Shown: in pieces, positions 1 to 64,000 of the stretch | Position numbering within the stretch: the stretch's first letter is position 1 | Layout of the letters: the number at the start of each line of letters is the position of its first letter | NCBI GenBank assembly: GCA_965200315.1 | Contig: OZ241362.1 | Span: 608,001-672,000, forward strand | Origin: Candidatus Latescibacterota bacterium | GTDB lineage: Bacteria; Latescibacterota; UBA2968; UBA8231 | Direction of reading: 5' to 3' | DNA length: 64,000 nt | Translations under genes and position numbers: made by a program | Notes under the pieces: generated by a model | The model's database searches: none | What the model was told of the DNA's origin: nothing | Seen by the model: only the letters and a program-made list of their open reading frames with translations

Positions 1-530
1 TCCAAGTACACGAGCTGCCCTTCGACCAGCACCGACCAGTCGCGGGCCAAGGCGCTACCTGTGCTCTCTAGGCGCTGGCGGCAAACTTGGCCGGCGTAGT
101 CCATCAGCACCTGCCGCTCGGCCACGCGGGCTTTCGGCAGAATCGTCTCCAAGTCCAGCTCAATCGGCGCAAAGCGATCTACGGGCGCACCCGAGCTGCG
201 CAGGAAGCTGGCCAACCGCACCCGTCGGCTGGCGGCCGCCCGCGCCACTACCAGCGTATCCACGCCGCGTACCGCCATCCGCACCGAGGGCATGCCTCCG
301 TAGTCAATGTGCATACCCATGACGTTCATCTGCCCGGGGCAGCGGGCGATGACCACGCGGCCCTCGCGGCCGTAGCAAGCGGCAAAGTGCCGTAGAGCCT
401 CTAAGTAGTTGGCGCGCCAAGCCGCCACCTGATCCCGCCCGTAGAGCCGCCCGAACTCGCAGTCGAAGCGGCCCTGCTCAATGGCGGCCTGCCACTGGAC
501 TAGACTAGCTGTATAGGGGTTAGAGCGCAC
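1..530 (-). CDS. GHMP kinase, galactokinase-like (N-terminal part; runs off the window edge)
   Basis: Manual translation from GTG at 530 gives ...VIARCPGQMNVMGMHIDYGGMPSVRMAV..., resembling the GalK motif APGRVNLIGEHTDY. Frame is open to position 1. Not in the ORF track. Confidence 0.7.
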   Translation of the reverse strand, partial: MRSNPYTASLVQWQAAIEQGRFDCEFGRLYGRDQVAAWRANYLEALRHFAACYGREGRVVIARCPGQMNVMGMHIDYGGMPSVRMAVRGVDTLVVARAAASRRVRLASFLRSSGAPVDRFAPIELDLETILPKARVAERQVLMDYAGQVCRQRLESTGSALARDWSVLVEGQLVYL

Positions 531-2772
531 CGTCCACGCTCAGGGAGATGCGGCGCAACGGGCGTACCTTGCGCTCGATCGTCATATAGTAATACTGGAG
601 CGCGTTGTCCACTCGCAGGTTGAGCCGCACGGGGCCTAGCTGTCGGCCCACCTGTACATCGAGCAAGTAGATGGGCACATAATCGCGCCCGCACTCGGCG
701 AAGATGCCGGACACCCGTTCAAAACGGCTGAGGTATTGGAAGTTTACCCGCCCGCTGGTGGGGCCGCGCGCCCCTTGCAGGCCCAGATTGAGAACGTGGC
801 GCGACCGGTAAGGCAGCGGGGCTAGGTCGTCGTAGTCGCCGTGGCAATAAGGCGGCAGCACTTGGTCCGCATCGAGAAATTCCACGCCATCGATAAAGGT
901 ATAAGCCGCCCTAGCCCCCAAGCCCAGTGGCAGGGCGGCTTGGACTTCGCCTTCAAACCCGGCGACCCGCGCCCGCGCCAAATTCAAAAAGCGCGCTACG
1001 GGCACAGTCCCTCCGGCATAGGGATCGGGACGCCCTTCAATAAGCCCGCGGTACTCGTTCCAAAACAGGGCCATATCCAAGGCCAGCCATCGGGCGAGCC
1101 CCTGTTTGATCCCGACCTCGCTGGACCAAGCCCGCTCGGGCGTTAAGGCGGGGTTGGGACAGACCCGGATACCAGAAACCTCGGCCTGAGAAAAGACCTC
1201 AAACACCGAAGGTACGCGAAAGCCGCGGCCCAGCGAAGCCCGCAGCGCGGTCTCCTCCGACAGCCGATAGGAAAAGCCGACTTGGGGGCTAAATTCCCCG
1301 CTGCTTCTACCGGCAACCGGCGGGGCCCCGCACGGCCCGTCTGTCAGCCCAGAGGCCGCAGAAAGCCGACTCCAGTCGTAGCGCAACCCGACCGTCCACT
1401 CGGCCAGCGGACTGAGTTCGTACACGCCTTGGGCGTAGCCAGAGGTGGTTATCAGGGAGCGCACACCGAGAAAATCGGTGGGCGAGCGCACCAGATCAGC
1501 TACCGAGGCCAGCCCCAACGTCCAGTTCCAACCGCGCAATCCCGTGTAGTCGAACTGACCTTCGCCCGAAATTTTGTGGCCAGCCGAGGCCAAGCCCCCA
1601 GCCGCCGCGTTGTTGGTAAAATCCGTGCGGTAATACCCTAATTTGAGCCGGTAACCCAAATCGCTGTGTGCCAAGTGGTAGTACTCGGAATTGAGATGCA
1701 GCTTCCAAGAGATAGTATGGGCCGGCGCGTCGTTTTCGGGCACGGACAGCGGCTGGCTGCGGCCGCGCCACTGGACGAAGACTCCGTGGTCGTCTAGCGC
1801 CCAGTTGCTCATCACGCGCCAATAGCTCGTCGGCGAAAAGCGATGCACTGCCTTGGCGTAGAGATGATAGCGGCGATTATCGCCGTTTTGGTGATAGCCG
1901 GTGCCCCGATTGTGCCCCCCGCTCAGCACCAAGCCGGTCCGATCCAAGACCCGATTGTGGCTTACGTCGAACCCGACAAAGTGCATCGGGGACTCGGTCC
2001 AGTGCCACTGGCGGTACGCCGGCTGGCTATACAGCCCGCTGAGCAGCCGAAAGCGGGTGCCCGGATCGTGCGCCGGATCGCGGGTAAGCACGTTGATTAC
2101 CCCGCCCAAAGCCCCGGTGCCGTACAGGGCTGAGCCCGCTCCTTTGACCACCTCCACGCGCTCGACTTGCTGTAGGGGCACGGCATCCCACTTGATGTCG
2201 CCCACATCCGACGACAGCATTGGAAATCCATCCACCAGCATCAACAACCGACTGCCCGTACCGCGACTGTAGCCGCTCGAACCGCGGACGACCGGCTCAT
2301 TCCCTACTTGGCTAACCCCCGCAACATAGCGCAGGGGACCTGTCAGCGAGAAGGCGTTGTGATCGGCGATGCGCCCGGCATCGGCTACTGAGATGCTAAT
2401 AGGAGCTTGGGCAAAGGTCTGGGAGCGGCGGGCAGCGGAAACGACTAGCTCGGGAACTTCAACAGCCGTAGGTTCGAGGGCGACGACATGCCCATCCTCC
2501 CCGGGCGCAACGCCGCGCAGGGTGTGCGAGCGATAGCCAATATGCGAACAAAGCAGGTCGTATTGGCCGGGCGGCAAGCCCTCGATGCGGCAATAGCCCT
2601 CTTCGTCGGCATATCCCCCGAATTCCGTCCCCAGCACCGCCAACGTCGTGCCGGGCAGTGGGGTTTGATCGCCAGCGTCGAGGACGCGGACAACGATATC
2701 AGCGGCCGAGCTCGGCCAGCAATTCAGCAGGCAAAGCGCGCTCGCATAGATCAGTGCTAAGCTCGGTTTCAT
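520..2772 (-). CDS. TonB-dependent receptor with N-terminal carboxypeptidase-regulatory-like domain
   Basis: Signal peptide from MKPSLAL (ATG 2772); plug motif VERVEVVKGAGSALYGTGALGGVINV; barrel motifs GLRYD, NPALTPE. Confidence 0.9.
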   Translation of the reverse strand: MKPSLALIYASALCLLNCWPSSAADIVVRVLDAGDQTPLPGTTLAVLGTEFGGYADEEGYCRIEGLPPGQYDLLCSHIGYRSHTLRGVAPGEDGHVVALEPTAVEVPELVVSAARRSQTFAQAPISISVADAGRIADHNAFSLTGPLRYVAGVSQVGNEPVVRGSSGYSRGTGSRLLMLVDGFPMLSSDVGDIKWDAVPLQQVERVEVVKGAGSALYGTGALGGVINVLTRDPAHDPGTRFRLLSGLYSQPAYRQWHWTESPMHFVGFDVSHNRVLDRTGLVLSGGHNRGTGYHQNGDNRRYHLYAKAVHRFSPTSYWRVMSNWALDDHGVFVQWRGRSQPLSVPENDAPAHTISWKLHLNSEYYHLAHSDLGYRLKLGYYRTDFTNNAAAGGLASAGHKISGEGQFDYTGLRGWNWTLGLASVADLVRSPTDFLGVRSLITTSGYAQGVYELSPLAEWTVGLRYDWSRLSAASGLTDGPCGAPPVAGRSSGEFSPQVGFSYRLSEETALRASLGRGFRVPSVFEVFSQAEVSGIRVCPNPALTPERAWSSEVGIKQGLARWLALDMALFWNEYRGLIEGRPDPYAGGTVPVARFLNLARARVAGFEGEVQAALPLGLGARAAYTFIDGVEFLDADQVLPPYCHGDYDDLAPLPYRSRHVLNLGLQGARGPTSGRVNFQYLSRFERVSGIFAECGRDYVPIYLLDVQVGRQLGPVRLNLRVDNALQYYYMTIERKVRPLRRISLSVDGAL

Positions 2773-3211
2773 GATCCAATACAGCGAAATTGACCTCAAT
2801 ATCGATGTCAGGGACAACTTCCATAGAGCCGACTTCCACTGGCGAGGGGCGGTCGGCTCCAGGGAGGTGATAGCAACCCAAAAGCGAGGTAAGATCCCAG
2901 AACTGGTCCTCTTGGCGCCAAGCCACGACAATCCACTGATATACGCCTTCTCCATCTAAGGGAACGAAATAATCGGACGACTCGACCCTGAGCGCGACCT
3001 CGGTGTCCCAGCCGTTGATTCTGAAAAAATCGGCCAGCGAAGCCGGTGCCTCTCGATAGACGGCCACGGCCACCTGCCCCACGTTCGCCGGCCACTCGCC
3101 GACAAAGTGCAGCTGGCCAGCGATTCCGGTCTGCCCGGTGGCCTCGGCATCGAGCCCGCGATCGCAGCCCCAGCACCAAGCTAGGGCCGCGACCAAACAC
3201 CAAAACTGCAC
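2699..3211 (-). CDS. Hypothetical lipoprotein
   Basis: Lipobox-like CWGC after a hydrophobic stretch; in operon directly upstream of the TonB receptor. Confidence 0.65.
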   Translation of the reverse strand: MQFWCLVAALAWCWGCDRGLDAEATGQTGIAGQLHFVGEWPANVGQVAVAVYREAPASLADFFRINGWDTEVALRVESSDYFVPLDGEGVYQWIVVAWRQEDQFWDLTSLLGCYHLPGADRPSPVEVGSMEVVPDIDIEVNFAVLDHETELSTDLCERALPAELLAELGR

Positions 3212-3217
3212 GGTCTG

Positions 3218-3733
3218 TTATCCAGCCGCCTCGGCCGCCGCGGCGGCCGCCGCCGAGACCTCAGCGACGTCAAATTCTGTGCCGTTAATGGTTATCATCC
3301 CGGTAGCAGAAAGGCCGTCGGCAGCGACCGAAAGCTGCATATCGAGTATCAGCTCGGCCTCATGCGATCCAGAAAGGGTCACCTCCCCGGTCAGTGGAAT
3401 GGGTTCCTGCGTCGCGTCGATGGTCAAGATACCGTTGGCTACCAACTCGCCATCGGGCGAATAATCCTGCAACGTCCAGTCCTTGCCGGCGATCTCCACC
3501 GAGCCGCCGCCTTCCCCCGGCACCGATGTCGTACCGGGAATCAGCGCGGCGAAGAAGATATTGGTAAAAGTGGAGACCAGCGTACCGTATAAGCCGATAA
3601 TCTCGGGCGTTAGCTCGGCCATCGGCTCCGGCTCTGGCTCTACGGGCGCGGGTTCGTCGTCGTCGCCACAGGCAGCCAGCACCAGAGTACTGCACAGAAG
3701 AAGGGCCGTAGTTTTATCCAGCCATTTGCGCAT
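3218..3733 (-). CDS. Hypothetical lipoprotein
   Basis: LAAC lipobox followed by GDDD and Pro/Glu linker; AGGA RBS upstream. Confidence 0.7.
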   Translation of the reverse strand: MRKWLDKTTALLLCSTLVLAACGDDDEPAPVEPEPEPMAELTPEIIGLYGTLVSTFTNIFFAALIPGTTSVPGEGGGSVEIAGKDWTLQDYSPDGELVANGILTIDATQEPIPLTGEVTLSGSHEAELILDMQLSVAADGLSATGMITINGTEFDVAEVSAAAAAAAEAAG

Positions 3734-3807
3734 GATACTATCCTCCTAAATAAGGGATTTAAGTGCGCCGTGCTGTGCCCGACGCACAGGATAAAGGATT
3801 GCCGCGC

Positions 3808-4914
3808 TCAAGAAGCGGTTTCGCTTTCCCGAACGTAGCGCACCAAGGCTTTTTCGTCCAGCACGCAGCCCAAGCCCGGCTGCATGGGTGTGGGCACGTA
3901 CCCATCGACAAAAGGAATCGGCTCGACGATCAGGTCGTCCTCGCGGGTCCAGCTGCCGACAAAATCCGAAGCCATCGTGCAGTTGGGCGCGGCCGCAGCC
4001 GCGTGGACGTACGCGGTATCGACAATCCCTAGGTCGTTGCCCGAGCCGTGCCAGCAGCGCAGGCCCGCCGCGGCCGCTACGGCCGCGTTCTTCTGAAAGC
4101 CAACGAGGCTGCCGCCCAAATTCAGGCAATCGACGACCTCGGCCTTAATGGCGCGGATAATCTGCGGTCCGCTCCCCAAGTGCATGGCCACCGGCAGGTC
4201 AATCGCTTCGTGGATTTGGACGTACCCTTGTAAATCGGACTTGGGGATCGGGTCTTCAAAGACCTCGACATTGCCCACCGCCGCAAGCTGCTGCGCCAGC
4301 TCAATGGTCTGCGCGGCCGTGTGGAAGCGCTCGTTGGGATCGACCGTGACCTTGAAATCCACGCCGCCCACCTCGCGCATGGCCTGCAGCCGCTCGACCA
4401 TCGGCTCCTCAATTTTGCACTTGATCTTGACGCCCTTGAACCCGTGCGCGAGTGCGCGTTCGACCGCCCGCTTGCCGTCTTCAGGCGTCTGGTGCCCCAT
4501 CCAGTAGTCGGCGCGCACTCGGTCGCGCACCGCGCCGCCCAGCAGCGCGTGGACCGGCACTTGGCGGGCCTTGCCCACCAAGTCAAAAATCGCCATCTCA
4601 AAGGCGTCGTACGCTGGCCCAGCTCCCACCGTCGGCAGTTCCTCCGTACCGTCGTGTCGATCAGCGAAGATATCCTGCAAGGTCAGTTGCTCGGGATCTT
4701 TGCCCAAAAGCTGGGCCGCCCCTTCCTGAACCTGTTCTAACGGCACACCGCGCCCGGTCTCGCCCAAGCCCACCAACTCGGTATCCGTATTCAGGCGCAC
4801 GATGTGCTTGGGCACCCGGTCCCACCCGGTCTCGGCGACGCATTCTGGGCTATGCACCCGCCCGGGGATCGTCGGCACCACTACCGTCCAAATATCGACT
4901 GATATTATTTTCAT
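3808..4914 (-). CDS. Mandelate racemase/muconate lactonizing enzyme (enolase superfamily)
   Basis: GLGE, AIFDLVGK..PVHALLGG, KIK, VDPNE, EDP, PGLG motifs. Confidence 0.9.
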   Translation of the reverse strand: MKIISVDIWTVVVPTIPGRVHSPECVAETGWDRVPKHIVRLNTDTELVGLGETGRGVPLEQVQEGAAQLLGKDPEQLTLQDIFADRHDGTEELPTVGAGPAYDAFEMAIFDLVGKARQVPVHALLGGAVRDRVRADYWMGHQTPEDGKRAVERALAHGFKGVKIKCKIEEPMVERLQAMREVGGVDFKVTVDPNERFHTAAQTIELAQQLAAVGNVEVFEDPIPKSDLQGYVQIHEAIDLPVAMHLGSGPQIIRAIKAEVVDCLNLGGSLVGFQKNAAVAAAAGLRCWHGSGNDLGIVDTAYVHAAAAAPNCTMASDFVGSWTREDDLIVEPIPFVDGYVPTPMQPGLGCVLDEKALVRYVRESETAS

Positions 4915-5034
4915 ATCACATCCTCACGTGAACGCCGTTGGGCTATTTGCTGAAAAGCTGAAAGAGAATCCCTACCACAGAAACCAATGACGCCACCACA
5001 AACAGCACTTTTTCCGTGCCGCGACGTTCTTAAA

Positions 5035-5079
5035 TAGAATCAATTTGTTTGTCTCGTAGAATCAATATTGTTTGTCTCG
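5035..5079. repeat. Tandem duplication TAGAATCAAT(A)TTGTTTGTCTCG x2
   Basis: Units of 22 and 23 bp at 5035-5056 and 5057-5079, in an AT-rich intergenic region. Confidence 0.8.
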
Positions 5080-5160
5080 CAGTTCCTCAACAATTGCCAT
5101 TACCTTTCTCGCCTGATGTTCCGCACGGACTCCTTAGCTGTTTTAAGGCCGGCCGCATCC

Positions 5161-5190
5161 TTTGCGAGGCGGAGACGTCCTCGATCCCAG
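5161..5190 (-). repeat. REP-like palindromic element, copy 1
   Basis: Minus strand reads CTGGGATCGAGGACGTCTCCGCCTCGCAAA, 27/30 identical to 52199-52228. Confidence 0.7.
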
Positions 5191-5206
5191 CCGCGTTGAG
5201 CCCCAT

Positions 5207-6271
5207 TCACGGGATAAAACTCGTCTTCTCATCAACGGTGAGCGCAAATTCGGCCAGCAGCCGGGCGGCTTGGGTCAGGTCCTCTAAGGACGCAATCTCA
5301 ACCGGCGTGTGCATGTAGCGCTGCGGCACGCTGACTAAGCCAGTGGCCACCCCGGCCCGGCTGAGCTGGATGGCGTTGGCGTCCGTGCCCGTGCCCCCGG
5401 GCTCGGCTTGGATCTGATAGGGAATTTTCTTCTTTTGTGCCACCTGCACCAGCCGCTCAAAGACCACCGGATTGATGTTGGCCCCTCGCGTGATCACTGG
5501 CCCCCCGCCCAGCTTGCACTCGCCGACTTGGCGCTTGTCCATGTCTGGATGGTCCGTTGCCCACGTCACATCCACGGCAATACCCACCAGCGGATCTACC
5601 CCATAGGCACTCGTCTTGGCTCCCCGCAGCCCCACTTCCTCCTGCACGGTGGCCACCGCATACACCGCGGCGCAGCACTGGCACTTGGCGCGGCTCACTC
5701 GCCGCAGCGCCTCGGCCACCACCCAAGCACCGGCCTTGTTGTCAATCCCCCGCGACACCACCAGCCCATTGCGCAATTCCTCAAAGTTGGCGTCGTAGGT
5801 CACCGGATCGCCGATGGCCACCAATTGCCGCGCCTCGTCCGCGCTGGCTGCGCCGATGTCGATCCACAAGTCGTGCTTGTCCGGTACTTTGGTGCGATCC
5901 GCTTCCTTCATCAGGTGAATGGGCTTTTTGCCCAACACGCCCAAGACCGGCCCTTGCGCCGCGTGGATACGCACCTTGCGGCCCGGCACGATCTGCAAGT
6001 CAAAGCCGCCGATGGTGTCAAAGTACAGATAGCCTTTGTCGTCGATGTAAACGATCTGGAAGCCCAACTCGTCGGCATGCCCGGCGAACATGATCTTGGG
6101 ACGACCAGCCTCGTTGTAGCAGCCAATGGTATTGCCGTGGACATCAACTTCGACGCGGTCGGCGTACTTTTTCACTGCGTCCTTCCACACCGCCCGCACC
6201 GGCCCTTCGTATCCCGAAGGACTCGGAGCGCTGAGTAGATCAACGAGAAACTGCTTGGATGCTGGACGCAT
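5207..6271 (-). CDS. M42 family metallopeptidase (TET-like aminopeptidase)
   Basis: PSPSGYE, GHADELG, RGIDNKAG, VQEEVGLRGA, GTDA, RYMHTPVE. Start MRPASK at 6271 with AGGAGA RBS. Confidence 0.92.
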   Translation of the reverse strand: MRPASKQFLVDLLSAPSPSGYEGPVRAVWKDAVKKYADRVEVDVHGNTIGCYNEAGRPKIMFAGHADELGFQIVYIDDKGYLYFDTIGGFDLQIVPGRKVRIHAAQGPVLGVLGKKPIHLMKEADRTKVPDKHDLWIDIGAASADEARQLVAIGDPVTYDANFEELRNGLVVSRGIDNKAGAWVVAEALRRVSRAKCQCCAAVYAVATVQEEVGLRGAKTSAYGVDPLVGIAVDVTWATDHPDMDKRQVGECKLGGGPVITRGANINPVVFERLVQVAQKKKIPYQIQAEPGGTGTDANAIQLSRAGVATGLVSVPQRYMHTPVEIASLEDLTQAARLLAEFALTVDEKTSFIP

Positions 6272-6281
6272 ATATCTCCTT

Positions 6282-7739
6282 CTAGTCGGATGTCGCTGGT
6301 TTACAGCAGGCACCAATGGCGCAGACCGCCGCGTTGATGCCGAGGCCAATCACCCCGGCGTGAAAGCCCCAGATCATCGATTTACCCCCAAAAGTCAACC
6401 CCAGCGCCACTGCTAGCCCGCACACCATGCCGAGCAACGCCGTCTGCGCCGACAGCCGCTTCCAGTATAGCCCCAGAAAAAAGCACGGCACAACCTGGAT
6501 CAAAACCTCAAACTTCAGCTCCAGCAACCGCACCAAGGTCGCATCCGTGCCGATCGCCACCGCGACCAGCAAGGCGACGATGACCCACGAGCAGATCTTG
6601 CCCACCTTCGTCAGCTCGGACTCCTTAGCCTGCGGCCGGAAATACGGCAGATAAATGTCCTTGGTAAACATCGACGAGATCGACAACAGCGCCGAATCCG
6701 CAGTGGACATCAGCGCCGCCAGCACCGCAGCAAAAATCGCCACCACCAGCCAGTAGCCCAGCGCGGACTCGCCCATCACCAGCGCGCAGAGCCGGGCTAG
6801 CACTTGGTCGCTTTCGGCTTTGCTCAAATCCGGCAACACCACCGCGGCCGTCAAGCCGCAGATCAAAGCCACCAGCGTAGTAGTAAGCGGCATAAAGGCC
6901 ATCAGGATCAACGAACGCTTGAGCACTGCGACCGAGCGGCTCGCGTACAGCCGTTGGATTGCCTGCGGGTAAATGGCCGCCCCGCATCCTAACAGCAGCG
7001 CGTAGCTTATCCATTTGTTGGCCCCCTCCAGACTCGGCGCTTGCACCTTGGGAGGATCCATTTCGCTCAATTGGGCCACCACCTGCCCCAAGCCACCACC
7101 CAGCTTCTGAGGGATGAGAAAGGCCAGAATGCCAAAGCCCAACAGCAGCACACTCCCCTGCATGACATCCGTCCACGCCACCGAGCGCATTCCTCCCAAG
7201 GTCTCATAGATGACCATAATCACCGCCAAGCCGATAATGCCGTAGCTGCCGGGAATCGCGCCGTCGGTGATCCCCTCGACCGCCGCGCCCATTGCCTTGA
7301 GTTGGGCCAAGGCGTAGTTGCCCAGTGCGTAGATCATCAAGATCGTGCTCAAAAGCGTCAGCACCGACGAGCGGAAGCGGTGCGTAATGTAGTCGCCAGG
7401 GGTGATAAACCCTTCCTTGCGCGCCAGCGCGACCAAGCGCGGGGCAAAGAGCATGTAGCCGATGATGATCGAGAACATAAAGAGCACCGACACCGTCCAC
7501 TCAAAGCCGATGCGGTAGGTCTTACCCGTGTAGCCAAAGAGCGTATTGCCGCTGTATTGGGTTGCATAGAGCGTCAAAAAGAGCACCAGCAGGCCCATCG
7601 AGCGCCCCGCCAGATAGAAGTCAGCCATGCTGTTGGAGCGGCGGCGCGAACGCGCAATCCACCCCACGCCGATCATCGAAACCAGATATAGCCCCACCGC
7701 GATGAGCGCCCCCGGACCAAACACCATGCCGCCCATCAC
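6282..7739 (-). CDS. Sodium:solute symporter family protein
   Basis: About 13 TM segments; DFYLAGRS, GGMRSVAWTD, AALMSTADS motifs. Confidence 0.92.
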   Translation of the reverse strand: MMGGMVFGPGALIAVGLYLVSMIGVGWIARSRRRSNSMADFYLAGRSMGLLVLFLTLYATQYSGNTLFGYTGKTYRIGFEWTVSVLFMFSIIIGYMLFAPRLVALARKEGFITPGDYITHRFRSSVLTLLSTILMIYALGNYALAQLKAMGAAVEGITDGAIPGSYGIIGLAVIMVIYETLGGMRSVAWTDVMQGSVLLLGFGILAFLIPQKLGGGLGQVVAQLSEMDPPKVQAPSLEGANKWISYALLLGCGAAIYPQAIQRLYASRSVAVLKRSLILMAFMPLTTTLVALICGLTAAVVLPDLSKAESDQVLARLCALVMGESALGYWLVVAIFAAVLAALMSTADSALLSISSMFTKDIYLPYFRPQAKESELTKVGKICSWVIVALLVAVAIGTDATLVRLLELKFEVLIQVVPCFFLGLYWKRLSAQTALLGMVCGLAVALGLTFGGKSMIWGFHAGVIGLGINAAVCAIGACCKPATSD

Positions 7740-7975
7740 GCTTCCTCCTTGGCATCAATCCAGTAGCGGTGGATCACAAAGCCCGTCCAAGCAGCCAACA
7801 GCACGACCACCCCCAGCGATACCGCCACCCACAACGGAAAGCCCAACACCAGCGGCCCCCGATACCCTGCGGGCCAATACCAAGGAATGGCCAGCGCGTA
7901 GAGCAGCAAATAGACGATCCACACGTAGCCTATCTTGCGCGGCTCAGAGACGAGTTGTTCTTGGGACTCATTCAT
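7736..7975 (-). CDS. Small 2-TM membrane protein accompanying the SSS transporter (DUF3311-like)
   Basis: IPWYWP..LGFPLW two-helix pattern; stop overlaps the SSS start. Confidence 0.7.
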   Translation of the reverse strand: MNESQEQLVSEPRKIGYVWIVYLLLYALAIPWYWPAGYRGPLVLGFPLWVAVSLGVVVLLAAWTGFVIHRYWIDAKEEA

Positions 7976-7985
7976 AAGCAGCAAA

Positions 7986-9188
7986 TCAAAGGGCTGACAC
8001 TGGAATTGACAAGGCCCCTTCTGCCAGCGGCAGCGAGTGTTCGGCCAAGCAGATCACGCCGCCACCGCCTACGGGCTGTTTTAATTTTTGTAGGGCTTGG
8101 AAGTGGCGGATGTGGTCTTTGTGGGGCGAAGCGGTCTTTTTGAATTCCAGCGGATAGAGCGTGCCGTCCTGCACGATGAGCAGGTCAATTTCCTTGCCGT
8201 CTCGGTTCCTGTAATAATAGAACGGGGCTAGGCGGCCGTTGTGCCGGTAGCTTTTCAGCAGTTCACTCACGATCCAAGACTCCAAGATGGGGCCGGACAT
8301 AGCCCCGGCTTCGAGTGTTTCGGGGCTAGCCCATTCGGTGAGGTAGGCGCATAGCCCGGTATCGACAAAATAGAGCTTGGGGCTTTTCACCAGCCGCTTG
8401 GTCAGATTTGTATAATACGGCTCCAACAGATAGACCACGCCCGAAGCCTGTAAAATCGACAGCCAGGTTTTGGCGGTATTGGGAGCGACATCCGCATCGC
8501 GTGCCAAGTCCGAAAAGTTTAGCATGTGCCCGGTCCGGGCCGCCGCCGCCCTAAGAAAGCGCAGAAAAGACAGCTCATCGCCCACTCGGGCGAGGTCGCG
8601 AATGTCGCGCTGGAGGTACGTCTGCAAATAGGCACTATAAAAAAGGCCCCAATCCATTTGCTCATCCAACGCAATGGCGGGAAAATCGCCGCGCCATATC
8701 AGCCGATAGAGTTCCTTTAAGCCGAGGGGTCTGCCTGCGTGGAGCCTATCTGGAGTCGGCAAAAACGGCCCCACCGCTCCCTCGCCCAGCCGCTCGCGCC
8801 GCGAAAGCCCCAAAAGCTGCACGAGGCCCACCCGCCCGGCCAAGGATTCGGATACGCCTTGCATCAGGTGAAATTGCTGAGAACCTATAAGCCAGAATTG
8901 ACCGGGTGTGCGCTCGCGATCTACGGCCATTTTGATATAGGGTAGTAGCTGGGGCGCGTATTGGATTTCGTCAATGAGCACTGGCGGCGCGAATCGCTGC
9001 ATGAACAGGGCGGGATCTTCTCGCGCCAAGCTCTGGAGGAGGGGATCGTCGAGGGTGACGTAGGTTCGGTCTGGTTTGCTTACCTGACGCAACAGAGTAG
9101 TCTTGCCGACCTGCCTAGCTCCACAGACCATGAGTACGGGAAATCGGCAAGACGCAACGAAGGCTTCAAGAGTTCGGGAAACGTACAT
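7986..9188 (-). CDS. AAA_14 ATPase with DUF4143 C-terminal domain
   Basis: GARQVGKTT, IDEIQY, SESLAGR, KSPKLYFVDTGL, EIDL..LEFK. Confidence 0.92.
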   Translation of the reverse strand: MYVSRTLEAFVASCRFPVLMVCGARQVGKTTLLRQVSKPDRTYVTLDDPLLQSLAREDPALFMQRFAPPVLIDEIQYAPQLLPYIKMAVDRERTPGQFWLIGSQQFHLMQGVSESLAGRVGLVQLLGLSRRERLGEGAVGPFLPTPDRLHAGRPLGLKELYRLIWRGDFPAIALDEQMDWGLFYSAYLQTYLQRDIRDLARVGDELSFLRFLRAAAARTGHMLNFSDLARDADVAPNTAKTWLSILQASGVVYLLEPYYTNLTKRLVKSPKLYFVDTGLCAYLTEWASPETLEAGAMSGPILESWIVSELLKSYRHNGRLAPFYYYRNRDGKEIDLLIVQDGTLYPLEFKKTASPHKDHIRHFQALQKLKQPVGGGGVICLAEHSLPLAEGALSIPVSAL

Positions 9189-9192
9189 ACGG

Positions 9193-9247
9193 CCTCTAAT
9201 TATCGGCTATTTTGCAATCGCACTGCAAGATAGCCGATAATTAGAGG
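9193..9247. promoter_or_regulatory. Long inverted repeat directly upstream of the AAA-DUF4143 gene
   Basis: 18-bp perfect arms CCTCTAATTATCGGCTAT / ATAGCCGATAATTAGAGG, plus inner TTGCA/TGCAA. The repeat is certain; its function is not. Confidence 0.65.
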
Positions 9248-9302
9248 ATGTCAAGGAAGCTGTAGCAAGGATTTCAAGGGCCGTATCTGTGGCGTCAGCC
9301 GT

Positions 9303-9851
9303 TTAGCATATATCGCCAATATTCAACGCCAAGCCCGGCAAGGTCGGCGAAGTCAAGGTCGCTCCTTGGCCATAGGTATCCACGCCCTCGTATCCGCACT
9401 CGCCCAGCAGCAGAACCGTTATGTCTTTTGCGGCAGGGTCCACTATCCAGTATTCGCTCACGCCGTGCTTGGCATACAGCGTACGCTTGAATTTCTTGTC
9501 GCGTTCAGCGGTGGAGGGAGACAGGATTTCGACGACTAAGTCCGGCCCCCCCTGAATGTTCGCCGGCGTGATGATGTGGACGCGCTCATTGGAGACGAAC
9601 AGCAGATCGGGCTGCACCACGTCCACGTCCGACAGCACCACGTCGAAGGGCGCGAGATAGACCCGCCCCAAACTGTTCTCAGACACGAATTGAACCAATT
9701 TCCACCCTAGCAGAGCGGAAATGCTCTGATGACGTTCACTAGGCGCAGGGGTCATAAACAACTCTCCGTCCAGCAACTCGTAGCGCTTGTCTTCCGGTGC
9801 GTTCAGGTAGTCTTCGTAGGTAAACTTGACTAGGGGATTGGGGATAGCCAT
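9303..9851 (-). CDS. Uma2 family (DUF820) endonuclease
   Basis: RYELLDG, QPDL, PDLVVEILSPST, GVSEYWIVDP. Confidence 0.93.
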   Translation of the reverse strand: MAIPNPLVKFTYEDYLNAPEDKRYELLDGELFMTPAPSERHQSISALLGWKLVQFVSENSLGRVYLAPFDVVLSDVDVVQPDLLFVSNERVHIITPANIQGGPDLVVEILSPSTAERDKKFKRTLYAKHGVSEYWIVDPAAKDITVLLLGECGYEGVDTYGQGATLTSPTLPGLALNIGDIC

Positions 9852-9869
9852 GATTGCCGTCCTCTCTGG

Positions 9870-10069
9870 CGATGCGTTGCTTGCGCGGCGCAGGGCGCAT
9901 GGTCCAAAGCTGCTTGCGTCACTTTAGGGTCTTCATCCCGATAATCGCATATAATTTGCGCCTTCCTTCAGCGGCGATCCGTATTTATGCGTCAATAAGA
10001 CAGACGCTCTGAGCATTGTCAACTCAATAGCGGGGTTCTCGCGCATGCGGAGGCGGTCACCTGCACCAA
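9870..10069. repeat. Diverged direct repeat, copy 1 (about 200 bp)
   Basis: Shares blocks CGATGCGTTGCTTGCG, TTCATCCCGATAA, AGCATTGTCAACTC, TTCTCGCGCATGC and CCTGCACCAA, in the same order, with 10761-10937. Confidence 0.8.
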
Positions 10070-10194
10070 CAAGCTACGACCGACGGGCTGTACCGTTGCA
10101 GAGTACGCCGGTCTTGGCTATTGTGGGGCTTGCGTCTGTAGGCGTTTCGTAGTTCGTACCTGTTTGGACCTGTTCAAGAAATGGAGTTTTCTTT

Positions 10195-10440
10195 ATGGAC
10201 TACAGAGTACCCCTCGTCCTGACGCCACAGCCTGAAGGCGGATACACGGTGACCTCTCCTGTGTTCCCAGAATTGATAACAGAAGGGGATTCTATCGATG
10301 AGGCATTGAGAAACGTCGCCGATGCGTTTGCTGCCGTTATTGAGCTATATGAAGACCTAGGACGCTCACTCCCTCAGAATACCCAGATTCTCGATGCAAA
10401 TGGCCCCGTGTGGTTGGAAACGGTGGTATCCACCTCGTGA
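10195..10440 (+). CDS. hicB: HicB family antitoxin
   Basis: EGGYTVTSPVFPELITEGDSIDEAL..VADA motif. Confidence 0.88.
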   Translation: MDYRVPLVLTPQPEGGYTVTSPVFPELITEGDSIDEALRNVADAFAAVIELYEDLGRSLPQNTQILDANGPVWLETVVSTS

Positions 10441-10649
10441 AATATCGCGAAGTGGTGAGGAAACTATCAGTCTTGGGGTGTCGAGAACGTGTGCGTAAAG
10501 GGGGCGGTTCCCATCGGAAATGGATTGATCCTATTTCTCAACAAGCCACTGTTATTCCAGATTGGGGCAATCGCGATCTGAAATTGGGAACGATTCGCGC
10601 TGCGGTTCGACAATTGGGAATCGATTGGCAACGCTTCTTAGATGCCTAG
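10437..10649 (+). CDS. hicA: HicA family toxin
   Basis: GTGA overlap with hicB; GGSHRKW and DLKLGTIRAA motifs. Confidence 0.88.
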   Translation: MKYREVVRKLSVLGCRERVRKGGGSHRKWIDPISQQATVIPDWGNRDLKLGTIRAAVRQLGIDWQRFLDA

Positions 10650-10686
10650 CAGCTTGTTGAAGGTTCTGTCCTAGCCTCTTTGATCC

Positions 10687-10773
10687 TCAGATCCCCTCTT
10701 GGGCGACGAGGTGCCGCTCCAGCCGATCAGTCAGCCCCATCAGCTCAGCGACCTTGGCGACGATGCGTTGCTT
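10687..10773 (-). pseudogene. hsdS: Type I RM specificity subunit (HsdS) conserved-helix remnant
   Basis: Manual translation KQRIVAKVAELMGLTDRLERHL resembles the HsdS motif EQxRIVAKVDELMALCDxLE. Confidence 0.65.
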
Positions 10774-10937
10774 GCGTGACACATCCAAATCCGCTTGCAT
10801 CATTTTAGGTATTCATCCCGATAACCAGCGGTTGGCCAAGAAGAGAAATTTTGCCTCGCGCTTGGAAATAGCACGGGTTCCAAGCATTGTCAACTCGACA
10901 GCGGGATTCTCGCGCATGCCGAGGTCGCCTGCACCAA
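10761..10937. repeat. Diverged direct repeat, copy 2
   Basis: See copy 1. Contains minus-strand TTGACA-17bp-TATTTC and a CTTGGAA/TTCCAAG inverted repeat (10861-10884). Confidence 0.8.
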
Positions 10938-10945
10938 TGTTCGCC

Positions 10946-10974
10946 TTGACATTGGAATATAAATACTATACTTT
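10946..10974 (+). promoter_or_regulatory. Sigma70-type promoter for the DUF5131 gene
   Basis: TTGACA (10946-10951), 17-bp spacer, TACTTT (10969-10974). Confidence 0.6.
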
Positions 10975-11007
10975 TGTTCAGTTATTTTATTCAAACAGGG
11001 GATTCCC

Positions 11008-12141
11008 ATGGCTCGCAAAAGCACCATCGAGTGGACCAACAGCACTTGGAACCCAGTTACCGGCTGCACAAAGGTTAGTGCCGGTTGCGACCATTGCTAT
11101 GCCGAGCGCCTTTCCGAGCGTTTCCGAGGCGTCGAAGGGCATCCTTTCGAGACCGGCTTTGACCTGACCCTACGCCCCAAGCGTCTCGAACAGCCCATGC
11201 ACTGGCGGCGTCCACAGCTCATCTTCGTCAATTCGATGAGCGATCTCTTCCACAGAGACATTCCCACCGAGTACATCGAGCGCGTATTCGACACGATGGA
11301 GCGCACCGATTGGCACATTTACCAAGTGCTTACCAAGCGGAGTTCGTTGATGCGCCGTTTCGTCCAGGGGCACTACCGGGGTCAAGCCGCTCCCCCGCAT
11401 ATCTGGCTCGGCGTGTCCGTCGAAAACCACGCGGCCTTGACGCGCCTCCGGCATCTGCAACAGACCAACGCCTCCGTCCGCTTCGTTTCCTTCGAGCCGT
11501 TGCTCGGTTCAATAGACGAGGTGGACTTGGAGGATATTCATTGGGTAATCGCCGGGGGTGAAAGCGGGCCGCGAGCACGGCCGGTGCGAGCAGAATGGGT
11601 ACGAGCCTTGCGCGACCAGTGTCAGGCTCAGCGCGTCGCCTTTTTCTTCAAGCAATGGGGCGGGCGCACACCTAAATCAGGCGGGAATACGCTCGATGGA
11701 CGCCAGTGGCTGGAGTATCCAGAAGTGGAGACCGGTCAGCAGCTTGGCAGGCCATTACAAGCTATCGGTGCGCCAGCCGATGCTGAAAATGAGCCGCAGG
11801 ATGTCGGCCCTTGGGCACGAGAGAAGCTAGAGTGCCTGCGCAAATATCTCCATGCCTACACAACCATTCTCAGTAAGCAGCCGAGGTTCAAGGGCTACTT
11901 CTACATCGATGCCTTTGCGGGACCGGGAACGCTTAAAATCCGCCGACAACAAACGGGCGATCCCGACCAGAAATTACTGCTTACTGTTTACTCATCGCAT
12001 ATAACCTCCGTTATCGTTCCGTTCTTCATCGCTGTTCTCAATGCTTTATTGTCGAGGACCAGCATCACACTGGCAAGTTTGCGAAAAGCCTGCAACTCGG
12101 CCCGTTGGATATTGGCCCGATCACCTTTAGCGAATCCATAA
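11008..12141 (+). CDS. DUF5131 (phage Gp37/Gp68 family) fused in frame to a truncated three-Cys-motif partner (TcmP) N-terminus
   Basis: IEWT..TWNPVTGCTKVSAGCDHCYAE, NSMSDLFH, GGESG, FFFKQWGG; then VGPWAREKL..YL.AY..YIDAFAGPG. After about 11985 the ORF reads antisense to a toxin gene. Confidence 0.85.
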   Translation: MARKSTIEWTNSTWNPVTGCTKVSAGCDHCYAERLSERFRGVEGHPFETGFDLTLRPKRLEQPMHWRRPQLIFVNSMSDLFHRDIPTEYIERVFDTMERTDWHIYQVLTKRSSLMRRFVQGHYRGQAAPPHIWLGVSVENHAALTRLRHLQQTNASVRFVSFEPLLGSIDEVDLEDIHWVIAGGESGPRARPVRAEWVRALRDQCQAQRVAFFFKQWGGRTPKSGGNTLDGRQWLEYPEVETGQQLGRPLQAIGAPADAENEPQDVGPWAREKLECLRKYLHAYTTILSKQPRFKGYFYIDAFAGPGTLKIRRQQTGDPDQKLLLTVYSSHITSVIVPFFIAVLNALLSRTSITLASLRKACNSARWILARSPLANP

Positions 12142-12299
12142 ACGAAAAACGCCCTTTCGGCCATCCGGAAGAGCACAATGCTTCGGTATCCACCTGACTT
12201 GCCCTGCCCTTTCCGTGCCAGCCGCTGCTTGATTACGCCGCCGAAATCAGCATCGACGAGCCCCTTCTCGGCCTGCCAAACCGCTTTGCAAAGTATGGA
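11988..12299 (-). pseudogene. RelE/ParE-like toxin (DUF1044 type), N-terminus missing
   Basis: LCKAVWQAEKGLVDADFGGVIKQRLARKGQGKSGGYRSI..FFVYGFAK; an in-frame stop lies just upstream and there is no start codon. Confidence 0.8.
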
Positions 12300-12339
12300 T
12301 TAGGTTGATCGCACCTTGGGGCATCTCGCCGCGTGAGCT

Positions 12340-12753
12340 TTAACGCACTTTCGCCAATGCCCGCAAAACCGCTTGAGGCTCGCGAGCTACCACATACAGC
12401 AGCACCCGTGCTGGTCCTTGAGGCGTCCGATCTCCTCGCTCCCAGTGCCGCAGGGTGTTGAGGCTAATACCGAACGCGGCTGCAAAGGCCGTTTGCGTCA
12501 TCCCCACTTGCTCCCGAATGGCTTTTACATCCATGGTTCTCGGACCTGCCGCGTACTCGAGCATTTCAGTCAATCCTTGTTTGATACTCGCTAGCTGGTT
12601 CGCATTTTTGGCCCGAGTGATTACATCCAACGCATGGGCTATAAAAGCGGGATCATCTCCAGCTTCTTCAAGACTGGCTTCTAAGTATAATTGTATATCT
12701 TCTTCCGTTTTGAGGTACTCTGCTGAATCCCAGCGAGTAGTATTAATGGTCAT
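12340..12753 (-). CDS. Chimeric antitoxin: addiction-module antidote N-terminus plus HigA-like XRE HTH
   Basis: WDSAEYLKTEEDI..YL..GDDPAFIAHAL, then DVKAIREQVGMTQ..FG..TLRHWERG.RTPQGPA. Confidence 0.75.
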   Translation of the reverse strand: MTINTTRWDSAEYLKTEEDIQLYLEASLEEAGDDPAFIAHALDVITRAKNANQLASIKQGLTEMLEYAAGPRTMDVKAIREQVGMTQTAFAAAFGISLNTLRHWERGDRTPQGPARVLLYVVAREPQAVLRALAKVR

Positions 12754-12756
12754 AAC

Positions 12757-12801
12757 TCAATTCTCCAGTTGCTTGGCCATCTCTTTGGCTTTGACAATAT
12801 C
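12757..12801 (-). pseudogene. C-terminal remnant of an addiction-module killer (HigB-like) toxin
   Basis: DIVKAKEMAKQLEN* ends a few bases before the antidote ATG. Confidence 0.5.
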
Positions 12802-12899
12802 AACGAGACCAGGGCATGTTAGAACCGTCAGTACGCGCCCATAGCTTCCGAGGCCGATGACTTCCTCCCATGCGGTGATTGACCTTCGGCCCCCCAACC

Positions 12900-13000
12900 A
12901 AGTCGTGAGATCGGCCTCTTCCCGTCAAATGGAATTTGGTCTAAATGGCCGTCAATAAAGTAATGACCGAGTTCGTGGACAACGGCAAAGCAGGCACCTT
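12900..13000 (-). pseudogene. ImmA/IrrE metallopeptidase remnant
   Basis: Manual translation FAVVHELGHYFIDGHLDQI (HExxH). Boundaries approximate. Confidence 0.55.
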
Positions 13001-13317
13001 GCCTATCCGCTCGTATCTCTCGTATCTTGAAAAATTCTTAGATGAGTACCGGCTGAAACGGCACTTTATTTTTTTTCCAAATCCTTCAAAGACATCTCAT
13101 CAATTTGCTGAGATTTCAATACGTATCCTTTGAATTCTTTTTTGAATTTTAGGAATTTACTATTTGGTATTTGTTCTGTATTGCTCATGCATCCTTTATA
13201 TTTTTCTTGTATATTGTATATCTTTTCGTTCGCCAAATCATCTGAATACTGAGCGATACGCTTCTCAAGAAAGTCTGCCTCCCTAATCCAATCTCCCCAA
13301 ATTGCTACTGATGACTG

Positions 13318-14181
13318 GTGTTGTGCTACTTTATGTGTCCACTTAAATATAGTGCTATCTTAGAGCAAATCCGTTGGGGCAATGATCCCTTTTGCCCACT
13401 ATACGGCGACCATGATGTAGCCCAAAAGGCCGAGAATCACCGCGTAGGCCGGTGGAATTGCCACGGCTGCAAATCCTCTTTTAATGTCCTGTCTGGGACC
13501 ATTTTTCAAAAGACGAAAATCCCCCTGCAAAAGTGGTTTTTGGCAATCTCTCTAATGGCCAACGCCAAAAAGAGCTTGTCGAGCTACCAGTTGGCCCACG
13601 ATCTGGAACTTAACCAGAAAGCCGCGTGGTTTATGCAGCAGCGCATCCGCGCCGCTATGGCATCCGACGAAGGGGCCTTGCTGCAAGGCATCATAGAGGC
13701 GGACGAAACCTACGTCGGGGGCCGCGCTCGTTCCCGCACGTCCAACAGGGGCAAAGGTCGCGGTCGCGGCTCTGGTAAAACGTCCGTAGTTGGAGCCGTC
13801 CAGCGCGAGGGCGAAGTCAAGGCCACTGTTACGGACGATACCAAAGGCCGGACCGTCTTAGGCTTTATCGAGCAGTCCGTTGACGTGTCTGAATCCTCGC
13901 TAATCACCGACGAGTACAAAGCCTACACCAACGCCTATAAGTTGATGCCGCACCGCACCGTCAACCACAGCGCCGAGGAATACGTTGACGCCAGCGACAA
14001 GACCCTACACACCAATACCATTGAAGGCTTTTGGTCGTTGCTCAAACGCGCTTGGTACGGCTCGCACCACAAGTACACGAAAGGCTGGTCGCCTTTGTTC
14101 GTCGCGGAAGCGGTCTGGAAGTACAACCACCGCAAAGACGCCGACGCCTTCAACGGTTTCCTCAAGGCGTGTTTCGTCTAG
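13318..14181 (+). mobile_element. IS1595 family (ISXO2-like) transposase, N-terminus possibly degenerate
   Basis: Zn-ribbon CHGC, IEADETYVGG, ITDEYKAY, VNHS, HTNTIEGFWSLLKR. Confidence 0.92.
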
Positions 14182-15568
14182 TCTGTCGCTCTAGCTCCGC
14201 AATTAACCACTCCATAGGCCGGTCGCCCTTCAAGCTGTTGCAAGCCCCGCAGAGTAGTTGAAGGTTGTCGGGGTGGTCTGTACCGCCTTTGGAGCGCGGT
14301 ACGATGTGGTCGATATGGAAGCTGTGGAATGGGAAGGCGAACCGGCAGCCGGTGCAGTGGCCTTTCTGCTTGCCGAATAGGGTTTGCCGGTGCGTCCTAT
14401 ACGGCACTAGCTTACCTTGATCGGTGCGACGCGGTTGATCGGTGCGGTGCGTTATGCGAAATAGGCCCCCAATTTCGCGTTCTTTTACCGCTCGCAATTG
14501 CACCAGCTCTGCTGCTTTTTCGCTTAGGTCAATCCCTACCCATTCACGGCCCCGCAATTCAGCCGCTACCAGTGTTGTAGCGCAGCCACAGAAGGGATCT
14601 ATCACCAGCATTGCTGCTAGCCTGAATAATCCAGTCCAATAAAGCGCGTGGTTTTTGAGTTGGATACCCTACCCACTCTTTGCCCTTGTTATAGTTAGTG
14701 AATCCTATCGGGTTTAATATCAGGCTTTGAGGCGGGTTGCCTTTATCTGAGGCTGCGTATCTCTTTAGGCCGGGCCATTTCCCTGTTGTTGGATGGTGGA
14801 TTAATCCAGCCGCATCTAGGGCGTCTAGACGCTCTTGGACACCTTTAATACTGCGATAGTTTGGGATAAAGTGCTGTTCGATGTACTCCGCATACGCACC
14901 CGTCTTAGGAGGTGACCAACAACGGCCTCGCGCGTACATATCATAGCCATTCCAAGGCTGGGTACTGGGCCGGATATGCCTTCTTAATTTCCTCGGTAGA
15001 CTTGGGCGTTGCGATAGCCGCACCGTTCCATGTCCAATTATCGCTATTGGTATAGAATAGGATGTGATCTAAGTTGCGGCCGTACCGCTTAGAATCGTTA
15101 TGAGCGGTTGCCCTTCGCCAGACGATATGATTACGAAATCGTCCTGTTCTAAACACAGCATCACATGTCAGCTTGAGATAGTGAACGACAATATCATCGC
15201 AATGCACGTACAGACTGCCCGTATCCTTGAGAACGCGCCGCATCTCTAGCAGCCGCGCCGCCATCATAATCAAGTACGATTTCATGCTCTTACCGTGCGC
15301 GGTGCTGGCGGCATCAATGACGGAATACAGGGCCGGTTCCGTCTCGGCTATAAGGCCGTGTAGAGCCTCGTCCACATCGTCCAGTGTCCAAGTATCCTTA
15401 GAACGCCGCGCCCGCAGCCTCAGAGCCTATCGGAGCCGAATAGGTGCGATTAGAGTTGAACGGTGGGTCGCAGTAAATCAGATCAACGCAAGCGGAGTTC
15501 ATTCCCCGCATAATGTCGGGTTTATCGCCCGTCCATATCGTCCGATTCTTCCAGTTAGGCGCACTCAT
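14162..15568 (-). pseudogene. Beta-class N6A/N4C DNA methyltransferase fused to a C-terminal HNH nuclease, frameshifted
   Basis: Start 15568: NWKNRTIWTGD..VDLIYCDPPFNS; then RVLKDTGSLYVHCD; YPTQKP; DPFCGCATT; HIDHIVPRSKGG..NLQLLCGACN. Spread over four reading segments, with breaks near 15400, 14970 and 14605. Confidence 0.88.
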
Positions 15569-15810
15569 TAGGAGCCGTACTCCGTCCTATGGGCATCGCA
15601 CCACCGGCATCCTTCAAGGGAAATCCAGCCGTACGAGTGGCCCGTCATGAAACAACTGTGCCACTTGTGCTTACCTCTACGGCACAAGAGTAGTCGCGGA
15701 ATCCACAACCAGAAGGGCCGGACTCGACGTTTGAGCCGAGGCCATACACGCCAAGGCTTGACAGTCCAAAGCGCAGACAGTATCGTGCATGCAGCTATAG
15801 CTAGTTCCAT
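15568..15810 (-). CDS. Small hypothetical protein, coupled to the MTase-HNH gene
   Basis: GGAGG RBS; TAATG stop/start overlap; hydrophobic N-terminus and C/H cluster. Confidence 0.5.
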   Translation of the reverse strand: MELAIAACTILSALWTVKPWRVWPRLKRRVRPFWLWIPRLLLCRRGKHKWHSCFMTGHSYGWISLEGCRWCDAHRTEYGS

Positions 15811-15869
15811 CTTTTTCCTCCTACGGTTATCAGCACCGTGCCATTAATGTAACCGTTATTACTTATCTG

Positions 15870-16256
15870 TTAAGCCCCTAAAGACTTATTGCCTTCTTTA
15901 AAGTCCGACTGGCCCGTGCGGTCGTGGAACAGAAAGGCGGCGCCATTGGACGAAAACACAAACGGCACGTCGAGAGCTTTGGCATAGCCCAGTGCCTGCT
16001 GCATCCCGCCGCCGACCGGGTGGCTGTTGTCCTTGGCTTCGACCACGGCGAGCGGAAGGTTGGGTTGATAAAACAATAAATAGTCAGCGCGCTTCTTCTT
16101 ACCCCGCAAGCCCAGCTTGCCCCGCACAATGACCCGGCCCTCAGTAAAGGTGTATTCGCGGCGAATTTGCGTACTCTGATTCCACCCGGCCCCGATGATC
16201 GCCGGGGTGATGCAGGCGTCGCATATCTCCGCTTCGTTCAGGAGCTTCTTGTTCAT
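15870..16256 (-). pseudogene. hsdR: Type I restriction subunit HsdR (EcoAI/EcoEI-like), N-terminal fragment only
   Basis: ITPAI..AGW, GRVIVRGK, RADYLL, LAVVEAKDN, GMQQALGYA, FSSNG; ends at 128 aa, before any helicase domain. Confidence 0.88.
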
Positions 16257-16344
16257 CCCTAGGGCTCAAATCGCATAATCGTGTATAACGGAGTCGATAC
16301 AAATTCGGCTAAGCACCCCATTTTTGCAAAAGGGCCGTCCTCCC

Positions 16345-18492
16345 TCACCCCAAAACATACACCGGACTCGACCAAGCCATCTGCCCGTCGCACTGGATGG
16401 CCTTGACGAAATAAGCGGCCGGCCCCTCCCCCGGCGGCTGATCCACAGTCTCCAACGCCAACTCCAGCGCATCCACCCGCTCGGGATAGCGCCGCACCAC
16501 CAACTGCATGTCCAAGCCACCGTAGTCGAAGCGCAGCGGCTCGTGGCCCAGCCCCGCCAGCTCAACCTCGGTCGTCCCCGCCGCCGACTCAAACACCACG
16601 CGGCCGACCTGCCCATCGTCCAACACCAGCTCAATCCCGTCGCAATCGCCCGTGGTCTGCGATTGAAACGCCACGGCCTGCGGCTCTATCGCAGTGAGCC
16701 CGTCGGCCGCGGAGTCAAAGCTAACCGGGATCGCCTCCAAGATAGTCGCCTGCGTGGTGCGGATAACCCCAGACCAATCCACCCGCCGGCCGCGCCCGCG
16801 CATCCGCGAGCCAGACCACAGCAGGCGTACCCTGTTGGAATGCCCCAAATCCCGGAACTCAGGCGGCTGCACCTCGGAGAGCAACGTCCGACCGCGATAC
16901 ACTTGTAGCGCCTCCAGCGGTGCCGCCCCCACCACCCGAGCGCGAATATCCACCGAGTCCACATCTTGCACCACCGCCCCCATGAGCGCACCAGCTATCT
17001 GTACATCGAGCAGTATGCGCACACCAGTCGTGCCGTAACAGCGCCGACTGCATAGAGCCTCCCACACGCCCGCGCGCGACAACTCGCCAGCCAACACGCA
17101 AGTCAAACCACCGGCCATGCCAAACTCGCCGGCTCCCGGCCCTTCGGCCCCGGGCCGCCCCTTGTGGCCGTCGCTGTTGCACATGACCCCGACCACGTGG
17201 CCGCAGTCCAGCGCGTCGAACAGCATCCACTCGAACATGCCCCAGCCCGAGACGATCTCCACCAGATTGTGCGCTTGCGGGTCGAAATACGCCTTGACAT
17301 CGGCCCAGCGCCCGCCCACGTGCGAACCGATAATCACTTGGTCGCGCGGTACCAAGCGAGCGAGGCGGGCGAACAACACATCGGCCGGATGCGCCGGCGA
17401 CACCGCGTCTTCGGGCACGTGCGGGATCTGCCAGTGGCTGTTGCGCACAATGGGCAGCCCCTCGGCCAAGTAAAAGACGTTGCGATCCCCGCCGGCCGGC
17501 GAATTGGCCGACCACTCGTAGCCGGGAAAGACGACAAACTCGCCGTCCCGGTGAAAAGCCCGCACCGTCTCGTTGAGCCGCTGCCAGTCCTCGTCGTCAA
17601 CCTGAAAATCATTGCCCTGATGAGAGGCAAAATCCACCCGCGCCCAGTCGCGGGCAAAAGCGAAGTACTCCTCTTCAGTGCCCACGCCGACCGTGGCGTC
17701 GGATTGGGCGTGCAAATCCCCCCAGTAGCGACGCCACTGAGGCGCGGCCTCAGAAACAGCAACTGGATTGCTGTAACAGCGCAAGCCCCCGGCGGCCGCC
17801 ATCAGCCGTCCACGACCCGCAGCGCAAAAGGACACCGTACACCCCTCGACCACGACCTCCCCTTCCCCTTCCCAGCCCAGTTCAACCGGACCTGTTACCG
17901 CCATCGGATTGCCCCACCTATCCTGCCCTTTGACAAAGACTTCGACCGCTTCCCCCACCACCGCCTCGCTCGGCGCGATGCACATCAATTTTACGGCCTC
18001 ACCCGCGACAATGGGAAACTTGGGCGAATCCGCCACGGCCCGAGCTACCGACGCATTAGTCGGATCGACGAAAACTCGGAACTCGTGGGCCGACTCGACA
18101 AAGGTCTGCACCCGAATCCCCGGCGAGCCGCCGCTGCGCTCGCCTAATACCAAGGTCACGGTATCGCCGGGCGCGAGAAAGCCGTCGTACACATCAATCA
18201 CCACGCACCAGCGCATCCACGGCCGCTCGTGTCCCTTGGGGGCAAAGCGCGGCGCTAGCTTGGCCGCTCCATTGGTCTGCACCGTGCAATAAGCTGGCGC
18301 GGCTGGATCGCTGAACTGGGCCGGCTGCATGTCGCAGGCAAAGCGCTGGGCGATCTTAATGGTGCCGCGCTCGTCAATGCCCAAGCTGCCCACGGTCAGG
18401 GTCAAGGTCCATTGCTGATAGCTGCCGGCCACCACCGGCGCGCAAGGTTCCAGCATCACCGTCCCCAGCCGTTGTCGCCATTGCTGACTCAT
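16345..18492 (-). CDS. DUF3604 (PHP-like) domain protein
   Basis: YWGDLH, PGYEWS..GGDRNV, NSDGHKGRPG, RRCYGTTG, AWSSPV. Confidence 0.85.
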   Translation of the reverse strand: MSQQWRQRLGTVMLEPCAPVVAGSYQQWTLTLTVGSLGIDERGTIKIAQRFACDMQPAQFSDPAAPAYCTVQTNGAAKLAPRFAPKGHERPWMRWCVVIDVYDGFLAPGDTVTLVLGERSGGSPGIRVQTFVESAHEFRVFVDPTNASVARAVADSPKFPIVAGEAVKLMCIAPSEAVVGEAVEVFVKGQDRWGNPMAVTGPVELGWEGEGEVVVEGCTVSFCAAGRGRLMAAAGGLRCYSNPVAVSEAAPQWRRYWGDLHAQSDATVGVGTEEEYFAFARDWARVDFASHQGNDFQVDDEDWQRLNETVRAFHRDGEFVVFPGYEWSANSPAGGDRNVFYLAEGLPIVRNSHWQIPHVPEDAVSPAHPADVLFARLARLVPRDQVIIGSHVGGRWADVKAYFDPQAHNLVEIVSGWGMFEWMLFDALDCGHVVGVMCNSDGHKGRPGAEGPGAGEFGMAGGLTCVLAGELSRAGVWEALCSRRCYGTTGVRILLDVQIAGALMGAVVQDVDSVDIRARVVGAAPLEALQVYRGRTLLSEVQPPEFRDLGHSNRVRLLWSGSRMRGRGRRVDWSGVIRTTQATILEAIPVSFDSAADGLTAIEPQAVAFQSQTTGDCDGIELVLDDGQVGRVVFESAAGTTEVELAGLGHEPLRFDYGGLDMQLVVRRYPERVDALELALETVDQPPGEGPAAYFVKAIQCDGQMAWSSPVYVLG

Positions 18493-18627
18493 CTGCTAAA
18501 CTCCTGTATCTCCGCGTGGTCGAACCGTCCTCGTAAAAATTTCCGGCCGCTTTTCTCCACAGCCTCTTTTTTCGCTAACTTAATCGGCATTATAAATCGA
18601 AATCCGACCCCGAGAAAGGATCGCAGC

Positions 18628-19584
18628 GTGAAGGTAGTACTGAACTATGATATGGGGGAATCCTTCGCCGAAGAATTGCAGGCGGCGTTTCCCGAGCTGG
18701 ACTTTTGCCCGGCCTATGGCGAAGCAGAGCAGATGCAGGAGGTGGAAGATGCGGAGGTTGTGTTTGGGCTGATGAAGCGGCCTGTGTTTTTAGCGGCAAA
18801 AGAACTCAAGTGGTTCCACTTTGTCGGCATCGGCTTCGACCCGATTGCACGCGAAATACCGGAATTTCGCACGGGTGAGGTGGTGATGACCAATGCGCGC
18901 CAGACGCATGTCGTGCCCATGGCCGACCACGTCTTCGCCGCCATACTCGCGTACGCCCACCGGCTCCCCGAACTGCTCGAAGATCAGCGCAACCACCAGT
19001 GGAATACCAAACGCTATGTGCGGCGCATCATCGAATTGGCCGGGACCAAGATGGGGGTGCTGGCGATGGGAGACATTGGCCGTGGAGTGGCCACGCGGGC
19101 CGCCGCCTTTGGAATCGAGGTGTACGCGGTGGATATCCTGCCGCTGGAACCGCCGCCGGGGGTGTGCGCGGTGTGGCCGGTCGATCGGTTGGACGAGATG
19201 CTGGCGATGATCGACTGGCTGGTGGTGACGGCCCCGCGAACCGAGGCGACGGCTGGAATGCTCAATCGGCAGCGGCTTGCCCTGCTCAAACAAGGAGCGT
19301 TTGTGGTGGTCGTCTCACGCGGGGGCATCGTCGATGAGGAAGCGCTGGCCGAGGGCTTGCACACAGGCCGCATCGGCGGGGCCGCACTCGACGCGACCGC
19401 GGTCGAGCCGCTGCCGCCCGACAGCCCGCTGTGGGACGCGCCCAACATGCTGATCTCGCCGCACACCTCGGCCGAGTCCGTGCAACTGATCGAGCGCCGC
19501 AAGGCCATCTTCGTGGAAAATCTGCGCCGCTATCGGGCCGGCGAAACCCTATTGAACGTATGCGACCTAGACAAGGGATACTAA
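18628..19584 (+). CDS. D-2-hydroxyacid dehydrogenase
   Basis: GDIG, SRGGIVDEEAL, GAALD..EPLP, ISPHTS. GTG start after AAAGGA. Confidence 0.9.
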   Translation: MKVVLNYDMGESFAEELQAAFPELDFCPAYGEAEQMQEVEDAEVVFGLMKRPVFLAAKELKWFHFVGIGFDPIAREIPEFRTGEVVMTNARQTHVVPMADHVFAAILAYAHRLPELLEDQRNHQWNTKRYVRRIIELAGTKMGVLAMGDIGRGVATRAAAFGIEVYAVDILPLEPPPGVCAVWPVDRLDEMLAMIDWLVVTAPRTEATAGMLNRQRLALLKQGAFVVVVSRGGIVDEEALAEGLHTGRIGGAALDATAVEPLPPDSPLWDAPNMLISPHTSAESVQLIERRKAIFVENLRRYRAGETLLNVCDLDKGY

Positions 19585-20835
19585 ATGACAACAAAACCCC
19601 ACCTGCCCCCGTCCCCCATTGACGAGGGCAAAGTCACCGTAACTGCAATCGAATCCGTGCAGCCGCTCGACCTGTTCCCCGACTTGCTGCTGGTCCGCAT
19701 CCACACCGACGCCGGGCTCATCGGCCACGGCGAAACCTATTACTGCGCCGAGGCCGTGCAGGCCATGCTGCACGACTGGATGGCGCGCCGGCTGTTAGGC
19801 GAAGACGCGCTGGCCATTGAATCGCACTGGCGCTTCCTCTACGAGCGCGCCGCAAACTTCGGCGTCCGTGGCGCGGAGATCCGCGCTTTGTCGGCATTGG
19901 ACTTAGCACTGTGGGACATTCTCGGCCAGGTCTGCAACCAGCCGATCTATCGCCTACTCGGCGGGCCGGTGCGCGACAAAATTCTGGTGTACAATAGCTG
20001 CGGCAACCCGCAGTACGGGCCGAGTACCACCGGACGCAAGGGCTGGCCGGGCTTTGGCGCCATCGGCGAGCCGGGGCCGCTGGGCGATTCGTGGAAGCTG
20101 TTTCACGAGCCCGTGGCACTGGCCGAGGAGCTGGTCGCGCTGGGCTACAGCGGCCTAAAAGTCTGGCCCTTTGACCAAGCGGCCATCCAGTACGGCCCAG
20201 CGCGCATTCCGCACCGCGCAATCGAGGAAGGCGTACAGCCCTTGCGCGAGATCCGCGACAAGGTGGGCATGGACCTCGACATCTTCGTCGATGGCCACGC
20301 GCATTTCCAGCTCCCAGCGGCCCTGCGCATCGCCGAGGCATTGCGCGAGGTCGCGCCGCTGTGGCTGGAGGACGTGATCAAAATGGACAACCTCGACACA
20401 GTAGCCGACTTCCGCCGCCAGAGCCGGATGCCCATTTCCGCGAGCGAGATGCTGTTGAGCCGCGCCGATTACAACTATGTGCTGATGCGCCAAGCCGCCG
20501 ATTACGTGATGATCGATCCAACCTGGGTCGGCGGGATTTCCGAAACCGCGCGGATTGCCCATCTGGCTCAGACCTATAATGTGCCGGTCAGCATGCACGA
20601 CTGCACCGGCCCGCTGACGCTCTTTGCCGGCCTGCATGTGGGCGCGGCCGTAGCCAATTGCTGCTATCAGGAAACTGTGCGGGCGCAAATTCAGACGGTG
20701 TATCGAGAGCTGATCGACGTGGAGGTGGAAATTAGCGGCGGGTATGTGAACCTGCCCAAAGGCAGCGGTTTAGGGGTCAGGCTAAATCCCGATTTGTTCA
20801 AGCCGGAACGCCCGGGCTATCGGATTTCGAGGTAA
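19585..20835 (+). CDS. Mandelate racemase/MLE family acid-sugar dehydratase
   Basis: GHGET, SALDLALWDILG, KVWPF, DGH, WLED, ASE, MHDCTGP. Confidence 0.9.
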   Translation: MTTKPHLPPSPIDEGKVTVTAIESVQPLDLFPDLLLVRIHTDAGLIGHGETYYCAEAVQAMLHDWMARRLLGEDALAIESHWRFLYERAANFGVRGAEIRALSALDLALWDILGQVCNQPIYRLLGGPVRDKILVYNSCGNPQYGPSTTGRKGWPGFGAIGEPGPLGDSWKLFHEPVALAEELVALGYSGLKVWPFDQAAIQYGPARIPHRAIEEGVQPLREIRDKVGMDLDIFVDGHAHFQLPAALRIAEALREVAPLWLEDVIKMDNLDTVADFRRQSRMPISASEMLLSRADYNYVLMRQAADYVMIDPTWVGGISETARIAHLAQTYNVPVSMHDCTGPLTLFAGLHVGAAVANCCYQETVRAQIQTVYRELIDVEVEISGGYVNLPKGSGLGVRLNPDLFKPERPGYRISR

Positions 20836-20952
20836 TGTGTGTTCAAAGGTTCGATCACAGACCATTGTATGTTGGTCACATCGGTAGCATATTGTCCAGC
20901 AAGTGTATTCATCTGAGACCTTTTTGTGCAGAGTCAAAGACAGGAGATAATC

Positions 20953-21423
20953 ATGGGAAGCAAATTTAGCCCCGCAGAGATCCAGCAGATGAAGGACGAA
21001 GCACATGAAGATATGAAGGAGGCACTTGATGAGCTCCGCCGCGACGAACCAGAGATGGCCGATGCGGCTGGGGCGGCAGTAGGTATCACACTGGGTGGCG
21101 CAGCATCGTTCACTGCCCTCTATTTCGGAGGAGTGACGGGCCTATCGGCCGCCGGGATCACCTCTGGGTTGGCAGCGGCAGGTTTCGGTGCCGGAATGGT
21201 GGCCGGAATAGGTGTCCTAGCAGCACCGGTGGCCGCCTTGGCGGTTATCGGCTATGGCATCGCCAAGAAGCGGAGGAACGCGAAACTGGCGGCAGCCCTA
21301 GGTAGAGCTATTGAGAAGCTCTACAAAATCCAAGAGCGACTCATGGCAAACGCCGAGTACTTTCGCGAGGAACTGGCCGAGATTAAGGCTTATATCGACC
21401 AGTTTGAGCATCAAAGACCGTAA
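20953..21423 (+). CDS. Hypothetical protein with Gly/Ala-rich hydrophobic hairpin between charged helices
   Basis: AGGAG RBS, ATG 20953; GLSAAGITSGLAAAGFGAGMVAGIGVLAAP core. Confidence 0.85.
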   Translation: MGSKFSPAEIQQMKDEAHEDMKEALDELRRDEPEMADAAGAAVGITLGGAASFTALYFGGVTGLSAAGITSGLAAAGFGAGMVAGIGVLAAPVAALAVIGYGIAKKRRNAKLAAALGRAIEKLYKIQERLMANAEYFREELAEIKAYIDQFEHQRP

Positions 21424-21435
21424 AATGGTATAGTC

Positions 21436-22812
21436 ATGGACAGCAAGGACAAACAGCGAAATATCAAAGCCATTAGGCATCTGCAACGACGGTCCGATGC
21501 TATAGAGGAAGACCACGATGGCCTCAGTAAGGACCTTCGCGCTATCAAAAAGCGTCTGGCGGAACTAGGCGACGTAGACAAGGTGACGCCGGATTTTACG
21601 AAGAGGAAGCAGGCCCATCTTGATGCGATGAGCGAGCACAAGGAACTCCCAGATGTTGACTTGGAGACCATTTACAATGAGGCGGAGGCGAAATTCCCGG
21701 GGGATACTAACCTAGACGACATCCTAACTACCGACGATTGGGCAGTCGTGAATAAACGGATCGCGGTCCATATCAAGGATTTCAATGCCCGCTATGCTCT
21801 CGATAGGTGGGACTATGCCATTGCCGGAGGATGCGGCCTGTTCGCAGCGATGCTTGACTTGCTGTTTGTGAAGGCTCCTGCCAAGCCAACCACCGAGTGG
21901 ACGCAAGGGGTGGACGGCGTGTTCAACAGAGGAGTGCAACAGGCATTCAACCGCCTGTTACCTTCCGATGTGAGCGAGGAACTCAGTAGGTTGAACACCA
22001 TCGGTGGTGCAGACTCTAGCACAGTGGATCAGCTACTGGGAGCACCACCACGAACATTGAATCCCATGAACCATCGGCTGAGGTCATTATCCCACGATCC
22101 AATTCTGGGATTCCTGTTCGGCGTTTTGGACATGCAGCGCGGCACATGCACAGTAATTGGGAACGACGGCCTAAAGATATACCAGACTACTATGGAACCT
22201 ATGGACGGCGGCTTGTTCCCACTGCTTGGCCGCCTGTTCGGGCACCTTCTATCGGATGTTAATGCCCCCTCCGCAAGCGGCAATAGGGGCATGGGATTAC
22301 CCGCTCCCTTTATGGGGATTCTCCGCATGTTTGACAGCCTCCCAGCGGGAGACTCCGATCTAGGTAAGCAGATCGAGTATATGTACGTCAAGGGATATGA
22401 CTTTCGCCAGTTTGTCGTGACCAGTATTCCTGTGCTGATCATGGAGGTGATGATGCGCGTCTTCTATACCGTCAAACAGGTTAAGCTCTACGACTCGTCG
22501 CTGGGGGAAGCTCTGATCGACACGATGCCCCTGAAGATGAACCCTCGATTCAGAATGATGCTCGCTATGGCCTATGGAACGGTGGCAACAGTGAATGGGG
22601 CCAGAGTGTACATCACCGAAGACATTCTCAATCTGAACTACGCGGCGTGGCTTGGGCTTGTATGGAACGGTTTCCATGCTATAAAATGGGCACTGCTGGA
22701 CAGGAACCTGAAGCTCTGGGGAGAAGTCGAGCGGAAGGAGGTAGAGGCGCTGGAGCGCAGCGTGGATCAGATCGATGGTTTGGCTGACCGCGCAGGACGA
22801 TTACCTGTCTAA
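21436..22812 (+). CDS. Hypothetical 458-aa membrane-associated helical protein
   Basis: Long intact ORF 12 bp downstream of its partner; N-terminal coiled coil and several hydrophobic segments; HRLRSLSHDPILG and MYVKGYDFRQF blocks. Confidence 0.85.
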   Translation: MDSKDKQRNIKAIRHLQRRSDAIEEDHDGLSKDLRAIKKRLAELGDVDKVTPDFTKRKQAHLDAMSEHKELPDVDLETIYNEAEAKFPGDTNLDDILTTDDWAVVNKRIAVHIKDFNARYALDRWDYAIAGGCGLFAAMLDLLFVKAPAKPTTEWTQGVDGVFNRGVQQAFNRLLPSDVSEELSRLNTIGGADSSTVDQLLGAPPRTLNPMNHRLRSLSHDPILGFLFGVLDMQRGTCTVIGNDGLKIYQTTMEPMDGGLFPLLGRLFGHLLSDVNAPSASGNRGMGLPAPFMGILRMFDSLPAGDSDLGKQIEYMYVKGYDFRQFVVTSIPVLIMEVMMRVFYTVKQVKLYDSSLGEALIDTMPLKMNPRFRMMLAMAYGTVATVNGARVYITEDILNLNYAAWLGLVWNGFHAIKWALLDRNLKLWGEVERKEVEALERSVDQIDGLADRAGRLPV

Positions 22813-22828
22813 ATGTAGCGGATTGAGA

Positions 22829-23419
22829 CTACGAGGAAGTAGAAGGATGTGCGAGGGTACGGATTTCGCGTACGAATTTGTCGAACGAAGGGCACTGCTG
22901 CGCTTGCCCCAAGTCCATCCTGCTCGCAAATGCCGCTTGGTCAATGGTCTCGCGATACGTCAAACCTGTAGACATATTGTTCGATAGCCAACCTTTCGCG
23001 TCTCGAATGCGTTCAGCATTCGCAGGTGCTACGAGGCTGTCAGCAAGCCCTCTAAAGCCTGCCAGCGAATCGGCGGCTGCAACAAACCACGACTCAAACT
23101 CGCTTTTTGCAATGACGACCGAGATGCGTCTATCGGGCCGGCTTCCGGCTGCACGGGCCGCCATAGCAGGGGCCAACTCCGCAGGACAGTCGGCGGCATC
23201 GACCAGCACGACAATCCCGTCTGTTGTGGAGATGCGGCTTGCCGCTAAACTGACGGCTCTTTCCAACTCGCCCGGCTTGAGCAGCTTGCCCCTTGGTACG
23301 CGAATGGAACGCTCTACCGCAACATCGTAACGCTGCAATTTCTCTTGCAAGACTCGGCGCAATAGAACCCGTACTGCTTCGACATCGCCGTGGCCTTCTA
23401 CGATGGCGATCAATTTCAC
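22829..23419 (-). CDS. DUF4276 family protein (TOPRIM-like)
   Basis: IVEGHGD, VLVDAADCP, EFESWF, YRETIDQ, PSFDKF. Confidence 0.82.
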   Translation of the reverse strand: MKLIAIVEGHGDVEAVRVLLRRVLQEKLQRYDVAVERSIRVPRGKLLKPGELERAVSLAASRISTTDGIVVLVDAADCPAELAPAMAARAAGSRPDRRISVVIAKSEFESWFVAAADSLAGFRGLADSLVAPANAERIRDAKGWLSNNMSTGLTYRETIDQAAFASRMDLGQAQQCPSFDKFVREIRTLAHPSTSS

Positions 23420-24609
23420 AGATCCAATCCGAACAGATTCAATTGTCTAACGCCAAGTTCTGTCGCTTGGGGATCCGGCCTAAGCTGGTCCATGCGGAGT
23501 AGCTCGCCAGCGGTATATAGATGATCGCGCAACGCTGCTCTCCCCGCTTCGTCCAAGGGACCAATTTTTGTATCGCCGTCCTCGGAAACGACAGCTTGTA
23601 TAGTGCTGTCGGGCAGTGATGCATCATCGAGCAAATCGGGACTGTGGCTGGTAATGAGCACTTGTCGGTGATCGCTCGCATCGCGCAGACTATCCGTCAA
23701 AACACCGACCGCGGCCGGATGCAGGGCGACCTCGGGTTCTTCAATGGCCACCAACCCCGCCGGGCCTTGGAACAAGGCCACGAGTACGCCGAGAGCACGC
23801 AGGGTCCCGTCTGACATATTGGTGGCGAGGAAGCGCCAAGGATGAGAAGAACCCCTGACGTCCTGCTTAAATTCGAGCATTTCGCGCGGGCCGACAGCCT
23901 TGGGGGCCACCGCATGGACGCCCGGCACGACCGTGGCGAAGTATTCCTCCACGCGGCGCTTCACCGTTGGGGCGTGGTCCTTCAGTGCGGCAAGAACGCT
24001 AGCCATGTTCGAGCCATCGCGGTTGAGTAGTTCGCCTGGATCGGGTGGCTGCGGCTCGCGGATGCGTTCGGGATTCAAATTATAGAAACCCATCGAAGTG
24101 AGAGCGTCATACAGAGGGCGAAACGCCTCTAGGCCGGAGACGTTGACTAGAAAGAGGCGATCTTTGGGAATGGCGGGGACGGGTTCAATACGGATGCGCT
24201 CAAGTGCGCCTTCCTTTATTCGGTAGTAGGCTTTACCCGTACCATCTGTCCCCGGATGAATTGCACATTCCTCTTCGGCAACTAGGTGGGCTCCCCGTTT
24301 CGCACCAATTCTGAAGGCATAGTGACCAAATCGGCCTTTGGACAACTGAAACTCAATGCGAATGGTAAAATGCGTGGGATGCCCACTCGACCGCCGGCGC
24401 ACCTCGTGGATACCTCCGCGATCGCGGAGGGCGTGGTCCAGCGAATAGCGGAGCGCGTCGGCGATAAACCGGAGCGCATCGACGAAGTTGCTCTTGCCGC
24501 TGCCGTTGGGTCCGACGAGAATCGACAGAGGGCCGAGGCTCACATTACACGCGCCGATGCTTTTGTAATTGCGGATGGCCACGCGGGTTATTAGACGGGT
24601 ATCTGACAT
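23416..24609 (-). CDS. ABC-type AAA_21 ATPase
   Basis: Walker A GPNGSGKS, signature MSDGT, Walker B IEEPE, ALHP, ITSHS; 4-bp overlap with DUF4276. Confidence 0.9.
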   Translation of the reverse strand: MSDTRLITRVAIRNYKSIGACNVSLGPLSILVGPNGSGKSNFVDALRFIADALRYSLDHALRDRGGIHEVRRRSSGHPTHFTIRIEFQLSKGRFGHYAFRIGAKRGAHLVAEEECAIHPGTDGTGKAYYRIKEGALERIRIEPVPAIPKDRLFLVNVSGLEAFRPLYDALTSMGFYNLNPERIREPQPPDPGELLNRDGSNMASVLAALKDHAPTVKRRVEEYFATVVPGVHAVAPKAVGPREMLEFKQDVRGSSHPWRFLATNMSDGTLRALGVLVALFQGPAGLVAIEEPEVALHPAAVGVLTDSLRDASDHRQVLITSHSPDLLDDASLPDSTIQAVVSEDGDTKIGPLDEAGRAALRDHLYTAGELLRMDQLRPDPQATELGVRQLNLFGLDL

Positions 24610-24727
24610 GTCTGGCTATGAACCGGATTTTGAGACATTGAAAAAAATAACAGCGTCCCTAGTATTAGCGGACAGTGAAGAGGCGTTTCAACATATCTTG
24701 ATTGCAAAACGTTGACGGAGAAAGTCC

Positions 24728-24904
24728 ATGGAAAAGGTCCGCTATGCCGATTTGCTGCCGTGGGAATTCCGCCAGCGGCTGGCGGCTAAGCCAGTTGCGT
24801 ATCTGCCGCTGGGCACACTCGAATGGCACGGCGAGCACTTGCCCTTGGGCAGCGACGCGATAACCAGCGACTGCAGTCGCCATCCGCGAAAGGACGACGC
24901 ATGA
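24728..24904 (+). pseudogene. Creatininase family N-terminal remnant
   Basis: MEKVRYADLLPWEF..AYLPLGTLEWHGEHLPLGSD; only 58 aa; ATGA overlap with the next gene. Confidence 0.75.
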
Positions 24905-26037
24905 AAATCACCCAAGTAGAGACCATTCGCTTCAAAACCACCACCCGTACCGAAAGCGATTCCGATGGCCACGGCCATCCCGGCCCCGAGCGCGAAACCA
25001 CGCAGACCCTGCTGCAAATAGGCACCGACGAAGGCGTCTCCGGCTACTGGTTTGGCGCGAACGTTCAAGCCATAGACCGCCTCGTCAAACCCGCCATACT
25101 CGGCGAAGACCCCTTGTACCGCGAAAAAATCTGGCGCGACCTCAACCACCGCCAACGGCTCAATCTGGGCACCCTGTCCGACCAAGTGCTCATGGCCGTC
25201 GACTTAGCCTTGTGGGATTTGGCCGGACGCGCCCTCAATCAACCCGTGTACAAACTGTTGGGCGGCTTGCGCGACAAAGTGCCGGCCTACGCCTCCACCA
25301 TGTGCGGCGACGACCTCCAAGGCGGCTTGGCCACCCCCCAAGACTACGCCAACTACGCCCAATGGTGCATGGAGCGTGGATACCCCGCCTTCAAATTGCA
25401 CACTTGGCAACCGCCCTACGCCGGCGCACCCGACCCCAAACGCGACATTGAAGCCTGCGCCGCCGTGCGCGAGGCGGTCGGCCCGGACGTGCCCTGTATG
25501 CTCGACCCCTACCACTACTACGACCGCGAGGCCGCCCTATTCCTAGCCAAGGAACTGGAAAAGCTCGACTATTACTGGATGGAAGAGCCGATGGACGAAC
25601 ACAGTATGTCGTCCTACGTCTGGCTATGCGAACAGACCAGCTTGCCGATCTGCGGCCCTGAGACCTGCGAGGGCAAAATGTACGTCCGCGCCGAGTGGAT
25701 CAAAGCCGGTGCCTGCGACATCAGCCGCTGCGGCGTGGGCGACGTGGGCGGCCTCACCCCATTGATGAAAACCGTGCATTTGTGCGAATCATTTGGCATG
25801 CGCTGCGAAATCCACGGCGGCGGCCCGGGCAACCTGCACGCCCTGTGCGCCATGCACAACGGCGAATTCTACGAACGCGGCCTGTTGCACCCCTTCATCG
25901 ACTTCGACCAGCCTGCCCCTTGGCTGCACGAACACGGTGAGCCGATGGACGAACAGGGTTTTGTCCATGTGCCGCAACGGCCTGGGTTGGGGATGAATAT
26001 CAACTGGGATTACATCGAGAAAAACAAAATCGCTTGA
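24901..26037 (+). CDS. Enolase superfamily enzyme (mandelate racemase-like)
   Basis: DLALWDLAG, PVYKLLGG, KLH, MLDP, WMEEP, GPE, EIHG, PGLG. Confidence 0.9.
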   Translation: MKITQVETIRFKTTTRTESDSDGHGHPGPERETTQTLLQIGTDEGVSGYWFGANVQAIDRLVKPAILGEDPLYREKIWRDLNHRQRLNLGTLSDQVLMAVDLALWDLAGRALNQPVYKLLGGLRDKVPAYASTMCGDDLQGGLATPQDYANYAQWCMERGYPAFKLHTWQPPYAGAPDPKRDIEACAAVREAVGPDVPCMLDPYHYYDREAALFLAKELEKLDYYWMEEPMDEHSMSSYVWLCEQTSLPICGPETCEGKMYVRAEWIKAGACDISRCGVGDVGGLTPLMKTVHLCESFGMRCEIHGGGPGNLHALCAMHNGEFYERGLLHPFIDFDQPAPWLHEHGEPMDEQGFVHVPQRPGLGMNINWDYIEKNKIA

Positions 26038-26227
26038 GCTAATCGAGCGAAACAGGCCCCAGAGGGTGCTGTTGCCACCTTGTTTTGGTCGGGGGAAAAC
26101 GATGTATGATTACTGGTCTCGCCTAAAGTCGAGGAGAAGCGTCTCTGGAGGCCAGTATTGGCGCGGGAACGCCACCTCAACGGACGGGCATCAACGCCGG
26201 CGGCTAAATCTACTCGGTCAGTCTTAG

Positions 26228-26252
26228 CCGGGAGCGCGGGCGTCTGGCCCGC
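26228..26252 (+). repeat. REP-like palindrome, diverged copy
   Basis: CCGGGAGCGCGGGCGTCTGGCCCGC has the same layout as the 5161 and 52199 copies. Confidence 0.45.
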
Positions 26253-26366
26253 CCACCCGGCAGAAGGCTATCGCGCCTAACTCAAAGGTAAGGCGATGCG
26301 AAACGGCAGTTGATATATGGCGTTTAACATACACGGAGACAATGGGTTAGCTTTATTCGACAATTT

Positions 26367-27449
26367 TCAATCCGCGTCGCCAACTCGCTGCCGCTGCCAG
26401 TCCTTGCGTCCTCCATAGTAGAAGCCCTCGTCGAAGGGAGCTGCCGCTGTCTGCTCTAGGGTCCGAGTGTACACGATCATATCCACGAACCTCCCATCGA
26501 CCCGTAGCTGCTGCTTGAAACGCGCCTCGGCACCGAATCCCACTTTCGCAAGCAACTGCTTCTGATCGGCGTCGCAGTCCGCTAGATAGACATGCAGGAC
26601 CGCGATCCCCACAGCCGCGCACCGCTCAATGACCGCGCCGAGCAAATCCGCGGACTGGCCGCTGAAGGCCGGTACCACGCGAAAGCTCAATAGGCCCGTG
26701 TGCTGCTCGGCAAAAGTTCCCCGCCGTTCGACCGTGGCCAAGCCGACCACTCGGCACTTGGCGTTTTCCAGCGCGAGGCAGCACCCGCGCCGGCCCTCCA
26801 AGCGCCGGAGGGTTTTCACAAAGTGACTTTCGTAGCGGGTGTCGCGGAAACTTTGGCTCAGGTAGTCCTTCACGATCCACTTTGGCTCGGGGTGGTTGTA
26901 GAGCACCGAAGCCCTCGGCAGATCGGCCCAAGTGGCGTCGCGCACCTCGGCCGGGCCACCGCCATCGAGGTAGTCGCGGTCAAAGTCGCCAGCACCGGGC
27001 GCCAAGTAGCGCATCCCATCGCCGACGAAATAGCGGAATCCGTGCCGTTCGTACAGGCTACCAGCATGGGGATTGGCCGTACACAGGTAGAGGGCCAGCC
27101 CTCCGGCCGCGGCGAACTCCTCCACGAGCCGGCCGAGCAGGAGCGAGGCGATCCCCTTGCGCCGGTGTGCCTCGGCAGTCCAGACGAACTCCACGAGCCC
27201 CACATCGCGCGTATCGGCGGGAGTCTGGCAGCTCATGTAGCCGACCAACTCGCCATCGATCTTTCCCAAGTAGTAGGGAGTGTGCAGCCAAGGCCGCAGG
27301 TTTCCTGCCATCAAGTCGGCGGCAATATCCTGCCACCAGCAGAGGCTGTGCGCTCCGCCGGCAAAGGGCGGCTCGCACCCCTCGATCGTCAGCTTTTCTC
27401 CACCGCTGAGTTGAACTCTCGTCGTCTCGGTGCTGTTCATCATTTTCAC
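26367..27449 (-). CDS. Tandem GNAT N-acetyltransferase
   Basis: HRRKGIAS acetyl-CoA motif, LYERHGF; second degenerate GNAT domain. Confidence 0.82.
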   Translation of the reverse strand: MKMMNSTETTRVQLSGGEKLTIEGCEPPFAGGAHSLCWWQDIAADLMAGNLRPWLHTPYYLGKIDGELVGYMSCQTPADTRDVGLVEFVWTAEAHRRKGIASLLLGRLVEEFAAAGGLALYLCTANPHAGSLYERHGFRYFVGDGMRYLAPGAGDFDRDYLDGGGPAEVRDATWADLPRASVLYNHPEPKWIVKDYLSQSFRDTRYESHFVKTLRRLEGRRGCCLALENAKCRVVGLATVERRGTFAEQHTGLLSFRVVPAFSGQSADLLGAVIERCAAVGIAVLHVYLADCDADQKQLLAKVGFGAEARFKQQLRVDGRFVDMIVYTRTLEQTAAAPFDEGFYYGGRKDWQRQRVGDAD

Positions 27450-27461
27450 CTCGCGGGATTT

Positions 27462-28781
27462 TTACTCCGCCGCGGCCAATTCCAAGGCCCGAAGCGCACC
27501 AGCGGTCAGAACCCGGTCCGCGTCGTCGCGCAAAAAGCGCCCCTGATGGCACGCCCTCGCATCGAGGACCTCGTACCCTCCGTAGGGCACCTCCTCACTC
27601 GTCGGCACGTAGCCGATGGCACCGTTGGCGTATCCCACGGGCAAGGTCCAAGAAAAGGGCGATGCTTCGGCAATGGCCAGCCCCGTCTCGACGAAAATTT
27701 CCCCGGGCAGGCCGATGAGGGCCACGTCGTCCAAGGCCACAACTTGTAGCTCTAGGGGCAGCCCCGTGGCCACCGAGCCGCTCTGACACGCCTCAAGCCG
27801 CTCCTTTGCAGCAAAGTAGCGGCGGCAAACATGCCAGTTCCGGTGGTGCTCGCCCGCCAGTTGGCGAAAGGCCAGCTCCCAGCGCGCCAGCTCGCGCTCG
27901 CACTCCTGCTGGGACGGCATGGGCGCAAGGGGCAGCTCAAAGGCGTGCTGGGCACAGCGCAGTCGGCCGCCCCGTCTCAGGTCGGCTCGGTCCGCCACCG
28001 TCTGCAGCACCGCATCACCAGCCCTAGTACCGTGGTGCTTGGCGAGGGCAAAGGTGCCGCGCGGATGGGGATTGATGTTGCCGGCACAGCCGTTGACGAA
28101 CAGCGCCGTCACACCCGGCAGTTGGGCCTCGATCAACTGCATGGCGCAGCCGATCCAGTCGGCTGTGAACAGGTAGTTGTTGCTCACCAGACAGGTCCCG
28201 TGGGCCGCGTGCTGATAGATCACCGCCAACGGACCGCCGCCGTCGCGCTCAAACCACACCACGTCGACCCAAGGGGCCACCGCTCCGTCGGGGTTGACGC
28301 CGATGCGGGTTGTGCCGTCCGCCTGTCGCTCCCGGCGGTTGACGCCGACCTGTAGCGGATGACGGCCCGTGCCCCAGCGCACGGGCACCGCCGCGGTGGC
28401 CGCCTGCAGGGCAGCACCGGCCATGTAGTGGCTCACCGCGTCGATGTAGGTAAGGGCCTGTTCCCCCAGTGCCGAAAAGTCAGAATACATCAGCGGACCG
28501 CCGTGCGTGTGGGAAAAGGCGAGGAATACGTGGGCCGCGGGCACCCCGGTCGCCGCGCACACCAACTCGCGCACCCGAGCGACCTGCTCAGCTCGCATGC
28601 CGATCAGGTCGCTGGCGATGATCACGGCTTGGGTCGAGCCGGCGTCGAGGAACAAGGTGTGGGTGTTGAGATGGTCGTGTACGCCCTCGGCTCCGCGGTC
28701 GCGGGCACCGTACCCGCCCATGGGAAAGCCGATCGGTGGAGTGATCCGGGCACCGCCGGTTCCGGCCAACAAGTCGTTCAT
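27462..28781 (-). CDS. Neutral/alkaline ceramidase N-terminal domain family protein
   Basis: ITPP.G.PMGGY, SHTHGGP, NRR, GCAGNINP, LPGEIF, GYVP..GGYE. Confidence 0.85.
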   Translation of the reverse strand: MNDLLAGTGGARITPPIGFPMGGYGARDRGAEGVHDHLNTHTLFLDAGSTQAVIIASDLIGMRAEQVARVRELVCAATGVPAAHVFLAFSHTHGGPLMYSDFSALGEQALTYIDAVSHYMAGAALQAATAAVPVRWGTGRHPLQVGVNRRERQADGTTRIGVNPDGAVAPWVDVVWFERDGGGPLAVIYQHAAHGTCLVSNNYLFTADWIGCAMQLIEAQLPGVTALFVNGCAGNINPHPRGTFALAKHHGTRAGDAVLQTVADRADLRRGGRLRCAQHAFELPLAPMPSQQECERELARWELAFRQLAGEHHRNWHVCRRYFAAKERLEACQSGSVATGLPLELQVVALDDVALIGLPGEIFVETGLAIAEASPFSWTLPVGYANGAIGYVPTSEEVPYGGYEVLDARACHQGRFLRDDADRVLTAGALRALELAAAE

Positions 28782-28968
28782 GGTTCTATTCTCTTGCTCT
28801 CGTGGTTAAAGATTCCGCCTTACTACCCGACCCCTGATCTGAATGCGCGTTGTTTGGCGTCGCCTTGGGCGCACAGGCGGGACGCCCCTTCTTCAGTGGC
28901 CAGTGGCTCTGTCCAACGTCACCCCATGCTCCGACGCGGAGCGGGCTTCATCGCGCCTTTAGGCGTGG

Positions 28969-30264
28969 TTAGGGCCTCTTAGGGTCCCGCAGGACCTTGT
29001 CGATGGCAGCTCGCACGATTTTTTCCGCCCGGCCCGACACAAAGGCATCTACTGGTTCGTATCCCCCCTCGGCAAAGGAGCGGGCCAAGGTTATGTATCC
29101 GGTCCCCAAATCCCCGTATCCCGCCACCGCGACAAAGGCGTCCGGGCGACTTGCCTGCGCGTGCAGTTGGTATTCGATAAAGATTTCGCCCGGCAAATGG
29201 ACCACCGCCGCCCGGTCGTTGAGGTGCAAACAAGTGACGGGAATGGGCCGCTCGCGGCGGCGCAGATACGTCAGCATGAGGGCGGCTTTGCTGTGTACTT
29301 TGGCTCCGCTAACTGGCGAGGCGATTTGCGCCAGCAGGTTTTCCTCGTCCATATCTTCCCTCGGCGGCAGCCGCACCGGCGCGACCGTCCAGCGCAGATG
29401 CTCCAGCGGCTGCCGAGCACTTTGCTGCTCGGCTTCCAACATAGCCCGGTGGATGCGCTCGGTGAACAATTCCCGGTTGTCGGCCATACAGTCGTTGTAC
29501 TTGCCCGCAGTGACATTGCCCGCACAGCCTGTAAAGTATAGGTGCGGCACACCGCTTTCCGCCCGGCGGCGGTTGCGCGCCAAGCCGACGAACTCGGGCG
29601 TTACCAGGCCAGTGCCGTCCTCGCTGGTGGGATGGACGGCATAGTAGTGCAACAGCACCAAGGCCGTCTCCCCTTGGTAAAAGCCAATCGTCTTGAGCAT
29701 GGGGTCAATGACGCCTTCGGGCGCGGCCCGCGCTTGTGGGTCGCGGCACTGGGTCCAGCGCACCGCAGCCACCTTGCCGTCTGGCCCCATCACCCGCCGA
29801 TTGGAGGCGATCCGCTCGACCTTGGCCTGACCCACCGCCATATCCGTGCAGGGCTGTAGCTTGGTCATGGCCTGGCCTGCTGCTTGCGCCGCTCGCGCCC
29901 GCACCCTTTCGGCCCAAGCGCCGGCCATGATGATATTGGGACGGCCGTGGGCGTCGAGCATGTCTTGGGCATCGCGGTCGGGCCAAGGCGTATCGTGGGC
30001 GTGGATGCAATGCACGGCTACCCGCTCGGCCTCAGTCCCTACGGCTTGGGCCAGTTCCCCGCGCCAGCGGTCGTAATCGCCATTGCTCAACTCAGCCCAG
30101 TCCAAGGCGCACAAGACGATGGGCCGTTGATCGTCCGGCACCAAAATCAGCCCCAAGGCGGACAGCGGGTCGGCGATGCCTTTGGCCGGTGGATACCACC
30201 CCGCACAGAGCGGATGGCCCAGCGGCGGCGTGACGTCGGATTGGAACGTGGCGAGTTGGAGCAT
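28969..30264 (-). CDS. Ceramidase-like hypothetical hydrolase
   Basis: DVTPPLGHPL, HCIHAHDTP, ASNRR, YAVHP, GCAGN, LPGEIF, GGYE. Confidence 0.8.
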   Translation of the reverse strand: MLQLATFQSDVTPPLGHPLCAGWYPPAKGIADPLSALGLILVPDDQRPIVLCALDWAELSNGDYDRWRGELAQAVGTEAERVAVHCIHAHDTPWPDRDAQDMLDAHGRPNIIMAGAWAERVRARAAQAAGQAMTKLQPCTDMAVGQAKVERIASNRRVMGPDGKVAAVRWTQCRDPQARAAPEGVIDPMLKTIGFYQGETALVLLHYYAVHPTSEDGTGLVTPEFVGLARNRRRAESGVPHLYFTGCAGNVTAGKYNDCMADNRELFTERIHRAMLEAEQQSARQPLEHLRWTVAPVRLPPREDMDEENLLAQIASPVSGAKVHSKAALMLTYLRRRERPIPVTCLHLNDRAAVVHLPGEIFIEYQLHAQASRPDAFVAVAGYGDLGTGYITLARSFAEGGYEPVDAFVSGRAEKIVRAAIDKVLRDPKRP

Positions 30265-30392
30265 GGTTTTCTCAATGCGGGATGATGGCAGATATTCCGC
30301 GCCGCCCTAATATACGCGGCCACCGCCTTGACAGGCCACCACCCAAATCAATTATTGGAGGCCCATCAGTGCTTTTCCAAGAGGAGCTTCCC

Positions 30393-31616
30393 ATGAAAAT
30401 CGCCCACATCGAGCAAATCCCCATCGCCATGCCTCTAGCCAAGCGCTACGACAATCACGCCGGCCGCATGCGCATGTACGATATGGATCAACATCTAGTG
30501 GTTAAAGTCCACGCCGACAATGGGTTAGTCGGCTACGGTAACTACGAAGATAACCCCAAGCCCGTACCCCAAACCGAGATCGACGCGCTCGTTGGCACCA
30601 ATCCTTTTGACTATCTGCTCAACAATTTCCATGTAGCCTTGGGCATGGCGCTCTACGACCTGATGGGCAAGCACGTAGGCGTACCGGCGTACAAACTAAT
30701 GGGGCAAAAAGTGCGCGACGCCGTCCCTTGCGCCGCTTGGACCCGCCCCTGCCCGCCCGACGTTTTCGCCGGCGAGCTCCAGCGCGCTGTCGAGCAGGGC
30801 TACCGAGTCTTCAAGATGCACTCGGACGCCCGCTACGACGTCGTCGAGCAGACCCGAGCCGCGGAAAAGGTGGCACCGCCCGGCTTCAAACTGCACTGGG
30901 ATCTCAACCACAACCGCACGCTGGGCACAATCCTACCCATTATCGCCGAACTGGAAAAATCGCCGATCGTCGGATTTATCGAAGATCCGCTGGTGTGGAG
31001 CGACATCGACGGCTGGCGCACCCTGCGCGAGAAGACCAAAATCCCCCTCGTCATGCACGTCCCCCAATTGGGCGGCATCCAAGAAGTGATCCGCGGAGTC
31101 GCCGATATCTACATGATCGGCGGACGCATCGGCGACACCCTGACCTCGGGCTTTGCCTACGGCAAGGCCAATGTCCAGTGCCTGATCCAGCAATGCGGCA
31201 ATACCCTGATGAAGGCCCTCACCCTGCACCAAGCCGCAGTCCTGCCCACGGCCTCGGCCCATACCATCAACATAGACGACCAGTTCGAGTCCGACATCGG
31301 CGCAAAAATCCCGGTCGTCGAGGGTTTTTCACTTGTGCCCGAAGGCCCGGGGCTAGGCGTGGAAGTGGACGAAGAAGCCCTAACCCAAGCTGCCGCCCGC
31401 GCCCACCTGCCCAAGTACGACTACATCGGCGTACTGCACTTTGCCGGCGGCCACAAAGCCTACAGCTTGGGCAGCCCCAATATCAACTGCCTGACCGGCA
31501 CTGAAGAGGGCCGCCTTGAGGGCCTCAACTTCGAGTACTGGACCGACGACGGCTCAGCCGAATACGCCCGCGTCCGCAAGCGCTTGCAGGAAGAAGGGCC
31601 GTTTATCGAGGCTTAG
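30393..31616 (+). CDS. Enolase superfamily enzyme with C-terminal extension
   Basis: MALYDLMGK..PAYKLMG, KMH, WDLNH, IEDP, GPGLGVEVD; GAGGAG RBS. Confidence 0.88.
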   Translation: MKIAHIEQIPIAMPLAKRYDNHAGRMRMYDMDQHLVVKVHADNGLVGYGNYEDNPKPVPQTEIDALVGTNPFDYLLNNFHVALGMALYDLMGKHVGVPAYKLMGQKVRDAVPCAAWTRPCPPDVFAGELQRAVEQGYRVFKMHSDARYDVVEQTRAAEKVAPPGFKLHWDLNHNRTLGTILPIIAELEKSPIVGFIEDPLVWSDIDGWRTLREKTKIPLVMHVPQLGGIQEVIRGVADIYMIGGRIGDTLTSGFAYGKANVQCLIQQCGNTLMKALTLHQAAVLPTASAHTINIDDQFESDIGAKIPVVEGFSLVPEGPGLGVEVDEEALTQAAARAHLPKYDYIGVLHFAGGHKAYSLGSPNINCLTGTEEGRLEGLNFEYWTDDGSAEYARVRKRLQEEGPFIEA

Positions 31617-31870
31617 GAATGCACAAATATACGGCGAGATTCGCCAGTATCGCTGGTTGGGTCTGGAGCTGGGTTGCTTAGCCGAGTGTTGTTTTAGAGG
31701 GCAGGATTCACGGAATCTATAAGGCGGATTCCATCGTTCAACACCGAGGTACGCCGGTCTTTCTTCCGCTCCAATCGATCATATCACGGAACGTCGGCCC
31801 CTGTTTTGCCACCTCTCGCAAGTCTGCTTTTCTGAGGATGGCATTAGCTATCCGTTATCTCACGCGCCGG

Positions 31871-33337
31871 CTATCCCCTGTACCAGTCCCGCAACGCCGG
31901 ATAGAGCGTCCGGTAGCGCTCAAAAGCTCGCCGGTAGTATTCGACCTGCGCCCGGTCGCAGCGCACGGTCTCGGCCAACTTGACCGTGCGCTGACAAGCG
32001 GTGGCAAAATCCGCATAGAGGCCGCCGCCAACGCCAGCCAACAACGCCGCTCCTACCGCCGACAGATCATCGGTGGCGATCCGCACCACGTCGCGCCCCA
32101 AAATATCGGCCTGAATTTGCCGCCACACCTCCGAGTGCGAGCCGCCCTCGCCGATCCGCAGCTCGTCGATGGGCAAGCCAATTTCGGCAAAGCAGTCAAG
32201 CGAGTGCCGCAAGTCGAAGACGACCCCCTCCAGCACCGCCCTCACCAGATGCCCCTTCGTGTGCCCCAACGACAGCCCGACAAAGCCGCCACGGGCGCGG
32301 GCGTCGGGACGCGGCGTGGCCCGGCCTTCGAGCCAAGGCATGAAAAACACCCCCTCGGCCCCAGCCGGAACCGCGGCCGCCGCATCTGTCAATTCCTCGT
32401 AGCTACCCCCGAACTCCTCCTTGAACCACTTGAGCGAGGCTCCCCCGGTAAACGAGCAACCCAGCCAAGCGTATTTGCCGGGGATGGGGTGGCACATCGG
32501 CCAGAGCTTGTCAAAGGCCCGTGGATCCAGCGTCTCGGCAAAAGCCGTGGCGTGCGCGGCCGTGCCGATCCCCAAGCTGATAATGCCCGGCGCAATCACC
32601 CCAGCGCCGAGGATCATGCAGGGCATGTCCCCGCCGCCAGCGACGACAGGCGTGCCCGCGACCAGCCCGGTTTGCTCGGCAGCCGCTTGGGTTACGGCCC
32701 CGACCACAGACGGCGAATCGGCCAAGTCCGGGAACAGCCCCATATCGACTTCCAACGCCTCTAAAATTTCTCCGCACCACTGGCGCTCGTGCAGATCAAA
32801 AGCCGCAGTTGTCGAGGCATCCGACACCTCGGCGGCTATCTGCCCGGTGAGCCGGTAGCGCAGCCAATCCTTGGGCAGCAGCATCCAGCGGCTCTGCTGG
32901 TAAACGTCTGCGGCATGGTCTTTTACCCATAATACCTTCGCCAGCGTATTGACCGGCCCTAACCGCATTAACGTCCGCTCCCGCAGCAAGTCTCCCGCAC
33001 GCTGCTCGGCCCAATCGCACGCTGCTTGCGAGCGGTGATCGAGCCAAATCGGCACCCGCTGTAGGGGCTGCCCGGCGCTATCGACGAATACCGAGCCGTT
33101 GATCTGCCCGGACAAGCCGACGCAGGCGACCTGCGCTGGGTCCATATCGGCGAGCACCTGACGCACAGACACACACAGCCCTCGCCACCAATCCGCCGGG
33201 TCCTGCTCGACCCACTTAGGATGCGGCTTGTAGAGCGGATACTCGGCCTGCCCGCGGCCAATGAGGTCGCCCGCCTCGTCGAGGAGGACGGCCTTGGTGC
33301 TGCCCGTGCCCAAGTCAATGCCCAGTGCGTAGCGCAT
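31871..33337 (-). CDS. xylB: Xylulokinase-like FGGY sugar kinase
   Basis: GIDLGT, EQDP, LSGQ, W.D.R, PKDWLRYRLTG, GGGD, RAVLEGV. Substrate not certain. Confidence 0.8.
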   Translation of the reverse strand: MRYALGIDLGTGSTKAVLLDEAGDLIGRGQAEYPLYKPHPKWVEQDPADWWRGLCVSVRQVLADMDPAQVACVGLSGQINGSVFVDSAGQPLQRVPIWLDHRSQAACDWAEQRAGDLLRERTLMRLGPVNTLAKVLWVKDHAADVYQQSRWMLLPKDWLRYRLTGQIAAEVSDASTTAAFDLHERQWCGEILEALEVDMGLFPDLADSPSVVGAVTQAAAEQTGLVAGTPVVAGGGDMPCMILGAGVIAPGIISLGIGTAAHATAFAETLDPRAFDKLWPMCHPIPGKYAWLGCSFTGGASLKWFKEEFGGSYEELTDAAAAVPAGAEGVFFMPWLEGRATPRPDARARGGFVGLSLGHTKGHLVRAVLEGVVFDLRHSLDCFAEIGLPIDELRIGEGGSHSEVWRQIQADILGRDVVRIATDDLSAVGAALLAGVGGGLYADFATACQRTVKLAETVRCDRAQVEYYRRAFERYRTLYPALRDWYRG

Positions 33338-33346
33338 CTGACCCTC

Positions 33347-34602
33347 CTATCCGAACCGATCTACGTTGCACAAACTCAGATCAAAACCCGGCTCCTCACC
33401 CTGCACCACCCTCGAGGTCACCGCCCCGGTCACCGCCCCCAGCGAAACCCCAATCATGGCATGCCCCGCGGCTACCGTGAGATTGTCGTAGTCCCGCGGC
33501 CGCCCCAAAAAAGGCAAGCCATCCGGCGTACAGGGCCGCAGGCCCCGCCACACTTCGATTAGCTCAAACGCATCCGGCGTCCACGCCGGTACGTAGCGCG
33601 GCACCGCGTTGACAATCGCGGCGACCCGCCGGCGGTTGATCGACGTATCCATACCCGCCAATTCGAGCGTACCGGCAAAGCGCAGCTTGTCCCCATCGGG
33701 GTGGTGCCGACGCGGGCCTCCACCAACATCAGCGGTACCGCCGGACACGCACTGGGCTTGTGGACGGTGACGCTGTAGCCCTTGGCCGGCTGCACCGGCA
33801 GGGACAGGCCCAACTCGCGGCCCACGCCCGGTGACCACGCCCCGCTGCACAGCACGACTTCGGCCGCGGCAAAATCTCCGCGCGTGGTCTCGACCACTTG
33901 GATGCGACGCCCCTTTTTGCCAAACCCCAACACCTCGGTCTTCTCGTTGAGCTGCGCCCCACGCTCAACGCAACGCGCCGCCAAGGTGCGCACCAAACGC
34001 GCCGGGTCCAAGTGGGCATCTTGCGCGTAAAACGCCCCACCCACGCAGTCCAATTCCACGGCCGCGGCGCACTGCTGCGCCTGTTGGGCATCGACCATTT
34101 CCACCTCTATCCCTACCTCCTGCATCAGCTCGGCCTCTTCGCGGACGCTTGCCATCCCCTGCTCGGTCTTGCACAGCAAGAGCCGCCCCTCGTGCCCAAA
34201 GGCAAAATCCAATTCGGCGGCCAAGCCCTGATAAAGCCGCAAGCTCTCCAAGTGCATGTCGCGCAACAGCGGCATGGCCTGCCGCACCCGCCGCATGGTG
34301 CTGGCCTTGCGGAATTGCCACAGCCAAGCCACAAGGTCGCGATCCCAGCGCCATTTAATGTAGAAGGGGCTGTCCGGGTCGAACATCCACCGCAAACCCT
34401 GGGCAATAACCCCGGGCTCGGCCAGCGGTACGCTATGGCTGGGGACAATAAGCCCGGCGTTGCCGTAGGAACTACCCGCGCAGACCACATCCTTTTCGAC
34501 CACCGTAACCTCGCGGCCCTGCTCTTGGAGAAAGTGCGCCGTGCAGATACCGACGACTCCGCCGCCGATGACCAGCACATCTACCTGTCGCGTCATAGCC
34601 AA
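33347..34602 (-). pseudogene. FAD-dependent D-amino acid dehydrogenase (DadA-like), split by a 1-bp frameshift
   Basis: GGGVVG, SYGNAG, PAKGYS in one frame; LRFAGTLE, WRGLRP.TPD, GHAMIG in another; shift in the C4 run at 33691-33694. Confidence 0.85.
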
Positions 34603-34710
34603 GCCTCTCGTTTGTCCGGCATCTTGACGCCGGTTGTGTTTCGCTCTACGTATTCAGGGAGATTATACGCCGAAAACCGGCATTGAGCTACCAAAAGAAA
34701 GGAACCATCC

Positions 34711-35754
34711 ATGCTAGATCGCGCCGTGCGCATCGGAACGATCGGCTGCGGCACCCAAGCCAACGTCCACTTTGCCGGCATCAAAGCACTCGGCCCCGAC
34801 CAAGCGACCGTTGCCGCCGTCTGCGACCTCGACGACGAGCGCCTCGCCGCCGCTTGCCAGCTCTGGCCTGCAGCCCGCGCCGCCAAAGACTACCGGGCCA
34901 TGCTCGCTGACGGCGACCTCGACTTGGTCATCGTCGCCACCATGCCCAACACGCACGAGGCCATGTCGTTGGCCAGCCTCGACGCCGGGGCCTGCGTACT
35001 GTGCGAAAAGCCCTTTATGATGAATGTCGCCCAAGCCGAAGCCGTCCTCGCCAAAGCCGCAGAGGCTGGGCTACAAGTCCAGCTCGGCACCAACATGCGC
35101 TACATGCCAAGTTCGCGGTATTTGCACGATTTAGTCCAAGGCGGCACCATCGGCGCACCCATATTCGCCAAGGCATGGGGCTGCCACCACGACCCGCCGG
35201 TCTGGGGGCCGCACTACCACCTCGCCACCTCTGGCGGCGGCGTCCTCGCCTCGACCTTGGTCCACACGCTCGACTTGGCACTGTGGATCGGCGGCTCGCC
35301 CAATCCGCTCACCGTCAGCGCGGCGACCCGACGTCTCTTCCCCGGCAAGCGCGGGCCCAAAATCGACGACGCCATCCACGCGCGCTACGACGCCGAAGAC
35401 CTCATCAGCGCCTTGGTGCGCTTTGACAACGGCGCGTTTTACTCCTTGGAGGGCAACTGGTGTAGCGAAAAGACCGACTTCCACAGCTTTGAGCTGACCA
35501 CCACCCGCGCCACAGTGACCGGCGCACCTTTTGCGGTTCAGGTCGACGTCGAAGGCGAGATCGTCGATCAGACGCCCCAACTCGACAGCGACGACTGGTT
35601 CCGCAGCGTCCACACCCAAGACGCCACCCTCATCGCCCAACTCCGCGCCGGCCAGCCTTGGGACATGCAGGACGCCCGCCAGCTCCTCAACCTGCAAAAA
35701 GTCGTCGATGCCTGTTACGAGTCGGCACACACGGACCGCGAGGTGGTGCTCTAG
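34711..35754 (+). CDS. Gfo/Idh/MocA oxidoreductase
   Basis: IGCG, VLCEKP, GGG..HTLD. Confidence 0.9.
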   Translation: MLDRAVRIGTIGCGTQANVHFAGIKALGPDQATVAAVCDLDDERLAAACQLWPAARAAKDYRAMLADGDLDLVIVATMPNTHEAMSLASLDAGACVLCEKPFMMNVAQAEAVLAKAAEAGLQVQLGTNMRYMPSSRYLHDLVQGGTIGAPIFAKAWGCHHDPPVWGPHYHLATSGGGVLASTLVHTLDLALWIGGSPNPLTVSAATRRLFPGKRGPKIDDAIHARYDAEDLISALVRFDNGAFYSLEGNWCSEKTDFHSFELTTTRATVTGAPFAVQVDVEGEIVDQTPQLDSDDWFRSVHTQDATLIAQLRAGQPWDMQDARQLLNLQKVVDACYESAHTDREVVL

Positions 35755-36591
35755 GTGCGTATCATGCTGTCAAAACCTGCATTCGAGGCTGGGCTGAAAA
35801 ACCTAGCAGCCGAATTGACAGCTCACATAAGTATTGAGGATGGCCAATGGTCGATCAAAGGCTTTATCGATACCTACAAGAATGTCTATGCGATCTCGTC
35901 AGATACCAAGCTCATTTCCAAAATTCTGGAGATTCATCTTCTTCCAAAGATACTCTCCTTCGCCAAGCAGAGCGGATTTGACATTGTTCTTGCCCAGCAG
36001 CAGAATTACTATCCAGACATTTCGTTTGTGTCCAAAGATGATGAATCAAGCAAATTTGCAGTAGACCTCAAGACAACTTACCGCAACCCCCAAAAGCCTT
36101 GGCTCTGCAACGGCTTTACGCTTGGTTCGCACGGGAAGTACTTTACTGAACGGACCAGTACCAAGAATATCCAGTTTCCTTATGGATCTTATTCCGGGCA
36201 TTTTTGTCTTGGGATCATTTATGACCGCGCAAAGGATGCATCCCTAGACCAAGCGCGACCTCACTCGATTGACAAATTACAATCTATCGCGTCGGCGATC
36301 TCGAACATTCAGTTTTTTGTAGCCGAGAAATGGAAAATCGCTGGCGACAAGGGCGGCTCCGGGAACACGGCGAACATCGGCAGTATACAGCGAATTGACG
36401 ATCTGCTTGCGGAGAACGGAATGTTTGCCAAGCTCGGTGAAGAATGGTTCGATGACTACTGGATGAACTTTGGAAAAATCACCGTTAAGACACAGGCTGG
36501 CGATACAAAGACAATTACTTCCCTTTTAGATTTTGTCAACTATCGCGGTGGCGACCCTTCCCTAATCGTCGCAAGGAACAACTTAGAATGA
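35755..36591 (+). CDS. EcoRV-family type II restriction endonuclease
   Basis: [25 protein letters not shown] (PD-DxK), [15 protein letters not shown]. Confidence 0.88.
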
Positions 36592-37529
36592 GCCTTTACC
36601 CAACACTCGTCCCCCCCATAAAGTGCCAAGGCATAAAGACCAAGCTGGTGCCGTGGATTCGATCCGTAATTCCAGGGGACTTTGACGGGAAGTGGATTGA
36701 GCCGTTCATGGGATCTGGCGTAGTCGCCTTTAACATGCGCCCGAGACGAGCACTTTTGTCCGACTCCAATCCGCATTTGATCGACTTCTATCAAGCGATT
36801 GCCGACGGACAGATCACCTCTACTAAGACTCGGCATTTTTTACAAAGAGAAGGAGCCGAACTACTGAGATCCGAAGGCAAGCATTACTACGCAGTCCGGG
36901 ATCGCTTTAATCGACGCCAGAATCCGCTGGACTTTCTGTTTTTGAATCGGGCCGGTTTTAATGGGATGATTCGCTTTAACCGCAAGGGACAGTTCAATGT
37001 TCCGTTTTGCCGTAAGCCCAAGCGGTTTGCCCAAGCATATATCACTAAAATATCCAATCAGGTCCAAGCGGTCGCGGATGCAATTCGCGTTGGAAACTAC
37101 GAGTTCCTATGCCGGGATTTCTCTGCTGTCATTGGCATGGCTCAAGGCGGCGACTTACTGTACTGCGATCCCCCATATATCGGCCGCCACGCGGACTACT
37201 TTAACGGGTGGAACGAAGAGCACGAGCACACATTAGCACATCTGCTATCCTCTGCGCCCTGTCGATTTGTACTTTCGACTTGGCACGGCAATGATTTTCG
37301 GCATAATGCCTTCGTGCACAGTCTTTGGTCGGAATTCCACATTCTGACCCGGGAGCACTTCTATCACATCGGCGCTAAACAGGATAATCGTAACCCCATG
37401 CTCGAAGCCCTAATTACCAATTTTGAGGCCGAATTTTGCGAAGTGCCTAAGTACGCGGTGGAGCAGCTACACTTACTCGAAAGCTCCGCAAAATACAAAG
37501 CAGCCAATCCACAATCGTCGGTGCTTTAG
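36588..37529 (+). CDS. Dam/M.EcoRV-family N6-adenine DNA methyltransferase
   Basis: [38 protein letters not shown]; ATGA overlap with the REase. Confidence 0.92.
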
Positions 37530-37695
37530 GCACGTATCCCCTCGGCGACGCGGACCGGAGCTAATTCCTCAACGGCAATTTTTGGCTCGGCCGGCTTGCT
37601 CGCCGGGCGATAGCTGCGCTTGGCAATGCGCGACGGGAAGGGGAACTATACGTGCCTATAGGTGCCTGTATAACATCGTGCAAGGAGAGCTAACC

Positions 37696-38550
37696 ATGGT
37701 AGGAAAGCAGCCCAACGCTTGGACGCCCGCCGAGGCCCACAGCACAGCCGCCCTGCTGCACAGCCTGCCCCGCCCGCTCACCGCCTTGGCCGCCGGCGAC
37801 GTCCCCGCCGTAGTTCTGCGCGGAGCCTACCCGCCCGATCATTGCCGCGGCTTGATGCGCCGCTTTGCCGAGCGGGGCTATTTCGATCCGGCCACCGTAG
37901 GCCAAGCTGCCCAACTCAGCGGCGGCCCCTATCTCGACTTGGGCACCAGCCTCGGCCGGCTTGGAGCCGATCCAGATGCTTTCTTCGCCCACGCCGCCCA
38001 CACCCACGAGTTGTTCGCTACGCTCTTTGCGGGATTTGCCGACCCGGTGCGCACGCTGTACGCCGCCCTGTCCGACTTAGCCGAGGGCAAGGTCGTGCAA
38101 ACGGCGCACGAACCAGATGGGCGGCAGTACGGACCGGCCATCTTCCGCATGTATCACGCCGCCGAAGGGCACCGGCCCCACTACGACTCGGTCGCCAAGC
38201 GTTCCCGCCCCGGCCACGAATACGCAGTCGCCGACTTCCAGCACCAATTCGCCGGGGTGTTGTGCTTGCAGACCGGCAGCGAAACAAGCACCGACGAACC
38301 CTTTATCTACCGCTGCTGGGGCCCCCAGCCCCACGTCGAGGAAGTCCTGCGCCAAGACCGCTTCGCCGAGTACGTGGCCGAGCACCACATCCCCCGCGTC
38401 CAAGTGCGGCTAACGCCGGGCGATCTCTACTTCTTCTGCACCGAAAACATCCACGAAGTCGAGCGCCGCGTACGCCAACGCCGCCGCGTCGTGCTGGCCT
38501 TTTTCTTCGCCATGTCGGCGGACAAACCAGCGATTTTCGTCTGGTCCTAG
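37696..38550 (+). CDS. Putative 2OG-Fe(II) oxygenase
   Basis: HYD (HxD), PGDLYFF..IHEV distal His, R near C-terminus; AGGAG RBS. Confidence 0.65.
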   Translation: MVGKQPNAWTPAEAHSTAALLHSLPRPLTALAAGDVPAVVLRGAYPPDHCRGLMRRFAERGYFDPATVGQAAQLSGGPYLDLGTSLGRLGADPDAFFAHAAHTHELFATLFAGFADPVRTLYAALSDLAEGKVVQTAHEPDGRQYGPAIFRMYHAAEGHRPHYDSVAKRSRPGHEYAVADFQHQFAGVLCLQTGSETSTDEPFIYRCWGPQPHVEEVLRQDRFAEYVAEHHIPRVQVRLTPGDLYFFCTENIHEVERRVRQRRRVVLAFFFAMSADKPAIFVWS

Positions 38551-38656
38551 GGGAACTTGGCGTCGGCCCGATGTTTTGCGGCCTCCCCGCCAATTGACAA
38601 GCTACCCTCAGCCCACAGATGCAAACAGGACACGGCCTAATCCCAGCCTCAAGACA

Positions 38657-38740
38657 ATGCCGATGTCTGACTTTGATACCATTTCAAATACTTGATTCAA
38701 CACTACCCCGACGATTTCGTCCGCTTCACCCTCGGTCGCG
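38657..38740 (+). pseudogene. Short gene remnant, possibly Rpn/PD-(D/E)XK family N-terminus
   Basis: MSDFDTIS / YLIQHYPDDFVRFTLG across a frameshift; weak resemblance only. Confidence 0.3.
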
Positions 38741-38891
38741 CATACCTCGGGCGTACTCGTATCAGCAGGACCCATCTGTTAGGGACTCTTAGCTTGCGCT
38801 TCCCAACGTATCTAAGCATTGTAAGCATTATACTCAGTTATTGAGTATTCATTTGTTCAGTATATAGCCCCCGGCATAGGAGAGAAAGGAC

Positions 38892-39395
38892 ATGGGATAC
38901 TCAGCCAAGGCGATAGCGAATTATTTTTTTTCAAAGGGCCAAAAAGAAAAAAAGCCGATTACGCCTTTGAAGATGCAAAAACTCGTCTATGTTGCCCATG
39001 GATGGCATCTTGGAATAGAGAGCCAACCGCTTATTGATGATGAGTATGTTGAGGCTTGGGATTTTGGTCCTGTTTTTCCTTCTCTCTACCACGAGTTCAA
39101 GCACTTCAAGAATAATCCGGTTGCGGAACCCGCTGAAGAGTTGATAATCGACGAGCATCCATTGGATTTGAAAATTTACACCCCTAAAGTTCAGGAGGAA
39201 GATAAGGAGCTAATGAAGTTCCTCGATCAAATATGGGAAGTTTATAGTAAGTACTCTGGCTCACGACTATCCACTATGAGTCACGGAAAAGGAACGCCTT
39301 GGAGTAATACGCGCCAGAAGGTCGGGAAGATTAGAAATGCCCCCATTGATAATAAAGAGATAGAAGAATTCTATAAAAAAAAACTTAAAAGATAG
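38892..39395 (+). CDS. Panacea (DUF4065/SocA/GepA) antitoxin
   Basis: AIANYF, TPLKMQKLVY.AHGW, EAW.FGPV.PSLY, LS.MSH..GTPW; low GC. Confidence 0.88.
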   Translation: MGYSAKAIANYFFSKGQKEKKPITPLKMQKLVYVAHGWHLGIESQPLIDDEYVEAWDFGPVFPSLYHEFKHFKNNPVAEPAEELIIDEHPLDLKIYTPKVQEEDKELMKFLDQIWEVYSKYSGSRLSTMSHGKGTPWSNTRQKVGKIRNAPIDNKEIEEFYKKKLKR

Positions 39396-39459
39396 TCAAA
39401 CAGCCTTCGCATTAAGCATTTTTCATAGGGTGAGATGTCATTCAGACAGCCTCTAAGAA

Positions 39460-39859
39460 ATGAATGTACCTACTGATTTAGAGAAACTTCTTGACTCCGA
39501 AGAAAAGGAAGAAGGAGACGATACGGTTGACGATCTTCTTTATGAGAGAATTTTATACCCTACTAATAAGAGAGATCGAGCGGATATACTACTAGGGGGC
39601 TTATCTGATTATATAAAAATGAGACGCCGGTACGGGTACTGGATTGTCTTTCTCAACTTCACTATGGATTATTGCTGTTTTGGCTGTTGTTTTTCTTCAA
39701 GGATTCTCAGTAAAAGGATTTGTTCTTACTGACTCTGTACTTATGCTGCTGCTCGGCACAACAACGGCAAATATAATTGGACTCTTTATTATTGTTGCCA
39801 ACTACCTGTTTCCCAAAAATGCGCGAGACTTGCTTGATTCTTCCGAAAGTGGCGACTGA
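39460..39859 (+). pseudogene. 2-TM membrane protein downstream of Panacea, frameshifted
   Basis: Acidic N-terminus ..KMRRRYGYWI continues in another frame as SLWIIAVL..LTDSVLMLLLGTTTANIIGLFIIVANYLFP; shift near 39650. Confidence 0.65.
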
Positions 39860-40014
39860 TAATCCTACCTAATCCTATCCGTACCACGGCCCGTCACTCC
39901 TACGCATCACTCTGATGAAGCGTCCTTGCGTCTTTGCGTTAAAGCCCTCCCCAATAACGGTGTACCTAGCCAAGGCCCCTGCTTCTGCGCTAGTGCCGCG
40001 TCGTCAGTAGCGGT

Positions 40015-40345
40015 TCACATGTTCGCCAACTGCTCAACCGCATTTGCAGCGTCGGGAAGCCCTAGCAGGTCGGCCATTAGGCGTCGATCTATCTCGCGGC
40101 GAACCGGGTCGGTAGTTAGGTTGGCGAAACCGGCTAGGGGTTTGTCGGCCAAATCAGCGAAAACTTGCTTGCCGACCCCTAGCTGGTCGTCCGTTAGATG
40201 GGTTGGGTCTAGAATCCGCAAGGTGCATGCCAGTTCGTGCGGCAGACTGCTGCGGCCAAGATAGGGCCGATTCGCGTGAACGATTCGCAGCAACAAACCA
40301 AGGGTGCTGTTGAGCCATAAGCACAGCACCTCTTTGCCGCCGACC
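40015..40345 (-). pseudogene. C-terminal remnant resembling the tail of a large type IIG-like RM enzyme
   Basis: KEVLCLWLNSTLGLL..LRILDP..LTDDQL..DPVRREIDR; no N-terminus. Confidence 0.45.
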
Positions 40346-40356
40346 GGCCCTGCGCC

Positions 40357-40742
40357 CAGTGCCACGCCTCAACCTTGGCGCCGCTCAAAAACGGCGCGTT
40401 TCTCGCCGCGTGGTTTGCTGGCACCCGCGAGGGCCACGCGGATGTCGGGGTCTGGGGAGCCGAGCGCCGACACGGGCGTTGGTAGGCCCCGCGCTGCTTG
40501 GCCAAGGTGCGGGACTGCGCCCACTGGAATCCAGTGCTTCACGCCAGCGGCGACGGCGGCGTCTATCTGTTCTTCAAGGTGGGCGAGCGGATCGCCGCTT
40601 GGACTTAGAAACCGCCGGCGGCGAGTACTCCTATCCGGCGATTATCCCTACCCAAGTCGGCATGGCCATAACCTATACTTGGCAGCGCGAGCGGATCGCG
40701 TTCTGGCACGGGTCGGTAGAACAAGTGCCTAATACCGGCTAG
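40357..40742 (+). pseudogene. BNR/exo-alpha-sialidase family remnant with internal stop and large deletion
   Basis: CHASTL..LAAWFAGTREG..HWNPVL..LFFKVG, joined to the C-terminal GEYSYPAII..ITYTWQRERI. Confidence 0.8.
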
Positions 40743-41803
40743 CCCGCCGGCTGCATGTCCTCCCCGCGCAGCAGGAAGGCGCGGATGTCGTAGCGGCCCG
40801 GGCGCTCTACCGGCAGCTCCCCGGCCTCGATCATCACCTCCAGCGGCGAAGCCATCGTCCGCAAGGGCAGTGCGGTCACCTCGTGCCGCCGCGCCGACTC
40901 GTATGTGGCCATGATGATCTCCACTGCCGCCCGGCCGTTTTCCGCTTGGCCGCGATGCTCGACCTTGCCTTCGATCCACTCCACGATCTCGCGCTGCTGC
41001 CCAACGCTGGGGTCCTCACCTGCGCCCGGCCGCTCTTCCCAAGTGCCGGTCTGGCTGTTGAGCAGCCGCACCTTGCTCTCGTCGAGTTCCATTATGCCCT
41101 CCGAGCCGTAGAAAACCCCGCCCTGGTAGTTCGGACCGGCCAGCTCCTGCAAAAGCTGGCCGATGGCCCCGTTGTCGAACTGCACGATACACAGGCTGCG
41201 ATCCTCAATGGGGATGTCGCGCTCAAAGCGCTCGGTCTTGCGCTCGATATTGCCCATCACCCACACGGCCTGCGGATCGCCCATCACGTAGCGCATCATG
41301 TCCAACAGGTGCGAGCAATCGTTGAGCAAACCCTGTCCGCCGCGCGCGTTGACCTGCCGCACCTCGCCGATGGCCCCTGCTGCCACCAGTTCCTTGGCCA
41401 AAGTCCACGCCGGATTGAAGCGACGCTGATGGGCAATGGCCAGCTTGACGCGGTTGCGCTGGGCCGCGATGAGCATGTCGTCGCAATCGCCCAGACTAGT
41501 CGCCATAGGCTTTTCGCACAGCACGGCTTTGGGCTTGCGCGCACAAGCGGCAATCGTCATCGGCGCGTGCAACTTGTGCCAAGTGCAAATCGAGACGATG
41601 TCGAGCGCCTCCGCGTCGAGCATCTGGCGGAAATCCTCGTAGCGTTGAGCGATCCCATGCCGCTGGCCGAACTCCTCGCGGACCTCAGCTACCGGGTCGG
41701 CCAGCGCCACCACCTCGACTTGGTCCACCTCGTTCCAGCCTTGTATATGGTAGCCGGCGATGCTGCCACAGCCGATAATGCCCACTCGATACTTTTCTGC
41801 CAT
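40739..41803 (-). CDS. Gfo/Idh/MocA oxidoreductase
   Basis: GIIGCG, VLCEKPMA, HQRRF, HLLD. Confidence 0.9.
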   Translation of the reverse strand: MAEKYRVGIIGCGSIAGYHIQGWNEVDQVEVVALADPVAEVREEFGQRHGIAQRYEDFRQMLDAEALDIVSICTWHKLHAPMTIAACARKPKAVLCEKPMATSLGDCDDMLIAAQRNRVKLAIAHQRRFNPAWTLAKELVAAGAIGEVRQVNARGGQGLLNDCSHLLDMMRYVMGDPQAVWVMGNIERKTERFERDIPIEDRSLCIVQFDNGAIGQLLQELAGPNYQGGVFYGSEGIMELDESKVRLLNSQTGTWEERPGAGEDPSVGQQREIVEWIEGKVEHRGQAENGRAAVEIIMATYESARRHEVTALPLRTMASPLEVMIEAGELPVERPGRYDIRAFLLRGEDMQPAG

Positions 41804-41824
41804 GTCGTCTTCCTTTGTTGATGG

Positions 41825-43729
41825 TTAGTTAATCCACTCGACAATCGCGTCCTCGCTCAGCCCCTCGGCCTCAACCACAAGCTGCGTTCCCTTACCCGCA
41901 CGATAGCATCGCCTAGCGACGCGCTGCGGAAAATGATCCCCGGCCCCATACACCAACAGCCGCCCCGGCGCACACAACGCCAGTGCCATCCGCACATCGC
42001 CCAACGCGCGAATCCCCGGCGCAAAAAGCACCCCGGTCCACGCTTCGTCACCGCCCAAATCGCGGCCACCCCAGTCCACCGCGGTGCTGCCGACGCCACT
42101 AGTCAGCGCCCGGGCAAACAGACACCAGATGCCGGCCTCGCCTTGGCCGACGAGGTGGCGCTGGCCCACGCGCAGGTGCTGGGCCAGATAGGCCAAGCCC
42201 GTGAGGATGTCCTGCACCCGGCAAGCCATCGTCGCCTGATTATAAGTGTGGTACAGGGGATCCGCCTCGTCGTGCCCTTCCCGCTCCGTCCCATCGGTCA
42301 GGAAAGGAGCGACAACCAGCACGGCCCCACCCGCCTGTAACAAGCCCTGCGCCAGCGCACCAGGATCGTCGCCTCCCCAAGGCGCATCGGCAATCAGGGT
42401 CGCCGCCAGCGTGCCTTGGGGACCACGCGGCAGGAAAAACGCCGCACGAACCCGTTCCCCGCAGCCCACGCGCCCCAAGACCAACTCCTCGGCCACATAG
42501 CCCTCCTCCCTCCGAAAGCCCAAGCTCTCGACCGCTACTTGGGGCGCGGCCTCCACCCCGAGCAGACTCGCCAGCGCCGGGCGCGTCTCGCGCTGGAAGC
42601 GCCGGATGGGGGCGGCCAACCGCACGGCCAACCGCTTCTCGCTGCGGGCACTCACCGCCGCGAAAACCCCCTGCGAGTCGAGCGCACGGGCCGGTTTTTT
42701 GCGCCCGCTGAACACCAGCAAATCCTCGTCCTGCTCCACGGCAAATGGCACCTCGGCGACTCGCCCTCGCCCGCCGAGCAAATGGCGTTTGAAAAACGCG
42801 TACACCGCTTCGCGGCTCGGCTGGTTGTAGTTGTGAGGGGCGTCTATCTGCACCTCGCGCACCTTGTTTTGCGCCCCGTAGAGGCCGTAGATCGCCCGCA
42901 CCGCCGGGAACTCAACCTCCGGCGTGTTCGCCGTCCAGTCGCCGCTACACGACACCAGCAACAAGGGCCGCGGCGCCATGCAGCTTGCGATTTCCACATT
43001 GTTGATGTCCAGCCGCAAGTGGCCCTGATTTTCGCAGCGACAGCCGCCCTGCATAAAGGCCGAGACCATGTTGACGGGAGCCGCCGCCTTGATCCGCTCG
43101 TCAACGGCCATCAGCAAAAAGGTCTGCGTCCCCCCACCGGACGCGCCTGTGCAGCCTATGCGCTCGGCATCCACATCCGCCAGCGAGGCGAGGAAATCAA
43201 CCACTCGTATGCTGTTCCACAGTTGCAAGCTCAGTGCGCCGATCCCCCACAGCACCTCGCGCCGCCCCCCAATCTCCCGATGCACGAATTGGTCGCTGTC
43301 GTTGTACCCAACCATGTCGTACGAAAAGGCCACCATGCCCTGCCGCGCAAAGCTGATGCAGCGGCCAGCAATTGACCCCAGCTCGGTGTTTTCGAGCCGC
43401 CCCCGCTGCCAGTGGCCGTGCGGACAGGCAATCCCCGGAAAAGGCCCCTCCCCCAGCGGCCGGTACAGATTGCCGCAGACGAAGAAGCCGGGCAGGCTCT
43501 CGAAAAAGACCTTTTCCACCGCATAGCCCTCCCGCTCAATCCGCCCAAAAATCTGCGCCTTGAGCGGCGTTTTCGCCGGCAGCGGCCACAAGCCCGCGCA
43601 GACGAGGATGTGCCGACGAATCGCCGCCTTGCGCTCTTCCCACTCGGCCAGCGTCCGATAGCGGCGCAAGGCCCACGGCGTACTAACGCCTTTGGCCGCG
43701 CCCAGCCGCTCATCACTTGTAACGGTCAT
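41825..43729 (-). CDS. Alpha/beta hydrolase (acetylxylan esterase-like) with duplicated degenerate domain
   Basis: PHGHW, YDMVGY, GCTGASGGGTQ nucleophile elbow, APRPLL, HNYN. Confidence 0.85.
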   Translation of the reverse strand: MTVTSDERLGAAKGVSTPWALRRYRTLAEWEERKAAIRRHILVCAGLWPLPAKTPLKAQIFGRIEREGYAVEKVFFESLPGFFVCGNLYRPLGEGPFPGIACPHGHWQRGRLENTELGSIAGRCISFARQGMVAFSYDMVGYNDSDQFVHREIGGRREVLWGIGALSLQLWNSIRVVDFLASLADVDAERIGCTGASGGGTQTFLLMAVDERIKAAAPVNMVSAFMQGGCRCENQGHLRLDINNVEIASCMAPRPLLLVSCSGDWTANTPEVEFPAVRAIYGLYGAQNKVREVQIDAPHNYNQPSREAVYAFFKRHLLGGRGRVAEVPFAVEQDEDLLVFSGRKKPARALDSQGVFAAVSARSEKRLAVRLAAPIRRFQRETRPALASLLGVEAAPQVAVESLGFRREEGYVAEELVLGRVGCGERVRAAFFLPRGPQGTLAATLIADAPWGGDDPGALAQGLLQAGGAVLVVAPFLTDGTEREGHDEADPLYHTYNQATMACRVQDILTGLAYLAQHLRVGQRHLVGQGEAGIWCLFARALTSGVGSTAVDWGGRDLGGDEAWTGVLFAPGIRALGDVRMALALCAPGRLLVYGAGDHFPQRVARRCYRAGKGTQLVVEAEGLSEDAIVEWIN

Positions 43730-43799
43730 ACTAAGTTCTCCTTCTTTAATAGAGCTTCCCAATTACCGCCCCCGCTCGCCTGCCAGAGGCGACCGCGTC

Positions 43800-44624
43800 T
43801 CACGCCTTAACCGCACCCGCCATCAAACCGGCCGTCAACCGCTTTCTCACCAGCAGGAACAGCAAGATCGTCGGGACCGTCGCCACCACGGCGGTGGCCA
43901 TCAAATAATTCCACTCCACCACGTTGTTTTTTTCCCAAGCGTAGAGCGCCATAGTAATCGGCTGCATCTTCCGTTTGGAAACCAGCACCAGCGCAAAGAT
44001 GAATTCGTTCCAAGTGCTGACAAAGGTAAAAATGGCCGTAGTCGTCAGCCCGGGGGCCGTCAGCGGCAGGGCAATTCTGAAGATCATCCCCGTCCGCGAG
44101 AGGCCGTCGATCATAGCGGCATCCTCCAATTCCTCTGGGATACTCTTGAAAAACCCGCGCAACATCCAGATGGAAAACGGCAGGGTTATGGCCGTATTCA
44201 CCAAGATCAAGGCCGTGTACGTATCCAGGAGCTGTAGGGCTTTCATCATCTCGAACAAGGGAATGAGGACAATCACCGGCGAAAACATCTGCACCACGAG
44301 GATGCTCATGCCGAATAGACCGCGCCCGCGAAAATTGATACGCGCCATCGCATAGGCCGCCGGGGCCGCCACCACGATGTTAAAAAATACCGCGGCCAAG
44401 GCGATGAACAGGCTGTTCAACAGGTGCCGCGCCATGGGAATCCGCACAAAAATATCCACGTAGTTGTGCCACACAAACGCGCGGGGAATCAGCGTCGCCG
44501 GTGCTTGAAAGACTTCCCCCATGGTCTTTAACGAGGTGCCAGCGACGACCAACAGCGGAAAGAGGGTAAAAGCCGCAACCCCTGCCATAAGAGTGGTGCG
44601 CAACAAGGCGCCGGCCGGTATCAC
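43800..44624 (-). CDS. Carbohydrate ABC transporter permease (MalG-like)
   Basis: IPEELEDAAMIDG EAA motif, WNEF. Confidence 0.92.
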   Translation of the reverse strand: MIPAGALLRTTLMAGVAAFTLFPLLVVAGTSLKTMGEVFQAPATLIPRAFVWHNYVDIFVRIPMARHLLNSLFIALAAVFFNIVVAAPAAYAMARINFRGRGLFGMSILVVQMFSPVIVLIPLFEMMKALQLLDTYTALILVNTAITLPFSIWMLRGFFKSIPEELEDAAMIDGLSRTGMIFRIALPLTAPGLTTTAIFTFVSTWNEFIFALVLVSKRKMQPITMALYAWEKNNVVEWNYLMATAVVATVPTILLFLLVRKRLTAGLMAGAVKA

Positions 44625-45493
44625 GACTCAATCTCTTTTTTGTAGAACAGACGCCACTGGAGCAAGCTGATGGCGACCAGCAGCAAGAAGGCCAAAAAGG
44701 CCATGCTGCTGGCCTGGCCAAAGTTGAAGTAGCCAAAGGCGCGGCGAAAAATTTCTGTGACCATGATCTGGGTCTGGTTGGCCGGCCCGCCCCCGGTGAT
44801 TACGTAGATGAAGACAAAACTGTTGAAGGACCAGATGAAACTGATCAACAAAACCGCCAGCGCAACGGGGCGGAGCAAGGGTACGGTGATATACCAGAAC
44901 TTCTGCCATGTTGTGGTCCCGTCTATAATGGCGGCCTCGTACAGATGGAGCGGAATGGACTGCAAGGCCGCGAGGAATGCAAAGGTGGTAAACGGCAGGG
45001 CCGTCCACAGCCGGGCGAACAAGGCCCCGCCAAACGCCGTAGAAGCACTCGTCAACCACTGCACGGGATGATCGACGATATGCAGAGACAGCAACAACGC
45101 GTTGAGGTGTCCGTACTCGCCGTTATACATCCACTTCCAAGCGATAGCCGCTACTACCAGCGGCGTGGCCCAAGCCAAGATCAACGAACTGCGGATCAAC
45201 TCGCAGAGGATCGTACTGCGGCTCAACAAGAGAGCGGCAGCCAAGCCCGCTCCCACATTCATCAAGACGGCAAGCACCGTCCACACGGCCGTGTTTTTGA
45301 GCACTAACCAAAAGACATCGTCCCTGACGAGGCCCGTATAGTTCTGAGCTCCCACAAAGGACTCCCCTTTGTAGGAAGTGTGGTAGAGACTAGTCTTGAG
45401 GATTTCGACCATGGGAAACCCCAAAAACAGCAGCAGCCAAAGGGCTGCTGGCGCAATGTAAAAATAGGCCAGCCGGCGTTTTTCTCTTTCCAC
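44621..45493 (-). CDS. Carbohydrate ABC transporter permease (MalF-like)
   Basis: LYEAAIIDG, ITGGGP. Confidence 0.92.
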   Translation of the reverse strand: MEREKRRLAYFYIAPAALWLLLFLGFPMVEILKTSLYHTSYKGESFVGAQNYTGLVRDDVFWLVLKNTAVWTVLAVLMNVGAGLAAALLLSRSTILCELIRSSLILAWATPLVVAAIAWKWMYNGEYGHLNALLLSLHIVDHPVQWLTSASTAFGGALFARLWTALPFTTFAFLAALQSIPLHLYEAAIIDGTTTWQKFWYITVPLLRPVALAVLLISFIWSFNSFVFIYVITGGGPANQTQIMVTEIFRRAFGYFNFGQASSMAFLAFLLLVAISLLQWRLFYKKEIES

Positions 45494-45517
45494 GATAACT
45501 CCCTGCCAAATGCGGCT

Positions 45518-46759
45518 TCAAGGCGTGGGCAGCGCCGGGTTTTCCAATTCCTTCAGCAAGCGACCGTACAGGGTGTTGAGTGCCTCGGCCGGTGTTGCCG
45601 TACCCGCTAAGACCATCTGGATCGCCTCGCCCCATCCATCTTGGATTTTGGTCCATTCTGGATGTTGGGGCGTCAACTGTAGCAATTCTCTTTGCGCCTG
45701 ATAATTCTGTATCGGGATCGACTGGTAATATGGATCGTCGGCTGCGTTTTTCGTCATGGGCACGCCCCCTACTTCCACATCGATCAAGCGGCGATTTTCC
45801 AAGCGTTGGATAAAACGCATGAATTCATACCCGAGGTCTTTGTGCTGCGAAGTGGAAAACATGCCAAAGACATCGACGATGAGCAGCATCTTCTGAGCTT
45901 CGCCGGGCGGGATCAGCAAAGGCTCGCATTCAACGCCCGCATCCCGGCACATCTGGTCCTGCCAGGGGCCGCTGAACAACATCCCCACCTTGCCCGCAGC
46001 CATTTCAGCATAGCATTCGTTGGCATTCAAATTCAGAATGCCCGGCGGCATGACCCGGTCCAAAAGGTGCATGGCGGTCAGGAACTCGACATAGGCAATG
46101 GCTTGCGGGCTGTTGATCGCCAGCTTGCCCTCCCGGTCGAAGAAGCGGCCCCCCAACCCCCACATCATTGCGATCTGATCCTGCATTAGGTGTTTCGGCC
46201 GGCCGGCACCAATACAGAACCCATAGCGTTCGGGCGGCTGGTTGAGCTTATTGGCCAGAACGCGGACCCCTTCCCACGTCGTCGGCGCCTCTGTCATTCC
46301 CACCTCTTGCATCCAGTCCCGGCGCACGTAGAGCGTCCGGTTGGCCCCCACCAGCGGCACCCCGTAGGTTTTTCCCTTGTACTCGCCCGCGCTCAGGGCG
46401 ACATCGAGCCACTCTTCGCGTTCGGCAGCACTCATAAAAGCATCGAGCGGCTCCAGCACGCCCCGCTCGGCATATTCGGGGATCATTCCCATGAAGAGAA
46501 AACCCAGATCGGGCAGGTTATCGCCCTGAATCATGGTATTGTAAAACGTCGGCCCTTGGTCGTAGGAGACGTATTGCTGTTCGATGGTCACGCCGGGATG
46601 TTCCGCCTCAAACTCCTCTTTCCATATTCCGTAGGTCTCAAGTTCGGGGCCCATCCAGACGATCTTCAAGATCGCGTCCCCGTCATCGGGGCTGTTGGCG
46701 CAGCCGGACCAGACCGCACCGAGGACCAGCAATATCCACGCGGAGCGGGATCGACTCAT
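45518..46759 (-). CDS. Sugar ABC transporter substrate-binding lipoprotein
   Basis: WSGC lipobox, FEAEHPGV, PTTWE, GKVGM..GPW. Confidence 0.9.
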   Translation of the reverse strand: MSRSRSAWILLVLGAVWSGCANSPDDGDAILKIVWMGPELETYGIWKEEFEAEHPGVTIEQQYVSYDQGPTFYNTMIQGDNLPDLGFLFMGMIPEYAERGVLEPLDAFMSAAEREEWLDVALSAGEYKGKTYGVPLVGANRTLYVRRDWMQEVGMTEAPTTWEGVRVLANKLNQPPERYGFCIGAGRPKHLMQDQIAMMWGLGGRFFDREGKLAINSPQAIAYVEFLTAMHLLDRVMPPGILNLNANECYAEMAAGKVGMLFSGPWQDQMCRDAGVECEPLLIPPGEAQKMLLIVDVFGMFSTSQHKDLGYEFMRFIQRLENRRLIDVEVGGVPMTKNAADDPYYQSIPIQNYQAQRELLQLTPQHPEWTKIQDGWGEAIQMVLAGTATPAEALNTLYGRLLKELENPALPTP

Positions 46760-46879
46760 AAACGCCCTTTCTCGCTTGAGTGGGTTGTCGTAGGATGTAG
46801 GGCGATTTTTCGCCAGCAATCAAAATAGGTAGCATACGAAGCACGCGACAGCCAATTGAACAGGCCCCCTACTCTGCGT

Positions 46880-47090
46880 GGATTTGTTGGCGTAAATGTC
46901 AGCGACGACCGGCGGGTGTCCACTGCACTAACCGGGGTTTGCCAGATCGTCACCGACACCGTGCTCGTCGGCTCTTTGGCTAAGGCCACCGTGTAGCGGG
47001 CGGATGAACCCTCGGCGATGGATAGGGTCGCGGGGTTGAGCACCAAGGCCACGTCGGCGCTGTTGGAGCCCGACTGGGCGCTCCAAAACG
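46880..47090 (-). pseudogene. Single Calx-beta/Ig-like adhesin repeat remnant
   Basis: TLSIAEGSSARYTVALAKEPTSTVSVTI..SLTFTPTN, isolated in an intergenic region. Boundaries approximate. Confidence 0.55.
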
Positions 47091-47278
47091 CGAGTTCGGG
47101 TTACGCGGCCTTTCCTTTAGTTGGATTTGTGCATCGCTTTTTAGGGCCGGTTTTTAGGTGAATCGCCATCGGCACCTAATCCACCTCTAGCCGTCCTAAA
47201 TTACTCGACTGTGGCCAGTGCGCGTTTTCACTTAATTTTCACCGCGAGCCCCAAAAGCCACTTGGAGGATTTTCCAAC

Positions 47279-48343
47279 ATGCGAAATATAGCTGTATTCT
47301 TGGGGCTGGCTCTGTTGGCCCTTTCCCCTGCACGAGCGCTTGAACGCCCCGACAAAGAGTTCGCAATTTTCCAGTTTCCCCCCACGATGATACCCCGCAT
47401 TGATGGGCAGACCGACGACTGGGCAATCGTCCCCGAATCTTATGTAATCGGCACCGAGGAACTGGCAGAAACCGTCAAAGGCAAGGGCACCAACCACGAC
47501 CCAAAAGACCTAGACGTCGCCGTGCGGGTGGGCTGGGTCCATGGTCTGAACCGGCTCTACTTCCTCTACGAAGCGCGCGACGACTACTGGAACATGCACT
47601 ACCGTCGCGGGGACATTTTTGAAGTCGCCGTCGATGCAGACCGCTCGGGAGGCCCCAACATACACAACCCCCAGTTGGACGAGTGGGACAGCCACTTTGC
47701 GTTCAAGGGGGTACACGCTCAGAACTACCACATTTTCACGCCGCCGGGCGCGGGCCGCGACTGGGTTTTTGTCTGGGGCTGCCAGCCGTGGATCAGCCGG
47801 CTGCCCTACGCCAACCACGCGTACGCCTACGACTTTGCCGAGGGCGAGAGCGGCCGGCTGGTGCTCGAATTCTGGATCACCCCTTTTGACTATGCCCCCT
47901 ATGAGGGACCCGAGCGCGCCGTGGTGTCCAAGCTGGTGGAAAATGCCCTCATCGGGCTGTCGTGGGCCGTGCTCGACTACGACGAAAACAACCGCTCGTA
48001 CGAGGGGTTCTGGAACCTCTCCCACAAGACCCGCATGGACTCAGACGCCTCAAATTTGTGCGCCTTTCGGCTCATGCCGCTCGCCAGCCACTTTCGCGAG
48101 CCGCTCGAAGCGCAGTGGGAATTCCAAGTGGTGGATATGCAGCGCAGATTAGTGGCCTTCAAAGACCTTTCCTACGGCACCATCACCTCTTGGTCGTGGG
48201 ATTTTGACGATGGCACCACCGCGTCCGAACAACATCCCATCCACCAGTACCAAGAAGCCGGCGAATACACGGTCGTGCTCACCGTACAGGGGCCAGAGGG
48301 CACGGCACGCCGCGTCAAAGTGCGGCAAGTCGCGGTGCGCTAG
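47279..48343 (+). CDS. Secreted protein with CBM9-like N-terminus and C-terminal PKD domain
   Basis: Signal peptide; PRIDG..DDW; SWSWDFDDG..EQHPIHQY..AGEYTVVLTV. Confidence 0.85.
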   Translation: MRNIAVFLGLALLALSPARALERPDKEFAIFQFPPTMIPRIDGQTDDWAIVPESYVIGTEELAETVKGKGTNHDPKDLDVAVRVGWVHGLNRLYFLYEARDDYWNMHYRRGDIFEVAVDADRSGGPNIHNPQLDEWDSHFAFKGVHAQNYHIFTPPGAGRDWVFVWGCQPWISRLPYANHAYAYDFAEGESGRLVLEFWITPFDYAPYEGPERAVVSKLVENALIGLSWAVLDYDENNRSYEGFWNLSHKTRMDSDASNLCAFRLMPLASHFREPLEAQWEFQVVDMQRRLVAFKDLSYGTITSWSWDFDDGTTASEQHPIHQYQEAGEYTVVLTVQGPEGTARRVKVRQVAVR

Positions 48344-48426
48344 GCAAAACCTGCGGGGCGATCCTCGGAACTCAGGCCCCCCCGCGGACACGCAGGGGCA
48401 AGCCTATCAGAGCCTCTAAGACCGAT

Positions 48427-49569
48427 TCAAATGTATCCCGTCGATCCATCCGCCCGCACCGGGCAGGTGCGCTGCCAGTGGACGTATTGGTCTGCGCTGA
48501 TGGCGTCTTCGTCGACCTCAATGCCGAGGCCCGGACGGTCGCGCAGTGTGAGATAGCCGTCTTGGGGCAGGTACGGCTCGTCCACCCAGTCCTTCCACTC
48601 GTTGCTCAAGGGCGAGATGTACTCCAAAATTTTGAAGTTGGGCGTGGCCGCCGCAAAATGCACGTTGACTGCCGTGGCCACCGGCCCCATGGGGTTGTGC
48701 GGTGCTACGCTGACGTAGTGGGCCTCGGCAATAGCAGCGATTTTACGCATTTCAAGCAGGCCGCCGCACACGCACACATCCGGCTGGATGATGTCCACAG
48801 CTTGAGCGGCCATCAGGTCGAGAAATTCCCAACGGGTGTAGAGGCACTCGCCGGTGGCCAAGGGAATTTGCATCTGCTGGCGCAGCCGCGCCCAAGCGGA
48901 GGTATGCTCGGGCCGCAAAGGCTCTTCGTAGAAGTAGGGGTCGTAGGGCGCCAGTGCATTGGCCAACTGCACGGCGCGGACCGGCTCGAATATTTTGGCG
49001 TGGGGATCAAAGGCGAATTCAAAGTCTGCGGGCGCGTGCTGGCGAATCTCCTCAAAGTATTTGGCCGCCGCCGCGCAAATGCGCCCCCAGCGATCGACCT
49101 CCGGGTTGAGACGAAAAGGACTGAGCTTGAAGGCCGTAAAACCCCACTCTTCGTTGAGGCGCACAGCGCTGTTGGCCGTCTCCTCGCCGTCGCGCCCCCC
49201 CGCCCCTTGGTACACGCGCACCCGGTCGCGGCAAGCACCGCCCAGCAGCATATATACCGGCAGACCGGCGGCCTTGCCGGAGATGTCCCACAGGGCGTGG
49301 TCAACGGCCGAACTCACAGCGAGGCCGACGCCACCGGGGGGAAAGCGGAATTGCTGGGTGAGTTTGAGCATGATGTACTCGATGCGGCGCGGGTCTTCGC
49401 CCTTGATCATTTCAAAGATGTAGTCGGCAATAGGTTCTATCGACTGGTCGGGGCCAATGGAATACGCCTCGCCCCAGCCGTGGAGGCCCTCGTCGGTTTC
49501 GACCTTGAGCAGGCCGCGGTTGCGGCCGCTGAATAGCCCCATGAAGGTTTTGATCGCCGTGATTTTCAT
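48427..49569 (-). CDS. dgoD: Galactonate dehydratase-like enolase superfamily enzyme
   Basis: GWGE, DHALWDISGK, DPH, YEEP, ATGE, QPD, APHNP. Substrate not certain. Confidence 0.75.
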   Translation of the reverse strand: MKITAIKTFMGLFSGRNRGLLKVETDEGLHGWGEAYSIGPDQSIEPIADYIFEMIKGEDPRRIEYIMLKLTQQFRFPPGGVGLAVSSAVDHALWDISGKAAGLPVYMLLGGACRDRVRVYQGAGGRDGEETANSAVRLNEEWGFTAFKLSPFRLNPEVDRWGRICAAAAKYFEEIRQHAPADFEFAFDPHAKIFEPVRAVQLANALAPYDPYFYEEPLRPEHTSAWARLRQQMQIPLATGECLYTRWEFLDLMAAQAVDIIQPDVCVCGGLLEMRKIAAIAEAHYVSVAPHNPMGPVATAVNVHFAAATPNFKILEYISPLSNEWKDWVDEPYLPQDGYLTLRDRPGLGIEVDEDAISADQYVHWQRTCPVRADGSTGYI

Positions 49570-49677
49570 CTTGGTGTCCTCCTTATTGAGGAAAAGTTGG
49601 TTGGGGGATAATTACGCCCTATTTTTTCGGCGAGCAGGATGCCGATGATCTAACCATAGATTCAACTCGGGGGCACC

Positions 49678-50505
49678 ATGCAATTCGTCCAATTGACCCA
49701 CGCCCAGCGCCGCGCTTTTGCCGCCGACGGCTTTCTCATGGTCCCGCAAGCCATTGATGCCGCAACCGTGGCCGGCCTGACCGCATCAAGCGATCGCTTG
49801 ATGCAATCATTCCTCGACGACCGAGCTGAGACCCAGATGCAACTGCGCCGGGGCGTCGTCCAAGAAGAAGCGTTCGACCAACTTGTCTCCAACTCGGCAA
49901 CCGTTCCCCTAGTCGTGCAGTTGCTCTCGCCCAATATCCATCTCCACTCGGCCTCGGTGATCTACAAAAAGCCCCAAGACCCACACACCACAGCACCGCG
50001 GCGCGGCTGGCACCGCGATATTGGCATTGCCGAAGACCTCGGACAAGCCGGCCTGCCGCGCCTCGGCGTAAAGGTGTGCTACTGCCTGACCGATTTTGCC
50101 GAACCCAACTCCGGCATGACCCTGATGGCCCGCGGTACGCACCTCAATGAGACGCCCCTAGCCATTCCCGCAGGCGCAGTCGATCCGCCGACGATGGTCG
50201 ATCCGCCCTTGAGCGCCGGCGACGCCATTCTCTTTGAAAACCGCACGTTCCACACGGCGGCCCCCAATTTGAGCCAGCGCACCTCCAAGGTGATAATCTA
50301 CGGCTACGCGTACCGTTGGATGAAGCCGGATCAACACCTTGATCCACCCGATCAACGGGTATTACAGCGGACGACCAACGGCATCGACTGGCAGCTCTTG
50401 GGCGGCTATTACAACGTCGATGAAATACCCAGTGCCTTGATCAACTGGGCCGAGCAATACGAAGTCAATCCACCCCCCGTGACTTGGACTACGGACGCTC
50501 TGTAA
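49678..50505 (+). CDS. Phytanoyl-CoA dioxygenase family protein
   Basis: DGFL, WHRD, GTH, AGDAILF..FH..N.S..R. Confidence 0.88.
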   Translation: MQFVQLTHAQRRAFAADGFLMVPQAIDAATVAGLTASSDRLMQSFLDDRAETQMQLRRGVVQEEAFDQLVSNSATVPLVVQLLSPNIHLHSASVIYKKPQDPHTTAPRRGWHRDIGIAEDLGQAGLPRLGVKVCYCLTDFAEPNSGMTLMARGTHLNETPLAIPAGAVDPPTMVDPPLSAGDAILFENRTFHTAAPNLSQRTSKVIIYGYAYRWMKPDQHLDPPDQRVLQRTTNGIDWQLLGGYYNVDEIPSALINWAEQYEVNPPPVTWTTDAL

Positions 50506-50614
50506 CCCCAAGTCTGCTAGTTCGGTACTGGGTGCGGAGAAAAGCAGCGGAAAAACCCATGCTAGGACAACCCTTCTACATTATATAGTACTGGCAATGT
50601 TAAGGAGCAATAAC

Positions 50615-52072
50615 ATGACGGACGAAAAATCGGCCTTTTTGTTCATTGACGATGCGGTTGTCGAAAGCCTCGACAACGTCGTGCAAGGGGTCGTATCCGC
50701 CAAGAAGGTTTCGCCAAAACCGCTGATCGAGAAAGATCGAGCTTGGGAAGCGGAGTGGCTGATCGGCAGCTACATCAACGTCATGTACGACGACGACGAA
50801 AACGTCTTCAAAATGTGGTACGGCGTGGGCCGCAAATTGAGCGACGCGCGCGGCGACCAAGCGGACGGACTAGCCTACGCCGTCTCCCAAGACGGGCTCC
50901 ACTGGGAAAAACCCATCCTCAACCTCTTTGAGGACGGCGGCAGCAAAGAGAATAACTTGGTCTTTCCATTTTTCAGGTGGGGCGCTGGGACCGGCGTCAT
51001 GAAAGACCCCATTGAAACCGATCCGGCCAAGCGCTACAAGATGCTCTTTATGTTCCAGAGCGGCGACATGATATTCGCCGGCATTGTTCAGCCGGTCTGC
51101 GTGGCGTATTCTGCCGACGGGATCCATTGGGACGTGCCCCAACACTGGCTCAACCCGGTCATTCCCCAAGGTTCGGATACCCATCTAGCCGCTTATTGGG
51201 ATGCCAAAATCCACCGCTACGTCGTCTATCTGCGGGGCCGGCCCAACGTGCGCATCATTTGCATGGCCGAGAGCAGTGATTTTGAAAACTGGACCCCGCG
51301 CCAGATCATCGTTGCCCCCGACGAACTCGACCCCCCTCAGGACCACGAGTTTTACGGCATGAGTTCGCTGGCATACCGCGACTTGCGCATCGGCTTCCTC
51401 TCGGTGTTTCACACGCTCTACGAGGGGTGGATCGCCCAGAACCAGCTCGAAGACTGGATGCCTTCATGGATGAACCAAATGGACGTTCAGTTGACCTATT
51501 CAAAGGACGGCCGCACTTGGCATCGGGCGGGCAACCGCGAACCCATTCTGCTCTGCGGCCCCCCGGGCAGCTATGATTGTGGAAGTGTCTATCCCCCGCA
51601 TGCCCCTTTTGTCTTGGGCGAGGAGGTCTGGGTCTATCACGGCGGCTCAAACGATCTACACGGCGAGCCTCCGCGTGGCGGCGAGGAAACCCAGCGGGGA
51701 ATCAATCTGGCAAAGATCGAAAAGGACCGACTGGTCTGTCTGAAAACGGACGCTCAAGGGACCGCGACCACGGTTCCACTGAACATTGATCCCCATGCCT
51801 TGTGGATCAACGCCGACGCCAGCGACGGCTCACTGCAAGTGGAATTGGTCGATCCGTTTGACCGGATCGTGCCGGGTTTTGGCCGCGACGACTGCATACC
51901 CTTTTCGGGCAATGAGACAGAATATCAGATACAATGGAAAGGCGATGGGCAAGACGCGGACGGGAGCAAGGCGGGCGGTCTCGAACAGAAGATGGTCTCA
52001 CAGATGCGAGGGGGGCTCAAGGTCAAAGTGTACCTGGACCGCGCCAAACTATTTGCTCTCTATGCTCCTTAG
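50615..52072 (+). CDS. Five-bladed beta-propeller glycosidase-like protein (GH32/GH130-like)
   Basis: Repeated S.DG.HW boxes, FKMWY, RYKM; C-terminal beta-sandwich; AGGAG RBS. Confidence 0.7.
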   Translation: MTDEKSAFLFIDDAVVESLDNVVQGVVSAKKVSPKPLIEKDRAWEAEWLIGSYINVMYDDDENVFKMWYGVGRKLSDARGDQADGLAYAVSQDGLHWEKPILNLFEDGGSKENNLVFPFFRWGAGTGVMKDPIETDPAKRYKMLFMFQSGDMIFAGIVQPVCVAYSADGIHWDVPQHWLNPVIPQGSDTHLAAYWDAKIHRYVVYLRGRPNVRIICMAESSDFENWTPRQIIVAPDELDPPQDHEFYGMSSLAYRDLRIGFLSVFHTLYEGWIAQNQLEDWMPSWMNQMDVQLTYSKDGRTWHRAGNREPILLCGPPGSYDCGSVYPPHAPFVLGEEVWVYHGGSNDLHGEPPRGGEETQRGINLAKIEKDRLVCLKTDAQGTATTVPLNIDPHALWINADASDGSLQVELVDPFDRIVPGFGRDDCIPFSGNETEYQIQWKGDGQDADGSKAGGLEQKMVSQMRGGLKVKVYLDRAKLFALYAP

Positions 52073-52198
52073 AGCACGTTTTAGAACTCCCTTGAAGTGA
52101 TCAATTCTTGTAAAGAGCGCACTCACCGAACACCCTATCGTACACAGCCTAATATGTCTGAGAAGCCGGCCGAAAACTCCAAGTTCGGCTCCAAGCCT

Positions 52199-52228
52199 CT
52201 GGGATCGAGGGCGTCTCGCCCTCGCAAA
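52199..52228 (+). repeat. REP-like palindromic element, copy 2
   Basis: CTGGGATCGAGGGCGTCTCGCCCTCGCAAA, with a CGAGGGCG/CGCCCTCG stem, between convergent genes. Confidence 0.7.
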
Positions 52229-52292
52229 ACGCTTAACGCCAAGGCCGCCACGGCATGGCCTAACCCATAATCAGCACGATGCGTAATATCAG

Positions 52293-55200
52293 TTAGTAAA
52301 CGCCAAACCCCACGCAACTAAGCCGCCCTCCCGCCAAGCTGCACACCACACCACCGCGACACGGCCACAGACCGCGAATTTCCGCTTCCAGCGCCACACA
52401 GCCCACACCCCTGCCGTCTGCATCACAGGCTAGCAGCGCACCTTTTTCCACGGCTGCGACAAGGTGCTCCCCCACCGGGGCAATGGCCCGAATCCACTCG
52501 CCAATTTGGACGTGCCAGCGCAATTCCCCTCGGTAGCTAAAGGCGTAGAGTTCGCCGAATTCGCTGGCCGCGACCAAGCCGCCGGGAAAGGCGACAAGCC
52601 CCACAACTTCGCCGACGATATTGACGTGCCAGACCTCGGCCCCATCCTGCGGTTTGACCGCGTAGAGCCAGCCGTCCTGCGTGCCGTAAACAATTTCGCG
52701 TACGCCGTCTCCATCGACATCGACCAGTTGCAGATGAGTGAGGCCGATGCCGCGGCGCGGCGTGGTCGCATGGCCCTCGGACCCCACTTCTTCAAAGGTA
52801 GTCCAGCGGAAGGACCCGTCGCTATTGTGCACGTTGAGCGGGGTAGAGTATTCGGTCCCCGCAATCACCTCGGCCTGGCCATCGCCGTCCACATCCGCGG
52901 CGGCGAGCGCGGTAATCGCGTGGTAGCGCACCCACTCCGCCCATTCGAGCGTGCCATCCGCAGCAAAGGCGTTTATATACCAGCCCACAGTGGACGCTAG
53001 GACACTCGTGCGGCCCTGCCCTGTCAAGTCGGCCACGGCGAGGCCGGAAATTTTCGACCCCCATCCCGAGTTTTTCAAGGTTTTGCGCCAGCGTTGCTCG
53101 CCGCTGTGGCCTTCGAGTGCGGCCAGTTGACCATCGTCCGTGCCCACTAGCGCTTCCACCACCCCATCCGCGTCGATATCGGCCAAGAGCAGGGCACTGG
53201 CCACCCGGTCCAAGCCCAGTTGGTGCGACCATATCGCCGCACCGTCCGCGCACTTTAATTGGACGACCTCCCCTTCCTCGGTGCCAGCAAGTACCATTTC
53301 ATCGTGGACCGCTACAGCGCTTATCTCGGTTGAACCCAAGTCCCGGCTCCACTGGGCGGTCCAGCCGTTCTGCGGCCGGAGCCAAGGAGATTTCGCCGCA
53401 GCGGAGGGCAGGTCTGGCGCGACGGCGTCCAAGGCGTCGTAGATGCGGTGCGCCGTTGCGCTCTGTCCCACGTTGAGCGTCGCATACGACCCGTCAAACA
53501 CCTGCCAGTCCCAATGCTCGCCCTCGGCAAAGCCCAAGCGTTCAACGCCCTGCAAAGTCAGGCGATTTCCCTTTAGAGAGATCGCGAACATTTCGCCCTC
53601 AATGGCCAGCGTACCCAAGCGGGTGTGGCCGACTCCTAAGATGGTCGTCTCCGCCCCGTCGCGGATCTCGACAGCCCTTTCATTCAGGCGCGTTATGCGG
53701 ATGTCGGGATGCGGCGTCAGCAGATTGATATAGACGAGATTTTCCCCCGGCTGCATGGTGCGGGCGGCTTGCTGGTGCAGGACGTGGAGGATGTCCCCGG
53801 CGTGTGGATAGTTGGACCAGCGGCTTTTCTCGTGCAAGTCGGCGACGATTTCTTGGGCCGACCCATCGGCATTGTCGATATAGAAGTGTTCGCCCTCCCC
53901 CTCCTGATGCAGACACACCCTAGAGCCTCTGAGTTCGGCGTCGCCGACCAAGCGCCACAGACAGTAGCAGCGGTAGTCCCCGGCCTCTGTGCATTGCAGT
54001 TGGTCGATCACCGCAAAATAGCGCCCCTTGCCCCAGAAGATGTTGCGCCGCCAGTCCACTCCGTTGTAGCCGGAAGCCTCGGTCTGCACCAAGCCAAAGG
54101 CCCGGCTTTCGCTACGGGAGTTCAGCGAGGCCAAAAGCGGCAGCAGCAGCCCAGCGCCCGGCGGCTGCAACACGCCCACGCCGTCGCGGATGACGGCGAT
54201 TGAATTGTGGAATTTGGGTGCCGCCCGGATATAGTCGCCGTCCCCCAGCCAAGCTCGGTCGTTCCAAGTCAGCCGGACGATGGTATTGCTGTCTTCGTGC
54301 CCGTGACAGAACGTGCCGCTCCCTTCGAGCAACAAGTACTCACTCATCGGGTCGAAGTCGCGCCGCAGTGAGAGCTTGTCGAAGTAGTCTTTTTGTGGGT
54401 CGGGCTGGTTATCAGCCGGAGCGTACGCACGCACCCAGCCCAGCGCTTTGGCTGGCAACTTCATCGCGTATATACCGAGCAGACCAACGGGCTCTGCGGG
54501 GACGCAATCGGCAAGTGCTAATCCATTTTCCCCCCACTCGACGGCGGCATAAAGCCCCCGCAACACATGCGCCAGCGTCGGCCTCTTGCGCGCACCCAGC
54601 CAGTTGAGGAGCCACAAATGCTCGGGGTTGCGCGTATACCAAGTGGAAACCATCGGCGCCCACAAACGGCCTTCCCACCCCTCGGATGGCGAAAAAGGCG
54701 CGTATCCCGCGGTATCTCCGTGGTTGCTCTCACTGCGCATATTGTCCGTAGTCACCACCGCTAGCGTACACAGATCGGCGATGTGCCCGTCCTCGATGTA
54801 CCCGTAATCGTTCTTTTTGAGCAACGCGTACGAGAGCGTCTCCTGTGGCACGAGCCAAGCGTAGCCCACGCCACCGTCGTCGTTGGATTTGTAGCAATCG
54901 TTCTGGCCGGCAAAAATCCGCTCCACCACTTTTTCGCTCGGCGCAAATTCGCGGATGCCGTAGCGCTTGCTCAGGTAGCTGTGGCCCGCAGCCAAGTCCA
55001 TGGCGATATAGGTGGTGTGATTCTGGCGAATCTGGTCTGGGGGGTTGACGCTTTCCTCCATATAAAACAAGCCCGCCAAGTGGCGCAGCATCTCGCCCAT
55101 CATGGTTGCCACCCCGCGGCGGTCGGCCTCTGTGTAGAGCGGGCTATCCTCGATCAGCTCCCAGAGGTGGATGAGGCTGTGGAAGTGGAAAAAGCAGTGG

Positions 55201-55910
55201 TAGGTCTCCGGGTAGGAGCGCCGCTGGGCCAGCCAAGGTTCTAGGGAACCGGCGAAGATGGCCGGCACGGCGCGGCCCCACACTGGGTGGTCGGTCAGAT
55301 AGTAATACCAAGCGTAGTTCTCCACCTGACCGCCGCGAAAAGGCGTGGACACCCAAGCACCTTCCCAAGTCTTGAGATCGTCCTGCACCATCCTCTCCAG
55401 TTGTGCTTCCTCGGGAAACGGAGGCAGAGGATGCTGGAACTGAGCGGCGTGTACTCGGTGCAGCTCCTCGGGACGGGTATGCACCAAGTCCTCGAACACC
55501 GCAAAGGCCGCCAGCAGCCCTTCCCGGCTGCTCGCCCCGAGGACGATACTGTTTTTGCCATAGCCGAAAGGATCGGAAACCGACTTGACAAAATAGCCGT
55601 CCCCGCCGGGAAAAAAGGTATCGACAAAACAGCAGCGGGCCGTGTAGAGCCGCCGCAGCGCGGCATTGTTCGTCATATTGCCGGCGGCGATCACCTGCGC
55701 ACTGCCAAAGAGCGCGTCGGTGAAATCCCGCTGCGCGACAATGTCGGGTGCCCGCCCCGCCACGGCGGCAATAGCACCTTGGAGTTGCACAACAGGTGAG
55801 GCCCCTTGGAGACCGTGCGGAACCACCAGTACCGTATCCGCGGCGAGGTCGGTGCGGGGAAAGTGCCGAGAGTGCGCAAAGGAGAATTCTGTCATAATAG
55901 ATTGATCCAC
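52293..55910 (-). CDS. Large protein: heparinase II/III-like core plus PQQ/FG-GAP beta-propeller
   Basis: QNH, HGHEDSN..WLGD..FHN; C-terminal DIDADG, DVDGDG repeats and W-ending blades. Confidence 0.75.
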   Translation of the reverse strand: MDQSIMTEFSFAHSRHFPRTDLAADTVLVVPHGLQGASPVVQLQGAIAAVAGRAPDIVAQRDFTDALFGSAQVIAAGNMTNNAALRRLYTARCCFVDTFFPGGDGYFVKSVSDPFGYGKNSIVLGASSREGLLAAFAVFEDLVHTRPEELHRVHAAQFQHPLPPFPEEAQLERMVQDDLKTWEGAWVSTPFRGGQVENYAWYYYLTDHPVWGRAVPAIFAGSLEPWLAQRRSYPETYHCFFHFHSLIHLWELIEDSPLYTEADRRGVATMMGEMLRHLAGLFYMEESVNPPDQIRQNHTTYIAMDLAAGHSYLSKRYGIREFAPSEKVVERIFAGQNDCYKSNDDGGVGYAWLVPQETLSYALLKKNDYGYIEDGHIADLCTLAVVTTDNMRSESNHGDTAGYAPFSPSEGWEGRLWAPMVSTWYTRNPEHLWLLNWLGARKRPTLAHVLRGLYAAVEWGENGLALADCVPAEPVGLLGIYAMKLPAKALGWVRAYAPADNQPDPQKDYFDKLSLRRDFDPMSEYLLLEGSGTFCHGHEDSNTIVRLTWNDRAWLGDGDYIRAAPKFHNSIAVIRDGVGVLQPPGAGLLLPLLASLNSRSESRAFGLVQTEASGYNGVDWRRNIFWGKGRYFAVIDQLQCTEAGDYRCYCLWRLVGDAELRGSRVCLHQEGEGEHFYIDNADGSAQEIVADLHEKSRWSNYPHAGDILHVLHQQAARTMQPGENLVYINLLTPHPDIRITRLNERAVEIRDGAETTILGVGHTRLGTLAIEGEMFAISLKGNRLTLQGVERLGFAEGEHWDWQVFDGSYATLNVGQSATAHRIYDALDAVAPDLPSAAAKSPWLRPQNGWTAQWSRDLGSTEISAVAVHDEMVLAGTEEGEVVQLKCADGAAIWSHQLGLDRVASALLLADIDADGVVEALVGTDDGQLAALEGHSGEQRWRKTLKNSGWGSKISGLAVADLTGQGRTSVLASTVGWYINAFAADGTLEWAEWVRYHAITALAAADVDGDGQAEVIAGTEYSTPLNVHNSDGSFRWTTFEEVGSEGHATTPRRGIGLTHLQLVDVDGDGVREIVYGTQDGWLYAVKPQDGAEVWHVNIVGEVVGLVAFPGGLVAASEFGELYAFSYRGELRWHVQIGEWIRAIAPVGEHLVAAVEKGALLACDADGRGVGCVALEAEIRGLWPCRGGVVCSLAGGRLSCVGFGVY

Positions 55911-55915
55911 TCAGT

Positions 55916-57236
55916 TCACTTTTCCTCTAAGGCGACATATTTGCCGAGATCGCGTCGCGCCCTGTCGAGGAATGGATGGTCTCCAGCTTGGTAGCATTTG
56001 ACGCGCGCTTCGAGCAAATCGCGCTTCCAAGGCACGTGCGGCTCCAGTTTGTTGAGCACCTCTATGCAGGTCTGCGGAAAATTGAGTTCATAGCCCAGAT
56101 TCAACAACGCGTTCAGCCGCGTTTCCCGCGCGTAATCCATGACAAACGGAGAACGCAACGCCGCGTACAACCGCTCGGCATGGGCCGCATCCCGGCCGCC
56201 GAGGTCCACTGCTAGCGCCAAGCCGCGCTGCATGAGTGCCGGCCAAGCCCAAGGATCGCGGCCGTACCCCGCAAAAGCAGACTCCAAGGCGGCAACTCCT
56301 TCCGGGATCCGCCCCTCGCGCGTGTGCAAAATGGCCAAGATCACATCCGCTTCCACCGGCTGGAAGTCGCGCAACTGCTCGATGTACTGAGCGGTCTCCT
56401 CGCGCTGGTTAACGGCCATCATGTAGGCCACAGCCGACACTTCGTGCAGCCCGCGCGGCTGGCGCGGCTGACTCTGCCACCAGGCCAGCCCATTGCGCGA
56501 CCTCGCCTCCCACCAAGCCGCTAGCGCTTGCAGGCGATATCGCTGGTGAGGCGTCACCGGGTACCGATTCGGGTTAACTTGTTCCCCTTGGCCAATCAAA
56601 AAGGCGAGGCGCTGGTCTATAACCCATTCCCAGTCCACATCCCCACCCGTCGTGCGGGGGCGATCTTCTCCTCGGTCACGCGCCAATTTTTCCACCGCCT
56701 CGATATTGAAATGCCTCCCGAGCCCGAGATGGCGGGCAAAGGCGTACTCCACTAGGGTGCGATCGTCCGTATTCAATTCCTGCTCGCGCGCCAATTCGCG
56801 CGCCACCGCCGGACCGGCTACGTAGTGGGCTAGGAAGCCTTCGAGGTCCGCGGTGCGCCAGACTGCGGCCAGCGCACTGCGGTAGGGTTCCTCAGCGACT
56901 CGAGCGCGTAGTCTGGGAACATCGTACGACACCGGCCCAGCAGAAGACAGCAGTAGCAAATCCCCGCGCTGGGTCTGCCAAGTTTCCACGTGGGCAAAAA
57001 CCGAACTCAGGGTAGCGTAGATGGTGCGGATGGTTTGCTCATCTACCTCGTACATTTGCACCCACTGTGCGAATAGGCCGCCGTCGCGCAAAAGCGGAGC
57101 GACCCCTTCGTAGAATTCCCGCGTGTACAGGCTGGCAACCCCCGCCCGGTAGGGATTGGAAGGCTCGGAGAAGATGAGGTCGTAGGTTTGCCGGGTGGTC
57201 AGGACGACCTCCCGCCCATCGCCGACCACCAGCCGT
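55916..57236 (-). pseudogene. C-terminal half of a fused MFS/spermidine synthase-like protein
   Basis: RLVVGDGR..YDLIFSEPSNP..LYTREFY..GGLFAQW..LNTDDR; the upstream part of the ORF is an off-frame read of the PPIase gene. Confidence 0.8.
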
Positions 57237-57773
57237 GCGCGAATGGGTCGAAAACTCGCGCGCGACCTCCTCAAAGGGAGTACCGGCTCGCAGGGCCGCC
57301 AGCGCCTCCTCGGCCCGCTCCTGAGTGGGTACGACGATGTGGGCGATTTTGATCCAGCGCGCCCAGTTTTGCTCGGCAAACACGCGCCGCATTTCCTCCT
57401 CGGTAATGGCAACCTGCTCCTCGACAGCGCGCTGCTCGATCTCTCGTATCAGCCGCCGCCGCAGAGCGGTCGCCACCTCGCTGACAAACGCCGGACTCCG
57501 GTCTAATTTGCCGGCGCGCGCTTCGCGGAGAATGAGCGTCCGATCGACAAGCGACTGCAAGTATTCGCGGACCTTGGCGCTGCCTTCCTGTTCGCTTTTG
57601 GCCCACTCGGCCACATTGTCGATCAGGTAGCGTAGCTCCCGATCCGTGATTACCTCTGTGCCTACTTCGGCCAGTGGCAATGCTTCCTTTTGGGTGGTCG
57701 GCTCCTGCTGTCCACAGGCGACGAGCGCCGCAATGCCCAGTGCGATCCACATCGACAACTTTAGCAAGTACAT
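57228..57773 (-). pseudogene. Parvulin-type peptidylprolyl isomerase lipoprotein, truncated
   Basis: LVAC lipobox, SurA-like helices, IAHIVV, FEEVAREFS; homology stops at TAGG. Confidence 0.8.
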
Positions 57774-57784
57774 ATTCTCTCCTG

Positions 57785-58813
57785 TTAGCGCGGCCAGAGC
57801 AGCGCCCGCTCCGCGTCAATGCGCGGATACACGGTCTCTCCCGGGGCAAAACGCCGTTCCTTAGACGCGATGATGTGGATGGACGCCCCGGCCCAATCCA
57901 CCCATAAAATCCACGCGGCCCCAGCGTCCTCAACGACGCGCACCACGCCCGGCACCTGCCCCCCGGCGGGCGCAATGTCCTCCGGCCGCACCCCGAGCAG
58001 CATCTCGCCTGACCCACTCAGCGCCGGCATTCGCTCGGCTTGGTTCGGACCAATCCACGCACCCCCGCGCCGCTGCACGCTGAGGATGTTGATCGCAGGT
58101 TGACCCAATTGGCGCGCCACTGTGGGCGAGACCGGCTGGCGGTAAATGACCTCCGGGCTACCCTGCTGCAAAATCCGCCCCTCGGCCAGCACGGCGATGG
58201 AGTCGCTCATGGACAGGGCCTCGGCTTGATCGTGGGTCACGTAGATCGCCGGAATGCCCAGCTCCTGCCGCAACAGGGCCAGCTCCAAGCGGAGGGACTC
58301 GCGCAGCTTGGCGTCCAAATTAGTCAGTGGCTCGTCAAAAAGAAACAGCCGCGGCCGCCGCACAATCGCCTGCCCAATGGCCACCCGCTGCATCTCGCCG
58401 CCCGACAGCCTAGCTGCCGGGCGGTCGAGCAGCCGCTCAATTTTCAGCATTTCGGCCGCCCAGCCCACGCGCTGGTCCATCTCGCTGCGCGCCATCTGCC
58501 AACGCGGTGCCTTGAGCGGAAATTCCAAGTTGCGCCGCACGCTCCAGTCGGGATAGAGAGCGAAGTGTTGGAATACAAACGCAATGTCGCGGTCGGCCGG
58601 CGGCCAGTGCGTCACCTCCTCGCCGTCCATTTCGACTAGGCCGGCGTCGGGTGCGTCCAATCCGGCGACGATCCGCAGCAGCGTGGTCTTGCCCGCGCCA
58701 GTCGGCCCCAGCACCACCAGCATCTCGTCGGCCCCCAGCGACAGGTCAATGCCAGACAGAACCTCGGCCTTGCCAAAGCGCCGCGTCACCCCTTTTAGCT
58801 GCAACCAAGACAT
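57785..58813 (-). CDS. Sugar ABC transporter ATP-binding protein
   Basis: GPTGAGKTT, LSGGE, FDEPL, VTHDQ. Confidence 0.92.
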   Translation of the reverse strand: MSWLQLKGVTRRFGKAEVLSGIDLSLGADEMLVVLGPTGAGKTTLLRIVAGLDAPDAGLVEMDGEEVTHWPPADRDIAFVFQHFALYPDWSVRRNLEFPLKAPRWQMARSEMDQRVGWAAEMLKIERLLDRPAARLSGGEMQRVAIGQAIVRRPRLFLFDEPLTNLDAKLRESLRLELALLRQELGIPAIYVTHDQAEALSMSDSIAVLAEGRILQQGSPEVIYRQPVSPTVARQLGQPAINILSVQRRGGAWIGPNQAERMPALSGSGEMLLGVRPEDIAPAGGQVPGVVRVVEDAGAAWILWVDWAGASIHIIASKERRFAPGETVYPRIDAERALLWPR

Positions 58814-58814
58814 T

Positions 58815-59855
58815 TCAGAGCCGCTTGCCGCTCGTCGGGTCGAACAACAGCACCCGGGCAAAGTCCAAGCTCAAAACCGCGCCTACGGCCACTCGCTCCC
58901 GATCGGCCACTCGCATGACCAACCGCCCGCACTCGGCCTGTAGGTGAATGTAGCGGCATACACCTTGGTATTCGTCGCGCACCACCTCGGCCCGCAGTCG
59001 CCCTTTGGCGGTCGGTCGCACAAACTCCGGGCGCACCCCCAGCGTCGCCGGCCCCGGCCGCACCCGCTCAGATAGCGGCCAAACCAGCCCAAGCGCGGCA
59101 AAGCAGTCCTCGCGGATTTCCCCGGTGATGAAATTCATGCTGGGGCTGCCGATAAAATGCGCCACGAACAGGTCGGCCGGCTGGTCGTACACCAAGGCCG
59201 CAGCCCCGCTCTGGCGAATCCGGCCCTCGTCCATGACCACCACTTGATCGGCCAAGCTCATGGCCTCCTCTTGATCGTGGGTCACATACAAGGTGGCGAT
59301 CCCGGCGTCGAGCTGTTGGGCGCGGATCATCTCCCGCATCTCCAGCCGCAAACCCGCGTCGAGCGTGCCCAACGGCTCGTCCATCAGGTATATCTGCGGC
59401 CGCCGCACCATGGCCCGCGCCAAGGCCACCCGCTGCTGATCGCCGCCCGATAGCTGCCGCGGATAGCGCCCGACCAACCCGCCCAGCCCCAACCGCTCGA
59501 CCATGTCGGCCACCCGCTGCCGCCGCTCCCGCCGATTCAACCCCATGCTCTCCAGCGGAAAGCCGATGTTGTCCTCGACCTTCAGGTGCGGATAGAGCGC
59601 GTAAAACTGAAACGCAAACCCCACGTCCCGCTCGGCCGGCGAGCGGGACGTGATGTCTGCGCCGGCCAGCGCGATCTGCCCGGCCGTAGGCTTTTCGAGG
59701 CCGGCGACCATCCGCAGCGTAGTCGTCTTGCCGCACCCCGAAGGCCCCAACAGCACGGCGAACTCGCCCGCGCCGCAGCGCAAGTCAATGCCCTGCACAG
59801 CACACGTGCCGTCCGCATAGGTCTTGACCAACCCCCGGCACTCGAGAAAGCTCAT
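58815..59855 (-). CDS. Sugar ABC transporter ATP-binding protein
   Basis: GPSGCGKTT, LSGGD, MDEPL, VTHDQ. Confidence 0.92.
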   Translation of the reverse strand: MSFLECRGLVKTYADGTCAVQGIDLRCGAGEFAVLLGPSGCGKTTTLRMVAGLEKPTAGQIALAGADITSRSPAERDVGFAFQFYALYPHLKVEDNIGFPLESMGLNRRERRQRVADMVERLGLGGLVGRYPRQLSGGDQQRVALARAMVRRPQIYLMDEPLGTLDAGLRLEMREMIRAQQLDAGIATLYVTHDQEEAMSLADQVVVMDEGRIRQSGAAALVYDQPADLFVAHFIGSPSMNFITGEIREDCFAALGLVWPLSERVRPGPATLGVRPEFVRPTAKGRLRAEVVRDEYQGVCRYIHLQAECGRLVMRVADRERVAVGAVLSLDFARVLLFDPTSGKRL

Positions 59856-60031
59856 GACTCGTCCATCTGCCGCCGCGACGTCGCAACGTGCAACAGCGTA
59901 CTGAAGGCCGCGACAAAAAACCCATACTTCAGCCCCATCCCCCAAAACGGTTGCAGCATCAACCCCACGCCGGCGACCATACCCACGCGAGCGCCGCGAT
60001 CCAACCAGCCAATCACCGCTTGATCGTCCAT
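59852..60031 (-). CDS. Small 2-TM membrane protein of the ABC operon
   Basis: MDDQAV..GVGLMLQPFW..YGFF; ATGA overlap with the ATPase. Confidence 0.65.
   Translation of the reverse strand: MDDQAVIGWLDRGARVGMVAGVGLMLQPFWGMGLKYGFFVAAFSTLLHVATSRRQMDES
60013..60029. repeat. 17-bp direct repeat, left copy flanking the TA cassette
   Basis: TCACCGCTTGATCGTCC versus TCATCGCTTGATCGTCC at 61109-61125 (16/17). Confidence 0.8.
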
Positions 60032-60065
60032 TCTCCGCCTCTTGGCATCGCTCAGGTTGATTTGT

Positions 60066-60461
60066 TCATCGTCTCTCGCCGGAGCAGAGCCAGTCCTCGT
60101 AGAATCTCTTGACTCGCTTTGGCGTACGCGGAGACGATAAGAGGCCATCTTGGACTCTTCGCAGCACGTCAGGGGTACAGGGTTGGCGAAGCTCGGCTAT
60201 ACGCCAACTCACTGCTTCGTTCAAATAGTGAATTTCAGGGATAAGAGCATGGTCGTAGGAGATCACGGATGCGTACCGCACCCATGGGCGATCGCCCGGG
60301 CTCAGTACTACGGTACTATCTTTGTAGAATCGCTTGGTGGATACCGCCCCAATGATAGTCTGCGGCGGCTCACCCACTGGGTCTGTCACCAAGATCCAGA
60401 GATGTGGAGTCTCAAAGTTTGGACTCGGGAGCACCAGAGTCTCGCCAGCGCGACTAAACAT
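60066..60461 (-). CDS. PemK/MazF-like putative toxin
   Basis: HLWILVTDP..VST..DSTVVL.PGD.PWV..S.ISY pattern; overlaps the Panacea gene stop. Confidence 0.6.
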   Translation of the reverse strand: MFSRAGETLVLPSPNFETPHLWILVTDPVGEPPQTIIGAVSTKRFYKDSTVVLSPGDRPWVRYASVISYDHALIPEIHYLNEAVSWRIAELRQPCTPDVLRRVQDGLLSSPRTPKRVKRFYEDWLCSGERR

Positions 60462-61020
60462 CGCTGTTGGGAATCACCATCTGCTCTGCTAAGGAGAACG
60501 ATTCCAGCTCTTCGGTAATCTCCCTGATTTCAGCCTCCGTCTTACCGACAGCTTCGAGGATATCGCGATAGTGAATCGCGCACGAAGACCCTTCAGGGTT
60601 CTGCCACTCGCTGAAATTGTCGTGGCAGTAGTCTCGCAGTTGCCATTGATCCCAACGGCCATACGCTGAGTAGATCTCGTCAATCAGACCGGTCTCCGCT
60701 TCGGAGAGATCGTCGTCCTGCGGATTCGCAATCAAGGAGACTTCATACGCGCTCGGAGGGCTGATGAACCTGCTCCAGGACCCTAGGCAATTGGGTTCAT
60801 CTCCCTCGTTGATCCGATCGAGGGTAAAGCTGAGCACCGGACCATGGGGCATCGATACGTACCTGTCGTAAGTAATAGGATGGCCCCAGCGGCTGAGAGC
60901 GGTTCGGTCCATGGCGTAGAGCAACTTGATAAGTTTCATATAGTTCATCGCTCCACCTGCATGCTGCAGTAAGCGAGCGGCGGCCTGAACCGTCTTGTCT
61001 TCGCGGTAACGGGGTATCAC
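60454..61020 (-). CDS. Panacea (DUF4065) antitoxin
   Basis: MNYMKLIKLLY.MDR..PITYDRYVSMPHGPV, LSEAE, LRDYCH..EW. Confidence 0.85.
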   Translation of the reverse strand: MIPRYREDKTVQAAARLLQHAGGAMNYMKLIKLLYAMDRTALSRWGHPITYDRYVSMPHGPVLSFTLDRINEGDEPNCLGSWSRFISPPSAYEVSLIANPQDDDLSEAETGLIDEIYSAYGRWDQWQLRDYCHDNFSEWQNPEGSSCAIHYRDILEAVGKTEAEIREITEELESFSLAEQMVIPNSDV

Positions 61021-61057
61021 TGTGAGACCTCTGCGGGAAAAAATGGATATGGGCGTA

Positions 61058-61086
61058 ACGGTACTGGGCTGGTTAAACGCTGTCAA
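61058..61086 (-). promoter_or_regulatory. Sigma70-type promoter of the TA cassette
   Basis: Minus strand TTGACA, 17-bp spacer, TACCGT. Confidence 0.6.
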
Positions 61087-61108
61087 CGCCAACGGCACCT
61101 TGTGCTGG

Positions 61109-61125
61109 TCATCGCTTGATCGTCC
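61109..61125. repeat. 17-bp direct repeat, right copy (last 17 nt of the permease gene)
   Basis: See 60013-60029. Confidence 0.8.
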
Positions 61126-61972
61126 CAAAGGTGACGCCGCGCAGCAGATGCTTGCGCACCAACACCGTGAACGCGATGATCGGCGCGGCAAAAATCAGCA
61201 TCCCCGCGCTGATCTGCGCCCACGGCAAACCCGACACATTGCCCTGCAAACCAGCGAAGTAAACCGGCACTGTAACGGCCTTTTGGTTGTTGAGCGTCAT
61301 GGCAAACCCGTACTCGTTCCACGCGGAGATCAGGCAAAACACCGCAGTTACTGCCATCCCGGGCACGGCCCGCGGCAGAACGACCAAGCGAAAGGCTTGG
61401 AAGCGAGTATAGCCAGCCACCAGCGCGGCCTCTTCGTACGCGGTGGGTATTTCGTCGATAAAGCCCTTCATCAGCCACACGGCCAGCGACATATTGAACG
61501 CCGTGTACAGCAGCACCAATCCTAAATGGCTGTTCTGGAGATCGAATTCGCGGTACATCATCAACACCGGCACCACCAAGGCGAGGGGCGGCAAAAAGCG
61601 CGTCGAGAGGATAAAAAACAGCCAGTCGCGCCCCCCGGGGATGGCAAAGCGGCTAAAGCCATAGGCCGCGCCGGTGCCGATCAGCACCGAGCACAAGGTG
61701 CTGAGCAGGCCAATGACCAAGCTGTTGCCCAAGTAGTGGAAAAAGGCGTGCTCCCCGCCGGCGTACACCGCGGCCAATTGGCGATAGCCGTCGAGATTGG
61801 CGCGGAAGTAGCTCCCGTCGGCCGCGACCTCCTCGGCCCAAGTGGGCGCGAACTTGGGATGCACGGCAATGCTGTCGTCCCGCGTCTTAAACGAGGTCAG
61901 CAAGAGCCATACAAGCGGCAGCATGGCCGCGCAAAAGTAGCCCCCGACAAAGGCGATGCGCAGCGCCTTCAC
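61109..61972 (-). CDS. Carbohydrate ABC transporter permease
   Basis: IPTAYEEAALVAG, AWNEY; GTGA overlap start. Confidence 0.9.
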   Translation of the reverse strand: MKALRIAFVGGYFCAAMLPLVWLLLTSFKTRDDSIAVHPKFAPTWAEEVAADGSYFRANLDGYRQLAAVYAGGEHAFFHYLGNSLVIGLLSTLCSVLIGTGAAYGFSRFAIPGGRDWLFFILSTRFLPPLALVVPVLMMYREFDLQNSHLGLVLLYTAFNMSLAVWLMKGFIDEIPTAYEEAALVAGYTRFQAFRLVVLPRAVPGMAVTAVFCLISAWNEYGFAMTLNNQKAVTVPVYFAGLQGNVSGLPWAQISAGMLIFAAPIIAFTVLVRKHLLRGVTFGTIKR

Positions 61973-62865
61973 TGCGCCCCGGCCTCCTCGCGCCGCTGCA
62001 CTGAACTTATGTAGCGCACAAACACACTGGCCAGCGCGAGCACCAGCACCAACACTACGTACGAATACGCCGCACCCAACCCTATCTTGCCGTCGCGGAA
62101 CACCACCTGATAGAGCAGCGCACTCACCGTTTGCGTGGCCGGGTCGTTGGGGCCGGTGATGGCCATGACCAAATCGAACTGCTTGAGCGCGTCCGTGGCC
62201 CTCAGCAATACGGCCAGCCCCAAAAGCGGCGCACACAAAGGCAGGGTAATCCGGCGGAAGACCTTCCACCGCGAGGCCCGGTCAATGGCCGCGGCCTCGT
62301 ACAAGTAACCGGGGATGGCGTTGAGTGCGGCCAGTGCGATCAGCATCATAAACGGCGTCCACATCCACACGTCGACCAGCAGAATCGACAGCAGCTTGAG
62401 GTCGGGGTCTGTAATCCACTGGGGTTGGCCCAGCCCCAGTGCGCCGAGGCATTGGTTGAGGATGCCGTAGTGCCCGTTGAGTATCAGCTTCCAAAAGAGC
62501 GCGATCACGGCCGGCGGCAACATCATCGGCACCAACAGTGCCGTCAGTGCAAACGCCCGGCCGCTGAAGCGATCTTTGAGCGCCAGTGCCAAGGCAAAGC
62601 CCAAGACTAACTCCACGGCCACGGCCACGCAGACAAAGAGCGCGGTGGTCCGCAGCGCGGCCCCGTATTTGGCAAACTTAAACGCCACGGCGTAGTTGAA
62701 TCCCCCCACGAACTTCCACGCCCCGCCGACCAAGTCCACATTGGTGAAGCTGAGCGCGATGCTGTACAGCAGTGGGAAGACATTGATGCCGATGAGCAAA
62801 AGGAGGGCCGGCGCCACGAACGCATACTGAGTCCAATCGCGGCACCGGCCCATACTACCCCTCAC
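61969..62865 (-). CDS. Carbohydrate ABC transporter permease
   Basis: DVWMWTPF, LYEAAAIDRA, ITLPL. Confidence 0.9.
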   Translation of the reverse strand: MRGSMGRCRDWTQYAFVAPALLLLIGINVFPLLYSIALSFTNVDLVGGAWKFVGGFNYAVAFKFAKYGAALRTTALFVCVAVAVELVLGFALALALKDRFSGRAFALTALLVPMMLPPAVIALFWKLILNGHYGILNQCLGALGLGQPQWITDPDLKLLSILLVDVWMWTPFMMLIALAALNAIPGYLYEAAAIDRASRWKVFRRITLPLCAPLLGLAVLLRATDALKQFDLVMAITGPNDPATQTVSALLYQVVFRDGKIGLGAAYSYVVLVLVLALASVFVRYISSVQRREEAGAQ

Positions 62866-62873
62866 GCTGCCTC

Positions 62874-64000
62874 CTATTCCATCTCTAGCAAGCCCGCTTC
62901 CATCAGAATCATCTCGTGCTCAGCGGCCAGCGCGTCGAGGGCGTCGGCGCTCGCGCTCGTGCCGTCGAGGGCTGCGCCCAAGTGGCGCACGGCTGCGGCT
63001 AACAGCTCGTTGTACACTGGCACGTTCCAAAAGTCCTGCAAGTAATCCAGCGACTCAGCGAACACGGCGTTGTACGGCGCGGCTGCGGCAAATTCCGCAC
63101 TCGCTAGCAGCTCGGTATTGGCCGTAAACGAGCCGGGATAGGATATCCACTTCTCCTGTATGGCGGTCTGGGAAAACCACGCGATAAACTGCTTGGCCCA
63201 TTCCTGCTTTTGCGGCGCGGTCTTGGTCGAAATGCTAAAGCCCTGCCCGCCCAGCGAGATAACGCGCGTGTCGCCGTGGCGCGGCACCATGAAGAAGCCG
63301 ACTTGGTCGCCCATGCTGGCGACGATGCCCGGATAGAACGGAAAGTAGTCCAAGACCATGGCCGTAGAGCCGTTGGAGAAAGCCTCTAAGTTGAAAAAGT
63401 AATCGGCATTGGTGCCGCCTTCGGGCACAAATTGCAACAGGGACTTGAAAAACTCCAGCCCGGCCACGGCCCCCTCCGTGTTGAGGTGGCCCTGCACCTT
63501 GTAGCTCTGCGGGTCGCCCCACGCACCGCCCCAAGCCCACAAAAAGGGCTGAAAGCCCATGACGATCGAGTCGTACCCTCGGCCCGTCAGCAGCGAGCAG
63601 CCATAGCGCTTTTGCTCCGGCCGGTGGAAAAACTCGGCCAAGTCGCGGAATTCCTCCCACGTGTCGGGCGCGGCGAGCGGGCGGCCGTAGCGGGCGGCAA
63701 ACGCCTCTTGCTCGGCCGGGTCTGTAAACCAGTCCTTGCGATAGACAAAGCCAATGGCATCCGTCTGGCAGGGCGCGGCAAAAAACCGGCTGCTGCCCGG
63801 CGGGTATTCGCACAAATAGCGCGCAGCGCGCGGATGAATCGCGCCCATGTCAACGGCCTCGGGCAGCCAATCGGTCAGTTCCAAATACAGCCCCTTGGTC
63901 GCGCCGCGGCCGATCCACTGACTGTCGCCCACGACGATGTCGAAATCGGTCTGCTTGTTGCCGAAGTTGAGAAAAACCTGGTCTTGATAAGCCGGCCAAG
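62874..64000 (-). CDS. Sugar ABC transporter substrate-binding protein (5' end outside the window)
   Basis: YRKDWF, APDTWEE, LGGQGFSI; frame continues to the edge. Confidence 0.88.
   Translation of the reverse strand, partial: WPAYQDQVFLNFGNKQTDFDIVVGDSQWIGRGATKGLYLELTDWLPEAVDMGAIHPRAARYLCEYPPGSSRFFAAPCQTDAIGFVYRKDWFTDPAEQEAFAARYGRPLAAPDTWEEFRDLAEFFHRPEQKRYGCSLLTGRGYDSIVMGFQPFLWAWGGAWGDPQSYKVQGHLNTEGAVAGLEFFKSLLQFVPEGGTNADYFFNLEAFSNGSTAMVLDYFPFYPGIVASMGDQVGFFMVPRHGDTRVISLGGQGFSISTKTAPQKQEWAKQFIAWFSQTAIQEKWISYPGSFTANTELLASAEFAAAAPYNAVFAESLDYLQDFWNVPVYNELLAAAVRHLGAALDGTSASADALDALAAEHEMILMEAGLLEME

Follow-up and report, generated by a model that had tools for sequence, protein, structure and literature searches.

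Bunzi is an experimentally supported two-gene defense system. The available text of the Millman preprint (10.1101/2022.05.11.491447) describes BnzA as a TerB domain combined with transmembrane helices, ascribes to it a domain for which an interaction with lipids is predicted and which is not named there, and reports that canonical Bunzi was protective against phages. In one other study (PMC11381338), a canonical Bunzi system of lactococcal origin did not protect against the lactococcal phages used. A canonical example from a Lactococcus plasmid pairs a 549-aa A protein with a 511-aa B protein. Our literature search found no mechanistic paper on Bunzi and no report of a pair with a short A protein being assayed against phages. 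Here we describe such a pair from a member of the Latescibacterota.

Genomic setting of the gene pair

The window, that is, the whole stretch of DNA that was analyzed, comprises 64,000 nucleotides. It contains two genes, here called bnzA-short and bnzB (proteins A and B; Table 1), which the open reading frame listing confirms to be intact and tightly linked, as an earlier reading of the sequence without database searches (the sequence-only reading) had stated; they are on the same strand, 12 nt apart. For A, the ORF lister takes a GTG at 20926 as the start, which gives 165 aa, whereas the ATG at 20953, which gives 156 aa, is preceded by AGGAG 7 to 8 nt upstream.

Several other elements of the sequence-only reading were borne out. 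GC content is indeed lower in the module, at 0.53–0.56 across positions 20500–22999 versus 0.61–0.68 (19000–20499) and 0.61–0.63 (25000–25999) in the flanks. Enolase-superfamily genes, each with MR_MLE_N and MR_MLE_C domains in Pfam, lie on both sides (19585–20835 and 24823–26037), and the ATPase pair said to adjoin the module consists of an AAA_21/AAA_15 protein and a DUF4276 protein according to Pfam. The genes for these two proteins are adjacent, overlap by 4 nt, and converge on bnzB; by their matches to both models, they are the PADLOC candidate system HEC-01, a unit separate from Bunzi. The suspected defense-island setting also holds: besides the adjacent HEC-01, we found PDC-S01, PDC-S03, and the debris of restriction-modification genes 5–13 kb upstream. 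An IS is also present near the module.

Table 1. Features of the variable region, in coordinates of the window
Feature	Position	Strand	Evidence
Left border of inserted DNA and 5' leader of the cassette	20830..20952	+	Same-genus comparison
bnzA-short (A), 156 aa	20953..21423	+	No Pfam match at E ≤ 0.1; PADLOC BnzA match, E 2.1e-10
bnzB (B), 458 aa, all-helical	21436..22812	+	PADLOC BnzB, E 1.4e-51
HEC-01B (DUF4276), convergent neighbor	22829..23419	-	Pfam DUF4276, E 1.9e-14; PADLOC HEC-01B, E 5.4e-70
HEC-01A (AAA_21/AAA_15 ABC-type ATPase)	23416..24609	-	Pfam AAA_21, E 2.8e-29; PADLOC HEC-01A, E 4.3e-163
Bunzi cassette, 2.0 kb	20830..22849		Comparison with a same-genus genome with HEC-01 only
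Whole variable island (Bunzi and HEC-01), 3.9 kb	20830..24707		Comparison with same-genus empty sites

Assignment to the Bunzi family

The sequence-only reading regarded the pair as an uncharacterized, candidate novel system, mentioned Bunzi as a tentative relative, and held that a full-length match to a described system would end the claim of novelty. We found precisely such a match: B aligns over nearly its full length with the PADLOC BnzB model (PDLC03834; 174 bits, residues 9–444 on HMM positions 47–494 of 504), and the module is therefore not an uncharacterized novel system. The tentative link, on the other hand, was right, and A matches the hairpin part of BnzA as well (PDLC03833; HMM positions 310–418 of 544 only, about 20% of the model). 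The B protein of the canonical Lactococcus plasmid shares 28% identity with B over 307 residues (E 6e-31).

Like Bunzi, the module is a two-gene operon in which a membrane-hairpin protein comes first and BnzB second, and A has both the hairpin of BnzA and the helix that follows it. Unlike BnzA, which has about 300–550 aa, A lacks TerB and everything else N-terminal to the hairpin, and the BnzB encoded next to it belongs to a separate clade, where every partner is short. That A shows no TerB domain had been noted from the sequence and agrees with the Pfam result in Table 1; the protein is too short to contain one. The DNA upstream does not code for TerB either: 117 nt separate the start of A from the end of the enolase-family gene. 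The sole TerB match in the genome is located approximately 1.46 Mb from the module. The Pfam scan found no Dynamin_N or other domain in A or B. On balance, we favor the view that the pair is a TerB-less, short-BnzA variant of Bunzi that entered a variable defense hotspot beside HEC-01 as a 2.0-kb cassette, and we infer phage defense by the short form.

The short BnzA protein

A consists of an N-terminal charged helix, an uncharged stretch rich in glycine and alanine, and a C-terminal amphipathic helix. The Gly/Ala-rich hydrophobic hairpin proposed earlier corresponds to a segment of approximately 69 residues (approximately 36–104) that contains no charged residue, has a repeated small-xxx-small spacing, and reaches a Kyte-Doolittle maximum of 2.28 (19 residues). 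We collected 1991 homologues of 85–273 aa; a stretch of 60 or more uncharged residues is kept in 59 of 68 A homologues, and G48, L56, G60, G63, S65, A66, G68, L73, G77, G79, G81, M82, G85, L89, and P92 of the core are invariant in 32 sequences from across phyla. The AF2 model of A alone has a pLDDT of 48.9, so the structure and topology of the hairpin are deduced from sequence only. The hairpin is followed by the positive cluster KKRRNAK, which points to cytoplasmic ends of A. The N-termini of both A and B are hydrophilic, and it is on this basis that we judge a signal peptide to be absent.

The A module also occurs within longer proteins, joined to a Macro, ADP-ribosylglycohydrolase, DUF4172, or TerB domain, and judging from these fusions it is portable. 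A search of 399 scored Bacilli genomes for loci of the ARH-fused form matched nothing but short A proteins and ARH proteins that stand alone. A profile search of PDB sequences with A gave nothing below E 0.029, all matches being coiled coils, and the match to NCBIfam SLATT_1 (17.9 bits, E 0.0022) is under the cut-off of 41.

BnzB is conserved, and searches found no convincing structural relative

The motif blocks that had merely looked conserved in B are truly conserved among 65 BnzB relatives with 20–91% identity. Positions conserved in at least 90% of these relatives are D126, D141, D193, H213, H220, P222, G225, D232, H270, S273, D274, G287, P289, P291, G320, D322, and R341, and 583 representative clusters match B at E ≤ 1e-3. 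In comparisons with three relatives, dN/dS was 0.13–0.18 for B and 0.16–0.36 for A; by this measure, both genes are under purifying selection.

The AF2 model of B has a high pLDDT (91.5). Foldseek searches with this model returned no match at E ≤ 0.001 in the PDB (best 0.15) and none in BFVD (best 0.069); the best match of a wide VIA-align search (Z 8.4 over 96 residues) was a designed helical protein, which is within the range of unrelated helical bundles. Similarly, a profile search of PDB sequences gave nothing below E 0.37 and only coiled coils, an ESM Atlas search retrieved only unnamed hypothetical clusters, and no Pfam domain was found in N-terminally extended BnzB forms of 593–747 aa. 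Because no convincing structural relative was found, no effector chemistry can be named for B. Two of its helices exceed a Kyte-Doolittle value of 1.7; they could be embedded in the membrane or, equally, form a buried core.

Predicted complex of A and B

Co-folding of A with B gave a score of 0.63 (0.63, 0.62, and 0.63 in three runs), whereas the best of three controls scored 0.00; in the benchmark for this procedure, which is only roughly applicable here (own alignments), 58 of 80 solved complexes attained this mark, as did 2 of 110 mismatched pairs. The runs share at least 41% of their contacts, and the pLDDT of the partner was at least 47. The predicted interface is formed by residues 109–152 of A and residues 5–44, 71–79, and 432–458 of B. 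The models thus support docking of the C-terminal helix of A on the terminal helices of B.

Linkage, partner types, and phyletic distribution

The linkage of the two genes extends to their homologues: of 79 BnzB loci, which come from diverse phyla, 71 have an A homologue according to jackhmmer and 68 according to phmmer. These 79 loci were drawn from the closer BnzB alignment and are biased toward the two peptide patterns used. The A homologue is found just upstream of B on the same strand in all of the 71 loci but one (L055), where a marginal A match is on the opposite strand. Where an A homologue is present, it is mostly separated from B by -20 to +27 nt.

On a BnzB tree of 66 rows, the partner type requires 3 label changes versus a shuffled mean of 18.2. 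The clade that contains BnzB of the module has 30 rows, all with short A, and in two large BnzB clades, which together make up 46 of the 66 rows, A proteins are as a rule 150–190 aa long. TerB was found in all six long partners tested and in none of the four short ones. As far as this tree goes, partner type follows BnzB phylogeny, and the TerB-bearing long BnzA belongs with a separate BnzB clade. A different arrangement is seen in a Bacilli genome (L091) and on Lactiplantibacillus plasmids, where a strong BnzB homologue has another gene directly downstream and no BnzA upstream. The scan covered the L091 gene, which matches PDC-M09A of the PADLOC candidate system PDC-M09 at E 2.5e-68. Our module, in contrast, contains nothing like PDC-M09A, and the partner of B is a hairpin protein of the A type.

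Homologues of B were detected on 493 of 72,556 plasmid records, 437 of which are predicted to be conjugative, and hundreds of the carriers are enterobacterial plasmids. Short A is encoded beside B at both plasmid loci examined (L025 and L109), and the E. coli plasmid copy, at positions 9073–10963 of L109, adjoins a HipA toxin-antitoxin pair. Across genomes the distribution is patchy: BnzB was found in 7 of the 401 Bacilli genomes that were searched. For the phylum the count is 3 of 168, including the genome from which the window derives, and for the same genus it is 0 of 30. Neighbors of short-A loci include ThsB, IetAS, JukA, MADS, and methylases. Enrichment of defense genes around short-A loci was, however, not demonstrable by PADLOC family tallies over 138 neighbor ORFs at 17 loci: 35 other ORFs of the window, taken as a control, matched 29 PADLOC families, and with a control this rich in matches the tally is not interpretable.

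Acquisition of the cassette

Corresponding sites in genomes of the same genus define the borders of the inserted DNA. At three empty sites (L086, L087, and L090), position 20829 of the window is joined to position 24708 with a single base between them. At another site (L088, in genome G125), which has HEC-01 only, position 20829 gives way to 27 unrelated bases, after which the sequence corresponds to 22850 onward. A near full-length HEC-01 without Bunzi occurs at this site in 7 of the 30 same-genus genomes, among the matches listed. Because the same-genus sites are either empty or have HEC-01 alone, Bunzi must have arrived as a 2.0-kb cassette, and the locus is a defense hotspot with three states within one genus.

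Expression signals

In a single study, three metatranscriptome runs yielded contigs that cover the cassette, although DNA carry-over is possible. One RNA-library contig corresponds to positions 20927–23043, and its start at 20927 comes directly after adapter-like letters; parts of 23446–24381 and of 24850–25317 have no RNA-contig cover. A scan for sigma-70-like consensus sequences found 0 promoter-like sites, and a terminator scan found one terminator-like site, within the upstream gene.

Alternative explanations

Could the pair serve the cell envelope rather than defense? In such a module for membrane maintenance or envelope stress, the hairpin of A and its partner B would reshape or mend the inner membrane in a dynamin-like or PspA-type manner, and plasmids, mostly large conjugative ones, would hold the pair as a benefit to the host or to conjugation. 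Weak matches (E 1e-6 to 8e-4) to the hairpin region at the C-terminus of LeoBC, which PADLOC lists with LeoA under "Dynamins", were obtained with A and with every BnzA form tested: the helix-hairpin-helix of A aligns with HMM positions 407–554 of 601 in LeoBC (E 6.2e-5) and less well with LeoA (E 0.007). However, A has no GTPase domain, and these marginal E values may reflect hairpin composition. A dynamin-family gene is found next downstream of one Bacilli BnzB homologue (L095), and the lack of protection by lactococcal Bunzi in one study, cited above, also agrees with an envelope function. On the other hand, canonical Bunzi was protective in the Millman study, the distribution in the phylum and in Bacilli is patchy, and insertion of a cassette beside HEC-01 is typical of accessory defense genes. 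We regard this explanation as unlikely, and it partly merges with the reading of the pair as a Bunzi variant, because membrane protection of the DynA type is itself anti-phage.

Somewhat less probable still is an addiction pair resembling a toxin-antitoxin system, with A as a membrane-depolarizing toxin restrained by B and stabilization of mobile elements as the main role. The order of the genes, in which a small hydrophobic protein is followed by a larger partner and the genes overlap or are closely spaced, would fit this, as would their frequency on plasmids and the HipA pair next to the E. coli plasmid copy. Yet B is the larger and more conserved protein, with conserved polar motifs of its own, unlike a simple antitoxin, and related proteins carry the A module in fusion with sensor-like domains.

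The restricted match of A to BnzA, as well as the broken restriction-modification genes and the IS nearby, might indicate a decaying remnant of canonical Bunzi that has lost the 5' half of bnzA, which we consider very improbable. We rejected A as a truncated pseudogene, since the short form is the rule in its clades and has 1991 homologues of short size, its dN/dS values indicate purifying selection, and its ribosome-binding site is good. It is equally improbable that the pair is a secreted two-component alpha-helical pore-forming toxin (ClyA/XaxAB/YaxAB-like) directed against other cells: both proteins are helical and A combines a soluble helix with a hydrophobic hairpin, as in one component of those toxins, but there is no signal peptide to judge from the hydrophilic N-termini, the context is one of intracellular defense rather than secretion, with no secretion system, B belongs to the BnzB family, KKRRNAK suggests cytoplasmic ends, and no fold or sequence match was obtained, ClyA, XaxAB, and colicin chains being absent from the Foldseek-PDB (best E 0.15) and VIA-align matches listed for the B model.

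Proposed mechanism and implications

As a variant of Bunzi, the pair might work as follows. BnzA-short would be a helical hairpin of the inner membrane with a strongly conserved glycine-zipper core, and its two ends would be cytoplasmic. The amphipathic helix at its C-terminus would pack on the long helices at both termini of BnzB and thereby tether BnzB to the membrane. BnzB, with its conserved head rich in His, Asp, and Ser (residues approximately 190–325), would be the constant core of the family, whereas the N-terminal part of BnzA, which is TerB in canonical Bunzi, would be an exchangeable input domain that is absent from the short variant. Upon infection, the membrane would be where the complex acts, most likely through a collapse of membrane integrity that aborts the infection. 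For the short form, we infer how the proteins lie in the membrane, what triggers them, and by what chemistry the effector works.

More tentatively, the short pair may be the minimal working core of a much broader modular family, in which an adaptor made of the conserved glycine-zipper hairpin and a coiled coil recruits BnzB to the membrane, the N-terminus is a plug-in input, and TerB is dispensable; we offer this as a possibility rather than as the expected outcome. If it were true, the input domains would be TerB, Macro, ADP-ribosylglycohydrolase, or DUF4172, some members would be tied to ADP-ribose or nucleotide-derived signals, and the form without such a domain would detect infection either at the membrane itself or by way of BnzB. 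BnzB would then be a new kind of membrane-associated effector, with a fold that has no solved example.

Of the three BnzB clades sampled, two have the TerB-less form as their sole partner type. The E. coli plasmid copy provides a native, tractable system. If the short form does defend its host, an essential role of TerB as the sensor is excluded, and the helical A-B interface and the conserved head of BnzB would become the targets to test.

A Bunzi-family pair whose BnzA lacks TerB

Bunzi is a two-gene anti-phage system described by Millman and colleagues (preprint 10.1101/2022.05.11.491447), whose BnzA combines TerB with predicted transmembrane helices and a predicted lipid-interacting domain. 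The pair in the window belongs to this family: the PADLOC BnzB model matches B (E 1.4e-51, HMM positions 47-494 of 504), and the BnzA model matches A (E 2.1e-10), the match being confined to HMM positions 310-418 of 544. The sequence-only reading had proposed a novel, uncharacterized membrane module with a tentative link to Bunzi; these matches bear out the link and dispose of the novelty, because the family is known. That reading also saw correctly that TerB is absent from A. A Pfam scan of A and B found zero domains, A is too short for TerB, and the sole TerB match in the genome lies ~1.46 Mb from the pair. Whereas canonical Bunzi on a Lactococcus plasmid comprises A of 549 aa and B of 511 aa, the proteins here have 156 and 458 aa.

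Other proposed features of the locus, including the tight linkage of the two ORFs, were recovered as well. The GC content of the pair is 0.53-0.56 versus 0.61-0.68 in the flanks, and the gene on either side encodes an enolase-superfamily protein with MR_MLE_N and MR_MLE_C domains. The proposed Gly/Ala hydrophobic hairpin of A corresponds to ~69 uncharged residues in a row (~36-104) with charged helices on either side, and the conserved-looking blocks of B are conserved positions in a 65-sequence alignment with identity down to 20%. Of the two convergent neighbors, Pfam assigns one to DUF4276 and the other to the AAA_21/AAA_15 ATPases; PADLOC matches them to the candidate system HEC-01 (HEC-01A, E 4.3e-163; HEC-01B, E 5.4e-70).

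Features of the window and of two related loci
Feature	Coordinates	Strand	Remarks
PDC-S01	7986-9188	-	E 2.8e-104; candidate defense gene upstream of pair
PDC-S03	9303-9851	-	E 3.1e-40; candidate defense gene upstream of pair
PDC-M41B/PDC-M30B-like protein	11008-12141	+	E ~1e-101 to 1e-103; candidate defense gene upstream of pair
IS1595-family transposase	13318-14181		
N6_N4 DNA methylase	14162-15375	-	three overlapping frames, terminal HNH domain
HsdR N-terminal fragment	15870-16256	-	128 aa
Bunzi cassette	20830-22849		
A, GTG start	20926-21423	+	165 aa by ORF lister
A, ATG start	20953-21423	+	156 aa; AGGAG precedes ATG
B	21436-22812	+	458 aa; same strand as A, start 12 nt after A
HEC-01B	22829-23419	-	
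HEC-01A	23416-24609	-	
Second A-like gene, locus L006	5060-5479 of locus		139 aa; immediately upstream of normal 157-aa A
Sole A, locus L008	5630-5989 of locus		119 aa

The stretch 13318-16256 is debris of mobile-element and restriction-modification genes. Among 35 control ORFs (window 26367-63932) there were one type II methyltransferase match (E 1.1e-129), one type II restriction enzyme match (E 1.7e-37), and two mad3 matches, none of them among the ten ORFs scanned individually. With control ORFs that are themselves defense-rich, enrichment of defense genes around the homologs was not shown.

The short form as a family

Homologs of A number 1991 (E<=1e-3; 85-273 aa, mostly 155-160 aa), and those of B form 346 clusters at 90% and 583 representative clusters. 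An A homolog was detected at 68 (phmmer) or 71 (jackhmmer) of 79 BnzB loci from species-representative genomes, a set biased to the two peptide patterns used in the scan. One of the 71, at L055, is a marginal match on the opposite strand; the others lie on the same strand immediately upstream of B, mostly overlapping it or at most 27 nt away. Two of the eight loci without an A match start at a contig edge. Of 68 A partners, 59 retain 60 or more uncharged residues in a row, and 15 positions of the hairpin core do not vary between phyla. In comparisons with three relatives, dN/dS was 0.16-0.36 (A) and 0.13-0.18 (B). Judged by these comparisons, the short-A form is a family rather than a remnant. 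Copies of the pair in E. coli are annotated merely as "membrane protein" and "hypothetical protein."

A quick IQ-TREE analysis of 66 BnzB proteins from the 79 loci (ORFs below 430 aa and exact duplicates left out) gave three clades, and partner architecture tracks this tree. The first clade, which contains the window's protein, has 30 members from Pseudomonadota, Latescibacterota, Binatota, Desulfovibrionaceae, Synergistota, Campylobacter, and Treponemataceae, all with a short partner. Short partners (~180 aa) also accompany the 17 members of the second clade, from Bacillota, Actinomycetota, and a single Bacteroidales genome, and the 19 members of the third, from cyanobacteria and a single Chloroflexaceae genome, have partners of 297-438 aa. 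Among the partners scanned, Pfam identified TerB in all six long ones and in none of four short ones; alignment to the BnzA HMM spans positions ~145-442 in long partners and just ~300-420 in short ones.

Several loci depart from the simple layout. In the probable Latescibacterota relatives L006 and L008, short A-like proteins retain the N- and C-terminal helices, but the glycine-zipper core is replaced by just ~22-26 hydrophobic residues; such a hairpin-shortened A might be a regulatory isoform. Six Bacillota and Actinomycetota loci (L068, L069, L071, L049, L070, and L056) have a three-gene layout, with an extra ORF of 104-118 aa between short A and B or immediately 5' of B. B is shortened at the N-terminus to 422 aa in L019 (Pseudocitrobacter) and L023 (Citrobacter), and in L019 the two genes are ~1.46 kb apart, which points to a disruptive insertion.

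Fused forms, proteins of more than 273 aa known here from proteins alone, join the A module to varied N-terminal domains: ADP-ribosylglycohydrolase (558-713 aa, many named Streptococcus suis), Macro (466 and 513 aa), DUF4172 (334 aa, 51% identity to A over its entire length), and TerB or DUF533 (292-353 aa). By its sequence distribution, the A module is portable across N-terminal domains. Some BnzB homologs lack a BnzA partner: downstream of L091 lies a PDC-M09A-like gene (E 2.5e-68), and downstream of L095 a dynamin-family gene. A close homolog of L091 on Lactiplantibacillus plasmids (L111) has the same layout, with a downstream gene of similar size.

Acquisition and mobility

None of 30 same-genus genomes has BnzB; phylum-wide, 3 of 168 do, including the window's own. 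Among the matches listed, the enolase-family genes are directly joined in at least 10 same-genus genomes, and in seven the site holds a near full-length HEC-01 pair but no Bunzi. By BLASTN, window position 20829 is joined to 24708 at empty sites; in an HEC-01-only genome, 20829 is followed by 27 unrelated bases and then 22850. These borders set Bunzi off as a separate cassette of 2.0 kb, in a hotspot that occurs in three states; no target-site duplication was seen at the cassette borders. The same-genus loci L086, L087, and L090 have ~600-720 additional bases between matches to window 24708-24861 and 24861/24877-25199, so a segment immediately 5' of the second enolase-family gene is missing from the window's genome.

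The nearest relatives, at ~80% identity, are spread over three phyla, which points to horizontal transfer. B homologs occur on 493 of 72,556 plasmid records (437 predicted conjugative, mostly Enterobacteriaceae), and the pair is found in 16 of 5426 complete E. coli genomes, plasmid-borne in 15.

Contigs from three metatranscriptome runs of one study, possibly also the origin of the window's DNA, align to the cassette with a likeness of at least 95% (20927-23043, 21258-23083, and 21463-23234). They hint at transcription, with the caveats that RNA libraries may contain DNA and that a two-gene contig is not proof of a single transcript. A low-depth contig (run X6, depth 3.8) lacks 234 nt of A (21023-21258), which removes 78 codons in frame and with them most of the hairpin; 30 letters flank the gap on the shorter side. 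Misassembly of the Gly/Ala repeats may explain it, or strain variation. Over B, contigs extend 230-420 nt beyond the stop (22813-23234), antisense to the 3' part of HEC-01B; our scan found no terminator-like site downstream of B.

Predicted complex and proposed function

The model of B is confident (pLDDT 91.5) and all-helical, with a long helix at each terminus (4-43 and 402-454) and a head that carries the conserved polar residues. We found no convincing likeness to solved or viral structures, and a PDB sequence search with B gave no match. A alone gave no usable model (pLDDT 48.9). Co-folded, A and B scored 0.63 (runs 0.63, 0.62, and 0.63), and the best of three controls 0.00. For this mark the benchmark gave 58 of 80 solved complexes and 2 of 110 mismatched pairs, counts that are approximate here because the alignments were our own. 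Contact agreement between runs was at least 41% and partner pLDDT at least 47. The models support binding of A to B through a predicted interface of A 109-152 with B 5-44, 71-79, and 432-458. This would be consistent with where the clades diverge most: in A at its C-terminal helix, and in B over the first 60-110 residues.

Bunzi in Aeromonas trota has been called by PADLOC, DefenseFinder, or both (PMC11206119), and A at our A. enteropelogenes locus has 161 aa; hence annotation tools have probably already filed the short form as Bunzi. Our literature search found no description of a TerB-less Bunzi architecture, although supplementary lists may hold such variants, and no mechanistic or structural work on Bunzi.

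On balance, we favor a defense pair of the Bunzi family in which the hairpin of A tethers BnzB to the inner membrane and a membrane event aborts infection. Counted against it are the missing TerB domain, which defines Bunzi, the report in PMC11381338 that one canonical lactococcal Bunzi was unprotective against the phages tried, and the neighborhood comparison, blunted by its defense-rich control. That the pair serves membrane maintenance seems rather unlikely, and that it is an addiction module quite improbable. A decayed remnant is hardly credible given the 1991 A homologs, the A partner at 71 of 79 BnzB loci, and dN/dS of 0.13-0.36, and a secreted pore-forming toxin is just as remote. Under the favored defense reading, the hairpin of A would anchor BnzB at the inner membrane via a helical bundle, the N-terminal domains, TerB among them, would serve as inputs that a member may or may not have, and the infection would be aborted by an event at the membrane as the system's output.
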